A stretch of DNA of 64,000 nt from Hormiphora californensis (GCA_020137815.1 CM035355.1:3348001-3412000); one strand, 5' to 3'; positions 1 through 64,000 are shown, numbered from the stretch's first letter. The notes: generated from the letters alone by a model not told the origin. Made by a program: numbers and translations.

Positions 1-222
1 CCTTTCTCAAATACCAAATCACCCTTTCTCAAATACCAAATCACCCTTTCTCAAATACCAGATCACCCTTTTTTCCCAAAAACCCGATCACCCCTTTTTC
101 CCAAAAACAATCACCTTTCTCAAAACCAAAATTTTTAAAACCCATTTCTCAAATACCAGAGCACCCTTTCTCAAATACCAGATCACCCTTTCTCAAATAC
201 CAGATCACCCATTTCTCAAATA
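1..222. repeat. Tandem repeat, ~22-bp unit (CCTTTCTCAAATACCA[A/G]ATCAC)
   Basis: Roughly ten head-to-tail, partly degenerate copies at the window start. Confidence 0.85.
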
Positions 223-297
223 GTACAGTCATCAGTTCACCCCTCAACCTGGTTGTAGGGAGGCGGGCACCCTCAGGGCAAAGCACACGCTCCCGCC

Positions 298-800
298 ACA
301 CACACACACTACTCTCTCTCCCTTCTCTCTCTCTCTCTCTCTCTCTCCCTTCTCTCTCTCTCTCTTTTTTTCCTCTTTTCCCTTTTCTCCCTCCTCTCTC
401 TCTTCTCCTCTCTTTTCTCTCCCTTCTCTCTCTCTCCTTTCTCCTCTCTCTCTCCCCCCCCCCCTCTTTTCTACTTCCTCTCTCTCCCTTCCCTTTCTTC
501 TTCTCTTTTTCCCCCCTTTCCCCTTCTTTTTCCTTTGTAATTTAAGAGGGGACCCCCAATTAAAATGGAGGACAGGTTTGTGCCTTGTTCGAGCCCCACA
601 CACCAAAGCCAGTAGCCCCCCACTACAATGAGGGAAAAAAAATAACCCAACAGAGGGAAAAAGGGGGGGAGAGAGAGAGAGAGATTAGAGAGGGGGAGGA
701 GAGAGGAGAGAGAGGGGGAGAGAGGAGAGGGGGGGGGAAGGGGTAGAGGAATTTGGGGAAAAGGGGGGAAAATAAAAAAAAACGAGAGGAAAAAAAAGAA
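298..800. repeat. Low-complexity CT-rich tract followed by a GA-rich tract
   Basis: (CA)n/(CT)n runs at 298-535 and (GA)/G/A runs at 630-800. Irregular homopolymers suggest poor consensus quality. Confidence 0.8.
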
Positions 801-1129
801 ATTTTGTTCCCCAAAGGGTTGAAAGGATTTAATGTCAAGTTTTACACGGGGGTGGTACCTAATTGACAGGGATCGTGTGTGTAAACTGAATGTGCTCCGG
901 CAGCTCCGTATGGATATAATAGTCCTACTCATAACATATATCTTTTTATTTATGACTTATTTATCAAAGTCTGTCCAATAGTATAACACTAATACGTGAC
1001 AGTACCAATAGAGGCTCTTGTGAGAGTTTTGACGGTAAGTGAAGATAGATCCTTTAAAAGTTATTTTTTTGGGGGGGGAAGTGTGTGGGGGGGGTTTAAA
1101 AAAAGTTTGGGCCCCCCCCGGGGGGGGGG

Positions 1130-1580
1130 GGGTGTGTAGAAGAGCAGGTAGAAGGAGAGACAAGTGCAGTTGAATTTCACTGGGGTGTGTGAGAGCAGAA
1201 CAGGAAGTGAATAGACGGTTAGAGAATGAGTGTAGAAAAAGTAATTGGACTAGGGTGTGTAGAAGAGCAGGTAGAGGGAGGGGACAAGGTGTTGAATTTT
1301 ACTGGGGTGTGTAGAAGAGCAGGTAGAGGGAAGGGAGAGACAAGTGCAGTTGAATTTGACTGGGGTGTGTAGAAGAGCAGGTAGAGGGAAGGGAGAGACA
1401 AGTCAGTTGAATTTGACTGGGGTGTGTAGAAGAGCAGGTAGAGGGAGAGAAAAGTGCAGTTGAATTTGACTGGGGTGTGTAGAAGAGCAGGTAGAGGGAG
1501 GGGACAAGTGCAGTTGAATTTGACTGGGGTGTGTGGAAGAGCAGGTAGAGGGGGGACAAGTGCAGTTGAATTTGACTGGG
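1130..1580. repeat. Minisatellite, ~58-60-bp unit (GGGGTGTGTAGAAGAGCAGGTAGAGGG...ACAAGTGCAGTTGAATTTGACT)
   Basis: About 7 contiguous copies with no unique spacers. Confidence 0.9.
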
Positions 1581-1829
1581 GCTGAATTATATTCAATACA
1601 ATGAGTTGCTGTGAAAGTAATCAAACTTCTTCTGACGCGAGCCCTCCTAGATTGAGTGCACCCCGGGGCCCGGACAAAGGGAGTGCAATCACACATGATT
1701 AACTGCACACAAAGAGATTGGTCGGCATCATAAAGAGGCCAGGAATAGTCTGCTTTTTTTTATTTATTAGAAAGACTTTCTCAGAAAGTACAAGAGTTGA
1801 ATTCTAATATCATGCCTCGTCGTGACTTA

Positions 1830-4150
1830 CAATTCCGTATGAAAAGGGTAGAGTGATGTAGTTGTTACTTGGGCCACCCATTACAATCCCCATTTCCTCC
1901 CTGTCCTCTTTGTCGCTAAGATCAACTGTTCGGTCCCTGAGAAATAGAGCATGATAACGTTCTACAGCGTGGTACTACAAGAGTACTATGGAATCCAAAG
2001 ATAGCTGCAGGGTAACCATGGTAACAACTAACAAAGAGGAGACTACAGTAAGAGCTAACGGTAATAGTAAGACGAGGTAAGACGTAACTATGGTAATCGA
2101 CATGGTAACCACAGTAACCGACAAGGTAACCACAGTAATCGACAAGGTAACCACAGTAACCGACATGGTAACCACAGTAATCGACAAGGTAACCACAGTA
2201 ACCGACAAGGTAACTTACGCTGAACTAGTTCCCACATAGACACACATGGGATATTTGTAAAAATCAATTTCATCATCTTTTTTCTCCTCATCCCTCTTAT
2301 CCTTTCCCGGCTCCTTCTTTTCCTTCATCTCCGTGACACAAGTATCATTGAGAAGGTAGAGTCCCGCTTCCGAGCCCTTGAGGCTCCATTGAAACACTGC
2401 CCTTCCGCTCCCTCTGTAGAGTGAGAGAGAGTTATTGAGCTGTCAAATACACATGATATACATTAATTAACACGTCATGGTGGTGTGACTTCTCAAGATC
2501 AATAATTTAATTTGGATGTGACACTAACGTGAGGTTGTAGAGTGGTCCACCGATGGCGTATGCCTCAAGATGAATAATCTCGCCCCATCCAATAAATCGG
2601 CCGAAGGATTGGTACTCCACCACCTGAGCGTATGAACTGCTCCCCGGATCGGGCACACTGTCATTATCATCTGGTAGGGGGGGGGGATGAGTTATTCTCG
2701 TGGAAGCTTCATCTCTTTCTCTCTTCTATAAAACATCTCTCTTGCTTACAATACAGTAGGGCAAAACCAATTGTGATATTGTTGACAAACTATTACCTTG
2801 TAGTGTTTGCTCGGACGTTGTCTTGTTCTTCTGGAACTGCATCATGTCGTGTGGTGGGATGGTTTTCTTGAACTGAGAAGGTGACATTCCAGCCATCTTT
2901 GGGTCTTTCTTTACCATCTCTTCAAACTGCTCCTTGGCGTATTTGCAGAAAGCTTCCATGTCGGTGTAGAAGATGGTACATTTGTAAGTTCCAATGTCGC
3001 TACTGGATCCTGCATCAGCATTTAGAAAACCATGGAAAATGAGCGACCCTCTCTTGTATGCTGCACAGAAAATAGAAAACGGTTAGAGAAGGTTACGAAA
3101 TAGCCACGTGGAGGAGCAAAAAAAAGGTTTTGTAAAATGTTTAGATCTAAACAACAAATACAATTGACTTACATCCAACGTTATAGTCGATGGGAAAGAC
3201 CCTGTGTGTCGGCACGAAATCTTTATCATCTTTGGTCCACCCAAACTCAGGGAGTGGATACCAGTCTGTTGGCATCTCCTTGGCACCATTACATTTCAAC
3301 TCATTTACGTATGATTTAGAGATGGACATAGGCACTTTGGTGTCCGAGGAAGGCGTCGCGGATAGGTCACTTTCCTTGATAACTGAAAATAGATTGGTCA
3401 GTCCCAACTGGCTCAGTGAGCTGCATTTGCTGCACCAGTGTAATAACTAATTTTCTGAGAGGCACAACACCATATATGGACATCACGTGATTACTTACCG
3501 ACTTTCTTGACAGCGACTGTGTTACTACGTAGAAGCTGGGTATCACCATTTGCATCTTTAACGTTTGCGACACAGTAGTACACAATGTCCTCAGTGACTG
3601 AATCAACAACCAAAGTATCATTAGTCGCATCACTGTGAGTTACCGCCTTGAAGTCTGCTACTTCCTGGGATATACTTCAGTTACTATAACATAGTACAGG
3701 TGAACAGATCTCAACCCAGATCTAGCACTACACCATGCCCCACTCTGCCCAGATTTGAAGGTGCAATTGGAACTTTTGTCTCGTCTGGAAAGGCCCTAAT
3801 ACGACATCACCCGCACCGACAACTTACCCCTTTTCCAGATTTGAAGGTATATGACGTCACTTCGGTGGGATAAAGGAGACCGCTAACAACGCACACCATA
3901 TTGATCCCCCCGGAAACAACTTCACACGCCAGTTGACCAGTTGCCTCAATGGGATAGGCATACCAATCGTCTTTACAGAACATTGTCACCTCTGAAAGAT
4001 AATATGTTTAGTTCAGAACTTATCTCATATAAAGTCAAATCGTAAAGCAACTACATGACACATACCTAAGTTGTTGCATCGACCACATGTTGCCTGTGTA
4101 GTTCCGGCAAGGACCGCGGCGGTAACCAGCACCACAAGTAACTCTCTCAT
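1830..4150 (-). CDS. Secreted/cell-surface immunoglobulin-superfamily protein (multi-exon; 3' end unresolved, probably continues below 1830)
   Basis: ATG at 4150 gives a signal peptide MRELLVVLVTAAVLAG. GT-AG exons at ~4067-4150, 3829-3992, 3499-3664, 3172-3430, 2797-3062, 2528-2672, 2218-2415 and 1830-1937. Ig motifs: MVCVVSG...IVYYCVANV and ELKCNG...PLPEFGWTKD...DIGTYKCTI. Confidence 0.75.
2075..2215. repeat. Intronic 21-bp tandem repeat (GGTAACCACAGTAA[C/T]CGACA[A/T])
   Basis: About 6 copies abutting a splice donor of the Ig gene. Confidence 0.85.
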
Positions 4151-5064
4151 GACAAACAAACAACGATACTGACCAGCTGACACATCTTATACCCGAGATC
4201 TGTTGCGGGGGCGGAACCGCTTACACTGTGTCAGCCCATTCGAATAGTATTGAAGAAGCCACGAGGATATTTGTGCAAGCCGATCTAAGGTAAACCATAG
4301 CCCATAATGTCGAAAGGGGGTTTCTTCATGGACCCTGCTCGCCGGTGGGTTCAACCAGTTTGCCCTGGCGGCTGGCTTGAGGCTATTATTGATGCCTGTG
4401 AATTCATTTATTTTGAGGGTCGAGACGGCCGACGGGGTAGGGATCGATCTGGATTCTGGGATACCCGTAAAGGTTTGGCTAGTAGGGGGTGCAATTAGGT
4501 ACCTAAGTTACCAGAGATGAATTTCTCAAAGTTGGTACTGTTTGGTCGTGGCTTGCCTTCCTTGAACCTGTTTCTCCTGGTTAGGACAAGTCGTGACCTA
4601 CTCTGCATGCTAGCTGTACGCTGTAGTCCCCTGTGTATCAGGTCAGCCGCCAGGGTGACCGTCAATTCAAGTTGACCGTGTAGGTCCAAATAAGGCACAG
4701 ATATTTTCAAGACGAATCCACCACAGCCGGAATTAGCTTTCTATCTCATTGGGAGGTGTCGAGTCTGGCACCTTTATTTTTAGTCATTTTTCGGATAAGA
4801 AGCGGTGAGAGGCCAAAATTTAAAATTCCAACATTCATTTATTGAATTATTGGGAAATGTCAACGACCGGTGGACTTGAATGAATGAATGAATGAACATC
4901 ACAATTTGTATTAGAGTCATTAACAGACCCTTCCCGCTCTTACACTATAGACATATTATATAGTTAAATATATATATCCTACAAGGCCGAGAGGCTAAGA
5001 GCATCGGCAGTTACCTAAAGCGGGGTAACATATAGAAACAGTCCGATTGATAAAGTTCAGTTCG

Positions 5065-6087
5065 CTATCCAACTTGGATCACATTGTTTCTGATATAATA
5101 ATTGCCACCTGGATCATCTGTACGAACCCGTTTCAAGGTGGCTAGCAGAACTTTTCGCTCCTTTAGTTGGGAGGGGTTAAGATCTGGCGACAGAAATACG
5201 GTAGAGTGTTTTTTGGATTCTTTGAGCTGCCGTGCCTTCCTCAGCAGCGCCAAAAGGGTTGCTCTCTTCTCAAGAGATACCAAGAGCGGCCTAGGGCGTT
5301 CCTCGTTTCTCTCACCGATACGTTTCATGTTGGCAACTTTCGGTTTCTCGTTCAATATTTCAAATAGCTCATCCAGATTGGCTCTAGTATCATTCTCAGT
5401 TGTTTCTGGGAGCCCAAATATTACCAAGTTCTTCTCTCGGTTTGCCTGGGCTACTACTGTAGCAGGAGGTTTAGAAGTTGGTGGCTTAGGAGGAGTTGGC
5501 AGCTTTTTCGCCACAGGGGAGGATGCAGCATAGTTTTGAGCCAGGACTGTCGAGTAGGCTTTCACCTTCTGCACTGATGTTTCCACTGAGTTCAGTTGTT
5601 CCTTCTGAACATTTATGACCGTTTGTTCCAGTTCAATGACCAACACACGATTTCGTTCAAGCTCTTCTTTGCACGTAGAGAGTTGCTTTTCGAGTTTCTC
5701 TGCAGTGATCACTGTATTCAAGTTGTTCATGGCTGCTTGCGCAAGTTTAGCACTGGACATAAAGAGACGGGTGGTGACATCAATAACTTGATTTGGAGTA
5801 AGGTCCTTAAGACGATGTTTGAAGAATGTCCCCATGTGATTTTCGGGTGGGTCCGAGCAATCAGGGGTAAACGCCCTCGCAGGTGCATATTTGATAGAAT
5901 TATAGCACTGACTAACGTTCTCGGGTGTGATACGTATCTGTTCGGGAACAGCAGCCCAATGCAGCCGTTCAACTCCCAAAACAAAGTCATCAACGGATTC
6001 GATCAGTTGTTTTATCTTTGGATTATCGCCCTCGTACGGTAAGCGTAGTATATTATCCAATCGTTTGTCTTCGAACATCGGCTTCAT
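5065..6087 (-). CDS. LINE ORF1p-like protein (coiled coil + RRM-like + CTD; L1TD1/transposase_22-like), intronless, 340 aa
   Basis: Heptad-rich segment (LEKQLSTCKEELERNRVLVIELEQ), then the ORF1p motifs NREKNLVIFGLPE, RIGERNEERPRPLLVSL and VFLSPDLNPSQLKERKVL...YYIRNNVI. Confidence 0.85.
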   Translation of the reverse strand: MKPMFEDKRLDNILRLPYEGDNPKIKQLIESVDDFVLGVERLHWAAVPEQIRITPENVSQCYNSIKYAPARAFTPDCSDPPENHMGTFFKHRLKDLTPNQVIDVTTRLFMSSAKLAQAAMNNLNTVITAEKLEKQLSTCKEELERNRVLVIELEQTVINVQKEQLNSVETSVQKVKAYSTVLAQNYAASSPVAKKLPTPPKPPTSKPPATVVAQANREKNLVIFGLPETTENDTRANLDELFEILNEKPKVANMKRIGERNEERPRPLLVSLEKRATLLALLRKARQLKESKKHSTVFLSPDLNPSQLKERKVLLATLKRVRTDDPGGNYYIRNNVIQVG

Positions 6088-6142
6088 TATCAGCGTTTCA
6101 CTTTTCTGCCCTTTGGGGCGGTCACATCACCATATCTACCTG

Positions 6143-6178
6143 CTCAAATTAATTTGTTTAAAGTAGTGTTGAAAAGTT
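6143..6178 (-). other. Genomic copy of a ctenophore spliced-leader (SL) exon-like sequence: AACTTTTCAACACTACTTTAAACAAATTAATTTGAG
   Basis: 36-nt sequence read directly, 55 nt upstream of the ORF1 ATG. It matches my recollection of published cydippid SL sequences (ending ...AATTTGAG). It is followed by CAGG, not by a GT donor, so it is not a canonical SL RNA gene. Confidence 0.75.
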
Positions 6179-6363
6179 CAGCAGAACTCTGAAGCAACTC
6201 GCAACCAAGAAATCGCGGAAAACTGGCTATACCTACCAGGAGTGTATTCGATACCTCCGTGTTCGTCTATCATTTTCAATGGTTCGCTCCATAACTTGTT
6301 CTATTCGGGGTTACAGAGGAAGGAACAAGAATGATGGCTCTTCATCAGATCTGTACCATACAT

Positions 6364-6511
6364 GAGGCCCCTCGGAAATGTTCAAGTCATGCACAATCAA
6401 GTCACGCCCACCAATCACAGCTCAGAACGCGCGGAGTGCTTCGCGCGTTCTGCGCTGTGATTGGTGGGCGTGACTTGATTGTGCATGACTTGAACATTTC
6501 CGAGGGGCCTC
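6364..6511. mobile_element. Palindromic MITE (~148 bp), AT-flanked (ISL2EU/Harbinger-related, tentative)
   Basis: GAGGCCCCTCGGAAATGTTCAAGTCATGCACAATC... is paired with its near-perfect reverse complement. AT on both sides. Confidence 0.7.
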
Positions 6512-6971
6512 ATACTAGTCTTTAACTGTTGCATGTATTTTATGTGATTTTCTTCGTGTAGCCAGTCAGGCAAAAACAATTTATATATACTATTATTGAC
6601 ATTGTTAGGCCAGATGCATGTGGCTTCTTTTATTACAATTTTTGCTCAGTTTTAAAGTCCGTTTCAAGCGACTTGACCCGTAATTCTTGGAATTTGGCGA
6701 ATTGCGCGTGTATTTACAAAGGGGAAATCCTGAATTTCAAGGAATCTCAGCTCAAGTCGTTATTATTGGGAAATACCGGAAAGTATTGTACTCGGCGAGC
6801 TTAAACTGTTTACGTTGCATTTTGACGCGCGCCGCGCTTTTCATTGTAAATGCAATTTTTAAAATAAAAAATCAGCTCAACTTTTTTCAAACGTTATTTT
6901 TAGCATGAATTTAGGAATCCCATATAAAATTGAACTATTCCAGAAAGGCTGCGGAATGTTCTAACACCAAC

Positions 6972-9900
6972 ATGGACAACCTCGCACGAGCCGTTAGTTC
7001 GCCGAAACAAGAAGCTCCAAAACCCGGTGAAGATGGCAGTTCCCCTCCGGGTGCAGTTGTGGAGAGCAGTTTGGTGAGGTTGGAAGGAGTAACCAAGAAA
7101 GCTGAGACTGGGCTAGTGTTTTACAGGTTAGAACCTTCCCTACGTTTACCACCTTTTTCAGTTACATCTTATCTTGGTAATAAATTTCGAATTCAGATTC
7201 ACTAATAATTATTTTCTGACAGGACATGTTATGTAGATGACAACCGGTTTGTTGTCAACCAGAACGCCTTGATAGAACACCAGGGGAAGGTGAGGATTGG
7301 GAACATCCTCAAGTTTTACTGCCGCACTGTTGGAAATGAGCGAGTTTTGGTGCGATGGTATTTCAAGGATGAAGACCTTGATAAACCTCAGCAGAGTGTA
7401 CCCCATGAGATTTACCTGACCTGTTACACTAGTAAACTATCAGTTAGGAGTCTTGTTAGGCTGGTTCACCTTATCGTGGTGGTCAATAAAGATGAAATTC
7501 CGGATTCTGCTCCAACCGATGTTTTTTATGGGTACAGGTATACAATGATGAAGCTAACTTGTTTCTTTTTTAACGGCTGTTTTTGGTATTTAGACTGTGA
7601 TAGATCAGATCTAATATAATGTCATTCTTTAGGTACTTTGACCACGACTCAAAACAACTTTTGGAACACTCTGGTCAGCCTACCTTTACTAAAACAATGC
7701 CCCTACCCTCGGACAACGTCCAGGGCTCCTCAATGAGCCTGAACGAGGCTGAGGTGGAGAAGACCATCCAGTTTAGCATGCCCTTCACTGATAAGGATCG
7801 AACTTTTTACAAGTAAGTCCAACCACGTTTCAGATCTGAAGAAGGTACTCATCAAATTGTTATAACTATTCAGGCTAGGTGCTATCAGCCAGAATACAAT
7901 CGTTGATAACACCTCCCCTCTAGAATGTGTTCAGTGGGGCACGAAAGATATAAAATTGGTGATTTCGTCCTTCTACGTCAGCGAGATGACTCTTCAATTC
8001 GACGGATCATCCGTTTCAGTTATGATCATGATCAGAGACCCGTAGCTCTTGGCCAACTGATTTATTTTCCTAGCGAGGTATTTTGGTTAGGGATGGGGAT
8101 GGAGAACCACCATTGGTGGTATAATTTTCTGTAGTAGCAGGCAAGCAGTACAGCTTGTGGTTCTGCCGCAGTTTCTAACTTATACTCTCTCTCTCTCTCT
8201 CTCCAGGTAACGCTCCAGCCGAAGGACCGATCCCTGCTGCACCCCCAGGAGGTAGTTGTCAGTAACTGGAAACGAATCCTCCTCGTTACGAGTATCCAGA
8301 AACGGTTAACGGTCATAAACCAGAACATATTTGAACCTATAGTACCAAGTAATAGGGTGTGTTTGTATCTGAAACGGTACTACGATCCATTCCAATATCA
8401 GGTGAGAGGAGGATGGTTATTGGTTTGTCTCTCTTTATTTTTATTTCACAATTTATAAATCTCTTTTTCTGTCGTCTCCCCATCTACCTGATCAACCTGA
8501 CAACGCCTTTCTACCTCAATCCTTCCCCAGATAAGTCCCCTGTTGGAACCTTTGACAAGATCTGATTTCTCTATTGTCCCTGCGCCCCTAAAACCCTGTC
8601 TTCACACTGCAGTTCTTAGCAATCCAGTTGAGGAGGGTGAAAAGAACTCGTTTGTGTAAGTAGGACAAAAAACAACAAATAGAACTTTGGTGTAACCTTG
8701 TTCATACCGCATTGCTCATACCGCATTGCTCATACCGCATTTTACTTCATAAATCGTTCGGTAGATCAAGTGTAACCGACCCGGTAAAATAATTAGCATG
8801 GTCACCCTCATCCCCAATCCAACACCCTCCTCCCTATTCAGGACGTGCAAAGTTGGTCATGAGGTATTTCGGATGGGAGATTATGTAACCCTTCAAGCGG
8901 GTAGTGCAGCAGTGCGAGTACTGGAGTTGTACCACCTTTATGGGACAGCCGTCATGAAGTGTAACAAACTTTTTACCCTGGTTAGTTTTTGTTAGTTGTT
9001 AGTTTTCATCTTGGTTGTTATGGTAACGGTTCAATTCCGATCGTCTGTAGCTATGGAGATTGGAGACACAGATATCACTGTAACTCCAAAGATATAAACT
9101 AACCCAGATCTCTCCCTATTAGAAAAGTGTCCCATCAAACCTGCGGCCTCTCCTCAGCTCCAGCCTCATCTTCAGCTCTGTCGTCTACACGGATGTGCCC
9201 TGTAGCCTCTTTTTTGAAAGGATCAATGTTGTATTTAGCAGGGACAAAGTGACAGACTCCGGGACCTTTTTGGCCGGTGATTACATGGATTTTGAGAACA
9301 AACAAGTTTACAGGTAAACACAAGGCAGTACTGGCAGTACTGGCACTAAATTTAGAAATTCAATATGTGTTCGAATGGACAATTTGTATTATTTTCAGTT
9401 TGGAGGGCGGTACTGACTCACTCGGTGTGAGAGATATCCCTAGACCGGGTAAAAATCTCTCCAGCACGGACACCACCAGCGTCTCATCCCCTAAAGTTGC
9501 TGAATCCAAAAAGCGGAAACCCTCGACCCCTGCTCAACCTGATGGAGTCAGGAGACAGGCCGAAAATTCCAAGGTAAGAGTACTATTTTTGGGGTATTTT
9601 TGTATTTGAAAACCAGTAAAATAAACCATGACTTCAATTTACAGCTTAGTAATTTTAAAAAGATATTTCTAAAACACATAATATCTTATCTCCCAGAAGC
9701 AGCCGAGAAGCAGTGAATCATCCTCCCCGTCCATCACCCGAACTGTGGAACAGCAGAAGCGCAGGAAATTAGATCCACCCTCGTCCACAGTAGTAGTTGA
9801 ACCACGACAGAAAACAACTTATGATAAGATGAAGGCTGCCCTTCAGCACCAACCACCCTCAGAACCAGCAAGGAGTAACATCTTTCAGACGCTCACCAAG

Positions 9901-10796
9901 AATGCCAGTCCCACACACTGCCCGCAACAACAGAGTGGGGCTGTTAAAAGTGTGGTGGATAAAGTTGGTAATACCTCATCGAGGGTAGTGAATCCTGATA
10001 CCATTGCAGTTGGTGGTGTAGTAAGTGCGGGGGAGGCATCTAAACAGTCGAAGAAGCAACACGAATCAGGAAAGAAAGACCAAGAGAAGTCTGCTGGGAC
10101 GGGGTCCAGTCCAAGAATTGTCGATGAGCGACCAAACCAAAAACCAGTGCAAAACTTAGCAGCAGCAGTAGCTCCGAACCAAAATACAAACAGTTCAACA
10201 TCGGACGGGAACTCCAGCGTTAAGATAATATCTACAGAAGCTTCTACTGTTACTCCTTCTGCTGTTACACCAGTGGTTATCATGGATACAGATTCTACTA
10301 GCATTACCATAGCAACGGAAACGTTACCCATGGTAACGATAACTCCAGGAACCACCAGCACTACACTGTCTACCGATGCTGGTGTTTCTATTGTTATTGG
10401 AAGTAGTGATGAAGTGGCTGGGGCTACTAATGGGGCACCATTTGTACCAACCATCATATCTAGTACCAATGTTGATGAGGCTACAAAAGAGGTAAAATAT
10501 CTATATCTAATCAGTCTTTTATTCCGAGTTTAAACATTGCTGTTCCACGACCCTTATCCTACTTTGCTATTACCTATTAGTCTACTAGCACATCTTATAT
10601 TTTATATCTCTAATCTCCAGGCAGCAGTACCGGTGTCAGTTTCCCACGAATCTGACGGAACGATAACTATCTCCACTGGAGAGGATACTGAAACAGTTGA
10701 GAGCAAATTGGAGGATGCGTATCAGAAGGATGGCTCTACTTTCTACAGGTAAACCCCTGGTCTGTCTATCTGTCTGTCGGTATGTCTGTCTGTATA

Positions 10797-10855
<59 letters not shown>

Positions 10856-13171
10856 GTCTGTCGTCTGCCTGTCTTTCTGCCTCTCTGTCTGTCTCTAGCT
10901 CTCTGTCTCTAGCTCTCTATCTCTAGCTCTCTGTTTGTCTCTCTGACTGACACTGTAATCTCCCCAGGCACTGTATACTAGGCGAGGAGCGGATTACAGA
11001 GGGCGAGTTTGTGTATGTCAGGTGTGACAGTCACCATGGTGACGCCCAGGAGAGTTGGCGTGTAGCCAGGGTGATGGCCCTGTTCGATGATAAGGGATCA
11101 CCCTCAGCACGGGTCATGTGGTTCTATCTCCCTGAGGAGATGGTCGCTAGTAAGAGGGAGCGGGCTTCAATGCATGCTGCGGAGGTGTTCGCCTCCAGTT
11201 GTACCGATACTGTGGATTTGTGTACCTTTGAAGGTAAGAGATTTTGAGATTTTACCACAAGTGGAAGTGACTTTTGACACTTGAAAACGATATAAAACAG
11301 CCTGAACCCCCTCCCGGCTTCTAAATGTTTGATTAAAAGAAACTGAGAACAAAGAATTAAATAGGAATCATTTCAAACAATGATTGCTCCCTTCAATTAC
11401 CAGGTAAAGCAGCAGTGGTGGTTCTTCAATTTAAAGAGAGGATACCTAAAGATCCACCCCCTAACGCTCTCTACTGCAGGAGATACTACGACCCGTACAA
11501 GTAAGTAACATACGGAGTGCTACTGAAATATCGGACCAACAGAGATAAAAAGATTCTGTGATATCGTCCAGAAGAATTTTATCTCTTTAAAAAGTTGGTC
11601 GATCGTACTCTCTCCTAGTGTTGATCTTACATTTTCTTTCCAAAATTAAAATTACGATTTTATCCCGTATAGGAACACGATAAAGCCGTTGAAAAATGCT
11701 CTAAGTGCAACTGACTTATCAATATTACCTGAGCCAAGGAAACAAGCAACTAAGGGCACACCAAGGGGAAAGGTAAGGAATCACTTCCTCAAACTCACCA
11801 TGTCTATAATATGACTTGACTAGGAGACATGATTATTGTTCCCATATAACTATTTTGTCTCCTGGCCCTTGATATTTAACGGAATACTTACATATTGAAT
11901 TCTAAATTTTATTACTATTTTAGGGTGATACATCTCTAACTAGAAGTCCAGCCACCGCATCTCCCATCTCCACCGGTTCACCCCGATCTACTCGAAGGGC
12001 AGCTAAATCAGATGCCGTCTCTAAACTCCTCACCAGTAATTTTGAACCACCCTCATCTCCCGTACAATCAAACTCCTCCGGGTTCCCTGGATCACCGGTC
12101 AGTGGAACGGTGGACTCTCCACAGAGAACGGTGGACTATCCACAGAGGATGGACTCTCCACAAATAGAGAGCCCAGTCCCCTCTCCCGCTGGGGATCTCC
12201 CTCCATCGGACTCACCGGGTTCCCAAGCTAGTACAGCAACTTTGGATAACACTGCACTTTCCGTTAATATTGTTGAATCTCAAGCGGTTACCATGGAGAC
12301 AAAGGTTTCCATGGAGACGCCAGTAATTAACTGTGGAGTTGAAACAGAACCCATATCACCCGTTACAGCCCCGGTTGACATCTCTACAAGCGCTAACCTC
12401 GCCACAGGGACAATAATCTCCCAATCTAACAACAACTCCAAACAGGCAACTACTACTCCAGCTATTTCTACAGTACCCACTCGAATTACAACCGCCCCGT
12501 CTATTGAAGTACATGCTAGCAGTAATGCTCCTGCAAGCACAGTGCCAGCTACTATTTCTGCAACTACTGTACCTGTTATAGGAACTAGTTTATCTGTAGC
12601 AGCTGTACCTTCTTCCACAGTACACTACACAGCAGTGCCTGCTGTAGCACCTACTGCCGTTCCTGTATTAGCTAACACCGTACCCAAAACAACAGTGCCC
12701 GTTCCCGTAACTCCTGTTCTACCTACTGTCGTTCCCGTCAATGTTGCAATCCCTAATGCCGTTCCTGTAGCCCCTTCTGTCCCACTCACCGCAATACCTA
12801 CACCAGTTCCCCCCTTCGTTCCAGTGATTGTCTCCGCCGTATCTCTCAGTCCCACTACAACACCCACTACAACATCTGTTCATGGATCCTCAACTCAGTG
12901 TGTTGATCTGCAACAACAGATGCAGCAATCGACCTTCCAGAACACGCCCCAAGTCTTGAACCAGCTGCTACAAAATTCTCAAGCCCTCAGCAGGCTACTC
13001 CAAAGCCCTCCTCCTCAAGTCTCTAACCAACTACTACAAAATCCTCCTCCGATTGCCAATCAGTTGCTTCAAAACTCAACACCGCCATCAGCTGGTCAAA
13101 TTGTTAGGGAACGGAAACCCTCAGTGACAGTAGAAACTTTGGGGGTAGTAGATAATGGGGATGAACCTTAG
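6972..13171 (+). CDS. Multi-BAH-domain chromatin-reader protein (4 BAH modules, long S/T/P/V-rich disordered regions)
   Basis: About 15 GT-AG exons. BAH motifs: VRIGNILKFY...VLVRWYFKDEDL...HEIYLT; YKIGDFVLLR...GQLIYFPSE...HPQEVVVS; FRMGDYVTLQ; EGEFVYVR...WRVARVMALFDDKGSPSARVMWFYLPEE...AEVFASSCTDTVDLCTFEGKAAV...LYCRRYYDPYK. The last exon is ORF 12110-13171. Confidence 0.85.
10760..10950. repeat. Intronic (TCTG)n microsatellite
   Basis: Direct reading. Confidence 0.9.
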
Positions 13172-13353
13172 TGTGTAATGTGCCCTAATTTATGCTAAAT
13201 TATATCAACAACACGGATTTATTAGACTGGGAGATTGTTTTTAACTATTTATAATCTAATTTCGCTATACCTAGCCACATTTTCCAAAGCCTAGATTTTC
13301 TGATATATATCTATCATCTATAACTTGTAGTATTTAACAATTTTATAGCGAGA

Positions 13354-13829
13354 ATGGCGAGAATGGATCCCAAGCGATTTACACCATTTGGTGACTTTGC
13401 CCGATGGATGCGGACAAGTGACTATAACCAGGCTACTGCTTCAGCGGTCGTGCTCAGTGCAATGATGTATTTCGCATATCGCCACACGTCAAAAGAAAGC
13501 GTAAGTTGAATTGATCATACTTTTTATTGGGAGCGTGTGACACCATGTGAGTAACTAAAAGTGAAGCACTAGCCAGCGTCCTCGTAGAAGAAGAAGAAGA
13601 AGCTATAAATTTTCGAGCCTAGACTCCGTTGTTGGTAACTCTCCCTTCCCCTATTGATCGGTTGGTTAGCTTTAACCCTCCCTAACATCAGAGGCAGGCA
13701 GTCAGCGAGATTGATCAAGTCAGAGAGAACATCAGAAAGGAGACAGAGAGGATACGAGGTATTTTAGCAGAACGAGAGAAACAGCTACAACAAGCTAGTA
13801 TAACGGACTCTGTCAATTCAGAAACTTGA
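13354..13829 (+). CDS. Small single-TM coiled-coil protein, 94 aa (PET100/PET117-like architecture; identity unconfirmed)
   Basis: Exon 1 13354-13500 (147 nt) ends at GTAAGT. Exon 2 13692-13829 (138 nt) follows CAG, in phase. Protein: MARMDPKRFTPFGDFARWMRTSDYNQATASAVVLSAMMYFAYRHTSKESRQAVSEIDQVRENIRKETERIRGILAEREKQLQQASITDSVNSET*. Absent from the ORF track. Confidence 0.7.
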
Positions 13830-14332
13830 ATAGTGAGGTGTGATGGGATTTGTTTGTTAATTTATTATTTTGTACTGTTTGGTATTGCTGCTATCACATT
13901 TGAGAATTGAGATACTGATCGTTGAGGTTTTGGGCATCTGAATATAATCCACTAAGTCTTCTTCTTTCTCTATCCTTAGTCCAGATACCATCTCTTCCTT
14001 ATCCATTATCCCTCATCATTCCCTTTTCTCACTATCCCCCTCATCCGACATCCCCCTTATCTCAATACCCCAATCCCTTGATATAAGCAATGTGAGAATG
14101 GTGTATGTCGGTGCGTCACATTCTAACGACTGTTTCTAACAACGCCCTCCCAATCACTGTCGCTGTCCTTGCATGCGGAACTGTCTATCTACTACGCAAG
14201 GTATTGTTTAGCAGTAGTAAGTAAGGTATTAAGTTTGTCTGATGTTTTGTTTTTACATAGATTCGACCGACTTCAGTATCTTCAGTATTGAGTACTAAAT
14301 TCTCCCCCCTCGTCTAGTACCAGTATCGCGTA

Positions 14333-16738
14333 ATGGGATCGGAGACCAATATCTCACTTGAAGCCACCCTAAACACCCTAAACAACACTATAAACAACAC
14401 GATAAACGACTATACAGCGGGGTTTACAGAAGAAGGGAAATCTTGTATACAGGATGGGGTTATAGAGGTAGGTGTAGTTCTTGTAACAATGCTATTACTA
14501 CTAGTACGCTGTACAATTTTGTGGAATCTTAGTTTGTTCCTATCAGTAAATCCCATAATCCCCCACTAATTGCTAGGCAGGTCCTACTCCCTCCCTACTC
14601 CCTTGTTCCCCCACTAGGTGCTAGGCAGGTCCTACTCTCTCCCTGAGGACCGAGAGGCCTACGAAGAGGATGTCGAAAGCTTCCTCTGGTTTTCATATCG
14701 GCGGAATTTCAGGGCAATAGGGGGAACACAGTTTACATCTGACAGAGGATGGGGCTGTATGTTGAGATGTATTCAGATGTTGTACTCACACACCCTCATC
14801 AGACATTCCTTTAGCAGGGACTGGAGGTAAGGGATGGGAAATATTTAGAAATATATTTTTCGTTTAACATTCACCGTCCACGGTGTATTGAGATTCTATC
14901 ACGTATTTCAGTTATGTGACATGTTTCACCTATAATTTTAGATGGAAGTTTTGTCCTAAGTACAATGCCATTCTAAGAGATTTTCTGGATGATCCTAATG
15001 GGCTTTATTCTATCCAGCAAATTGGTAAGTGTTTTTATCAGGAAAGTTTTGAAAAATACGTTGCTGTTTCTGAGCTGTAGTAACTCCTCTCTTTGAACCT
15101 CTGTTATTACAAAATTTCTCCTCTATCGCAGTTAGCTAACTCTCTCTCTCTGCTCCCAGTACAACAGCCCCTAACTTTCTACCATCACAGCCCTAACTCT
15201 GTCTCTCCCCCTTCAGCAAAGGCAGGCTGCTCGGCGGGTAAAGATGTCGGAACATGGTTCGGTCCTAACACAGCTGCCCAATCTATCCGGGTCCTATCCG
15301 AATTCCACAAGGATCTGAATCTGAATGTGCAAGTTGTCATGGACAACTTCATGTGTATCGAGGACATAGGTACAGTTTGTCATACTTTCTCAATGAACAC
15401 AATATGATAGTTTTGTCATACTATCATTGAACTTTTTTCTTTACCTCACCCCTTTCACACCTCTCCCTGCTTACATCAATCTCTCTCCCTCACCTCTCTC
15501 TCCTCGCAGTGTTCTTCAGCTCGAATGAACATACTGGAGAGTGGGTTCCCCTCCTCTTACTAATACCACTAAGACTGGGTCTCTCCGAGTGCAACAACAT
15601 CTATATGGAACCAATAAAGGTTTGGGGATACAGTTATATGCGATGATTTTACTTGCCTTAGTTTTACAAAACTATTGAAATCTTGAATTGAAGTATTTAG
15701 ATCCCAGTCATAACCCTTCAACTCTCCAGGCAGTGTTTTGATCTACCCCACAATGTTGGTGCAGTGGGAGGGAGGCCCAACTCTGCCTTCTACTTTATTG
15801 GTTACCAGGGCGACAGACTACTCTACCTAGACCCCCATGTCACACAGGAATCCCTTAGTCCTGACTCAATCGACCTTGACAGGTGAGAGATGATAGTATC
15901 ACCACTTTATTTTATGGTCTCTAGGAGAATCCAGAATTATGTTGAATGGGTGCTAGAAATGAAGCTCTATTAGTATCTTCACCTATTTAAAACTGTTTTC
16001 AGGATTCCTGATGAGAGTTATCATACCCGGAAGGTAGATTTATTACCATGGGAACAACTTGACCCTTCAATCGCCCTGGCTTTCTATTGTCGGACAAGGA
16101 ACGACTTTGATGAGCTGTGTGGGGAACTTAGAGCGGTGGGTTTTATAGAGATTAGTTTTAGTAGAGTCCCTCATTTGATAGTGGCTCCCCTCAAACTATC
16201 TAAATCAAATATATGGACCCCCTCCCCTAGCCCTCTAACTTATCTAATTCTTTTCAGGATATCACGTCGGGACCAAGTTCACTATTCGAAATGGCAGAAG
16301 AACGGCCTTCATACATGACCCCGCCCCGTAGACATCCACTAGACAAACTACCCGAAAACTATACCGGTAAATTGTAGAGATAGTGTATCACAAGACTCAG
16401 TACTACTGATGTACATTGCGACATGGTTGTAGGGCGCGAGTATTCTGTAGCACAGCAAGGATCCATATTATCGCGCGGAGTACTTGATCCTTCTCTCTCA
16501 CAGTTCGCGCGCTTACACTGTCGCTGTTTGGTCGATATGAGACCAAAACAGTCACCGGCCACGCCTTGTCACAATGTCCAATGCTACTGCAGCAATAATT
16601 GCTAGTTTTAACTCTTTCTGTACTAGATGATGATCTTAATCCCGATCTTATCTCCCTTCAGCCGAATACGAAGATTTGAACACAGAGGATGCGGCAGATA
16701 CGGATTCAGACGGATTTGAGATCATTTCGAACTCGTAA
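14333..16738 (+). CDS. ATG4: Autophagy cysteine protease ATG4 (peptidase C54)
   Basis: 9 exons. Motifs: LWFSYRRNF, catalytic TSDRGWGCMLR, GTWFGPNT, LLLLIPLRLG, GGRPNSAFYFIG, LYLDPH (catalytic Asp/His), LDPSIALAFYC. C-terminal LIR-like DSDGFEII. Confidence 0.95.
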
Positions 16739-17669
16739 AAAGATTGAAACAGCAGAGCTGATCTGTTTTGTACGAGCTAGGGGGAAACGAGAAACTTGTT
16801 TTTTGCAGGATGTAGAGAATTTATTGCTAAAAAGAGAGACGTTTGTGATTAATGACATCAATTTGTAATTCTGTGACAGCCTCAGAGTGTATTGTGTAGA
16901 ACTGTAGAGCCCAGTGTAATATCTAGATATATTATATCGAGAATTCTAGCAACGTTTCGTGATTGTGGGAGTTTTTGTCGATTATATTTGTTGTGCCAGA
17001 TTTTTTTTCAGTTAAAGTAAATTATCGTGTTTTTAGTACATTCCTGGGGTTATTTGGACGAGGGCCTGTCAATGCGATGCTTGACCTCTCAAACAAGGTA
17101 TATTGTCTTCCGAGGGTTATTGAGTATCACACCTTATGGCAGCGACTGCTCGTGACAGTGTAACTTGATGAATCATGTGCATTATATATGTGTTAAAGGT
17201 GATGTTTCCGTTGCGAAATTGTCTGTGTGGCGGCGCCGACCCGTCACCCAATATGGGAAACAACGTTGTGTATTGTGTGGGTCTGTGAGGGTTCGGTAGA
17301 TCAATCAAAACTGGGTCTGGCGCCGCGACACAGGAAAATAATGGATACATTATTTGGGATGGTAAAACAGAGAAAAAGGGAACTATGTACAAGATACACA
17401 CACCGTTCAAATATATCACACACATGAAGTGTTTACTTACAAACATATCATAGCACGCCTACTACGACCTATACCTACTATAAGAATTGACCTGCAACAC
17501 TTATATGTCTGAATCACACACATTTTCTGTCGTCCAAAACTGGGCACTCAGTTCAAATTAATTGGCGTGTTGCTAACCCTTCATAAGTTTTTACTCTGGC
17601 ATGTTCCTCCTGACAAACAATGAAACATGTGTTGTCTTATTATGTCACTTTGCTTGCATCAACTTCAAG

Positions 17670-20600
17670 TTATGACACAGTAACCCGATTGTCCTTAGCC
17701 CATTTCTTCATAATCCTGATGATGTATTCCACCTGTGCGTTACCAGTGTTTCTCAGTATAGCCAACACTTCACGCAGCGTCTCCCTGAAGAATTGATAGA
17801 ATTAGGTTTAGGGTAATAACGGGGCATCTGCCTTTCGACGGGCGTGGTGACGTACTGAAATAAAAATTAATCTATAGAACAGGAACCGACCGAAATAAGT
17901 AAACAACCAATCAGAACTCGTTATTTAGGTCATGTGACTGGTTATCAGCCAATCAGGGACCAGTATTTCCTGATTCGGTCGGTTCCTGCTATAGAAATAA
18001 TAAAATCGTACATGATATTCACCTTGGTTCATGTCCAGCAATGATCTGTTGAAACAGCCCAATACACGCTCCCCTCTTTCCCTCCCAATACTCCGGATTA
18101 GGATCCAACCTCTCCAACACATCAAACGCCTTGGCAGAGTAATAAAACTGTCCCATTTTATAGCAATCATTAGCTATCAACTGCAGTAGACTGAAACTCT
18201 CGCTGCTCGTTTCCTGTTTTAGATACAACTCCCAGGCAAGGCGAGGCTTCCTATTCATGATGTAACATCTAGCCAGCCATCCCAAATACACATAATCACT
18301 CTTCAACTTCTCGCTCTGGATCATCAAGAAGATTTCCTCAGCCTCCTTGTAGTTTCCTGTGGCAGCTTTAGCCTGGCCACAGTTGTAGTTGAATGGGTCC
18401 TCGTTGTAGAAATATGATTTGATGGAGTTGAGATATATTAGGACATCCTCGAACTGCTTTAGTAGGAAGTAGCAGCTGGCCATACACTGGCGACCCGGAA
18501 TAGTGTCGCATTCACTTGCACTACCACCCACCAACTAGAGAGGGAGGGAGTTAGGTGTATAATTGGCTTCTTAGGGGAGGTGTGGTGTATTGGCTTCTTC
18601 AAAGTTTGGATAATTCCTTCTTTCTTTGTTGAGTAACACCCTTCCCCCTTACTCAACAATTCTTTCTAGTTTCTACAACGATCAATTGACATCTCTATAA
18701 GTACCTGGAAGTATTGTTGTGCAATTTTGATGTGATCGTTGAGACCCTGTTCCTGGCCCAGAGAGGCATTTACAACACCCTTCAGGATATATTCTTGTGG
18801 TGTTGTCGGGGAAATATCCTTGAACAGATTATAAGCTTCCTGGATATCCTCTTGTCGTAGGTAGTAGATAACAAGGTTTAGCCGGGCCTCTGGTATAACG
18901 TCAATAAGGGGTGGCAGGACCTGTAGGGCACTTTCACCTCCTCTGAACACTACCTGAGGGAGGGAGATTGTTAGGCTCATACCTAGTGGCCATGACTCAA
19001 TTGAAATTTGTAGGATCGAGTGAAGGAGATTAAAGTGGGGGAGGGAGATTATAATTAGGAGTTAGGACATGACTCAGTTGTAGGTTGGTAATGAAATTAC
19101 CCCTCTGTAAAAGGGGTGACTTCGTAACCAAGTTGTAGGGGTGAGTGAGTGAAACATGGCTATTTCGAAATAACATTTACTTACCAGATTGTGCTTGATG
19201 AGATCGGCAGCAAATTTGAAACTAGGAGAACACAAGTCAGAGAGATTCTTGAGCTCAGCCTCTGCTGCTTTTCCGTTGTACAGTCGGAAATGGTTGCATG
19301 CTTTGAGGTTTATAGCAACCGTTGAGTCAGGGAAATGTTGTAGGTAGACTGCCAAAACTTCCTGGAGTTGAGATATGAAATGAAAGTATTGATCAACCTT
19401 GCTATCTAGAGCTCTGATAGCTTCAGGCGAGGAAATGAAGATTGTTCTTCTGACTTATTTGTGTGGAATCTTAATTTGCATAAAGGTCTCTCTTCCTACC
19501 CTACTAATTATCCAGTAACAGTTACCTGTGATACATCGTAGTAATCAAGTTTGTAGTAACACAGGGCAACGTACACATTTAGTGCTAGGAAATCTCTGAA
19601 ATGGGTCATATTCAGTTAGTTTTATGTGGCCTGAAACACACTAGCACTACCACGACACACAGAGGAAAAAGATCTGAAGAGTATACGAAATTACGAAATA
19701 TTATTTTTGGGGGGTCAGGCAAAAAATGTTGGAGTGAGAGAGAAAGGGTGCGTGTTTGTGCTAGCTTGCAATATTTTTTACTGCTTCAGTGTTTTACCAA
19801 GTGCCGTCACACACTTACTTTTTACTCCCTCCATTGGAACTAGAAAATGAGAAAAACACATAAAATATTAAAATCATGAGATGTAAACACTTTTGATGGA
19901 AGTTTCATGGAATAGAAAGAAAATAAAGTTCTGGAAATAGCTCCGTGTGTCAGAGGCACTTTTGAGTTGTAGGAAATTAGGACAAGCTTGGTGGGCTACA
20001 CTGTCCACCAGACCTGTAAGTGTGAGGGACAGTGTATCAAGTCAAAGGACAAGCACCTCCGAAAAACCGTCAGGGTCACATAAACACCCAGCGGTCCTAA
20101 TATGGTATGTCCCCATAGCAACTGCGCAGACACACACTGCTGAAGTGGTGCGCTTTCATCAGAAGCGAAGCGCGGCGCGCGCAGGGATTCAGAGAGGAGG
20201 AGTGTGTCCCGACACAGCCCATGATACATTACACACCCGACAAGCATGAAGTTTTTAAATGTTCCGACTTTTACAAATCTGTCACAATATGAGCAGGGGC
20301 CTCTCACCTGTTTTCAAGTAGTACACGCTTGTAAATATCGATTGCCTCTTGGTAATGACTCCGAAGGTAGTGGATGGATGCCAGACTGAGCTGAAAAAAG
20401 AAACAGAAAATATGAATATATTTAGGAGGTGAAAATGATATTTAACGGTTGAATTGCACCACATTTAACCTACCTGATCTTCTACAATGTCCTGTAAATT
20501 CTTGTGAAAGCTCATCAGCTTCTTCTCATCATTAAATTTGTGTGATAAATGGAAGAGAAGACGATTCTGGAGCTTTGAGGATTTGGGGCCTTTCGCACTG

Positions 20601-21418
20601 GCAGCCTCCGCTTCTTTGTACATTCCTGAAACACAATGGGTCAATTTACATGGCACATGCCCCATTGCCAAGAGTAGCACAGAGTGCTATAACCGAATTA
20701 AGAAATACAGTTTAGTAAACCAGACACAAGTAAAACTTATTGTAAAAGATTTTGAATCATTTAGGGGAGGGGTTGCCTAGCTAGACTGTGTTTCGCGCGC
20801 CCCACCCTTCTTTACAAATGTAAAGGAGGGTTAGAACATAACAAGGGAGTAACTGATGATGATTGGTTGTAGAACGCCCCGACAACAACTCACCCAGAAA
20901 GAACATGCAGCATCCCAGGAACACCCACACTTCTGGGGGAGCTCCTTTTGTTTCTGATAGCGTCTTGTACTCCTATAGGCAGGGATATATTGATTAGGAT
21001 CTAATCAATTGTACAGTACATTCTATCAATTCAGGCTTTTTTAAACTAAGCAAATTCCCTGGCATCTGCTTACCGCCATTGCTTTTTTGTAGTCCCCCAA
21101 ATGAAAGTGGCAATAAGCTGCCCACATCGCGAGCTCAATACTACTTTTATTGTTTGCCCTCTCGAACTCTAACAGTGTTGCAGCACCCGTGTAATCCCTC
21201 ACGGAAATGAAGTCCTCCAGTTTTGGCAGCTTCTTCTTCTTTTTCTCCTTCTCCTCCACAGTGGCAGGACCTGCAGCCGGCTTTGATCTGGACAACAACT
21301 GGAGAGAGGGAGATATTATACTTATGGAATTGGTTAAATTCATTACATCATTTTGTGGGGTTAGTTACGGGTAGCCCCCATTCAGATTGATTTTGATTTT
21401 CCAGACATAACTTACCAT
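17670..21418 (-). CDS. TTC26: Intraflagellar transport protein 56 (TPR protein 26, IFT-B)
   Basis: 10 exons. The first coding exon is the ATG alone (21416-21418, then GTAAGT). Motifs: LSRSKPA...PKLEDF...[138 protein letters not shown]. Confidence 0.97.
17880..17988. mobile_element. hAT-type MITE (109 bp) in the last intron of TTC26
   Basis: TIR CAGGAACCGACCGAA / TTCGGTCGGTTCCTG, with an exact 8-bp TSD CTATAGAA (17872-17879 and 17989-17996). Confidence 0.92.
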
Positions 21419-21652
21419 CTTGGAACGATTCCTTTACTAGCTAAGAGGAAGAAATGTGGTTAGAATGGAAAAATTAGGGTTGTACTAATTCTTGAACAGA
21501 AAACTGAGAGTTGAGGGAATATGAAATCTGAAAACATTTTTCGTCTGAAACACAATCACGTACTGTACATATTTCATAACAAATGAAAATCTGGAACCCA
21601 GGTCTTGAAACACATATTCTGAACTGAATCTCAACTACATATTTGATATATT

Positions 21653-22102
21653 TCACCCGGTTTGGTAGGAGAGAGTTAAATCCCCCACTTTGTGTGTTAT
21701 CACCTCACCCTCACTACTACTCTCATCTTCACTCTCACTCTCATTCCCACTATCCCCACTACCCTCACTACTACTATCACTACTACTATCACTATCAGTC
21801 CACCTCCCCTTCTCCTCTTGTTCCTCTAACTGTGCCATTCTCTCCACAACAGCTGAGTGGATCTCCTTGCACAGTGCGTGATCTGGTTCAACTCGCAATA
21901 CAAGTTGACAGAGATCCCTACATTTGGCGTACTCTTTAGTCATGAGACATGCCACAACCTCGCCCTGGAGCTCAATACTGGCTTTACCTCCGTCCAAGAC
22001 GACAAATTCTGAGCGATCAATGCCAGGTGCAAAGTTGGCAATGTCTGTCTCGTCGATTTCGGAGAGGAATTTGGTGGCTGATGGTTCTTTTCCTGTTGTC
22101 AT
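21653..22102 (-). CDS. ERICH2: Glutamate-rich protein 2 homolog, intronless, 149 aa
   Basis: ASIELQGEVVACLMTKEYAKCRDLCQLVLRVEPDHALCKEI aligns by eye with the ERICH2 core (APLELMAEFL...EYQLAKKLCQMILIYEPEN) and is followed by an acidic S/E/D tail. Confidence 0.75.
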   Translation of the reverse strand: MTTGKEPSATKFLSEIDETDIANFAPGIDRSEFVVLDGGKASIELQGEVVACLMTKEYAKCRDLCQLVLRVEPDHALCKEIHSAVVERMAQLEEQEEKGRWTDSDSSSDSSSEGSGDSGNESESEDESSSEGEVITHKVGDLTLSYQTG

Positions 22103-22311
22103 GGTTCCCTAAATAAAAAGGGAGAAGTTGAAGAAAATGTCTTGAAGAATTAACAAGAAACAATCAATTTGATAAGTGTCATAGAAATACGATAATAAAA
22201 CTGTCAAATACATAGATAAATAAAGAAGTTGTGGAACTACTAATTGGCACTAAGTTTAAAAAAATCAATCATTCATAAATAAATTGCTATGTACGTCAAA
22301 AACATCAAAAC

Positions 22312-24333
22312 TCAAATTCCGTTGCACCTTTCCATCTCGATTCTCCCTTCTAATACACCCTCTACAAACCCTCTAAGAACCTGTTCCGTTATTCCATCAC
22401 CGGTAACCCTCAAAAACGCTGCTCTCCTATGATCGTCCAATTTAAAGATAAACACCCGGGGGAAACTATAAACCCACTCCTCTCCGCCTACAGGACTCAT
22501 ACCACTAATCCACATGGGGTAGAGGTCAACATCGACAAAAGTTGTAGCAAGTGCAGGGTAGAAAGCCGTAGCGATAGTGTGGAGCGACCTTACAAAGGGA
22601 TGATCACTTTGTGACGTCATTATGACGTCATGTGGTACCATGGCAACCAAAATGGGCAAGTTGCCAAAGAGGGAGCCGTAACTGACTGGAGAGTGAAACA
22701 GGAGAGGCGTCAGTTCTGTTATTATTGTCCGGCTGTGATCGGCAATGAAATCTCGAATCATTTCCACACATTTTGTGGGTGTCACGTGACATTTTGTGGG
22801 TTCAAACACGTGCTCATCACCTCCATGTAACACATGCAAATCCGGGGAATCGGTGAAAGTAGTTTGAAGGCCAACACCATCTCGATAAATCGTACCATTC
22901 ACACCATCCCTCCTGATCAGCTCAATACTGTCCACAAAACCACCATCCCCAGTAATAAAACACTCTACGTAGGGAAGCTGTTTACACACAGACACCAAAC
23001 ACTCTGTACCAATCCTGTCTGTAGTAGTGCGATCTGGAACAGTCCTAACGATTACATGGACATTACAGGTAGAATGGAATGAGTGTGGATCTCCGTAATG
23101 AATGCCCTGACTACTAACCACTTTAAACCACTCCTCCAGACCTTGGTATTGATACACCCCATGATATGCCGTGGGTGTAACTCTAGATTCTGGTGCAGGA
23201 CACCCCTCTACTGAAGGATTGAAGGTGTATGCAAGGAGAGATGGGTAGCCATCAACTTGTTGAGATCTACAGAAACCCTCGTGGTTCTCGCAATCAATAA
23301 AGTAGAGCCTGGTTCTTTGGCGTCTTGCCAAGTTCTTGAGTTGTGAGAGAGGTTCCAGGGCTAGGGTACAGCTTGTACAATCTTCTATCATGTACACGAT
23401 GAAAACCTGAGGCAGGGGAAAAGGGTTAAAACATATTAGAGTCAATATTCATATTTGGAGAATTAAAGAAAACAATGCCTATTTTGAATTTACTTGCTCA
23501 CTCACCAGATCGGGTTCATCACCCTTCAATTCTCCTCCTTCTAACACCTTCATGACACTTTCAGGGGTATGTGGTATCCCCGTATCGGCTAAATACTCCG
23601 GGTGAACCTTCCTTTCAATGCTTGGTAAAACTTTTCCATTCCAGTAATCACCGGTATATAGAAGCACCTCTTCAGGTCTGGAGTTACTACACTCATACAT
23701 TGTACATTGGGGCACGGTGGGGTTTTGGTAGGAAGGTTCCGTCTCTAAGAGGATTCCCAATCGTTCAGCAACCCCAGCCAGTGTTGGGAATGGATCCGTT
23801 ATGAAGATAGGCTCTGAATTTGTCGAGAGTTTGATTTCAACCCATGGAACTTTGTGGTGGCTGTTCACAAGAAGCATTGGATCACTGGTTACATCCAGAA
23901 ACGCACAAACAAGCCCCTTTTTGTGCTCTTTGAGCGCTGTGCAGAGGTTGGCCACACTTTTGACATATGAAAAGGGGAGAAACTTTGTTCCGATCAGTTT
24001 CAGGTATTCTTTGTTGGATGCTTTGATTCTCGAGTTAAACCTTGCAGTAAGAAGTGTCCTCAGATTCTCAACAGTGACCAGTGATTGTTGAACTGGCCCA
24101 ACCAGTGTAAATTTGGCTCCCTTCTTTGACAAGGTACATTGGGGCAAGGGCTGAACAACTGTTTCCGTTTCGGCAACACTAATGAAGTTCCCATAAACAG
24201 CCTTTAACTGATGCTCCTGCGAGTGTGTTGCAAGGCATGTGACACTTATATCACCGAGTTTGTATGACAGTTCGTTGATGTGTGACGTTGCAAGGCTCAG
24301 GATTCCAGCTACGACAACGGTGAAAAGTCCCAT
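22312..24333 (-). CDS. Secreted/ER thioredoxin-fold (PDI-like) protein, 2 exons
   Basis: Signal peptide MGLFTVVVAGILSLATS. Intron ~23408-23505 (GTGAGT...CCTCAG, phase 0). Trx domain VFIVYMIEDCTSC...LYFIDCENHEGFCRSQQVDGYPSLLAY. Second Trx-like fold ...TTFVDVDLYP...SFPRVFIF. Confidence 0.75.
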
Positions 24334-24396
24334 CTCACCATGAATTTATTGAGCTGTTTGAAATGAATTTTACAATGATGTTAGAATAGAATCATG

Positions 24397-24960
24397 CAGG
24401 GACGGCGCTCGTGGGTGTCCGGGTGTCCGCGGACACCCAGACCAAAAAGGCGGAGAGAGAAAAACTGCGAAATTTTGGATTTGCGCGCAGCCGGGTGTCC
24501 GGAGCTCTGCCGGACACCCAGGTGCACTGCGCGCACCTGTAACGCACGGCAGAGCATAAAGAGGGTTCTTCCGCGCGCCACAGTGCATTTTGACGTGACC
24601 AGGGTGTCCGGTTCACCCAGAAAGTTGTGTGCGCGCGGATGAGTTTTTTTTTCTTGTGATCAGAAAACTTTCATCTTTTTTTCCATTTTTCACAAAAGGA
24701 GTTCAGAAATGCTTAAAATCGTTTAAAAACGCCTCAAAATGTCCGAAATTTTCGGGGGGCTTCGCCCCCTCAACCCCCACCGGGGCTTGCAGCCCCTGGA
24801 CCCTGCCTGCGGGGGCTCCGCCCCCTACACCCCTGCCGGGGCTGCGCCCCTGGACCCTGCTTGTGGGGGGTTTCACCCCCCACGCCCCATGACCGAGGCT
24901 GCCGCCCCTGGCCCCGGACACCCAGGGAATTGCTGGGCCGAAGGCCCAGCGCCGTCCCTG
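24397..24960. mobile_element. hAT-type MITE (564 bp, GC-rich)
   Basis: TIR CAGGGACGGCGCT / AGCGCCGTCCCTG, exact 8-bp TSD GAATCATG, subterminal GGGTGTCCG/CGGACACCC repeats and GGGGCT(N)CGCCCC hairpins. Confidence 0.93.
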
Positions 24961-25574
24961 GAATCATGACCCAAAGATTACAGCATTCAAGCCTTAAGAT
25001 AGGGGATTGAGGACAAAGCTCTAAAGGCCAAAGAAAAAACCGAACGCTTTTTTAAAAAAGAAGGAAAAATTTTGCGAATTTTTCGTCGCGTTGCGTTTTC
25101 GAAATTGAAGTTGCTGCGCGGCGCTATGACGCGCAAAAGAATAACGCGCAGTAAAACATTTTAAACGAGGGCTACGGAGCAAATTTGAAAATTTCCCAAT
25201 ATGTTTTGCTAATTGCTAGCTTTAGGAAATATATATCGAACATTTGCTATATTCTACCTCGATGCGATTCACTGTTCAAAAACCGGAAGAACGTGTCCGT
25301 TGCTCTGATGAGATGTTTGTTGCATTGTTATGTTGCATGCAGTCGGCGGTATACCTCGAATCTCGATGTTTTACTGGGCAATTTTGGATTACACACGACG
25401 TTCCAAAATTTTCTAATGTATACTTATAGACGGGCTTTAGAGTTCAGACGGAGTCAAACGTGCTTGAGACGTGCGTTTGATTTTAGAAGATTTTAGAAGA
25501 TTTTCTAAACTTTCTTATAGTAAGTCTAGCCTCGTAAAAAGGCAGTAGATTTCGTCTCTGATGGTTTATCAATT

Positions 25575-26100
25575 ATAACCCCCCCCCCCAGCTGGGACGT
25601 CTCTCGGAGATCTCCCGGGGACATCTACCGAGTCGGGAGACAATTGACATGTTCCCAGTCTGCTTGCTCTCATACCGGGACGAAGGCCCAGTGTGAGCTT
25701 ACGCGAGCCCGAAGGTAAGCCGAATGGACAGACTGCGTAGCATGGCAACCACAATGTCTCCGGAGGTGCAAGGGAGGTCAATCTAAAATTACCATTTGAC
25801 TGACTGACTGACTGACTGACTGACTGACTGACTGACTGACTGACTGACTGACTGACTGACTGACTGACTGACTGACTGACTGACTGACTGACTGACTGAC
25901 TGACTGACTGACTGACTGACTGACTGACTGACTGACTGACTGACTGACTGACTGACTGACTGACTGACTGACTGACTGACTGACTGACTGACTGACTGAC
26001 TGACTGACTGACTGACTGACTGACTGACTGACTGACTGACTGACTGACTGACTGACTGACTGACTGACTGACTGGGTCAGGCCAATCATGCTCTGACAAG
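25575..26100. repeat. (TGAC)n microsatellite (~280 bp, 25797-26074) within a probable Helentron/DINE-1-like repeat
   Basis: The pure tetranucleotide array is certain. It is flanked by a short hairpin (GTCAG...CTGAC) and a GC-rich core. The element class is inferred only. Confidence 0.6.
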
Positions 26101-26979
26101 TGCAGAGAATTATTTCTTTTTCACTATTCAGTGGATTCCCATTTAACTTTCTGGTTTTGTGGTGCATGGAAAGAAGCGTCATGACGTGTCAAGAAGAACA
26201 AGGCATTGCATTGCTAAACTTTATGAAGCCTGCTGCTAAATCTAAATACCCTGAACTCCGAACTGAACGGTTCAATTATCTATTCGTAATCTGCTTACCA
26301 AAGTGTTTGTACTATCTAGCCCATTATAGTCATGTCGTGTATTTCATACCCTGAAGCCCGATTTAAAGGTTTATCCAGCCCCCATTGTGCCATTCACTTT
26401 GAGAGTCATTTATAAAATGTAAATCTACCCGGCTCTCACCGAGAAATATTTGGGCCAATGCAATATCCAATATATATATATATATATGTTGATAGCCATG
26501 CTGTTGAAGCAAAATCTACTTCATGCCAAGTGCTTTCTTGGTACCATTGCCACCTATTCTCGCTTGATCGATCTCAGTCAGGCGCGAGATCTCGCACTGC
26601 ACAGGTGTCCATGCCACCAAAGAGCATCCTTGCATCGTGATTCTCCTGGCCTGATGCAAGCTAGAGCTCGACATCAATTGCAAATCGGAAAAATATTAAC
26701 ATTGCATTGCTGAACTGCCATGATTGTCAAGGCAAGCGCCCAGAGCCCATTGAACTATACCGTCCGATACAGTACGTTGTGTATTACTAGTCTTCAACAC
26801 AAAAGGTACAACTCACGGATTTACAGAATCATCAAATTTGATATCCTTAATGTTTGACAGTTACAGCGGACATGAAGACACATACCCGGCCCTTCTAACT
26901 GCTATGATATCTCTGTACCGTAAACTACATCAGGATCAGGGAATCAGTGCCAGAAATTCTCCAGTACGGGGGGTTTATA

Positions 26980-29085
26980 TTAGGCTGTCCAGTATTGATT
27001 GTCGTTGGGCTTTTATCGAAAAATGGTTTGATATAAGGCAAAATGGACTTCACCACCGTTTTTCTCATGCGATTTTAGATCGGAATATGATGCCTGATAT
27101 TTGTATATGGTTGTTCTCGGTTCCCACCAGGCTATTTTCTCTACGTCACTCTTTTTACTGCTGCACGGGGTTACCAATGTTTTTTAAACGCTGCTGGAAG
27201 AAAATTGGTACGGTTTCTTCGGCTCCCGCAGTGCTCAATCGATAGACAATCGTCTAAGAATGAAATATGTATGCGATTTGGGTCTCTAAGTGTTAACTTA
27301 TAACCTCTAGAACAGTAAATGTATCATGAAAAAGCGAAAAAGTGCATACAAAAACTGGCCCGTTTTCGAAAACGTCAATTAGTCACTTTAAAAGTCAACC
27401 AATCACATAATTGGCTTCACTAGGTCTTAGAACTTACTTAGAACTATCTTTCACTGCAGAGTTTTTTTATTATAAGTCAATCCTGATGAGACCCGGAAGT
27501 GAAAGTTTCTAATTTTTACCAAAACTTTTTGGAGGCCCATTGCTCAGTGACAAAATAAAGATAGGATATTTTATTACATCTTAAACGATAGATAATTGTC
27601 CAATGAACAAGCTTGATGCAACAAAACATCACTCAGGTACCATTTTTATGAAGTACAGGGTGTCCCACTGTCTTTGCATCACCTGTAATTTTGGGTGATG
27701 AGTGGCTTCCGTTCAAATGCTCATAACTCATCGAAAAATAGGTCAAAACGGCTCAACCAAAAACAGTGTCGTAGAGAATTGTCAGGCGAACATTTGGGTA
27801 CAAGATTGATGTTCCAAGTCTTACCAACCGTCGGATATATCGTCTTAAAGTCAAAAATACGTGTTTATGAAATCCGACCGGGGTTCACGTTTTGAAAAAT
27901 TCACAAATGTAAAGTTGCTCGGATCACATTGCATCCCTCATAAGAGTTGTAGGAAATTGTCTGGCGGTCATTTTGGTACCCGGGTTTTTATCCTAGCTCA
28001 ATGTTTAGAGTGTCTTATGACTGTCAGAACTGGAATTTTCCCAAAAGTGGTCTCAGGTATCACATTGCATTTTGCCCTGTTATGAAGCTCATAGCTGCTT
28101 GAATAACATCTTAGTGCATGATAGGGTTGAGATAGACCACTTGCGTATCCTACACATTAACAGGGGCCTTGCCAAATCGTCATAACAACCCTGTCAAGTG
28201 TCTAGATGAAATTGAGACGATATGTGCTGATTATCATGGGATTACACACGGCACCGAGCCACCTAATTAGGCGTTGTGAGCCGATACCAACTAAGACTCA
28301 GCGTAGAAAAATCTTTATGTTCCTACAGTCATAACGCAACTAAAACGTAGAGCTATGGAAAAAATCATGGTATCAAAATGAACCTTAGACGATTCCAATG
28401 AAGCTCTTATAAATTTCAAACCATTTTACCCATTTGTTGATGACACGTGATCCCCTCAAAAATGTTGGTTGAATTTCGTCTTTAGACAGTCATAAGACAC
28501 TCTAAACATTGAGCTAGGACAAAAACCCGGGTACCAAAATGACCGCCAGACAATTTCCTACAACTCTTATGAGGGATGCAATGTGATCCGAGTAACTTTG
28601 CATTTGTGAATTTTTCAAAACGTGAACCCCGGTCGGATTTCATGAACACATATTTTTGACTTTAAGACGATATATCTGACGGTTGGTAAGACTTGGAACA
28701 TCAATCTTGTACCCAAATGTTCGCCTGACAATTCTCTACAACACTGTTTTTGGTTGAGCCGTTTTGACCTATTTTTTGATGAGTTATGAGCATTTGAATG
28801 GAAGCCACTCATCACCCAAAATCACAGGTGATGCAAAGACAGTGGGACACCCTGTACATCAGTTTTGGTGCAAAAATTCGAAAATCGCGATTTTTCATAT
28901 GCAGCGGCAACAAGAGTGGGGTAGAGAAAATAGCCTGCTGAGAACCAAGAACAGCCACATACCGATACCGGGCATCTTGTTCCCATCCAAAATCGCATGA
29001 GAAAAACGGCGGTGAAGTCCATTTTGCTCTATCTCAAACCATTGTCTCATAAAAGCCCAACGACAATCAATACTGGACAGCCTAA
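26980..29085. mobile_element. Mariner-type non-autonomous element (outer)
   Basis: TA|TTAGGCTGTCCAGTATTGATTGTCGTTGGGCTTTTA ... TAAAAGCCCAACGACAATCAATACTGGACAGCCTAA|TA. No transposase ORF. Confidence 0.8.
27656..28854. mobile_element. Tc1/mariner-type MITE with ~370-bp TIRs, nested in the previous element
   Basis: TA|CAGGGTGTCCCACTGTCTTTGCATCACCTG ... CAGGTGATGCAAAGACAGTGGGACACCCTG|TA. Arms ~27656-28025 and ~28487-28854; ORFs 27695+ and 28615- are mirror translations of them. Confidence 0.92.
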
Positions 29086-29364
29086 TAGTTAAACCCCACG
29101 TACTGAGATTTATAGAGCCTTAAAATGATGCTTGTTATCATTTTGGTAGGATACTCCTAAATAACGGTCGCAGTTAGGAATTTTGCCACCCACGTAGAGG
29201 CTTTTATAAAAAAAGCAAATAATCTAACCAAAATTATAACAAGCAACACTTTTTCTTATATACCACCCCACGTAGTTGCAAGACAGTTTGCCCTCTCTAT
29301 TGAAAAGTGTGGGAGCCGCTCACGAGATTCAAATTATACTGGAAAGGGCGAGAGAAAGCATATA

Positions 29365-29541
29365 CAGTCGGACCCCGATTTAGGGGCCCCCGATTTAGTG
29401 GCACCCCGATTTAGGGACAGGATTCCCCCCCCCCCCCCCGATATAGGAAAGTAACCTTATTTGACCCCGATTTAGTGGACACCCCGATTTAGTGGACAAC
29501 AGCCTTTCCCCCGAGGGTGTCCCTAAATCGGGGTCCGACTT
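29365..29541. mobile_element. pogo/Tigger-type MITE, CAGTCGGACCCCGATTTA family (short copy)
   Basis: TA|CAGTCGGACCCCGATTTAG ... CTAAATCGGGGTCCGACT, with internal CCCCGATTTAG subrepeats. Confidence 0.88.
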
Positions 29542-29871
29542 TAATTGAAAAAGAGGGAAAGGAGGACTCCGTAGTACTGCAGAATTTAATTTATAGGTAC
29601 GTACTATTTAGTGCGGCAGAATTGTGACGCGGTATCATTACATTGTTTTTTATCGAAGCTAGGGATTTTATCGATAGAATACCTAGCTTCGATAAATAGC
29701 CATCACCCTCTTTATGATTCCCCTATGTTCCCTTCCGGTAAAACATGACAACATCCCAAGGATGAAGCTTGGTCTGTCAGAGCATCGGCCTGTCAGAGCT
29801 TGGTCCGGGTTTGACCAATTCCAAGCTAAGCTAACTTGCAAGGTCTTTAAATATGTTGAAATGCAATACAG

Positions 29872-31075
29872 CTAAACAAGAGCGGATTTACAGGGTCGGG
29901 TAAAGGACGTATCAGCGAAACTAAAAGGGTTCAACTTGGTAGCGACTGTTCTGGGTTGGATTGTCCCCCCTGGTCCTCCTGTGTTCTGGATCCCGTTAAC
30001 ATCTCGACTTATCGCTGAAACTATTCTCCGCCGGGCAAAGTTCTTAAAATCCCTGTTTACTAAAGTGTACAAAATGGGATTCCCCACACTGTTGGTGAAG
30101 AACAGATACGTTGCTAGGCGACCATATAGATCAGGTAGACTAGTCCCCCCAAGCATGTGGGCTATATTAGGTACCCAGCTAATCAATATAACTGATGAAA
30201 GTGCACCTAGTGTCAGGAATGTCCGTTTCATCCCCCGGTCCTTTCGTTTTCGGACAGTGTTATTTGGTGTCGTGTGGGCCCGGACACTCACCTTTCTAAT
30301 CTGGATTCTCCGGGCTATCTGGGTTCTTGACACGTGACACAACACGAGGTGTGACGTCATGACAATGGCAGTGGGTGCAATTAGCAGGACTGACACGTAC
30401 AGGTACTTCTCGACCACGTGTAGGACGGAAAAGTTGAACTCACAGAACCCTGTCTCAACAGAGAACATGGAGGGTGCGGATCCAACTAGGAGTCTGAGTG
30501 AGAGGACAAAGCTGTAGAGCCATATCATGAGGGATATGGCAGTGAACCGTGATGCGGGATTATTATAGTCTCTCAGGGGTCTAATCCCCTGGATCATCCG
30601 GTGTATGGAGATGGTAGTAACGAAGTTAACAGAGGAAAGGAGGAGGAAGAGTCGGAGGGCAGCCCCCGCTCGACAGAGGGCAGGTCCAAAACACCAGTAT
30701 TTGCTGAGGTTGGTGACCAGGATGGGACTAATGATAAGGAGAGAGTAAAGTCCGTCTGCTGCGGAGAGGTTTCGAGCAAAGATTAGTCCCCATTTATCTA
30801 ATCTGTAGGAATAATGAAGGTAGAAATTAATTAGAAACTGATATAAGAACTCATGAATTTCAGATATCAGGAGATTGAACTCGTTGAACGATATTAGGGA
30901 TGTGGATATATAGGACTCACCTAAAACTCCTATATCTGAAGGTGAGACTGACAACAAAAGCGTTGGCCAGGACCCCGCTACACATCATGATGAGAGTGTA
31001 GAACACCAGAAGAAGTCGGGTGTAGTCACTCGTTACCCTGTCATAGTCAGGAGTAGACGAGACTCGACCCTCCAT
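29872..31075 (-). CDS. Class A (rhodopsin-like) GPCR, non-opsin, 2 exons
   Basis: ATG 31075 gives MEGRVSS...LLLVFYTLIMMCSGVLANAFVV (TM1). Intron ~30804-30921 (GTGAGT...CTACAG). Then NLSAAD (TM2), WCFGPALC, ISIHRM (DRY position), WVP (TM6) and NSVGNPILY (TM7). The N-terminus of the ORF-track protein is largely intron read-through. Confidence 0.9.
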
Positions 31076-31419
31076 AACACCCTACTACTATCAGCTGTAG
31101 TACTAGCTAGTTTCATAGGGGGAGAGAAGGTGAGGAGGGGCCGAAAAGAAGGGATGAGTCACATGGAACAAAGTTGGTCTAAAAGATTTAAGCTAGAAAG
31201 ATTAAAGACTAAAAGCAGTTTTATTTTCGCTCACGGAGGTTTTTTGCACCAGCAAAATCAAAATTCATTTAGCATGCTACAGCATTGATGCCGGTCCTTT
31301 TATATCATGAGACGACAACCGGATAAAGCATATAAATTGTAATATTTTGTACTGATGGAGCTACATTTTAAATCAACTAATATCTTTATCTAGTAGAAAT
31401 TGCATTTTTTATGACATTT

Positions 31420-31577
<158 letters not shown>

Positions 31578-31856
31578 GGGGGATGGTTAAGTGTTCTTGG
31601 ATAGGAATACGAGAATCATATATGGAAGGAAAGAAGGTTATAACTTGCTTGTAACTGGTTATAAGCACTACAGCAAAAAACATCGCGTTGGTTTTAAAAG
31701 GAATAAGAGATGTCCCAGTCCCGACAGCTGTATCAAATCGTTCTAAAATACAGTTAAAGAGAATTCTTAAATATCATGCAACTAGCTTCTATTGGCCGGA
31801 GCCACAATTCAAATAGATAATATATGATTAGATGACTGGTTAAAATGGTCTATTAC

Positions 31857-32415
31857 TTTTTAGTGCACGAGGCCGAAGGCCGAGTGCTCTAAATACAACA
31901 ATAATGAACCGAGACCGACAGGTCGAGGTAGATCCTTTTACTTAGCTGCCGAGCCTGCGAGGCACGCTAAGTGTAACTACTGAGCGAGCCTGCGAGCTCT
32001 GTAGTTGTACTTTTGGGCCGAGCCTGCGAGGCCTAAAAGTGAAAGAATCTTAACACGGGGGATTACGGGGGCTCGAATAGATCGCCCGTATAGATCGCCC
32101 GTACCAGTCGCCCGTACATTTGCTTTGCGCATTACGTTTCATCGCACTTTCACCACAAAAAGGTACATGCGCGTTACGCGTATGTGTTTTGTTGTGGTGA
32201 AAGTGTGGTGAAACGTAATGCGCAAAGCAAATGTACGGGCGACTGGTACGGGCGATTGGTACGGGCGTCTCATCCGGGCCCCCGTAATCCGCTGCCTTAA
32301 CATTATTGTTGTGTAATAGAGCATGTAAAAGCAGTCATCTAATTTTATTAGATGATTTTGAAAACAAACTGAGTGAAAGAGATAAAGATTGAGTGAGAGA
32401 GAGAGAGAAAGAGAA

Positions 32416-32481
<66 letters not shown>

Positions 32482-32642
32482 GCGTGTGCAGTAGTCACTA
32501 CTGCACACTGTGCACACGCCCTAACCCTTATCTTTTCTTCCCCTCTGCAACTATAGGTCACGTGATCGTCACGTGATGGCACCACACCAATGAGCGTCCT
32601 GCATCTGCTTTCCCTCTCTGCCTTCGATTCTCTCTTTTCCTA

Positions 32643-32675
<33 letters not shown>

Positions 32676-32680
32676 TTCTC

Positions 32681-32765
<85 letters not shown>

Positions 32766-32885
32766 ACTTCATTTCATCTTTATCCCGTTTACTCAGTTTG
32801 TAATGTTTGTAATGTTCACACTGTGTGCGTGTGGACTAGAAAGTGTTTAATTTTTCACATACCACTGCAGCGGTATTTTACTTTA
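31857..32885 (+). mobile_element. Helentron/HINE-like non-autonomous element carrying (GA)n and (CT)n tracts
   Basis: 5' TTTTTAGTGCAC plus a GGCCGAAGGCC hairpin. Imperfect 3' subTIR GTGGACTAGAAA (~32830), then the hairpin ATACC..GGTAT and a T-rich end. Confidence 0.5.
32053..32296. mobile_element. Palindromic MITE flanked by TTAA (piggyBac/Kolobok-type), nested
   Basis: GGATTACGGGGGC...GCCCCCGTAATCC arms, with near-complete internal fold-back. TTAA on both sides. Confidence 0.7.
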
Positions 32886-33227
32886 TAATTACTAGTGTTT
32901 TTGCAGTGGTCTAAAATTTCACAGTACACTTTAACCACCGGAAACGGCGTACTGTGAAAACTTAGATAACCGGTTAAAATTGTCTAATAAAATTTTTGCG
33001 GGCCATAATTTTTCAACAGTGATTTATGAGACCGAAAAGTGAAACTTTGATAACTAAAATCTGACAGTGACACAGACAAAGATATAGATGTACCCATGTA
33101 GGTGGGTTTCACGCTGGGCGACCATGAAGTAATGTTGAAATGCGACAGGTAAAAGTAAAAATGAATCAAGTTTTAATGAAGTTTTAATTAAAATTAATGA
33201 TGGTATTCATTGATCTCAATTAAAACC

Positions 33228-33296
33228 CTGCACCGCCATGGAGTCCATAGTTTCATTTAATTTAAAATGAATCTATGGACTCCATGACGGTGCAGT
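33228..33296. repeat. ~70-bp hairpin (micro-MITE)
   Basis: CTGCACCGCCATGGAGTCCATAG...CTATGGACTCCATGACGGTGCAG. Confidence 0.75.
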
Positions 33297-34067
33297 GTTC
33301 TGATGCCAATATTTTCTCCCAATCCAATCGGCCGGGTTAATGATGAGACTGCCGACGGGTTATCTTGCTGGACCCATCCGGGCCATCATGCACATGGTCA
33401 CTATAATACGTTACTATAATACGCGTTGTGGGAACATTATGGGTGAGCCAGCTGTCTCACTGAGCCGCTGCAGGGAGAGAGTTTGAACAATTGCCGATAA
33501 CGTACCCACTGATTATTCCAGTATATTATATTCTGCCCCATCAATGTCATCATTGCGATTATTATAACGGTGTCATTCTCTCTAGGACCAGCTGAGCTGG
33601 GATAATGGGATCGCGATAAAACCGACAAATTCACCGGTTGACGTAAATCGGTTTAATATGCGTTGAATCTCATAATAATGTGACGCGATGTATATGCAGT
33701 TTGGAAACCTCGTACCAACCCCCAGAAAAAGTACCAGACGACTTCTGTTGCAAATAAAAAAAGGGGGTTATCCAATGGGTGCCGCCAGAGTTTATTTTTT
33801 GGACACCTGCGACGATAGGATCACGTCGAGTTCTTCGGAATGACTTCTGATTTATTTGAATAGTTTCTCACTCTGTTTTATTAAAAACAAAAGCCATAAG
33901 TTATTGAATCTTGCAAATTAAGCACACGTCGTTTAATTAATATTAGTAATACACGAGAGGTGAACCTCTGAAAGTTAAAAAGAGACCACCCAATTACGAT
34001 TTATTAAGCGAACAGCTATGTTTACCCATACTTCATGTCGTCCCTTTAGTTTCCCCATTTGTATTTA

Positions 34068-34302
<235 letters not shown>

Positions 34303-34936
34303 CCACACATTATCACTCTGTCTGTGTCTGCTTTCTCTATCCTGTCTGCTCGTGTGCTGCAGTGGGCTAAAATTAAGATTCGCTAAGTTAGGGCGAGCTA
34401 ATATATTAATTACTTCTAACCTCACATGTACACTTGCAGTGTGGCTTTTCCCTCGTTTTTCCCGTGGCAGGTGAATAGACGTGCAAGCAGTTTATTGAGC
34501 TTTATTTTAAAATTAAACCCACTCCACTGTAGCGAAGTGTCAATGCTGCACTTTTCACAATTTGTCATTTTAAGCTTTACATCTGATCTGGTCAATGTGA
34601 AATAATCCCATCTGTAAAATGTGTAAAAAGTAAAATATACATGTGTACTATTCGTCTGTTGTCTGGTATTCTTTAGTTAGTCTGGGAGCTCATGTGTACA
34701 AGTTTTAGTAATTGTTTGAAACTAGCACCTGTTTTTTTCCATACTGATATTATACTGTAAACTTTCACCGCAACCGTGGTATCTCCGCCATTCGGATATT
34801 TTTGTCTTTCACTTTATTATCTTGTCTTGCTCGACCCTGGACCTCTCTTACAAATATTGTAAAGGAGGGTCAGAACATAACAAGTATTATCTAGGTGTTA
34901 TCTGTTTTTGCATCTGAATTAGTGTTAATGTAAAAT

Positions 34937-37074
34937 ATGGTTTGGAAGGTTATTATTCTTGGTTTGGTGGTCTTGGAAACTGGTGGGCAACAAATAACCG
35001 ATGATTTAGATTCCTTTACTAAGTCTGCAAGGTTATTGTTAATATTGACACAATATGATCTATTATGATTTTGCTGTATTTTAGACATAGGGTAAGCTGG
35101 GGCGAAAGTGGCCCATTTTTAACGTTTTAGGTTCTAAAATACGCAATTTATACAACAGGAAGAAAAAAATTATATAGGCTATCCAATGAAACCTTTTCCT
35201 TTCAGCCGAGCTAAATTTTAAAATCTACAAGTTTTATTTAATGGGTTAATTAATCAATTCAAATAATTTGGTGAGGCATTTTTTGGAAAATTTGCACCGG
35301 GGCAAAGTGGCCCAAGCCAATAGCATTGCTCGATTTTATCACGTGCCTGGTGTTGTTAGACGAAACGATCAAACTAGGGGCAAAATGGCCCATGTTCTGC
35401 ACCGGAACATGGGCCACTTTGCCCCTAATTTGATCGTCTGTACTACATTTTTGTGCATTCCAATGTCACGTGGTATTGCAGGCGCCATTTCATTGGTCCT
35501 AGAGGTGGGCCAATTTGCCCCAGACCGGACCACTTTGCCCCGGAGAGTGGGCCATATTCGCCCCGATTTCACAAAATTGACAATTAAGACAACAAAAATG
35601 CCAATTTCTTCAAAAATTTTTATACCAAGTTTTAGAGAATTATAAAGCCTAACTGGCAGTTTTTGCAAAACTAAAATCGGCCAACCCAAACAGAAGTGAC
35701 AGCAGTTTTAAAGCGAAAATTCGGAACAGAACGAGCAGGTCTCCGCTGGAGAAAAAGTCACGTGACCACATGTAATAACTAGGGCCACTTTGCCCCATAC
35801 ATGGGCCACTTTACCCCGCGGGCCATTTCACCCCAGCTTACCCTACAGTCAAAACTCGATTTACCAGAAATTTCCTCTCGGTAGACCCTTGATCGTGCAA
35901 AAATCATACCCCCGAGAAGCCCAAGTTTGACTGTTTTTGATAACAGTTTTTCTACAATTTCAGTTCTGTATCACAGCCGCCCCCGGTTCCAGTGGATCAG
36001 GGGGATATCCACATAACACACATTGACACTGGGCCTGATAATGTAAGTGAAAATGGGATGAATAATACAATTGGATCAACTAAAACACCCGTTGTTTAAC
36101 CACGTATATATATTTTAAATTCTCTGCGCATGACGGTATGACCATATAATACCAGCTAAAATCATGGACTCTAGGTGTTTCTAGCGTTGCCACACAATGA
36201 CTCCCTTCGACTGGTGTGTTCCTATTCGGGGGAAGAGGAACAAGCTCCCACCAACTTAACATGGTCATACGCAGGTAATAAAACATAATTATGATATAAG
36301 AAACATTTAATTTTATAGCTGTTTGTATATTGATTCATTTCTCTAGGCACAATTCTTTTGATTAATATAAACAATTTGTCTTGGACTAGTCTAATAAGAA
36401 CGGGATATTAACTTCTAAACAATCCAAACAAATTGCTATAAACAATGCACTATATCATTGGGCAATGATATATAACTTGTTTCACACCTATACATATCTC
36501 AATATATTAAGTGCTATACCACTTATTCCTTGTCGGGTTAATGTGCTATCTATAACATCAGGTGCAATATTGAAACAAGCACAGCTGGGCCGATATGTCA
36601 CCAGTGCAGAGGTGACGGTTACCGGGGGAACCGCAGAATCAGCCGGAATGTACAAATGTTACAGTGACTCCAATGGGGTTTCCAAAAATGTTACAGTTTA
36701 TACATACGATCCGCGTAAGTAGAAATTCATTGCAACATGACACGAGTATATCATACAAAGCACAAAAGCGTAGCGGCCCAACCCCGTGTGAGGGGGCGCA
36801 CAGAGCATTGGCCTAACCCTCATTTCTTTCAACGAGAACTGTGCTCAGAGCACTGGCCTGACAGGCGTGAACAGAGGGGCATGAGACGTGCCCAAAGTAG
36901 GTTATCAAATACAATAAAGCTACTTGACACATTGGCTAGATATCAAGTGATACAAATGAAAAGCTTTTCTCGCTATCATTCTACTAAGCATGAGCATCTC
37001 TTTTCTATTTTGCAGTACCACCTGTCAAGTGAAGCTTCTCTTTCATATTGTTATCTTTCTCTCTCTTTCTCTCT

Positions 37075-37133
<59 letters not shown>

Positions 37134-38139
37134 CTTCTCTTTCTCTCTCTTTTTTTCTCTCTCCCTCCCTGGGGGAGGGGCAAAAAGAAGTCGCGGACGT
37201 ACTGCTGCAGTCTACGGCCTGGCGTCTATTCTATGAGTGTATGGCATAGTGACTGTATGCTGTTGCCCCCAGCACTCTCCCTAACCACTAGCCACCCTAG
37301 TAACCACTCTAGTAACCTAACCACCGCCACAGGAGGGGTTAGCACCAAGAAAGTGTCCGTTAGGAAGGGTAGTAGTGAAACTCTCTCCTTCAAGAGTCCC
37401 GTCCAACCTCCTGAGATTAGTATCCTATACACTGGTAAAATATTGAAATTGATGAAGTCATCTCCCTCTATACTACAAAGCTATCAACTACTACAAAACT
37501 ATCAACTATTCTCTGTACTTCTCCGTCCCTCTCCAACTCTAGTCTCTCTATCTCTCTATTTCTACAGCTCTTGACAGGTCCCATCTCAATTGAGGCGTTA
37601 TGATCATATGAGAGTCATATGAAGCGTTACCAATTAAAATGACATGACATTTAAATATAGATTGGACCATACAACCAATTAAAATGTCGTTCCCTTTCTA
37701 AGTTGTTCACCGAGGCTCCTACAGAAGAAGCACTGGCAGGTTGCAACATATCAGTCAGTCGAACTAACAGAGGGAATTATCTTGAGAGAGGGTGGTCTGG
37801 TGACATACACTATCCAGAACGCTACTAGCCATGGTAAGACTATATATTGTAGAAATTCAAGCATTTAGGGTAAGACGACAGTATAAATCAGTTATCTTAG
37901 AAAACCAAGCATCTATGGTAAGAGCCAAGAGGACATATTAATTATTGTAGAAAATCAAGCATTTTGATTTAGGGTGGTTTCTAATTCTTAGGGGAAGCTA
38001 GAAAATACTAAATAGTTAATATGAAGGAATCGAGACATGCCGAGATCAGTTTTATTCCCCTCTTGGGATAATGAGGGGCGAAGGGAGCACTTCAGTCGCC
38101 GCGTCAACGAGGGGGGGGGAGAGCGATAGAGAGAAGAGA

Positions 38140-38188
<49 letters not shown>

Positions 38189-38235
38189 TAGAAACAGAGA
38201 GGGAGAGAGAGAGAGAGAGAGATAGAGAAAGATAG

Positions 38236-38280
<45 letters not shown>

Positions 38281-38283
38281 TAG

Positions 38284-38358
<75 letters not shown>

Positions 38359-38360
38359 AG

Positions 38361-38398
<38 letters not shown>

Positions 38399-41300
38399 AA
38401 GATAGAAACAGAGAGGGAGAGAGAGAGATGGTATTCTTGAGTAGAGAGAAAATCAGATAAATACGAGATACTGCGGAGAAGCCACATAACAAGTATTAAA
38501 GTGCAAATAAAATTGCTATCTTGCAATAAGTTCACTTTATTTATTTGGAATATGTATTACTAATTACTAGTACCAAAATATGTTACGTAATTAAACAATT
38601 CTGAATGTGGTAAGTTTTATTAATCATAATCACTAATCATCATTTAATTTTAATAAATTTCACTAAATTATTTGTATTTATTTATCTATTATTATAAACT
38701 AACTTAATTTTCAGGTTATTATGAGTTTACCCTTTCCTTTGCTGATGTAAACCTAAAAAGAGGATTCTTTCTCAACGTCCACTCTGCACCAGAGCTGGTA
38801 TTGTTTCACGGTGCTCCTGATTTCATCAGGGTAAGTTTAGTTACTGAATTGAATTATTTTAAACGATTCGAGCCTGAAGTTTATTTTTGGCTAGACAAAT
38901 TCTACAGAAGTTTTAACTAATATCATTAAACTGCAGTATGACCGAGAGGTGGAGGTGCGATTGTTTGTAAAGGTAAACGGCTACCCAGCACCCCGGATAT
39001 CATGGATTCAGGAAAAATGCTGTCCACGGCAAACTAAACCAATCGATATCACAGTAAGATAATAAGATGATGAATTATCATAAAACAAGAATACTACTTG
39101 GTCCTGTTTAGAGCTGGGCAGAGTAATGTTAATGCCATTGTACCGCTCTAAAAACCATTCTAAACAGCTCTCGACGGGTAAAGACGTATAAGAAACATTT
39201 ATAATAATCCGTACGTCTTAAAATTATCCACGGAACACATAGAGGGAGGGAGGTTTGATAGTTACATGTGTCTTTGCAATCAAAGGATTCCATTGTGATG
39301 TCAGAATATGGGACATGGCACATGTGCTCGAGCATTTTAATGAATTTCCAGATCGCGTCAACGGTTTAAATTTAACAACCATCCATGACGCCACATTAAC
39401 TGCACTATACTTTCTGATTTTAAATAAATTTAAAGCCATAAAAAATTATCCTATCCAGGAGCTAATAAAAAACGCAGAGGAATTCCGATACTACCAAGTC
39501 CTGAATGACGGTTCAGATCTCAACTTACATGGTGGAGGACTGAGGTTTAATGGAAGCTATTGGATGACTGCTACAAACCAGCATGGCAGTGTGACTTCAG
39601 AGAAAACACAATATAGACTCATGGTAAGGATGGTAGGATACCACAACAACAAGAAAAAGATACATATCATATATATTTTATTATGTTAATGAAATAATTT
39701 AACAAAATGAATATACTGAATAATTAATATTTCTAGACATGAGTAATAAATGTCATCGTGATAAGTAGCAATTATACCTTATTCATTTTGTTTAATAAGC
39801 AATCAAAAGTGAAAGACATGTGCAAAATTTTCGTTTTGTTGTACGATTCGTTTAGAGAACGCTGCACCTATCGTCGCCGCCCCAAATCTTTTATCTTCCA
39901 TGGCTGTCACTACCTATCCAATTTTATCAAGATTATACTGCTTAGAGCTAGAGAATTCATTGATTATATATGACAGATACAAACACAATCAAATTGGGAA
40001 ATGGGCATGGCTTAAAAACAACTACTTTATAACATGTTTCAGGGATATGGTATTTCCCTGGTGTGGGGTTCACACACTAATATGGAACAGGTCGTACAGT
40101 TTGAGCACACAGGAGTCTTCAAAATCACCTGTAAAGTTAAAGCTAACTCCATATCTTCAGCAAATATTGGTATGTAGTTAAAGTTATAATGAAGTTATAA
40201 TGAAGTTATAATGAAGTTATAATGAAGTTATAATGAAGTTATAGGCGTAATCAAAACATGAAAAACACTATCTAAACACAATTAAATCCACAGTTTGGTT
40301 TAAAGACGGGGTGGTGTTGGAGGGAGTTAAAAACGAAACGGACCGTTCAAAAGAAGATACAATAGCGAACACAATCCAGGTATTCGACAAAGCAGAACAA
40401 AAGGTGTTTGTTCATAACGTATATGAATACTTAATGGCTTGTAGGGGGGGCTCTCTCTAGGCGAGAGTGAGAAATATATAAAGTCCATTTTTATTCAACT
40501 GTTCACCCTCCAACTCGTGCGCGTGCGATATTTTAATTTACGCTGCGCGCGCTACACGTTAACATGTGATAGACGCGCAAAACATTTCCGCGCACGACTT
40601 TGGGGGGTGAACAGTTGAAAAAAAATGGAGTATATTGCATCAGCAGTACCAATATGATATACTTGAGTTACTTTTGAGTTATTGGGTAATGAGCGGCGTG
40701 ACCTACATAATGCTAGTATGTATATTCATCGAAGGAAAAATCTGATAAAATTTATGGCCTTGACTCCCATTAAAACACCTTATATGACTACTTTAAACGA
40801 TATACTAATGTGACCATGAGTAACCCTCCATGTGACTCTCCATACGCCACCATGGTTTGCTGGTTATACCGGATTTATGTGCTTCGTTATACTTTTAGTA
40901 ACTTGTACTTGTCATGACTTCCCCCTCAACCTGAAAAAAACATGGACAATAATCTATATGTCATGATACTGGCAACATGAACAACAACTGACATTTGCCA
41001 TGACGTGTCATGAACACATCACTTGAAACCACTTTAAACAGATTGATATTTGATAACATCACTTCACACAGATTGAACGACCAGGACTGAGTGTGTCGGG
41101 AAAGTACAGCTGCAGAGCGGAGACGGACCTCCAGCAGACGTTATGGAGTTACAGCACTGTAGTTACCGTTGTGAAACAACCCAAAATAACCGTCACACCA
41201 AAGGTAAGAGTGTGTTATATTGCTCCTTCATAAATAAATATATTGCTCCTACATAAAAATACAAAGAAATTCAATTTATGAAGGAGCCATCGCATGTGCT

Positions 41301-44300
41301 AGTAAATTTCTGTGAGAACAATCTCTCTCCTCTAAAGAGCTGTCATTAGAATATGCTGCTACACGTGTGACAAGGTTGTCAAAAAAAGAATTGGGTGCAT
41401 GCTAAGGAGACCCGAGACATGTTTCGATATTGTCTTCACAGAGAGAAAGTAATTATGCAGGGCGGGGGTCAGTGACCATTATTAATTAACTTTTTTATAT
41501 CATGTGCATATTCAAGATAAAAACCACAAAATTAGTTCAATAAAATAGGCCGCTTTAACAAGGTGAATGCTCAATGCGTAACAAAGCCTCTACAACTTAA
41601 TCAGGACGTTGTCTATCTCATAATATTTTCTCTCCCTCAACTTCCTCAACCCTCGATAACTCTGCAATTTGTCTGTACTATCTCGATCACTTACATATAC
41701 GTAGAGAGAGAGGGCCTTTTTCTAGACTTCCCCTTCGTGTCTACATGCCCCTAACGTTAGATTTTTCCCCCGCCCGGGTGAATGCCGAAGGCATTCACCC
41801 GGATGCCTTTTGCAAAAAGGCATAGGGGTTTAGAATTCGACAAGTTTACATACTAGTGAAGTGTCACGCTTTTTTTTCCTGTAACGTAACCCATCCATAG
41901 CAACCATCCAGTGCGGAGTGCTCAAAATATCATTTGAAATACTTCACACACGCTCTAATCCAAATTGTCCACGAAGGCGACGCCCGCAAAGTTATTACAG
42001 TGCTGAAATGACGCACCTTCATTAGAACGCGCAGCCCGGCGCCGCGCGCCCCTAATTCCTGTTTGTAATTCATAACGTTCATCGCTCGTCATGTGTTCGT
42101 CATTACAATTGCACTCTGGTATTGTCATTGAATACATGAGGTTAGTTGAGTGGAGATCACATAGACTAGAATTAAAAGGAGCCTAATTAGGCAGCTCATA
42201 TCACCTGCACTGTTCTGTCTCACCTTTCAGAATCTCATTAGGTCATGGGTGATGGGATGTAATTAGGAGTGTCACATGCCAATGGCGGGGAAATACAGTA
42301 CTATGGATACATAGTGCAAATATTCTTGTTGCTAATCAACACTGATAGTCATTTCTCCTTCAAGATTTTTAAAAACGGACCCCCCTCCACTCCTATCAGG
42401 TTTATAAAGCAGCTATAGGATCGACGGTAATATTTTCCTGCAACGTTAGAAACATGGATGGAGACAGGGGAAGGGATTGGGATGTTCTGTACAAGCTAAG
42501 AGGAATAACTGGACCCGTGGCACACAATCAAACCACAGGTAGGTTGCCCTCCAATATTATTATAGCCTGTCGTCTAAAGGGGTCTAAAGGAGTTCTTATC
42601 GTTAATTATTATATAGGTACTTGCCAACGTCAACTGACAAGTTAAATATGCCCCCCCTTGTTCAACTGGACATATTAGAATGATCTTGGATATAGAATTT
42701 AGAATTTTGATATCACTTATCCAATCAGAGTTCCCTGGGTAAGTCTATATCCTGGATATCAGGGAATATATGCCTTCAATGATCACGAACCCCTCTTTTT
42801 CATATTTCACTTTCAGATGGTCTACTGTACATAAAGAATGTGACCCAGGACATGGTGGTTCGATGTGATACAGCTCCACAACCCCACATATCTCCACTGT
42901 TCGCCGATGGACTAGTCAGAATAGTGGATAGCCCTCCCATACAAGTCCAAATTCAGCCACAAAAAACGTAAGTTATAAATGAGCAACTCGTTATTCAGCA
43001 GCAGTTTTGAAACTGAAATGATGTATTATGGATTGACTGTTATTAATTTTGTTACTGTGTGAAGTATAAACTTAAATCACTGATTTCTGATCACAGGAGC
43101 TATAGTGTTGGGGATACGATGTTGCTTCGGTGTGCCATTACCAAAGAAAAACTTGTCGACTCAACTACCACCTACTGGCGATGGAGTGGCAGTAGGAATA
43201 AAAGTGAAACTGAAATTTACTATCATCAACAATCTGGTATGTGGTAGGATCTTGAGAATATTTGTTGAGTAATGTGTCAACAAGAGGGTATATAGGGCAA
43301 TAACCGAACCATCTTAACACGGCGTCATACACATTTCTATTTGGAATTTCTATCTGGAATTTCTATTTGGAATTTCTATCTGGAAGAACCGCACGTGCAG
43401 ATGCGCCGCGCCGCGGCTCATATTCACGTGCGATATTAAAGAGAGAGACGCACATAAACGTTATACGATTGTCTCTCACTCTCTCTGGAAAAACCGCACG
43501 TGCAGATGCGCCGCGCCGCGGCTCAAATTCACGTGCGTGTTATACAGATTCTGACAGAAAATACAAGCAAGAAATTCCAGGTGGAAATGTGTATGACGGA
43601 CTGTTACAGTCCGTCATACACATTTCCACCTGGAATTTCTTGCTTGTATTTTCTGTCAGAATCGACCATGATAGCTGTCTACCTAGTGCCCGAGAAAATA
43701 AAATTCGTTGTGAGATCTATATTATAAAGTGCCCAAACAAATGAACGTCGTGAGGAGTATGATGTAGTATCCCACGTGCAAATAGAGGGGGGTTGCCAAG
43801 GAGGTGCCATAGCCCCTACGCAGCGAGTGATTGATGGCTGCACGTGCGGGTTGGTGCAGCGGGTGAGAGGGGTGATTCTGGGTGAGGGAGAGCGTGGGGA
43901 TTCAAGTCAACGGGTGCTCTACTCCAACGGGCTTTCTAGTTCACAATATTAAGAGTTTGAACGTCTACAGATTTATAGGCAAACCTCGATGTGAAATGAA
44001 ATAGATTTCTAAGAATCGATTGCAAAAGAAAATAAAAGTTTCTAGAAATTACGTAAATTTTCTCTTATTTGGAAATCTAAGCTCCATTTACTGGAAAATC
44101 ATCTTTTTGCGTACCTTCTAAAAATGTTTGTTGAGGAGATTCTATAGTTAAGGAAAATGTTATATGCAGGCGAAATACGTAGCGTGAGAGCTCGTTGAGA
44201 GGACAACCTCCTGAGAAGCTCTTCAGTCTCTGTTAATGGTTTATACCATTTAAATATGAGAGAGAGGGAGGAAGGGGGTTGCTGCTCCGCGATACCATTA

Positions 44301-46786
44301 ACCATCTCATGACATTTCCGACGGTTTAAAACTGGCTAGCCAACCAATCACTTTGCATTACAGTCGCCGGATTTTTTTTCTGTCAGATTCGTCGAGGTGC
44401 AGAAAGTTAAACGACATAAATCGTGATGGTTATAGAACTTTCGAGTTGTAAAGGCGTCAATGTAGCTTCTTCTCTGCGGAAGAATATATATACAGTCGGA
44501 CCCCGATTTAGTGGCATCCTCGGGGGAAAAAAATCCTGCCACTAAATCGGGGTGCCACTAAATCGAGGTGAGCCATATTTGGCCCATAAAAACCTACTTT
44601 ATGCCCAAAATGCTATACTAAGACTAAAGACACCTCTAACTGTTATATGCAAATATTCATGTATTGATGACATGATCATTTCTGATTAGAAATAGAAAAC
44701 TATAGAATAACTTTTTCAAAAAAATTGTGAAAAATTTTCTAAGTTATACCAGCCCGTCCGATGTGTGTTTCGAATCGGTGCAGCTTACTGGATGTCCTGT
44801 CTAATTAGCGGGTTCGAAACGAACCGATACGTGATACCATGCCGAATCGGGGCACCCTAAAAGTAAGCGGGTGAGGCCGAGGAAGTATCAAAATTTCAAA
44901 ATAACTTTTTCTCTCAAAATTTATGGGGAGCACCGATCAAAGCATTGACAATCGTACTGTAAAATTTTGCAAAAAAAGTTTTAAAATTTTTTAAAGGTAT
45001 ACCAGCCACGTCCGAATCGTGTTTCGAATCGGTGCATCTTATAGCATGTCTTGCTGCTAATTAGACGGTTCGGAACGAATCGAAACGTGATCCCCATCGA
45101 ATCGAAATTTTGACGCTTGGTGAACTTATGATTCAATGGCTCCATGGGGATCACGTATCGGTTCGTTCCGAACCGTCTAATTAGCAGCAGGACATGTGAT
45201 AAGATTCACTGATTCGAAACACGATTCGGACGTGGCTGGTATTCCTTTGAAAAATTTTCAAAAAAATTTCACAAAAAATTTCACAAAAAAATTCAAAAAA
45301 ATTTTTGGGGGAAAAAAATCCTGCCACTAAATCGGGGTGCCACTAAATCGGGGGCCACTAAATCGGGGTCCGACTGTACTTAAAATATATATAAGAGATA
45401 CAGAAGATAACATGAAGAATCGTTTATAGAGCGTTACGGGCTCCCTTGCACCTCGGGAGATCTCCGCGGGAGATCTCCCGTTGATCTCCCAGAAAAGTAT
45501 AATTTTTTAACTTTTTGTTGAAATTGGAAAAATATCGGTTGTTACCGACTAATTTGGACCCGCTGAACACGATCCAGCCCTCAGAAAAGCTCTCAAAAGT
45601 CAAGAACATGCTCAAAATTGAAATTTTTGTTCACGGCTAAGAATACACATAAACACAAAATTTCAATTTTGAGCATGTTCTTGACTTTTGAGAGCTTTTC
45701 TGAGGGCTGGATCGTGTTCAGCGGGTCCAAATTAGTCGGTAACAACCGATATTTTTCCAATTTCAACAAAAAGTTAAAAAATTATACTTTTCTGGGAGAT
45801 CAACGGGAGATCTCCCGCGGAGATCTCCTGAGGTGCAAGGGAGCCCGTTACGTCGGTGACGTATTAAATACATCGCTTATGCCCTTTATAAAAGTTTCAA
45901 TTCATTAACTTCAGATTCGAAAAGAACAGAAATTCTCCTTATGGAAGATTTACAAGAAGCGGACACGGGATTTTACACCTGTATAGTCGAAAGCAGCAAA
46001 AATGGTAAATGAATGCTTAAATTGATTTCGAATTTTCTTCCCAAATCATGAGGTTTGAAACAGGAAACTGTGCTATTGCTAATTCCCTTGTGAATGCAGG
46101 TCGATACGAGGACAGAGTGAAAGTAGAGGTAAAAAGTGAAGTTCCTGGGACGCTTATTGCCACATTGATATCCGTATCCATTCTCTGCATCTTGCTGATT
46201 ACCATGGTAACAATTCTGGTAACTATAAAAGGGGCCGACTAGATTGTTCAAAAATACGCGTATTTTCGAAGAATCCGGCCGGTTCCGTAATGTCCTTAGC
46301 TGAAATATGATTCGTGACTCTTCCACTGTTAGTATCATTAGGGGAAAATCTAACTGAATGGCATCCCATTAATGGGATCCCATCAACAGTAAAACTCTAA
46401 CTGATAATGGACCACAGTGATGGTTCTTTCTCTTTATTCTCTCTGTGTGCGCGCCCGTGCCCGGGCATGCCCAATAGTTCTTTCTCTGTATTCTCTCTGT
46501 AGGCAGTACATAGATGTACTGCCTACAGAGAGAATACAGAGAAAGAACCATCACTGTGGTCCATTATCAGTTAGAGTTTTACTGTTGATGGAATCCCATT
46601 AATGGGATGCCATTCAGTTAGAGTTTCCCCTTACGGATAAACTTCTAACCAATGTTATTTAAAATTCCAATTTAGGTTGTGTTAATATCACGTTTGGGGA
46701 ATAAGAGTAAACTTCACGATAAATACATTCTTCCTATACCTGGAAGTGAGCCTGGGGAGGAGAAGGAGATATCTACAACTTTATAG
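34937..46786 (+). CDS. Single-pass immunoglobulin-superfamily adhesion molecule (~6 Ig domains, TM, short tail ending -STTL)
   Basis: Signal peptide MVWKVIILGLVVLETGG and ~18 GT-AG exons. Motifs: LRLVCSYSG..NLTWSY..SAGMYKCYS; VNGYPAPRISW..GSYWMTATNQHG; ITCKVKAN..VWFKDG..SGKYSCRAE; VIFSCNV; LLRCAI..YWRW..DTGFYTCIV. TM LIATLISVSILCILLITMVVLI. Stop TAG at 46784-46786, AATAAA at ~46830. Confidence 0.85.
35090..35843. mobile_element. TA-flanked MITE (Tc1/pogo-type) with GGGGCAAAGTGGCCC subrepeats, intron 1 of the Ig gene
   Basis: TA|GGGTAAGCTGGGGCGAAA ... TTTCACCCCAGCTTACCC|TA. Confidence 0.88.
35846..35933. mobile_element. Degenerate pogo-type micro-MITE abutting the previous element
   Basis: TA|CAGTCAAAACTCGATTTA ... 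AAGTTTGACTG. Confidence 0.55.
40484..40630. mobile_element. Palindromic MITE (~150 bp)
   Basis: TCCATTTTTATTCAACTGTTCACCCTCCAA..TCGTGCGCG / CGCGCACGA..TTGGGGGGTGAACAGTTGAAAAAAAATGGA. Confidence 0.75.
41762..42330 (+). mobile_element. Helentron (DINE-1/HINE-like) non-autonomous element
   Basis: 5' TTTTT-CCCCCGCC subTIR with hairpin CCGGGTGAATGCC-GAA-GGCATTCACCCGG. 3' GGCGGGGAAA subTIR (42284-42293), then stem-loop ACTATG-GATA-CATAGT and a TTCTTGTT end. Confidence 0.7.
43318..43662. mobile_element. MITE plus adjacent partial inverted copy forming a ~115-bp perfect hairpin (43548-43662)
   Basis: CGTCATACACATTTC / GAAATGTGTATGACG termini. Internal direct repeat ACCGCACGTGCAGATGCGCCGCGCCGCGGCTCA occurs twice. 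Confidence 0.7.
43716..43939 (+). mobile_element. Non-autonomous Helitron (224 bp)
   Basis: A|TCTATATTATAAAGTGCCC ... CAACGGGCTTTCTAG|T, i.e. 5'-TC and 3'-CTAG inserted between A and T. The 3' hairpin is degenerate. Confidence 0.6.
44493..45376. mobile_element. pogo/Tigger-type MITE, CAGTCGGACCCCGATTTA family (long, ~880 bp)
   Basis: TA|CAGTCGGACCCCGATTTAGTGG ... CCACTAAATCGGGGTCCGACTG|TA. Inverted relative to the copy at 52207. Confidence 0.95.
45437..45847. mobile_element. PIF/Harbinger-type fold-back MITE (~190-bp arms)
   Basis: TTA|CGGGCTCCCTTGCACCTC ... GAGGTGCAAGGGAGCCCG|TTA. ORFs 45424- and 45618+ are mirror images. Confidence 0.88.
46341..46630. mobile_element. PIF/Harbinger (Tourist-like) palindromic MITE in the last intron of the Ig gene
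   Basis: TTA|GGGGAAAATCTAACTGAATGGCATCCC ... GGGATGCCATTCAGTTAGAGTTTCCCC|TTA. Confidence 0.9.
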
Positions 46787-47737
46787 TCTTCAGATCATTT
46801 TATTGTGTTTTGTAGTTTAGATTTTTGGAAATAAAAGTGTTTGTAAATGTTATTCATTTGGACATACTTAATTGAATTAACAATAAATAAACTAAATTGA
46901 ATAAAATGAATTAAAATGTTATTTTATATTTGTGCCATACTGATAATGGGGGTAGCAAATTCTAGAATGAAATGTCCATATTCAAAATCAATAAATGAAA
47001 CTGAAAGACAAATTAGGTGAAACTAGAATTTAATAGGTCTCAATTGCTTATATTTTAAAATGCAATGTAATGATGTGTATTTGTATAAGTAATATTAATT
47101 ACATACTTGTAAAATATTTCATTTCTACGATAATGAACTGTTTTTACAATTGTGTCAAATAATTTGTACGTGATGAAGGATTAAGATTATGATGTATTGC
47201 TTGACGGCTGTAGTTCTAAACTCATTAAATAGTGTCTCACCATAAGCTAAGGAAACGATTTTTTTCTCAGGAGTTGACAGAAACTATAAGTATTTTATAT
47301 AAATTTACTCAATTATTAATAATGACCTGCAGTATCCAATATGGTGTTTTTTGTAGCTTCCCCAATATATGTTGTATAATAATCGTAACCACCTTTTAAC
47401 AACGTTTTTACTACAAAAACCATAATGACGGGATGTTTTTGTTCATGCCAACCACACACGTTTGTTATCTTTCCGGTGGCCCGGGCTGTATATCTATTGA
47501 TTAACGAGGGGTAGTCGAATGTCATATTACATATCCGGGTTCTTCCCCAATATTTTGCATAATATTTATGATGTTTATGTCATATTTATCATGGTGTACC
47601 GACAGTGTTCACGGCAGTTTGTGGCACATGCAGAGAGGTCAAGTTACATGCCGATAAAACACCCATCCATCTGCTGGTTCTCTCTCTCTCTCTCTCTCTC
47701 TCTTCTTTATCTCTCTCGTGTCGTTCTATATATCGCG

Positions 47738-47794
<57 letters not shown>

Positions 47795-47876
47795 GGCTAA
47801 AACATGACCAGCACTTCCCTGGTTTTATCCTCTCTCGTCACTTCGCCGCGAACATATTTATTGTTGTTGTGTAACT

Positions 47877-50069
47877 ATGTCTAGTTTTCCCAGTGCCACC
47901 CCAGACCACCACCACAACCAACCTACTTCACCCGACCAGCTGACTCCAACTGGATCGGAGCACGTGTTCGCCCCGTTCTCCATTCCTCCGAACCTGGAGG
48001 AGATCAGGCAGGTGTTCCGGTTGTTTGACAAGAACGGAGATGGGTGTATCTCACCAGAGGAACTCCTCAATACCATGAAGTAAGGGGAGTTTAGATATGA
48101 AGTTTAGATATGAAGTTTAGATATGAAGTTTAGATGTGAAATTTAGATATTGAAATTGATATATTGAAATTGATATATTAAGGAAGAAGATAATGTTGAA
48201 GAGGAGTTGGATATTTGAAGTTGAGATAGAGTTAAAAATGGTTATTTGTGTACAGTCGGACCCCGATTTAGTGACATCCTCAGGGGAAAGGGTTTTGTCC
48301 ACGAAATCGGGGTCAAATAATGTTAATTTCCTATATCAGGGAAAAAAATCCTGCCACTAAATCGGGGTGCCACTAAATCGGGGGCCACTAAATCGAGGTC
48401 CGACTGTAGTATATTCATTATTCATTCTCTCACTGTAGGTGTTGTGGATTAGAACCAACGGAGCATCAGATTAATGTTCTCGTTTCCAACGCAGACTCTA
48501 CTGGTTCAGGCACGGTATGTTTTATCAGTTCGTTATAATAGGCAATATTAGTGGGACCAATATATTCTATGCACTTGCCTATCGATATGTTATAATATGC
48601 TTCATTGATAAACGATCTTTGCAATATATTAGCTCTTTGACTCAAAACTTTACCGCTTTGCATTTAGGGGTCAGGGTAATTGAACATGAAAAGGCGTTCC
48701 AGTGGGGTAAAATATATTTACACCTTGATGAACAAAGACTGACCGTCTAAATCGTGAATTTCCCACGGCTAAAACAATGCTGTTCCTTTTGTTATTGATA
48801 ATGATATATCAAAGAATTTTGATAGAATTAACATATAAACGATCTTATATTTCTTTGTTCAAAACATCTCGTTTTTTAAATTTAATTGAAAACTATTCAG
48901 ATCGATTTTGAGGAGTTTGCTACGTTGTTAGGGGAACACAACTTCCTGACTGCTGATGATTTAAAGGATGCCTTCATTGTGTTCGATCAAGATGGAGATG
49001 GGTATATTGATGTAGATGAACTGGGAGCTTTTCTACAGGCAATAGGAGAAACAGTAACACCCGAACAGGTACACTGCACTAAATGTAAAATGAACTAAGT
49101 TAATGCTGAGGTCAATATATTCAATAAAACGAAGACAAAAATATTACACCGGAGATTTTCAAAGAGAAAAAAATAGAAAATTAAAGCGACACTCGAACGT
49201 GATTTGAGTATAGCATAGGATTATTTTCTGTACACTATAGGACCATAAATGATAAATCTACCAGGGCAATTAACACCTAAGGAATTTGCAAAGGCCACAC
49301 CTTACAACAATTCCCCATTCCAGCATTGAGCATGCACCTTGCGATTTCTCCACGGTATAGCGATTATAGTTTCCATATTAGTAGAGAAAGTTCCATGGTA
49401 GAAATCCCTTAAAATGCCCATGCCCCCTTTTGCTTGTTACAAACTAGGGTACGAGAATTTCAATAATTTCTTTTATTATTTAATTTTAAATGTGGAGTTT
49501 CTTGAAGTCCCAGGTCTGTCAAAATGCAAGGCATGTCGAAATTATCCGAATGGGAGTTAACTACCCCTTTCTGACAGCCTTCTACCGCCCCTTCTTCCTA
49601 GCCTAACCTTAATATAAAATGATCATCAAAATTGGTTCATATGCTCAGAAATGGCATTAATCCAGTAAAAACCTGTCAAATAAAAATAAATATTCATCCA
49701 ATCCTCCCGTCTCGACTGTTTCCTACATAAATTCATGTTGACATGCTAAACTTCACCCTTTTTCTAACAAGGTATGGGCTTTCCCGGACTACCGTAGCAC
49801 CTGGGTTACAAAATACAACGCATTATTGAAAGCCTTAATAACAGATTGACCGCGCCGATGGACGCTATATACTACTATACTCGGGACCTATAGATACACT
49901 TATGTATTCATAGGTCCTGTGGTGTCCACTTCCCTGAATCATACATCACATTCTACCCTATTTACAGGCGGCAGAGATGTTGAAAGAAGCAGACCTGAAT
50001 GGTGACGGACTAATTGATTATGAAGAGTTTTCTAAAATGATGCAGGCCCCCTCCCAACATCATCCTTGA
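47877..50069 (+). CDS. Calmodulin-like 4-EF-hand protein with N-terminal extension
   Basis: Exons ~47877-48079, 48440-48513, 48901-49068 and 49968-50069. EF loops DKNGDGCISPEE, DSTGSGTIDFEE, DQDGDGYIDVDE and DLNGDGLIDYEE. Too divergent to be calmodulin itself. Confidence 0.92.
48253..48406. mobile_element. pogo-type MITE, CAGTCGGACCCCGATTTA family (short, intronic)
   Basis: TA|CAGTCGGACCCCGATTTAG ... CTAAATCGAGGTCCGACTG|TA. Confidence 0.92.
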
Positions 50070-50716
50070 AAGAGAATTGGTATAGAGATGGCACCAGCCT
50101 TTACAGTTGCCATGACAACTGCACTAGAGTTATTGGCTCTCTCTCAAGGGTGCATCAGTTGTGTGATAAGAAACTCAACGCGTTCAATATATGTATCTGT
50201 GTTTGTGAGGGGCCTCACGTTATGCACTGCCATGAAGGCTCGATCTCAACATGCGATCATCAGCTGGACTTAGGAATCGTCTTGAATTCCATTTAATGTA
50301 GTTTGTGTGTACTGTAAACAGTAGGCAGTAGCTTAAAATCGTTACGTCTCAAGAGCGTGAGCTTTATTATTACGGATTACCCGCTGCATAATAATTTTGC
50401 AGAAGCTACCACTGCTCTTGATAAAATATTGTTGTTATTCCAAAAATATTATGTTACCAAGTTTCCAATCCAGAATATACAATTCTCAGCTCCTGCCAGT
50501 GACTTGTTTACCAGACTCATGTGTCCTAATTCCTGTTATATACAGGGGGCCTGCGGGGCACGTGCTGTATTAGGGAGTGCCATATAACTGATAAGACTAG
50601 GTAGACATGTGATCTCCTCTGCCGGCCCCCTCCTCCTGCCGACAATTACAGTGTTACTAATTCTGTGTTCTCCCCATTTTGTAGATGTACCACCGCCACA
50701 AGTTTGATATATCAAC

Positions 50717-51895
50717 ATGCTTTCCTTTCTACTTCTGATATCCTTTCTTAAAACTACAACTGCCGCCATCACCTGCCCCTCAGTGAACAGTATAACACCG
50801 GTATACGGTGCGGGGGTGAAGAATATTACCGCCACAGCCTCGGACAACAACGTGGGCTCAATATACAATTTCTGGTGCTCAAAGTACCTTGATTTGGTGC
50901 CGGTGGACCCCCGGTGGAGGCGGTGTCAGGAGGATGGCACCTGGTCAGGTCCAGATCATGTTTGTGTACCGAAACCCGATGCGAGATGTGAGGAGTTGGT
51001 CCTCCCCGATCATGTTGTGACAGATCCACCACTGCAGTCGGAGTACCTACTGTACACTGTGTTGGGACTGAGTTGTGAACGGGGATGGAGGGGAGTTGGT
51101 AACTCCACCCTTCAATGCAACTACATGGGGAAGTGGAATCTGAATTTCACGTGTCAACCAGTTTGCCTTACCGAGGATTTACCTGTGGGAACGGTAGCAC
51201 CAGCAGGCCCTGTCCAGTACAGAGTGGGGGATAGTATACATGTCTCGTGTGTAGAGGGGTATTTCCCTACTACAAACGATACCGACCTAGCCACCTGTAC
51301 TGACGAGAGGGTGTGGCAGGGGGCATCCTGTCGCCCTGGATGTGACACTAAAAATCTTGATGAAGGAGTAGTAATCGACGAAGTTGGTGCAACACGTTAT
51401 GTTGAAGCCAATACGAGTGTGATATTGGCATGTGAAAATGGGTATAGACAGTCTGGGTCTGAGGAGGGTGTGTGTGATGCGGGGGGAGAGTGGCAAACGA
51501 CAATATCCTGCTGTAAGACATGTCCATCCTTCCAACCCTACTTGGAGGTTGAGTTTTGTGAGGGAGAGACCTTGTCAGCGGGCCCAGATATCACACTCTC
51601 ATGTTTGGAGTGTTCGGGGGAGTTGATTTGGAGGACTGACGGGGATTGCAGCACTTCAAACTCGATATTTTCACTTCAGAACTATTTATATTGGGGGACC
51701 ATAGCTGCTTTAGTGACAGTATTAGCGCCGTTGGTGATAGTTTATGTTAGGCATAAAACATGTAGAAATAAGGTAGTAACTAATTCAGAACTCGTAACGG
51801 TAAAACCGGCTAGCAAAGAGTTTATAATCGTGAACAATTATTTGAATAATGACGGCAATTATCATCATATAATTAGTAGAGAAGAGTCGTTTTGA
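50717..51895 (+). CDS. Sushi/CCP-domain type I membrane protein (4 CCP modules), single coding exon, 392 aa
   Basis: Signal peptide, then CCP motifs RRCQEDGTWSGPDHVC, LQCNYMGKWNLNFTC, ATCTDERVWQGASC and GVCDAGGEWQTTISC. TM YWGTIAALVTVLAPLVIVYV. Confidence 0.92.
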   Translation: MLSFLLLISFLKTTTAAITCPSVNSITPVYGAGVKNITATASDNNVGSIYNFWCSKYLDLVPVDPRWRRCQEDGTWSGPDHVCVPKPDARCEELVLPDHVVTDPPLQSEYLLYTVLGLSCERGWRGVGNSTLQCNYMGKWNLNFTCQPVCLTEDLPVGTVAPAGPVQYRVGDSIHVSCVEGYFPTTNDTDLATCTDERVWQGASCRPGCDTKNLDEGVVIDEVGATRYVEANTSVILACENGYRQSGSEEGVCDAGGEWQTTISCCKTCPSFQPYLEVEFCEGETLSAGPDITLSCLECSGELIWRTDGDCSTSNSIFSLQNYLYWGTIAALVTVLAPLVIVYVRHKTCRNKVVTNSELVTVKPASKEFIIVNNYLNNDGNYHHIISREESF

Positions 51896-52206
51896 GAGAA
51901 AATATGTTGTATTTTTTTGGAATTTTGTAGCGTATTCTTATATAGGTAGTCATAAACATAGTTTTTATAAACCATTTCGTAAAACCAGCTGTTATGAACT
52001 TGTATGCGTCTGTAAAGAACTATAATATTCTAGAAGGGTTGGGCTTCCACGTATGGGACCAATTCATTAGTCACGGGACCACGGGTTTGGTTTGAAACAC
52101 GTTTAAAACAAAGTGTGCCGGTCCTGTTTTTACTGATAAAGCCACGTCCCATGCGTCACAGTATCATAATGAGTCATTTCACTGGAAATGCCGACTCATG
52201 TGACTA

Positions 52207-53182
52207 CAGTCGGACCCCGATTTAGTGGCCCCCGATTTAGTGGCACCCCGATTTAGTGGCACGAGTTTTTTCCCCCAAAAATCTTTTGAATTTTTTTTTG
52301 TGAAATTTTTTTTGAAAATTTTTCAAAGGAATACCAGCCACGTCCAAATCGTGTTTCGAATCAGTGAATCTTATCCCATATCCTGCTGCTAATTAGACGG
52401 TTCGGAACGAACCGATACGTGATCCCCATGGGGCCATTGAATCACAAGGTCACCAAGAGTCAAGATTTCGATTCGATGGGGATCACGTTCCGAACCGTCT
52501 AATTAGCAGCAGGACATGCGATAAGATGCACCGATTCGAAACACGATTCGGACGTGGCTGGTATACTTTTTAAAAAATTTTAAAACTTTTTTTGCAAAAT
52601 TTTACAGTACGATTGTCAATGCTTTGATCGGTGCTCCCCATAAATTTTGAGAGAAAAAGTTATTTTGAAATTTTGATACTTCCTCACCCGCTTAGGGTGC
52701 CCCGATTCGGCATGGTATCACGTATCGGTTCGTTTCGAACCTGCTAATTAGACAGGACATCCAGTAAGCTGCACCGATTCGAAACACAAATCGGACGGGC
52801 TGGTATAACTTAGAAAATTTTTCACATTTTTTTTGAAAAAATTATTTTAAAGTTTTCTATTTCTAATCAGAAATTATCATGTCATCAATACATGAATATT
52901 GCGTATAACAGTTAGAGGTGTTTTTAGTCTTAGTATAGCATTTTGGGCATAAAATAGGTTTTTATGGGCCAAATATGGATCTCCCCGATTTAGTGGCACC
53001 CCGATTTAGTGGCAGGATTTTTTCCCCCGAGGATGCCACTAAATCGGGGTCCGACTGTATAGCATTTTGGGCATAAAATAGGTTTTTATGGGCCAAATAT
53101 GGATCTCCCCGATTTAGTGGCACCCCGATTTAGTGGCAGGATTTTTTTCCCCCGAGGATGCCACTAAATCGGGGTCCGACTG
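52207..53182. mobile_element. pogo-type MITE (long copy 52207-53057) with tandem duplication of its right end (53058-53182)
   Basis: TA|CAGTCGGACCCCG...CGGGGTCCGACTG|TA, then a second ~125-bp copy of the terminal segment, also ending GACTG|TA. Confidence 0.93.
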
Positions 53183-54068
53183 TACTAATACGATATGCAC
53201 CCTCTGTTTTACAATGTGCTTCACGTGAGCGACATAGGCCGGCCAAGTCCAATAATTCACATGATTCGTGTTGTGGGGGAACAGCAAATAAAAAGCCTAC
53301 GGTATGCCATAACTAGAAGTAGAAAATTCCGGGAACAACAAACATCTCTATAATTTCTCTGAAATGGTTTCGTTTCAAGTTATTAACCTCTCGACCGTTA
53401 TAGCCTATAGATCATGTTTATGGTCCAATCATTTGGGTTCCCAGACCCTCACATAAGCATCTACCTTGTTCATCTTCCTTATACTCTCTGTACTACTTCA
53501 TCCCTCTACTGAATAAAGGAGACAATGGGGGCTCTAGCCAAAAAGGAGCCCCCTTATCCGGGTTAAGCCCTATAGTCCTCCCCCTCGAGTTGTACTAGAG
53601 GTATAGAACTAGCTCTTTCCCTCCCTCTCCATTGTGAGCTCACACAAAAACACACAGAGGGACAGAGGTTAACCTTGGGTACTGCAGTCTTGGCATACAA
53701 ACACACACTCACTCTCTGTGTGTATCATATACTCTGTGTTTTGCTGCAGTCTCCTATTATAACAATGTCAATCCCTGCAATCCCTGCAATTACTCGAGTT
53801 AATTTCATGTTTAGACCACACAATTGTGGAGAAACTTTTGTTGATGCAATTCGGTTTCTGAGTTTCTCGTTCTAATTTCATCATGAATCATCACCACATT
53901 TTCCCACTACGTGTCACCACAGTTTGTGTTTCTGTTATTCGGCTGTAAAACATTGCGGTTGGTAAACTTCGACGCCCTGGCACTCTGGCAGCTGGGTCTT
54001 TATGGCCCATATGGTGATACAGTTTAGTTACACCTATATTTATTAGCCGGATATCACGGTTTGTGATC

Positions 54069-57000
54069 ATGGCTGTCACGGTTCCATTAGATAACCCAGC
54101 TTTTGTGAGAAGTACCCACGCCCAGTTCTTGGCGTGTCTGCTACACGTGAGCAGTTCAGTATTGTGGCTGGTAGCTCTCAGCTCTCCCGACTGGAGTAGA
54201 GGCACTTTCAGGTAATAAACTTAAGAAGTCCAAAATACAGTTGTATTGTTTAGTTGTGAATTGTTACTATTCTGGATATACGCCCAATATACTCTCAACT
54301 AAAAGGCGCATCAACACTGAACACATGGACTTTGAGTTTGATTTAGATATTCCAAGAGAACATGATATAAATATCTCTCTGATTGCAGTTTTGAGCCGGC
54401 ACGGTTAGCAGTTCATACGGTGGGGGTATGGAAGACGTGTACTACATACATGAACTATGAACCCTATGACAAAGTTTGGAAGTCTACCACTGGACCTTGT
54501 TGGGCTACTAGCAGTGAGTTGGGTCTCAGCCATGTTTTGCCTTTTAGTTTCAATGTTTCAATGTTTCTGTTGTTATGCCTCTGTTTCGCTCTTTGTCAAT
54601 GTCATCTAATCAGGTAGAATAATCAAGTCTGTTTCGCTGCCAATATTTTGTTTGATGTCTCGACTATTACAACAACTTCCGCCCCAGGATATTTGTACGT
54701 ACGGATGATCGAAGTTAGCAGTGTCCTCTCCTTTGTGAGCTGTCTCTGGATTGTAGTTATCTGCAGCCTCTTTGCAGTCTCCTACACCTCAATGACGTGG
54801 CGCCCATTCGTCAAACAAGCCGCCCTACCTGGATCCAAAGTCCTGCAAAGTAAGGATTTGTTTTAATAATTATTGAATGAATTGTCGACAAATTGAGAGA
54901 AGGAACACTCCTGTTCGGAGAATTAAATCGGACGTTGCCTCCAAATAATTTACCGAATATGGAATTTTTCTTTTCTCTTTCTCCAGTTGACAGTTAACTG
55001 CATTTGACATTAGAAGTCATTTCCTCACGGGCAAGGAATAGCGATATATATATAATTATACTTTAAAGTATACTTTAAAGTATACATATGAAGCAAAGCC
55101 ACGCCAACATCTTGGCTAATGGCTTCCCTTGAAACTGTCAAGATGACAGCTCACATCATAACATCATGACAAATATGTCTCATCATGCTTTATCTGAGGG
55201 AAGTTTATCTTGTCCACCACAACGTTTATCACATCAAGATCTCCTTCACCATATTAGTTCAAAATATCAAGATCTTTCACATCGTGCGTTTATGTTGCAG
55301 TGTTGACGGCCCTGGGGATGATAGTAACGTTCAGTCAGGTGACAGACATACACTCAAATACTCGGTTATGGGCTCGACACCTCGCCATGGCAACCGTTGT
55401 CTTTCACGCTATTGAGGTGAGTGATATACCTTGTCTTGGTCACATACCTTGACTTGGTCACATACTTTGTCTTGGTCATCTTGTCAAGCTGTCAGATCTA
55501 GTCAACCTGTCAGATCTAGTCAATTCATGTCGACAGAAGTCAGATGAAGTATGCCAACTTGAAAGTTGCACCACCAAAATGATTAATATCATTCTAGGTG
55601 TTGTTCTTGTTGTGTATAGGGTTGGCCTACAAGACCTGGAGACGAAGTATCCGGGATATGGTGGGAGATATCAGTGTAGCCATTGCAGGTATTATACCGA
55701 GATTAGGTAGCCCTTTCGTTACAACTTACACTTACTGTCTGGCGGCGCCAGACCCCGATTTGATTCTCGAATGGGGGTGAGACTGGGTGCTCAGATGGGG
55801 TCCGCGGCGCCAGACAGTTTCGTTGTGTGTGTGTGAGTATCTTCACATGTCATTCTCATGCCATTCTCTAGTGAGTATCCTTGATGACCGTACTGGAACG
55901 TTCGAGCGAGCACAGCCCAATTGCTATTATACGACTTGATTCACTTCGACGCGTCTTACAAATTTCATATAGTCAAGGTTAAAAGTATACGACTCACTTT
56001 TTGCGAAAGTGGGTGAGGCTCGCCGCTGCAGTATTCATTTTGTCACTGCCAGACATGATGTCATAATATACAACTGGTGTGATATAAAAGTGATGTTATA
56101 ATAAATGCAGGTGTAGACATGATTCACTTCGTGGTTGTCATAATTCAATTGAATTTCTATGTCTCATGTCACGTAATCTAGGGTTGTCAAGGGAACCGTA
56201 GGTGATTCTTGTTGTGCAATAATAAAACAGATAGGAGTTCTAGAATATACGGAGAAGAATATAGACTAGCTAAGCTATGTCGCGACAAACTATTAAACCC
56301 TCTATGAGTCATTAACTATTGAGTAACGGGAGTGGTTCGACCCAGTTCCTTACTCAACAATTCTTGATGTCATAGCTTCAGAAGGAATTATGCATTGTCA
56401 TAGTTGAAATCCCCTGACGTGCTATATACTGGCACGTATAATAACCCTGGTTCTCAATGCAACACGAATCAACCAGTCCTTAGCACGAGCCTGTAAATTT
56501 AGATTGAAATCCAGAAATAAATATCCATGAACCCTCCCCTCCAGGTCGACGGGTAGGACCATCAGGTGGTGTTGGTATTGCAGCTCCCCACGAGATGACT
56601 GGGGTTGAGTTCAGCGAAGTTACGGTAAACAGAGGGGCAGTAGCTGCTGGGGATCAGGAGTTGTGTCATGAGGATGAACTCGCTAATCACTCCCCACGAA
56701 CAGGTATCACTTTGAAAATTAAATTGTTTTGAAGTCAAGATAATAAAATCTTCAAGATCTTGCCTCCTTAAATCTTTGACTCATAATTAATTTATTTAAT
56801 AGCTAACTTAATATTGACTTTATTCTTCAGCATGCAAGTTGGGTACCTATCCTGAATTGCTGGGAAGCATCTTCGGAAAACCTAAATCTCAACAACAAAG
56901 AACCCGAAGACAATTACCCTCACCTCCCACAACAACCCACACCCCAGATGATGAACAGCTCGACTACGATCTGGATCTCCCCGATCCACCAACTTCAACC

Positions 57001-57216
57001 TACAGTCCCCGGGAAGCTGAACTGACGGCATCAGTAAAACCCAAACGGTCCCTTCCTGAACCCCCTCCCACCGCCCCGGCACTCCCAGTAGAAGAGCCAA
57101 TGGTGATCTCCAATGAGGTCGCTGTCGAGACTCTGGATTTGAAGAAGCGGGTGAAGGAAGTTAGGATTGTCGAGAAAGACTTGGGTGATATGAAACTTGA
57201 GAACTTTTCAGCTTAG
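54069..57216 (+). CDS. Claudin/PMP22/EMP-superfamily tetraspan protein with long Pro-rich cytoplasmic tail
   Basis: 7 in-phase exons (~54069-54210, 54389-54513, 54688-54849, 55301-55416, 55598-55688, 56545-56703, 56831-57216). TM1 is followed by ALSSPDW, and ECL1 GVWKTC...GPCW fits the W-GLW-C-C signature. Three further hydrophobic segments follow. The start codon is tentative. Confidence 0.78.
55734..55818. mobile_element. Micro-MITE, ACTGTCTGGCG/CGCCAGACAGT family
   Basis: 11-bp TIR. Related copies at ~63010-63048 (internally deleted) and ~17223-17332 (diverged, opposite orientation). Confidence 0.65.
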
Positions 57217-59070
57217 AATTGTTTGATGTTGACGATATTTGTTATTTTATGTCTAGACTCTGCCTAGACAAGAGGTCAAGGCAGCAAGGCCAAGGGCCAA
57301 GGCTTATGCAGTAGAAGTTACAGTAGCATACCCGATGTGTATTATAAAATGATTTTTAAAAACCGGTTTTACAAAATCTGTCCTTTTTAATTTGCTTTAT
57401 CCCATGATATATGCTTCCATGCCCCTGAGATAAGGTATTATTTTAAGCCCTAAAATTAACTGATAACACGGTTTGCAGAGCCAGGAATATTCCTGAAAGC
57501 ATGCTCGTGGGCTATCTTGTTGTGTAAGCCGGGGGAGGGGCTATCACCATTGTAAATAAAGCTCTCAGCCAAGCCAGGAGAGGAAAGACTGATGTAATTC
57601 AACCAGGTAATTCGGCCTTGCAGGTAGACAAGCTGTCATTCCCCTTATTTTCGTGGTTACGTAAGGGGATTGCCATGATGTAAGGGAAGTGGTAATCCTG
57701 AAGGAATAATGCTCAGTCTGTAAATTCCAATAATTAAGAGGTAGTTGAGTTAAACAGTTTACCTTCAGGAGCAAAATTGAGCAATTTGGGCGTTAACTAC
57801 AATTCGTCTCGGGGAACTTAGTAGAGCTAAATTATCTAGTTAATATATGACATATGATATGACCCCTTCGTTCAATCTATATCTTCTAACTGCATATCTT
57901 TTTCCAATGAAAGTGGAAGAAGATCATCATCGCTCAGAAAGCACGTCATGCGATGACGTCGTCATAGTAGAAATCGCGTGATCTCCATGGGGTAGATGTA
58001 ATTGGGATGGGGTGAATGATTCACTGATTCAGGGCAGCAATGATTCTATAACGACTTTTAGTCGAGACTGATCCTATCATTTGTAGGTACCACCTAATAT
58101 AACCATTGTCATTAAATGAGTTATAAATTTTATAACTCATGGCTTTAACTCATAGCTTGATGCTTTGTACTGCACCAACTCCATCCTATATAATACTTCA
58201 CTACTTCAGTAAAATGAAACGTTCGAGTTTCTGGTAAGGTTTCGTGTGATTGAAAATCAATCACACGTAAAGAATGCCTGAGAAACAACCTAGGAGGGCT
58301 CATATAGGGCGGGGTGATAAGATCACCATGACGCGTTCAGATCTAGTGAAGCGTACCATGCGGGTTGAATTGTTCGTTTAATGTGGTGATAGTTGTTACT
58401 TCTACTCCGAGCCACAAGGGAATATCGTTGTGGTGAGACCGAGACGATTAGTGATCTCCGCGGGCGCTAACAAATCCAAGTCTCGACCAAGAAACTCGAA
58501 TAAAATGTAGCGATATATAGTCTGCTTATTTTGAACGAGACACATAAAATATTCTTCGAAGAATTCGATAGAATAGAAGATCTTCTATAGAGCATAGTTA
58601 ACTAGTACAGCAGTAATATTTGTCATTTGCCCAGCTCCCTAGTCACAGTTTTAATTATATAGTTAGCTATACAGCTATAATAGGGCACTGATGCATCATT
58701 CAGCCCTGCACAGCAGGTTATGATTAAATTTTCTTTCTGCTCTGTACGATTTGAGCTCAGCTGCTATAATACTACTACCGGCTATACTATTCTGCTGGAA
58801 TATTTGGCCAGATCTTTAGTCTTCCCAACACCGGCCTCTCGGCTAATCTGCTATTTAGCCTCCACTGGCTCAACTTATTATAGCTGTGTAGTGCCTCTTT
58901 CATGTTTAATCTGCAATAGTGGGGCGTTGGAAAGAGTTTAGACCATTTTGGCATTTCCAAACAGCACATCTTTGACTACCGTAGAAACAGTCCCTTGAGC
59001 CTATTCAATGAGAATTTGAAATATTTTTTTGCATATTTTAATTCGAATCTCTCTCTTCCAAGAACCCGAT

Positions 59071-60050
59071 ATGATGATGAAGTTCCTTATTTTCCTGGTG
59101 GTCCTACTCTCCATCTCTTCTGGGTGTGAATTCCCGGTTCCAAACGAGGAGAACCTCTGCGATTCTGGTAAGTTCTGTCAGACCAATTCTCTGACCACAG
59201 GGTCAGGCCAATGCTCTGACAGGGTAAGTTAGTATGCGGGTAAATTAGTAAGTTGACGCAATTCGGCCTTCGGCATATTTTATTTCTACCCGAAATCATG
59301 GAAATGTTTCCCTACAGGATTCATGGCGATCAACCCTCAACGGTTTATTGGCTCAAAAGACTCTGATAAGATGATGCTCATCAGTGATAGTGAATCCGAG
59401 GGAAAATGGTACTATCAGTCCCGGGAGAATCCTGGACGAAAGCCAAGAAAGGTAGGCTGTTATATTTCTCCTATTTACTTCACAGTTTTCCTTGAATTGT
59501 TCAGTGTCAGGCGGCTCAAACTTTTTCATGGTGTCATAACTAGAATGTTCTGTCTCAAATTGTAACATGCTAGTTAAAATTTAACTTAAATTGGGACTTG
59601 TTGGCATGGTAACCGATTCTTTTCCAGAAAGTTTTATTTTGAAATTTGAAAAGATTGCAAGAATCTCTTCTCCATGCAATGAATTGCTAGAATTACTAAA
59701 TTTCCATGTCCAGGTTCAGAGGGTGGTTAAGTCGGCTGAGTGGCAATCTGAAGACAGTGGCGTGAAGGGTGATTCATTCCGATACACTCACACACTCACT
59801 GCCGAGGAGTTTCTACCAGGTAAGAACACGTCAAAAATGTTGATAAAATTGAGTCTGAAATTATGCCAGTCACATAATGGTATGCTAGATTTCCCCCTGT
59901 TAATTGGCAGAATTAAAAGGTGTTATGTGACAGGACGCATTTTTAACGTTCATAAATTTCATTTCAGGAGTTTACAAATTTGTTGGTGACGACGGAAAAG
60001 GCCTGCAGTTTTTACGTTTACTGAAATCAGCACCAACAGAGACTCAATGA
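59071..60050 (+). CDS. Small secreted protein of unknown function (~139 aa, 4 exons)
   Basis: Signal peptide MMMKFLIFLVVLLSISSG. Exons ~59071-59167, 59318-59451, 59714-59819 and 59968-60050 join in phase (...NLCDSG|FMAINPQ...KPRK|VQRVV...FLPG|VYKFVG...TETQ*). Confidence 0.7.
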
Positions 60051-61300
60051 TCTTTAGCATTACTCTCCCTCAGAGATAATTACCCGAGTTACATAATAAC
60101 CATAATAACATAACTAGCTCAATGAATCCTAGCTTCTTTTTGTTCTTTGTATTTATCGAACTAAATGAAACCTAATTATCATTGTCATTCGTCGCTGCAT
60201 TTTGTCAAGATGGAATGATACTGCTGTTGACATCTCGCCACTGGGTGACATTCACTAATGATTCACTGTCGGTACCGGGCACAATTTACCAGTCAACATC
60301 CGCAGTTGATACTATTGTGATCCACAACTTCATTGTGTGTGTGCTATTTTGCATTACATCTGTAGTAGACAATTACAATAGCATTAGCATGACAGAAACC
60401 AGCAAATAATCGAACTACCAGGAATATTTTGTAGACTAATACCAGATGGAAATTGGAAGTACCAGCAAAAGTGACTGTAGTGTGTGTAAACACCTCTTGT
60501 TCTATCACAAATGCGTCTGGGACTGCCATTGTTCTCTTGTGCCAAAAATCTTTGTTTAAATTGGATCTGCTGTGCAATGTGCATCTAAATTTTCATTGTG
60601 TGTGACGGGGAAAAAATCTCAATATCTCATTTTCAATCGAATATTGACCTTCTTAAGAACTCAGAATACTTACCACGAGCTGAAAGAACGATCGTAGTTC
60701 CGAGCTAGACAGTTATTTAATTGCTGCAGAATTGCAGTAGTGAAGTCGGTAAATGCCATAATTCTTCAAGCTCGTTTTCGGATTGAGATTATAGCGACTG
60801 ATGTTCTACTGGATCGAATATCATTAGTAGTAGAGGAGGGAAAAAGAATTTGCCGACTGATTACGCCATTTGCGTTCTATGGATTGCTACTGGATTGCAT
60901 TCATTTTTAGTAGTGCAACTAGTATACCGTTCAGCTTAGGTCTTTGAGTATTTCTTTTACTAGGACTGATTGTTTTGTACTCAATTGTGGGGAAATTTGA
61001 TCAGCATCTAGGATTATAAAGAAAAAGAAGAGTTTTGTAGAATTGCTCAAAAGCACTAAACTGAAGGATCCTCTAAATACACTTCAGTCAATAATGACAT
61101 GAAAGTTTCATGGGATTTGGATAACCAACGTAGTCGCTATTTAGTCAAATTTGATCTGTCATGACAAAACATTTTTCCCAAGTAGAGGTTTAGTTGCAGC
61201 ATGTTTTAAAGCATCACATGGTGGAGAGATAGAGGGAGGGGGAAAGAGAGATAGAAAGAGAAAGAGATAGAGGGAAAAAGAGATAGAGAGAGATATAGAG

Positions 61301-61359
<59 letters not shown>

Positions 61360-61360
61360 T

Positions 61361-61427
<67 letters not shown>

Positions 61428-61653
61428 GAAAGATAGAGAAAGAGAGAAGGAGAGAGAAAGAGAAAAGTAGTGCGTTTTGTACAATGGCACACACTGTGTC
61501 AAAGACAAGGCCATTACATTATGATGCAAACAGATCTACACCCTCTCAAAGTTTTTGTTATAGCAGTTTAACACAGTGGGAAGCAACACTTTGCCAAAAG
61601 CAGTAGGTACTACAAATGGAAGGAAAATGTGCATCAGATGGCATCAAATAATG

Positions 61654-62803
61654 GGCAGGTCGGTAGAACTTCGACAGAATTTAGGGCAGGTCTGAATTTA
61701 GGGCAGGTCTGAATTTAGGGCAGGTCAATTTAGGGCAGGTCTGAATTTAGGGCAGGTCTGAGTACTAAGCATGTGAATGCGATTCGGGGAAGCTTATTAG
61801 CGGTGTGAGACGATGCGAGATATGGAACATGATTCGGGGAAGCCAATCAGGAGTGTTAGACGATATGAGACACGATTCGGTGAAGGTTTCTATCGCTTTC
61901 CATCCCTAGACCCTATACCCCTCTCTGGAACATGATTCGGGGAAGCCAATCAGGAGTGTTAGACGATAGATATGAGATACGATTCGGGGAAGGTTTCTAT
62001 CGCTTTACATCCCTATAAGCCATTGGTTAGATAGCAACATGGGACAGCCCTACCTTTGTAGACTGTACCCATGGTGTACATGCGGTATTATTATTATTAT
62101 TATCCCCCTCTCTGTTCGCTATGTCTCTCTTTCTTTCTCTTTCTTTCTCTTTCCTTTTCTATGACGGGAGAAAGAGAGACATGGAGAAAGATAGATACCC
62201 TTAACTTTTTACCGAGAGTCGAGATAGAAAGACTGTTGAGCTCCTCCGTGGAAATTGGTTTCGCCGCTTTCCCATCAGGTAGATGTAGGCAGCTCTCGGT
62301 CGGTGGCTAAACATTGTCTTTTCTCTCTCGGTAAAAAGAGCAGCCTACATCTACAATTCCTACGTGCTTTCCTAGCAGTCAAAAAGTTAAGGGTATCTCT
62401 CTTTCTCCCTCAGAGAAAGTAAGAGAAATTGAAAGATAGACAGAGCGAACAGAGAGGGGGATAGGGTCTAGGGATGGAAAGTGATAGAAACCTTCACCGA
62501 ATCGTGTCTCATATCGTCGAACACTCCTGATTGGCTTCCCCGAATCATGTTCCATTATATCTCGTATCGTCTCACACCGCTTATAAGCTTCCCCGAATTA
62601 CATTCACATGCTTAGTACTCAGACCTGCCCTAAATTGACCTGCCCTAAATTGACCTGCCCTAAATTCAGACCTGCCCTAAATTCAGACCTGCCCTAAATT
62701 GACCTGCCCTAAATTCAGACCTGCCCTAAATTGACCTGCCCTAAATTCAGACCTGCCCTAAATTGACCTGCCCTAAATTCTGTCGAAGTTCTACCGACCT
62801 GCC
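61654..62803. mobile_element. Fold-back DNA transposon (Merlin-like: GG termini, 8-bp TSD), non-autonomous
   Basis: TIR GGCAGGTCGGTAGAACTTCGACAGAATTTAGGGCAGGTC and its reverse complement. Exact TSD AAATAATG (61646-61653 and 62804-62811). 15/18-bp subterminal tandem repeats, and inner inverted arms. Confidence 0.88.
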
Positions 62804-62844
62804 AAATAATGTATTGCTTGACTATTCTTGGGTCTCATGATCGA

Positions 62845-62950
62845 TAATAGTTCATGTGTTGATTGGACAAGTTAGACTCGCTGGATATTATTGGTTTCTT
62901 CCAATAATATCCAGCGAGTCTAACTTGTCCAATCAACACATGAACTATTA
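62845..62950. repeat. Perfect ~50-bp-stem hairpin with 6-nt loop (MITE/Crypton-like remnant)
   Basis: TAATAGTTCATGTGTTGATTGGACAAGTTAGACTCGCTGGATATTATTGG-TTTCTT-CCAATAATATCCAGCGAGTCTAACTTGTCCAATCAACACATGAACTATTA. Confidence 0.85.
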
Positions 62951-64000
62951 GATGGCATCAAATACACTCGTAATTCCTATCCCTTTGGTTGTGATAGCTA
63001 ATTTTGATCTGTCTGGCGGCGCTCAGATGGGGTCCGCGGCGCCAGACTGATTTTGGTCTTTATAAGCTATGGCTGAACAATTAATGCAATGTACTAGAAT
63101 TGTCACTGAACGTCTAGATAATTTGGCTTCCTAAATTTTAATTGTCAAATACGATTAAATTTTGGGATGTCATGCTTTACGAAGTTGTAGAGCCTAAATT
63201 CTGAAGCCTATTTTTCTTAAGCTTTGTTTCCGAATTTAAATCTTTCACCAGACTTAGAACGCTGCGTAGCTCTTTCAACTGAACATGGAAGATTAAGATT
63301 ATTATAAACCTTCGTATGCACTATGCACTGTGTCATGTAGTAGAATAATTATATTAACAATAGTGATAGGTAATTATGTTATTACATAGAACTATAAGTA
63401 TGTATTAGAGGATATCTTTCCCTCATATCATGTTGAGTTCAATATATTGAACTACTACCTGCTACTACTCCACCAACTTTATTCCTGACTATCTATATCT
63501 CTGGTAAATTAGACATTCCCTCATATTATATACGTACTGCTATTACATATATTATAACACAATAATAATATATGGGCTGGCCTCGTCTCACAAAAGACCG
63601 CCCTCTCCGAACCGTGCATTAAAGTCATGCGGTATGACAAGATGATAGGCACAATTACAGTCAACTACCTGAGCTCCATTGTTCCCTACTCGTTATAACT
63701 ACAGGGCTGCGAGGAGAAGCGGGAGAGGGAGTCCTATTATAATAGTTGAATATTCGGCCATGTCTCAAAATAAAAATGGGTTTGAACAAAACAAGTTGAA
63801 TATGAGCCTGGAGGTATTGTTGCATAACGGGCTCCTAGTGTAGTCACATCCAGTTCCACATGCTATATCTCATGTCTGTGTTATTTGTCAACACTAAACA
63901 TGTGTATTTGATTTGATTACCTCGTTTTCCAGGAATATTCCATAGAGAGACAGGTATTCAAACATGATTCAGTTTCGAATACATACGAAATGCCAAAACT

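Follow-up and report, generated by a model that had tools for sequence, protein, structure and literature searches.

A 64,000-nt stretch of Hormiphora californensis DNA (GCA_020137815.1, CM035355.1:3348001-3412000; hereafter the window) carries a copy of what is probably a non-autonomous, ORF1-only LINE-type element, whose RNA would be trans-spliced by the host and then retroposed, leader included, by an autonomous LINE partner. The family as a whole has likely copied itself from host-spliced RNA repeatedly. We favour repeated reverse transcription of trans-spliced RNA because the 3' join of the leader is fixed among relatives, the 5' ends of the leaders are ragged and the flanks are unrelated. 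The unit in the window is 1,313 nt long and consists of leader, 5' UTR, ORF1, conserved 3' UTR and a short tandem tail. Its parts and the repeats around it are as follows, with positions counted from the first letter of the window.

6762-6774, unstranded: upstream copy of a 13-bp direct repeat
6362-6513, unstranded: palindromic MITE-like insertion with 75-nt arms (97%), outside the family unit
6179-6189, minus strand: probable variant 5' end of the leader, starting with GAGTT like the published leader
6143-6178, minus strand: spliced-leader core of 36 nt with the 3' end TTGAG, matching the published leader in its 3' part without differences
6088-6142, minus strand: 55-nt 5' UTR, multicopy, homologous to the UTRs of relatives L001, P0251 and P0008
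5065-6087, minus strand: intact ORF1 of 340 aa, with a predicted helical N-terminus, coiled coil, RRM and CTD (L1 ORF1p-like fold)
4895-5064, minus strand: 3' UTR, sharing conserved blocks with L003 and, in part, with L002
4877-4894, minus strand: (CATT)4 tandem tail, the sole such run in the window
4846-4858, unstranded: downstream copy of the 13-bp direct repeat

The sequence-only reading that preceded this analysis had placed a 36-mer at 6178-6143 (minus strand), 55 nt before the ATG at 6087 and joined to CAG rather than to GT, and all of this was confirmed. The 36-mer occurs once in the window, and no second leader site was found there at up to 10 mismatches. The sequence-only reading took it for the cydippid spliced leader (SL), to be sought at mRNA 5' ends; indeed, it coincides letter for letter with the 3' 36 nt of the 44-nt H. 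californensis leader, which is found on 56% of Iso-Seq reads (PMC8527503). The premise that a genomic SL occurs only in SL RNA genes was wrong, as 718 copies of the leader are reported for the H. californensis genome and 491 leader-motif matches for Mnemiopsis in that study. Directly upstream of the 36-mer, 6189-6179 can pair with 6178-6174 in a 6-bp hairpin (fold z -1.07, not significant on its own). The window copy is probably a full-length, 47-nt variant of the leader (6189-6143), judging from its GAGTT start and this potential hairpin. GAGTT is repeated at 6200-6190, 11 nt upstream of the leader start, either by chance or perhaps as what is left of an older leader 5' end.

This locus does not look like a true SL RNA gene, one of the outcomes against which the trans-splicing idea had been set. 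There is no GT donor straight after the leader exon, nor an Sm site in a short non-coding intron: the T-run matches in 6178-5950 fall only in the exon (6150) and in the ORF (5982). CAG|GT was considered as a splice donor and rejected, the GT 3 nt on being GA in L001. No Rfam SL match was obtained for the window, ctenophore SLs perhaps being absent from Rfam, and viral and prokaryote contigs yielded 0 matches to the leader pattern. The genomic leader lies 5' of an intronless ORF, the arrangement of relict-leader retrocopies.

The join between leader and UTR is readable in eight records, namely the window, three of the four loci compared (L001, L002 and L003, with L004 excluded) and four of 281 proteins (P0251, P0008, P0215 and P0071). 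Most other proteins begin at their own ATG, so the join is invisible in them; the leader type of the window has stops in the frame leading into this UTR. The leader or its last letters stand at the identical join in all seven relatives. L001 starts with the leader (26/26 nt identical), followed by CAGGAAG, i.e. the same join and no GT, and L003 retains the GAG alone. L002 has 9 other nt, then a different leader-like 42-mer (L002 10-51) that ends in TTGAG and resembles the first leader at both ends, and then the UTR. The translation of this second leader directly precedes the ORF1 UTR in P0251 (14/14 residues), P0071 (13), P0215 (9 and a variant start) and P0008 (the last 3 only). P0071 is a Pleurobrachia bachei EukProt entry, and we take the P. 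bachei entries to be genome-based gene models. P0104 and P0211, which show no more than a bare FIE match, were left out of the leader evidence.

The residues upstream of the second leader differ across P0251, P0071, P0215 and P0008, whereas L002 and P0251 have two of three upstream residues in common. P0251 and P0008 are sisters (~99% identical, end branches of 0.006) that differ upstream and in leader length. Both group with the L001 protein (100/99). Since they share the tree group and the UTR type of L001, the sequence comparison shows one UTR type to occur with two leader types (L001 versus P0251). With the first 45 residues of P0251 as a query, only P0008 was returned (2 candidates). The 42-mer, a putative second spliced leader, was not found in the literature searched. 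L001 and L003, which start inside the leader, may be plain mRNAs. The ENA and JGI contigs may be DNA or RNA, and assembly chimeras are possible at the 42-nt repeat.

The intronless LINE-ORF1-like gene claimed at first sight was borne out. The ORF at 6087-5065 (minus strand) is uninterrupted over 340 aa, and Pfam and PDB sequence searches with it returned nothing significant. Its AlphaFold model (mean pLDDT 64; 78-90 over residues 221-340) combines a long coiled coil with a C-terminal part that is predicted with confidence. Foldseek searches with this model gave human L1 ORF1p in 11 of the 12 matches at E<=0.001, at ranks 1-11, with E values from 1e-5 to 1e-4 (best 1.3e-5) at 14-20% identity. 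As modelled, the protein is thus an L1-type ORF1p with coiled coil, RRM and CTD. It has 27 close homologs and 4,230 representatives at E<=0.001, the nearest named relative being a P. bachei entry (83%); no relatives were found in viral contigs. L004 (36% over 94 aa, no leader) was set aside as a distant ORF1. The dN/dS values of 0.16-0.23 against L001-L003 (dS 1.65-1.79) show, at the level of these alignments, that the family is under purifying selection. The L001 protein is 60-62% identical to the window ORF1 with synonymous sites near saturation (dS 1.79). Family variants in the ORF taken from run contigs, 16 among the matches listed, are evenly split between synonymous and non-synonymous (8 each), a split to which we attach no weight. 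One P. bachei entry (P0070, 671 aa) has an ORF1 fragment fused to a PSF3 (GINS) sequence. This fusion probably arose in gene modelling, from an element lying shortly upstream of a host gene, and it hints that family copies sit in outrons.

The unit carries ORF1 only. The interval from the stop codon at 5065 to the tail holds no ORF2, no RT ORF was seen by eye among the ORFs listed for the window, and a weak search found no homolog longer than ORF1-only. The 133 homolog contigs among the matches listed have a median length of 1,327 nt (112 between 1.0 and 1.8 kb, 3 above 2 kb), which is supporting evidence only, short contigs being usual in these collections. Among known elements, the closest in content is HAL1 (half-L1) of mammals, a non-autonomous non-LTR element that encodes only an ORF1p with an L1-ORF1p-like fold (PMC5753468). 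Unlike HAL1, the window unit has a leader as its head rather than the L1 5' UTR promoter, and its descent from L1 proper is putative.

We used three DNA runs, X1, X5 and X10, the last from organism B, and an RNA-like run, X7. The depth over the bins of the element body (4953-6122), which is not a copy number, was 5,500-40,800 in X1, 3,600-36,900 in X5 and 900-7,700 in X10, compared with 170-580, 200-730 and 16-80 for the single-copy flanks. The UTR depth at 6133 was 11,428, 7,339 and 1,699, respectively. All three DNA runs place the family far above its flanks in depth: it is clearly a repeat in both organisms, A and B, and behaves as an interspersed multicopy element. Genomic leader copies are common and dispersed in varied contexts, because many distinct contigs leave the leader with an agreement of about 0.5, both upstream (18, 26 and 22 contigs in the three DNA runs) and downstream (16 in X1 and 14 in X10). 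X7 was judged RNA-like because its MITE and single-copy bins are near zero and its leader bin reaches 4,185, versus 0-6 elsewhere. Two of its contigs are identical to the window copy, at 6007-6158 and 5277-5470; the first includes 16 nt of leader, too few for a formal bridge, and such contigs show neither the start nor the strand of an RNA.

Homology of the window with L003 continues to 4926, and a TATAAAT-like motif common to the members is followed by (CATT)4 in the window and by different 6-mer tandem repeats in L002 and L003. All three members with a readable 3' end thus have short tandem tails, which resemble those of CR1/L2-type LINEs. HAL1 elements end in poly(A), whereas the window unit ends in a short tandem tail. 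One X5 contig (4670-4920) spans the junction between tail and flank without differences, and X1 agrees up to the repeat. An L1-like poly(A) tail with a target-site duplication was not found at the window unit. The search for a duplication returned only a 4-nt TTCA match at the unit ends (TTCA, the last letters of the tail, also stands directly before the leader at 6193-6190) and the distant 13-bp repeat. Unique upstream flanks with target-site duplications had been named as the mark of a retrocopy: the flanks do differ among relatives, but no clear duplication is present. Nor do we take the 9-nt direct repeat at 6181 and 5060 for such a duplication, because the L003 homology runs on to 4926. 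In the 3' UTR, a long-range stem is predicted between 5024-5017 and 4940-4933. Single folds gave z -3.59 for L003 and -1.05 for the window, as well as -0.79 for L002, whose stretch ended before the 3' arm of the stem; across the three 3' UTRs, RNAalifold gave a consensus whose covariation term was 0.01. We regard this stem as a lead only.

Based on these data, we propose the following cycle. The host would trans-splice the element RNA, and an autonomous LINE partner, presumably recognizing the conserved 3' UTR, would reverse-transcribe it with its leader. Neither such a partner nor a transcript start was found in the sequences covered here. ORF1p would be retained for a benefit to its own RNA. 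The least certain part concerns re-expression: trans-splicing would strip upstream sequence, so that new copies would have no promoter of their own and would be transcribed by read-through from host promoters. The window copy lies between two divergent host genes, with ATGs at 6972 (plus strand) and 4150 (minus strand), and is upstream of the second, in the same direction. That minus-strand host gene has a signal-peptide-like start. Our best guess is that a fresh leader would be spliced onto the terminal AG of the old genomic leader. GAG is a poor and unusual splice acceptor by general splicing rules; nevertheless, such re-splicing would explain both why relics are not stacked and how one leader type gives way to another. 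Of the two options in the sequence-only reading, reverse transcription of a trans-spliced element RNA with its leader is supported, for the whole family and not only for this copy.

A bolder version of this cycle, which we advance tentatively and hold to be somewhat less probable than its negation, would be that of a long-lived promoterless family that uses the host leader as a self-renewing head and its own terminal AG as acceptor. Each copy would land behind a host promoter, get whichever leader the host supplies, translate ORF1p and be recopied; much of the 718 Hormiphora leader loci would then be such copies rather than SL RNA genes.

It is also conceivable, although we consider it unlikely, that leader-headed copies are dead ends, and that the lineage is carried by a small number of master loci, each with its own promoter, an outron and a true YAG acceptor, or by occasionally retroposed un-spliced RNAs. 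The leader would have the same retroposed origin as in our proposal, the difference lying solely in the re-expression step. Such masters would yield two leaders on one UTR with no need for a GAG acceptor, and the longer block inside the 13-bp repeat could be an un-spliced unit of greater length. However, none of the eight records with a readable join is a source locus with an acceptor in place of the leader, the kind of locus that the sequence-only reading had proposed to look for. Furthermore, the RNA-like X7 contigs match, without differences, either this leader-headed copy or its nearest sisters, and intact ORFs are frequent.

Retrotransposons that target SL genes exist, including SLACS, CRE and CZAR. 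NeSL of nematodes targets leader genes as well, so that a leader adjoins a non-LTR element there too (PMC4640811). On this model the element would insert at the exon/intron boundary of SL RNA genes and the leader would be host target DNA, which we find very unlikely here. Just past the tail there is a GT at 4875-4874, and an Sm-like 8-mer (AATTTTGG) at 4820-4813, 55 nt behind that GT; the pair could be left over from an SL RNA intron or have arisen by chance; the window contains 9 such 8-mers on both strands. The similar last upstream residues of L002 and P0251 would also fit. Nevertheless, that flank folds like its shuffles (z 0.28). No joint from the leader to about 4875 was found among 15 of 17 joints in X1, X5 and X10, though intact SL genes would have high depth; joints beside the skipped tail were perhaps dropped in X1 and X5. 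A conserved SL-gene sequence upstream of the leader was not observed either, as six records differ there, and the leader of P0008 is shortened. Lastly, NeSL is autonomous, encodes a restriction-like endonuclease and resides in SL RNA genes, whereas the window element has neither RT nor endonuclease, only ORF1, and variable flanks.

Purifying selection, expression (X7) and the absence of ORF2 would all be expected if ORF1 had given rise to a domesticated host gene family, comparable to L1TD1 in mammals, that sheds processed copies. This reading is nonetheless highly improbable given tens of copies by depth and several subfamilies in one species, P. bachei entries falling in at least three clades. 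In addition, the locus appears to be empty in organism B: an 847-nt X10 contig links the 6775 side to 4555-4219 and is too short for the element. This contig suggests an empty site, and its 6775 piece may be a repeat.

The second option of the sequence-only reading was that the leader had been captured once in a longer 5' UTR behind an internal promoter, mimicking mRNAs without trans-splicing. The putative promoter motif is present at 6226-6214, but a promoter role found no support. In favour of a longer unit, depth in organism A marks 6240-6356 as multicopy (23,066 and 19,462), and the 13-bp repeat brackets a longer block, the element with 572 nt of upstream repeats. In organism B, however, the bin 6240-6356 has a depth of 0 while the element body is multicopy. 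The leader is perfectly preserved in L001 despite near-saturated synonymous sites, two leader types occur at one join, and the near-identical P0251 and P0008 differ upstream. A single capture is therefore hardly credible for the family, and less firmly so for the subfamily of the window copy alone. As for the 13-bp match, 8 of 1,189 overlapping control stretches have one by chance, which corresponds to ~1 locus among about 145 independent stretches, and no tail precedes its downstream copy.

The block upstream of the unit is itself a mosaic of repeats. The MITE-like sequence at 6362-6513 is a near-perfect 152-nt palindrome. It reaches very high depth in organism A, and contigs from X1, X5 and X7 show the empty site (joint 6360>6511). 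Rfam gave miRNA-like matches on this palindrome alone, which are spurious and far below gathering scores. An insertion of ~137 nt at 6516-6652 is missing in some contigs. A second palindromic high-copy repeat (6653-6761) is truncated at 6761 relative to its other copies, exactly at the 13-bp repeat, and 12 X5 contigs leave the window at this edge. On the other side of the unit, 4705-4749 is a short, very high-copy repeat in organisms A and B, reversed in one organism B contig.

An assembly artefact or cDNA contamination can practically be dismissed: although no match listed spans the leader/UTR join with 31 nt on each side, and organism A DNA thus offers no formal bridge among the matches listed, the tail/flank and 6761 junctions are spanned without differences in X1 and X5, all three DNA runs show the UTR as multicopy, and the independent records L002, P0071, P0215 and P0251 all have a leader and upstream flank on ORF1.

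Leader-bearing retroelements or retrogenes have been described in other lineages. In Schistosoma mansoni, 6 of 32 extra leader loci are merged to transposable elements and were possibly trans-spliced and retro-transcribed (PMC5832876), and in flatworms 597 discarded partial-leader loci were tied to LTR and LINE elements (PMC12582326). As in our case, a genomic leader stands at a retroelement and an origin from trans-spliced RNA was proposed. In contrast with the present family, these are side remarks, assembly chimeras were left open for S. mansoni, and the accessible parts of the two papers contain no family-level analysis, fixed join, leader switching or ORF1-only element. Dinoflagellate retrogenes keep relict DinoSL sequences (PMC5585692; Slamovits and Keeling 2008, cited there), as the sequence-only reading had stated. 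There too, the leader was copied into DNA ahead of an intronless ORF, and both re-splicing at the relic AG and a promoter role were proposed (PMC5585692). However, the dinoflagellate parents are ordinary host genes, often with stacked, decayed relics, whereas the window ORF is a LINE ORF1p of a mobile, multicopy ORF1-only family with one mostly intact leader. In Hydra, about 30% of TE Iso-Seq reads carry a spliced leader (PMC12220107); TE RNA is trans-spliced in this non-bilaterian animal, but this concerns RNA only, and genomic leader-headed copies go unmentioned in the accessible text. The window element works like a cross between HAL1 and the leader-relic cycle of dinoflagellates, and strictly belongs to neither group.

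The literature searched, which covered few subscription papers, contained no leader-headed retroelements in ctenophores and no leader-headed ORF1-only family. Likewise, the accessible parts of PMC7986045, PMC2566580, PMC4664967, PMC6053224, PMC12460157 and one 2026 preprint contain nothing on leader-headed retroelements. The novelty is smaller than at first claimed, as leader-fused transposons had already been reported in the two flatworm studies. The fixed join, ragged 5' ends and leader switching provide family-level evidence for retroelements cycling through host trans-splicing. They also offer an origin for the hundreds of dispersed Hormiphora leader copies, to which the accessible sections of the genome paper assign none (PMC8527503). 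Genomic leader matches in ctenophores should not be equated with SL RNA genes. If re-splicing is true, trans-splicing would do away with the need for the internal promoter on which non-LTR elements usually rely, and a genomic leader would mark full-length insertions. The variant 5' end of the window leader makes re-splicing directly testable.

Elsewhere in the window, two long single-exon-like ORFs were noted, one at 29872-30984 (minus strand) that by eye resembles a seven-helix receptor, and one at 50708-51895 (plus strand) that by eye resembles a sushi-repeat membrane protein.
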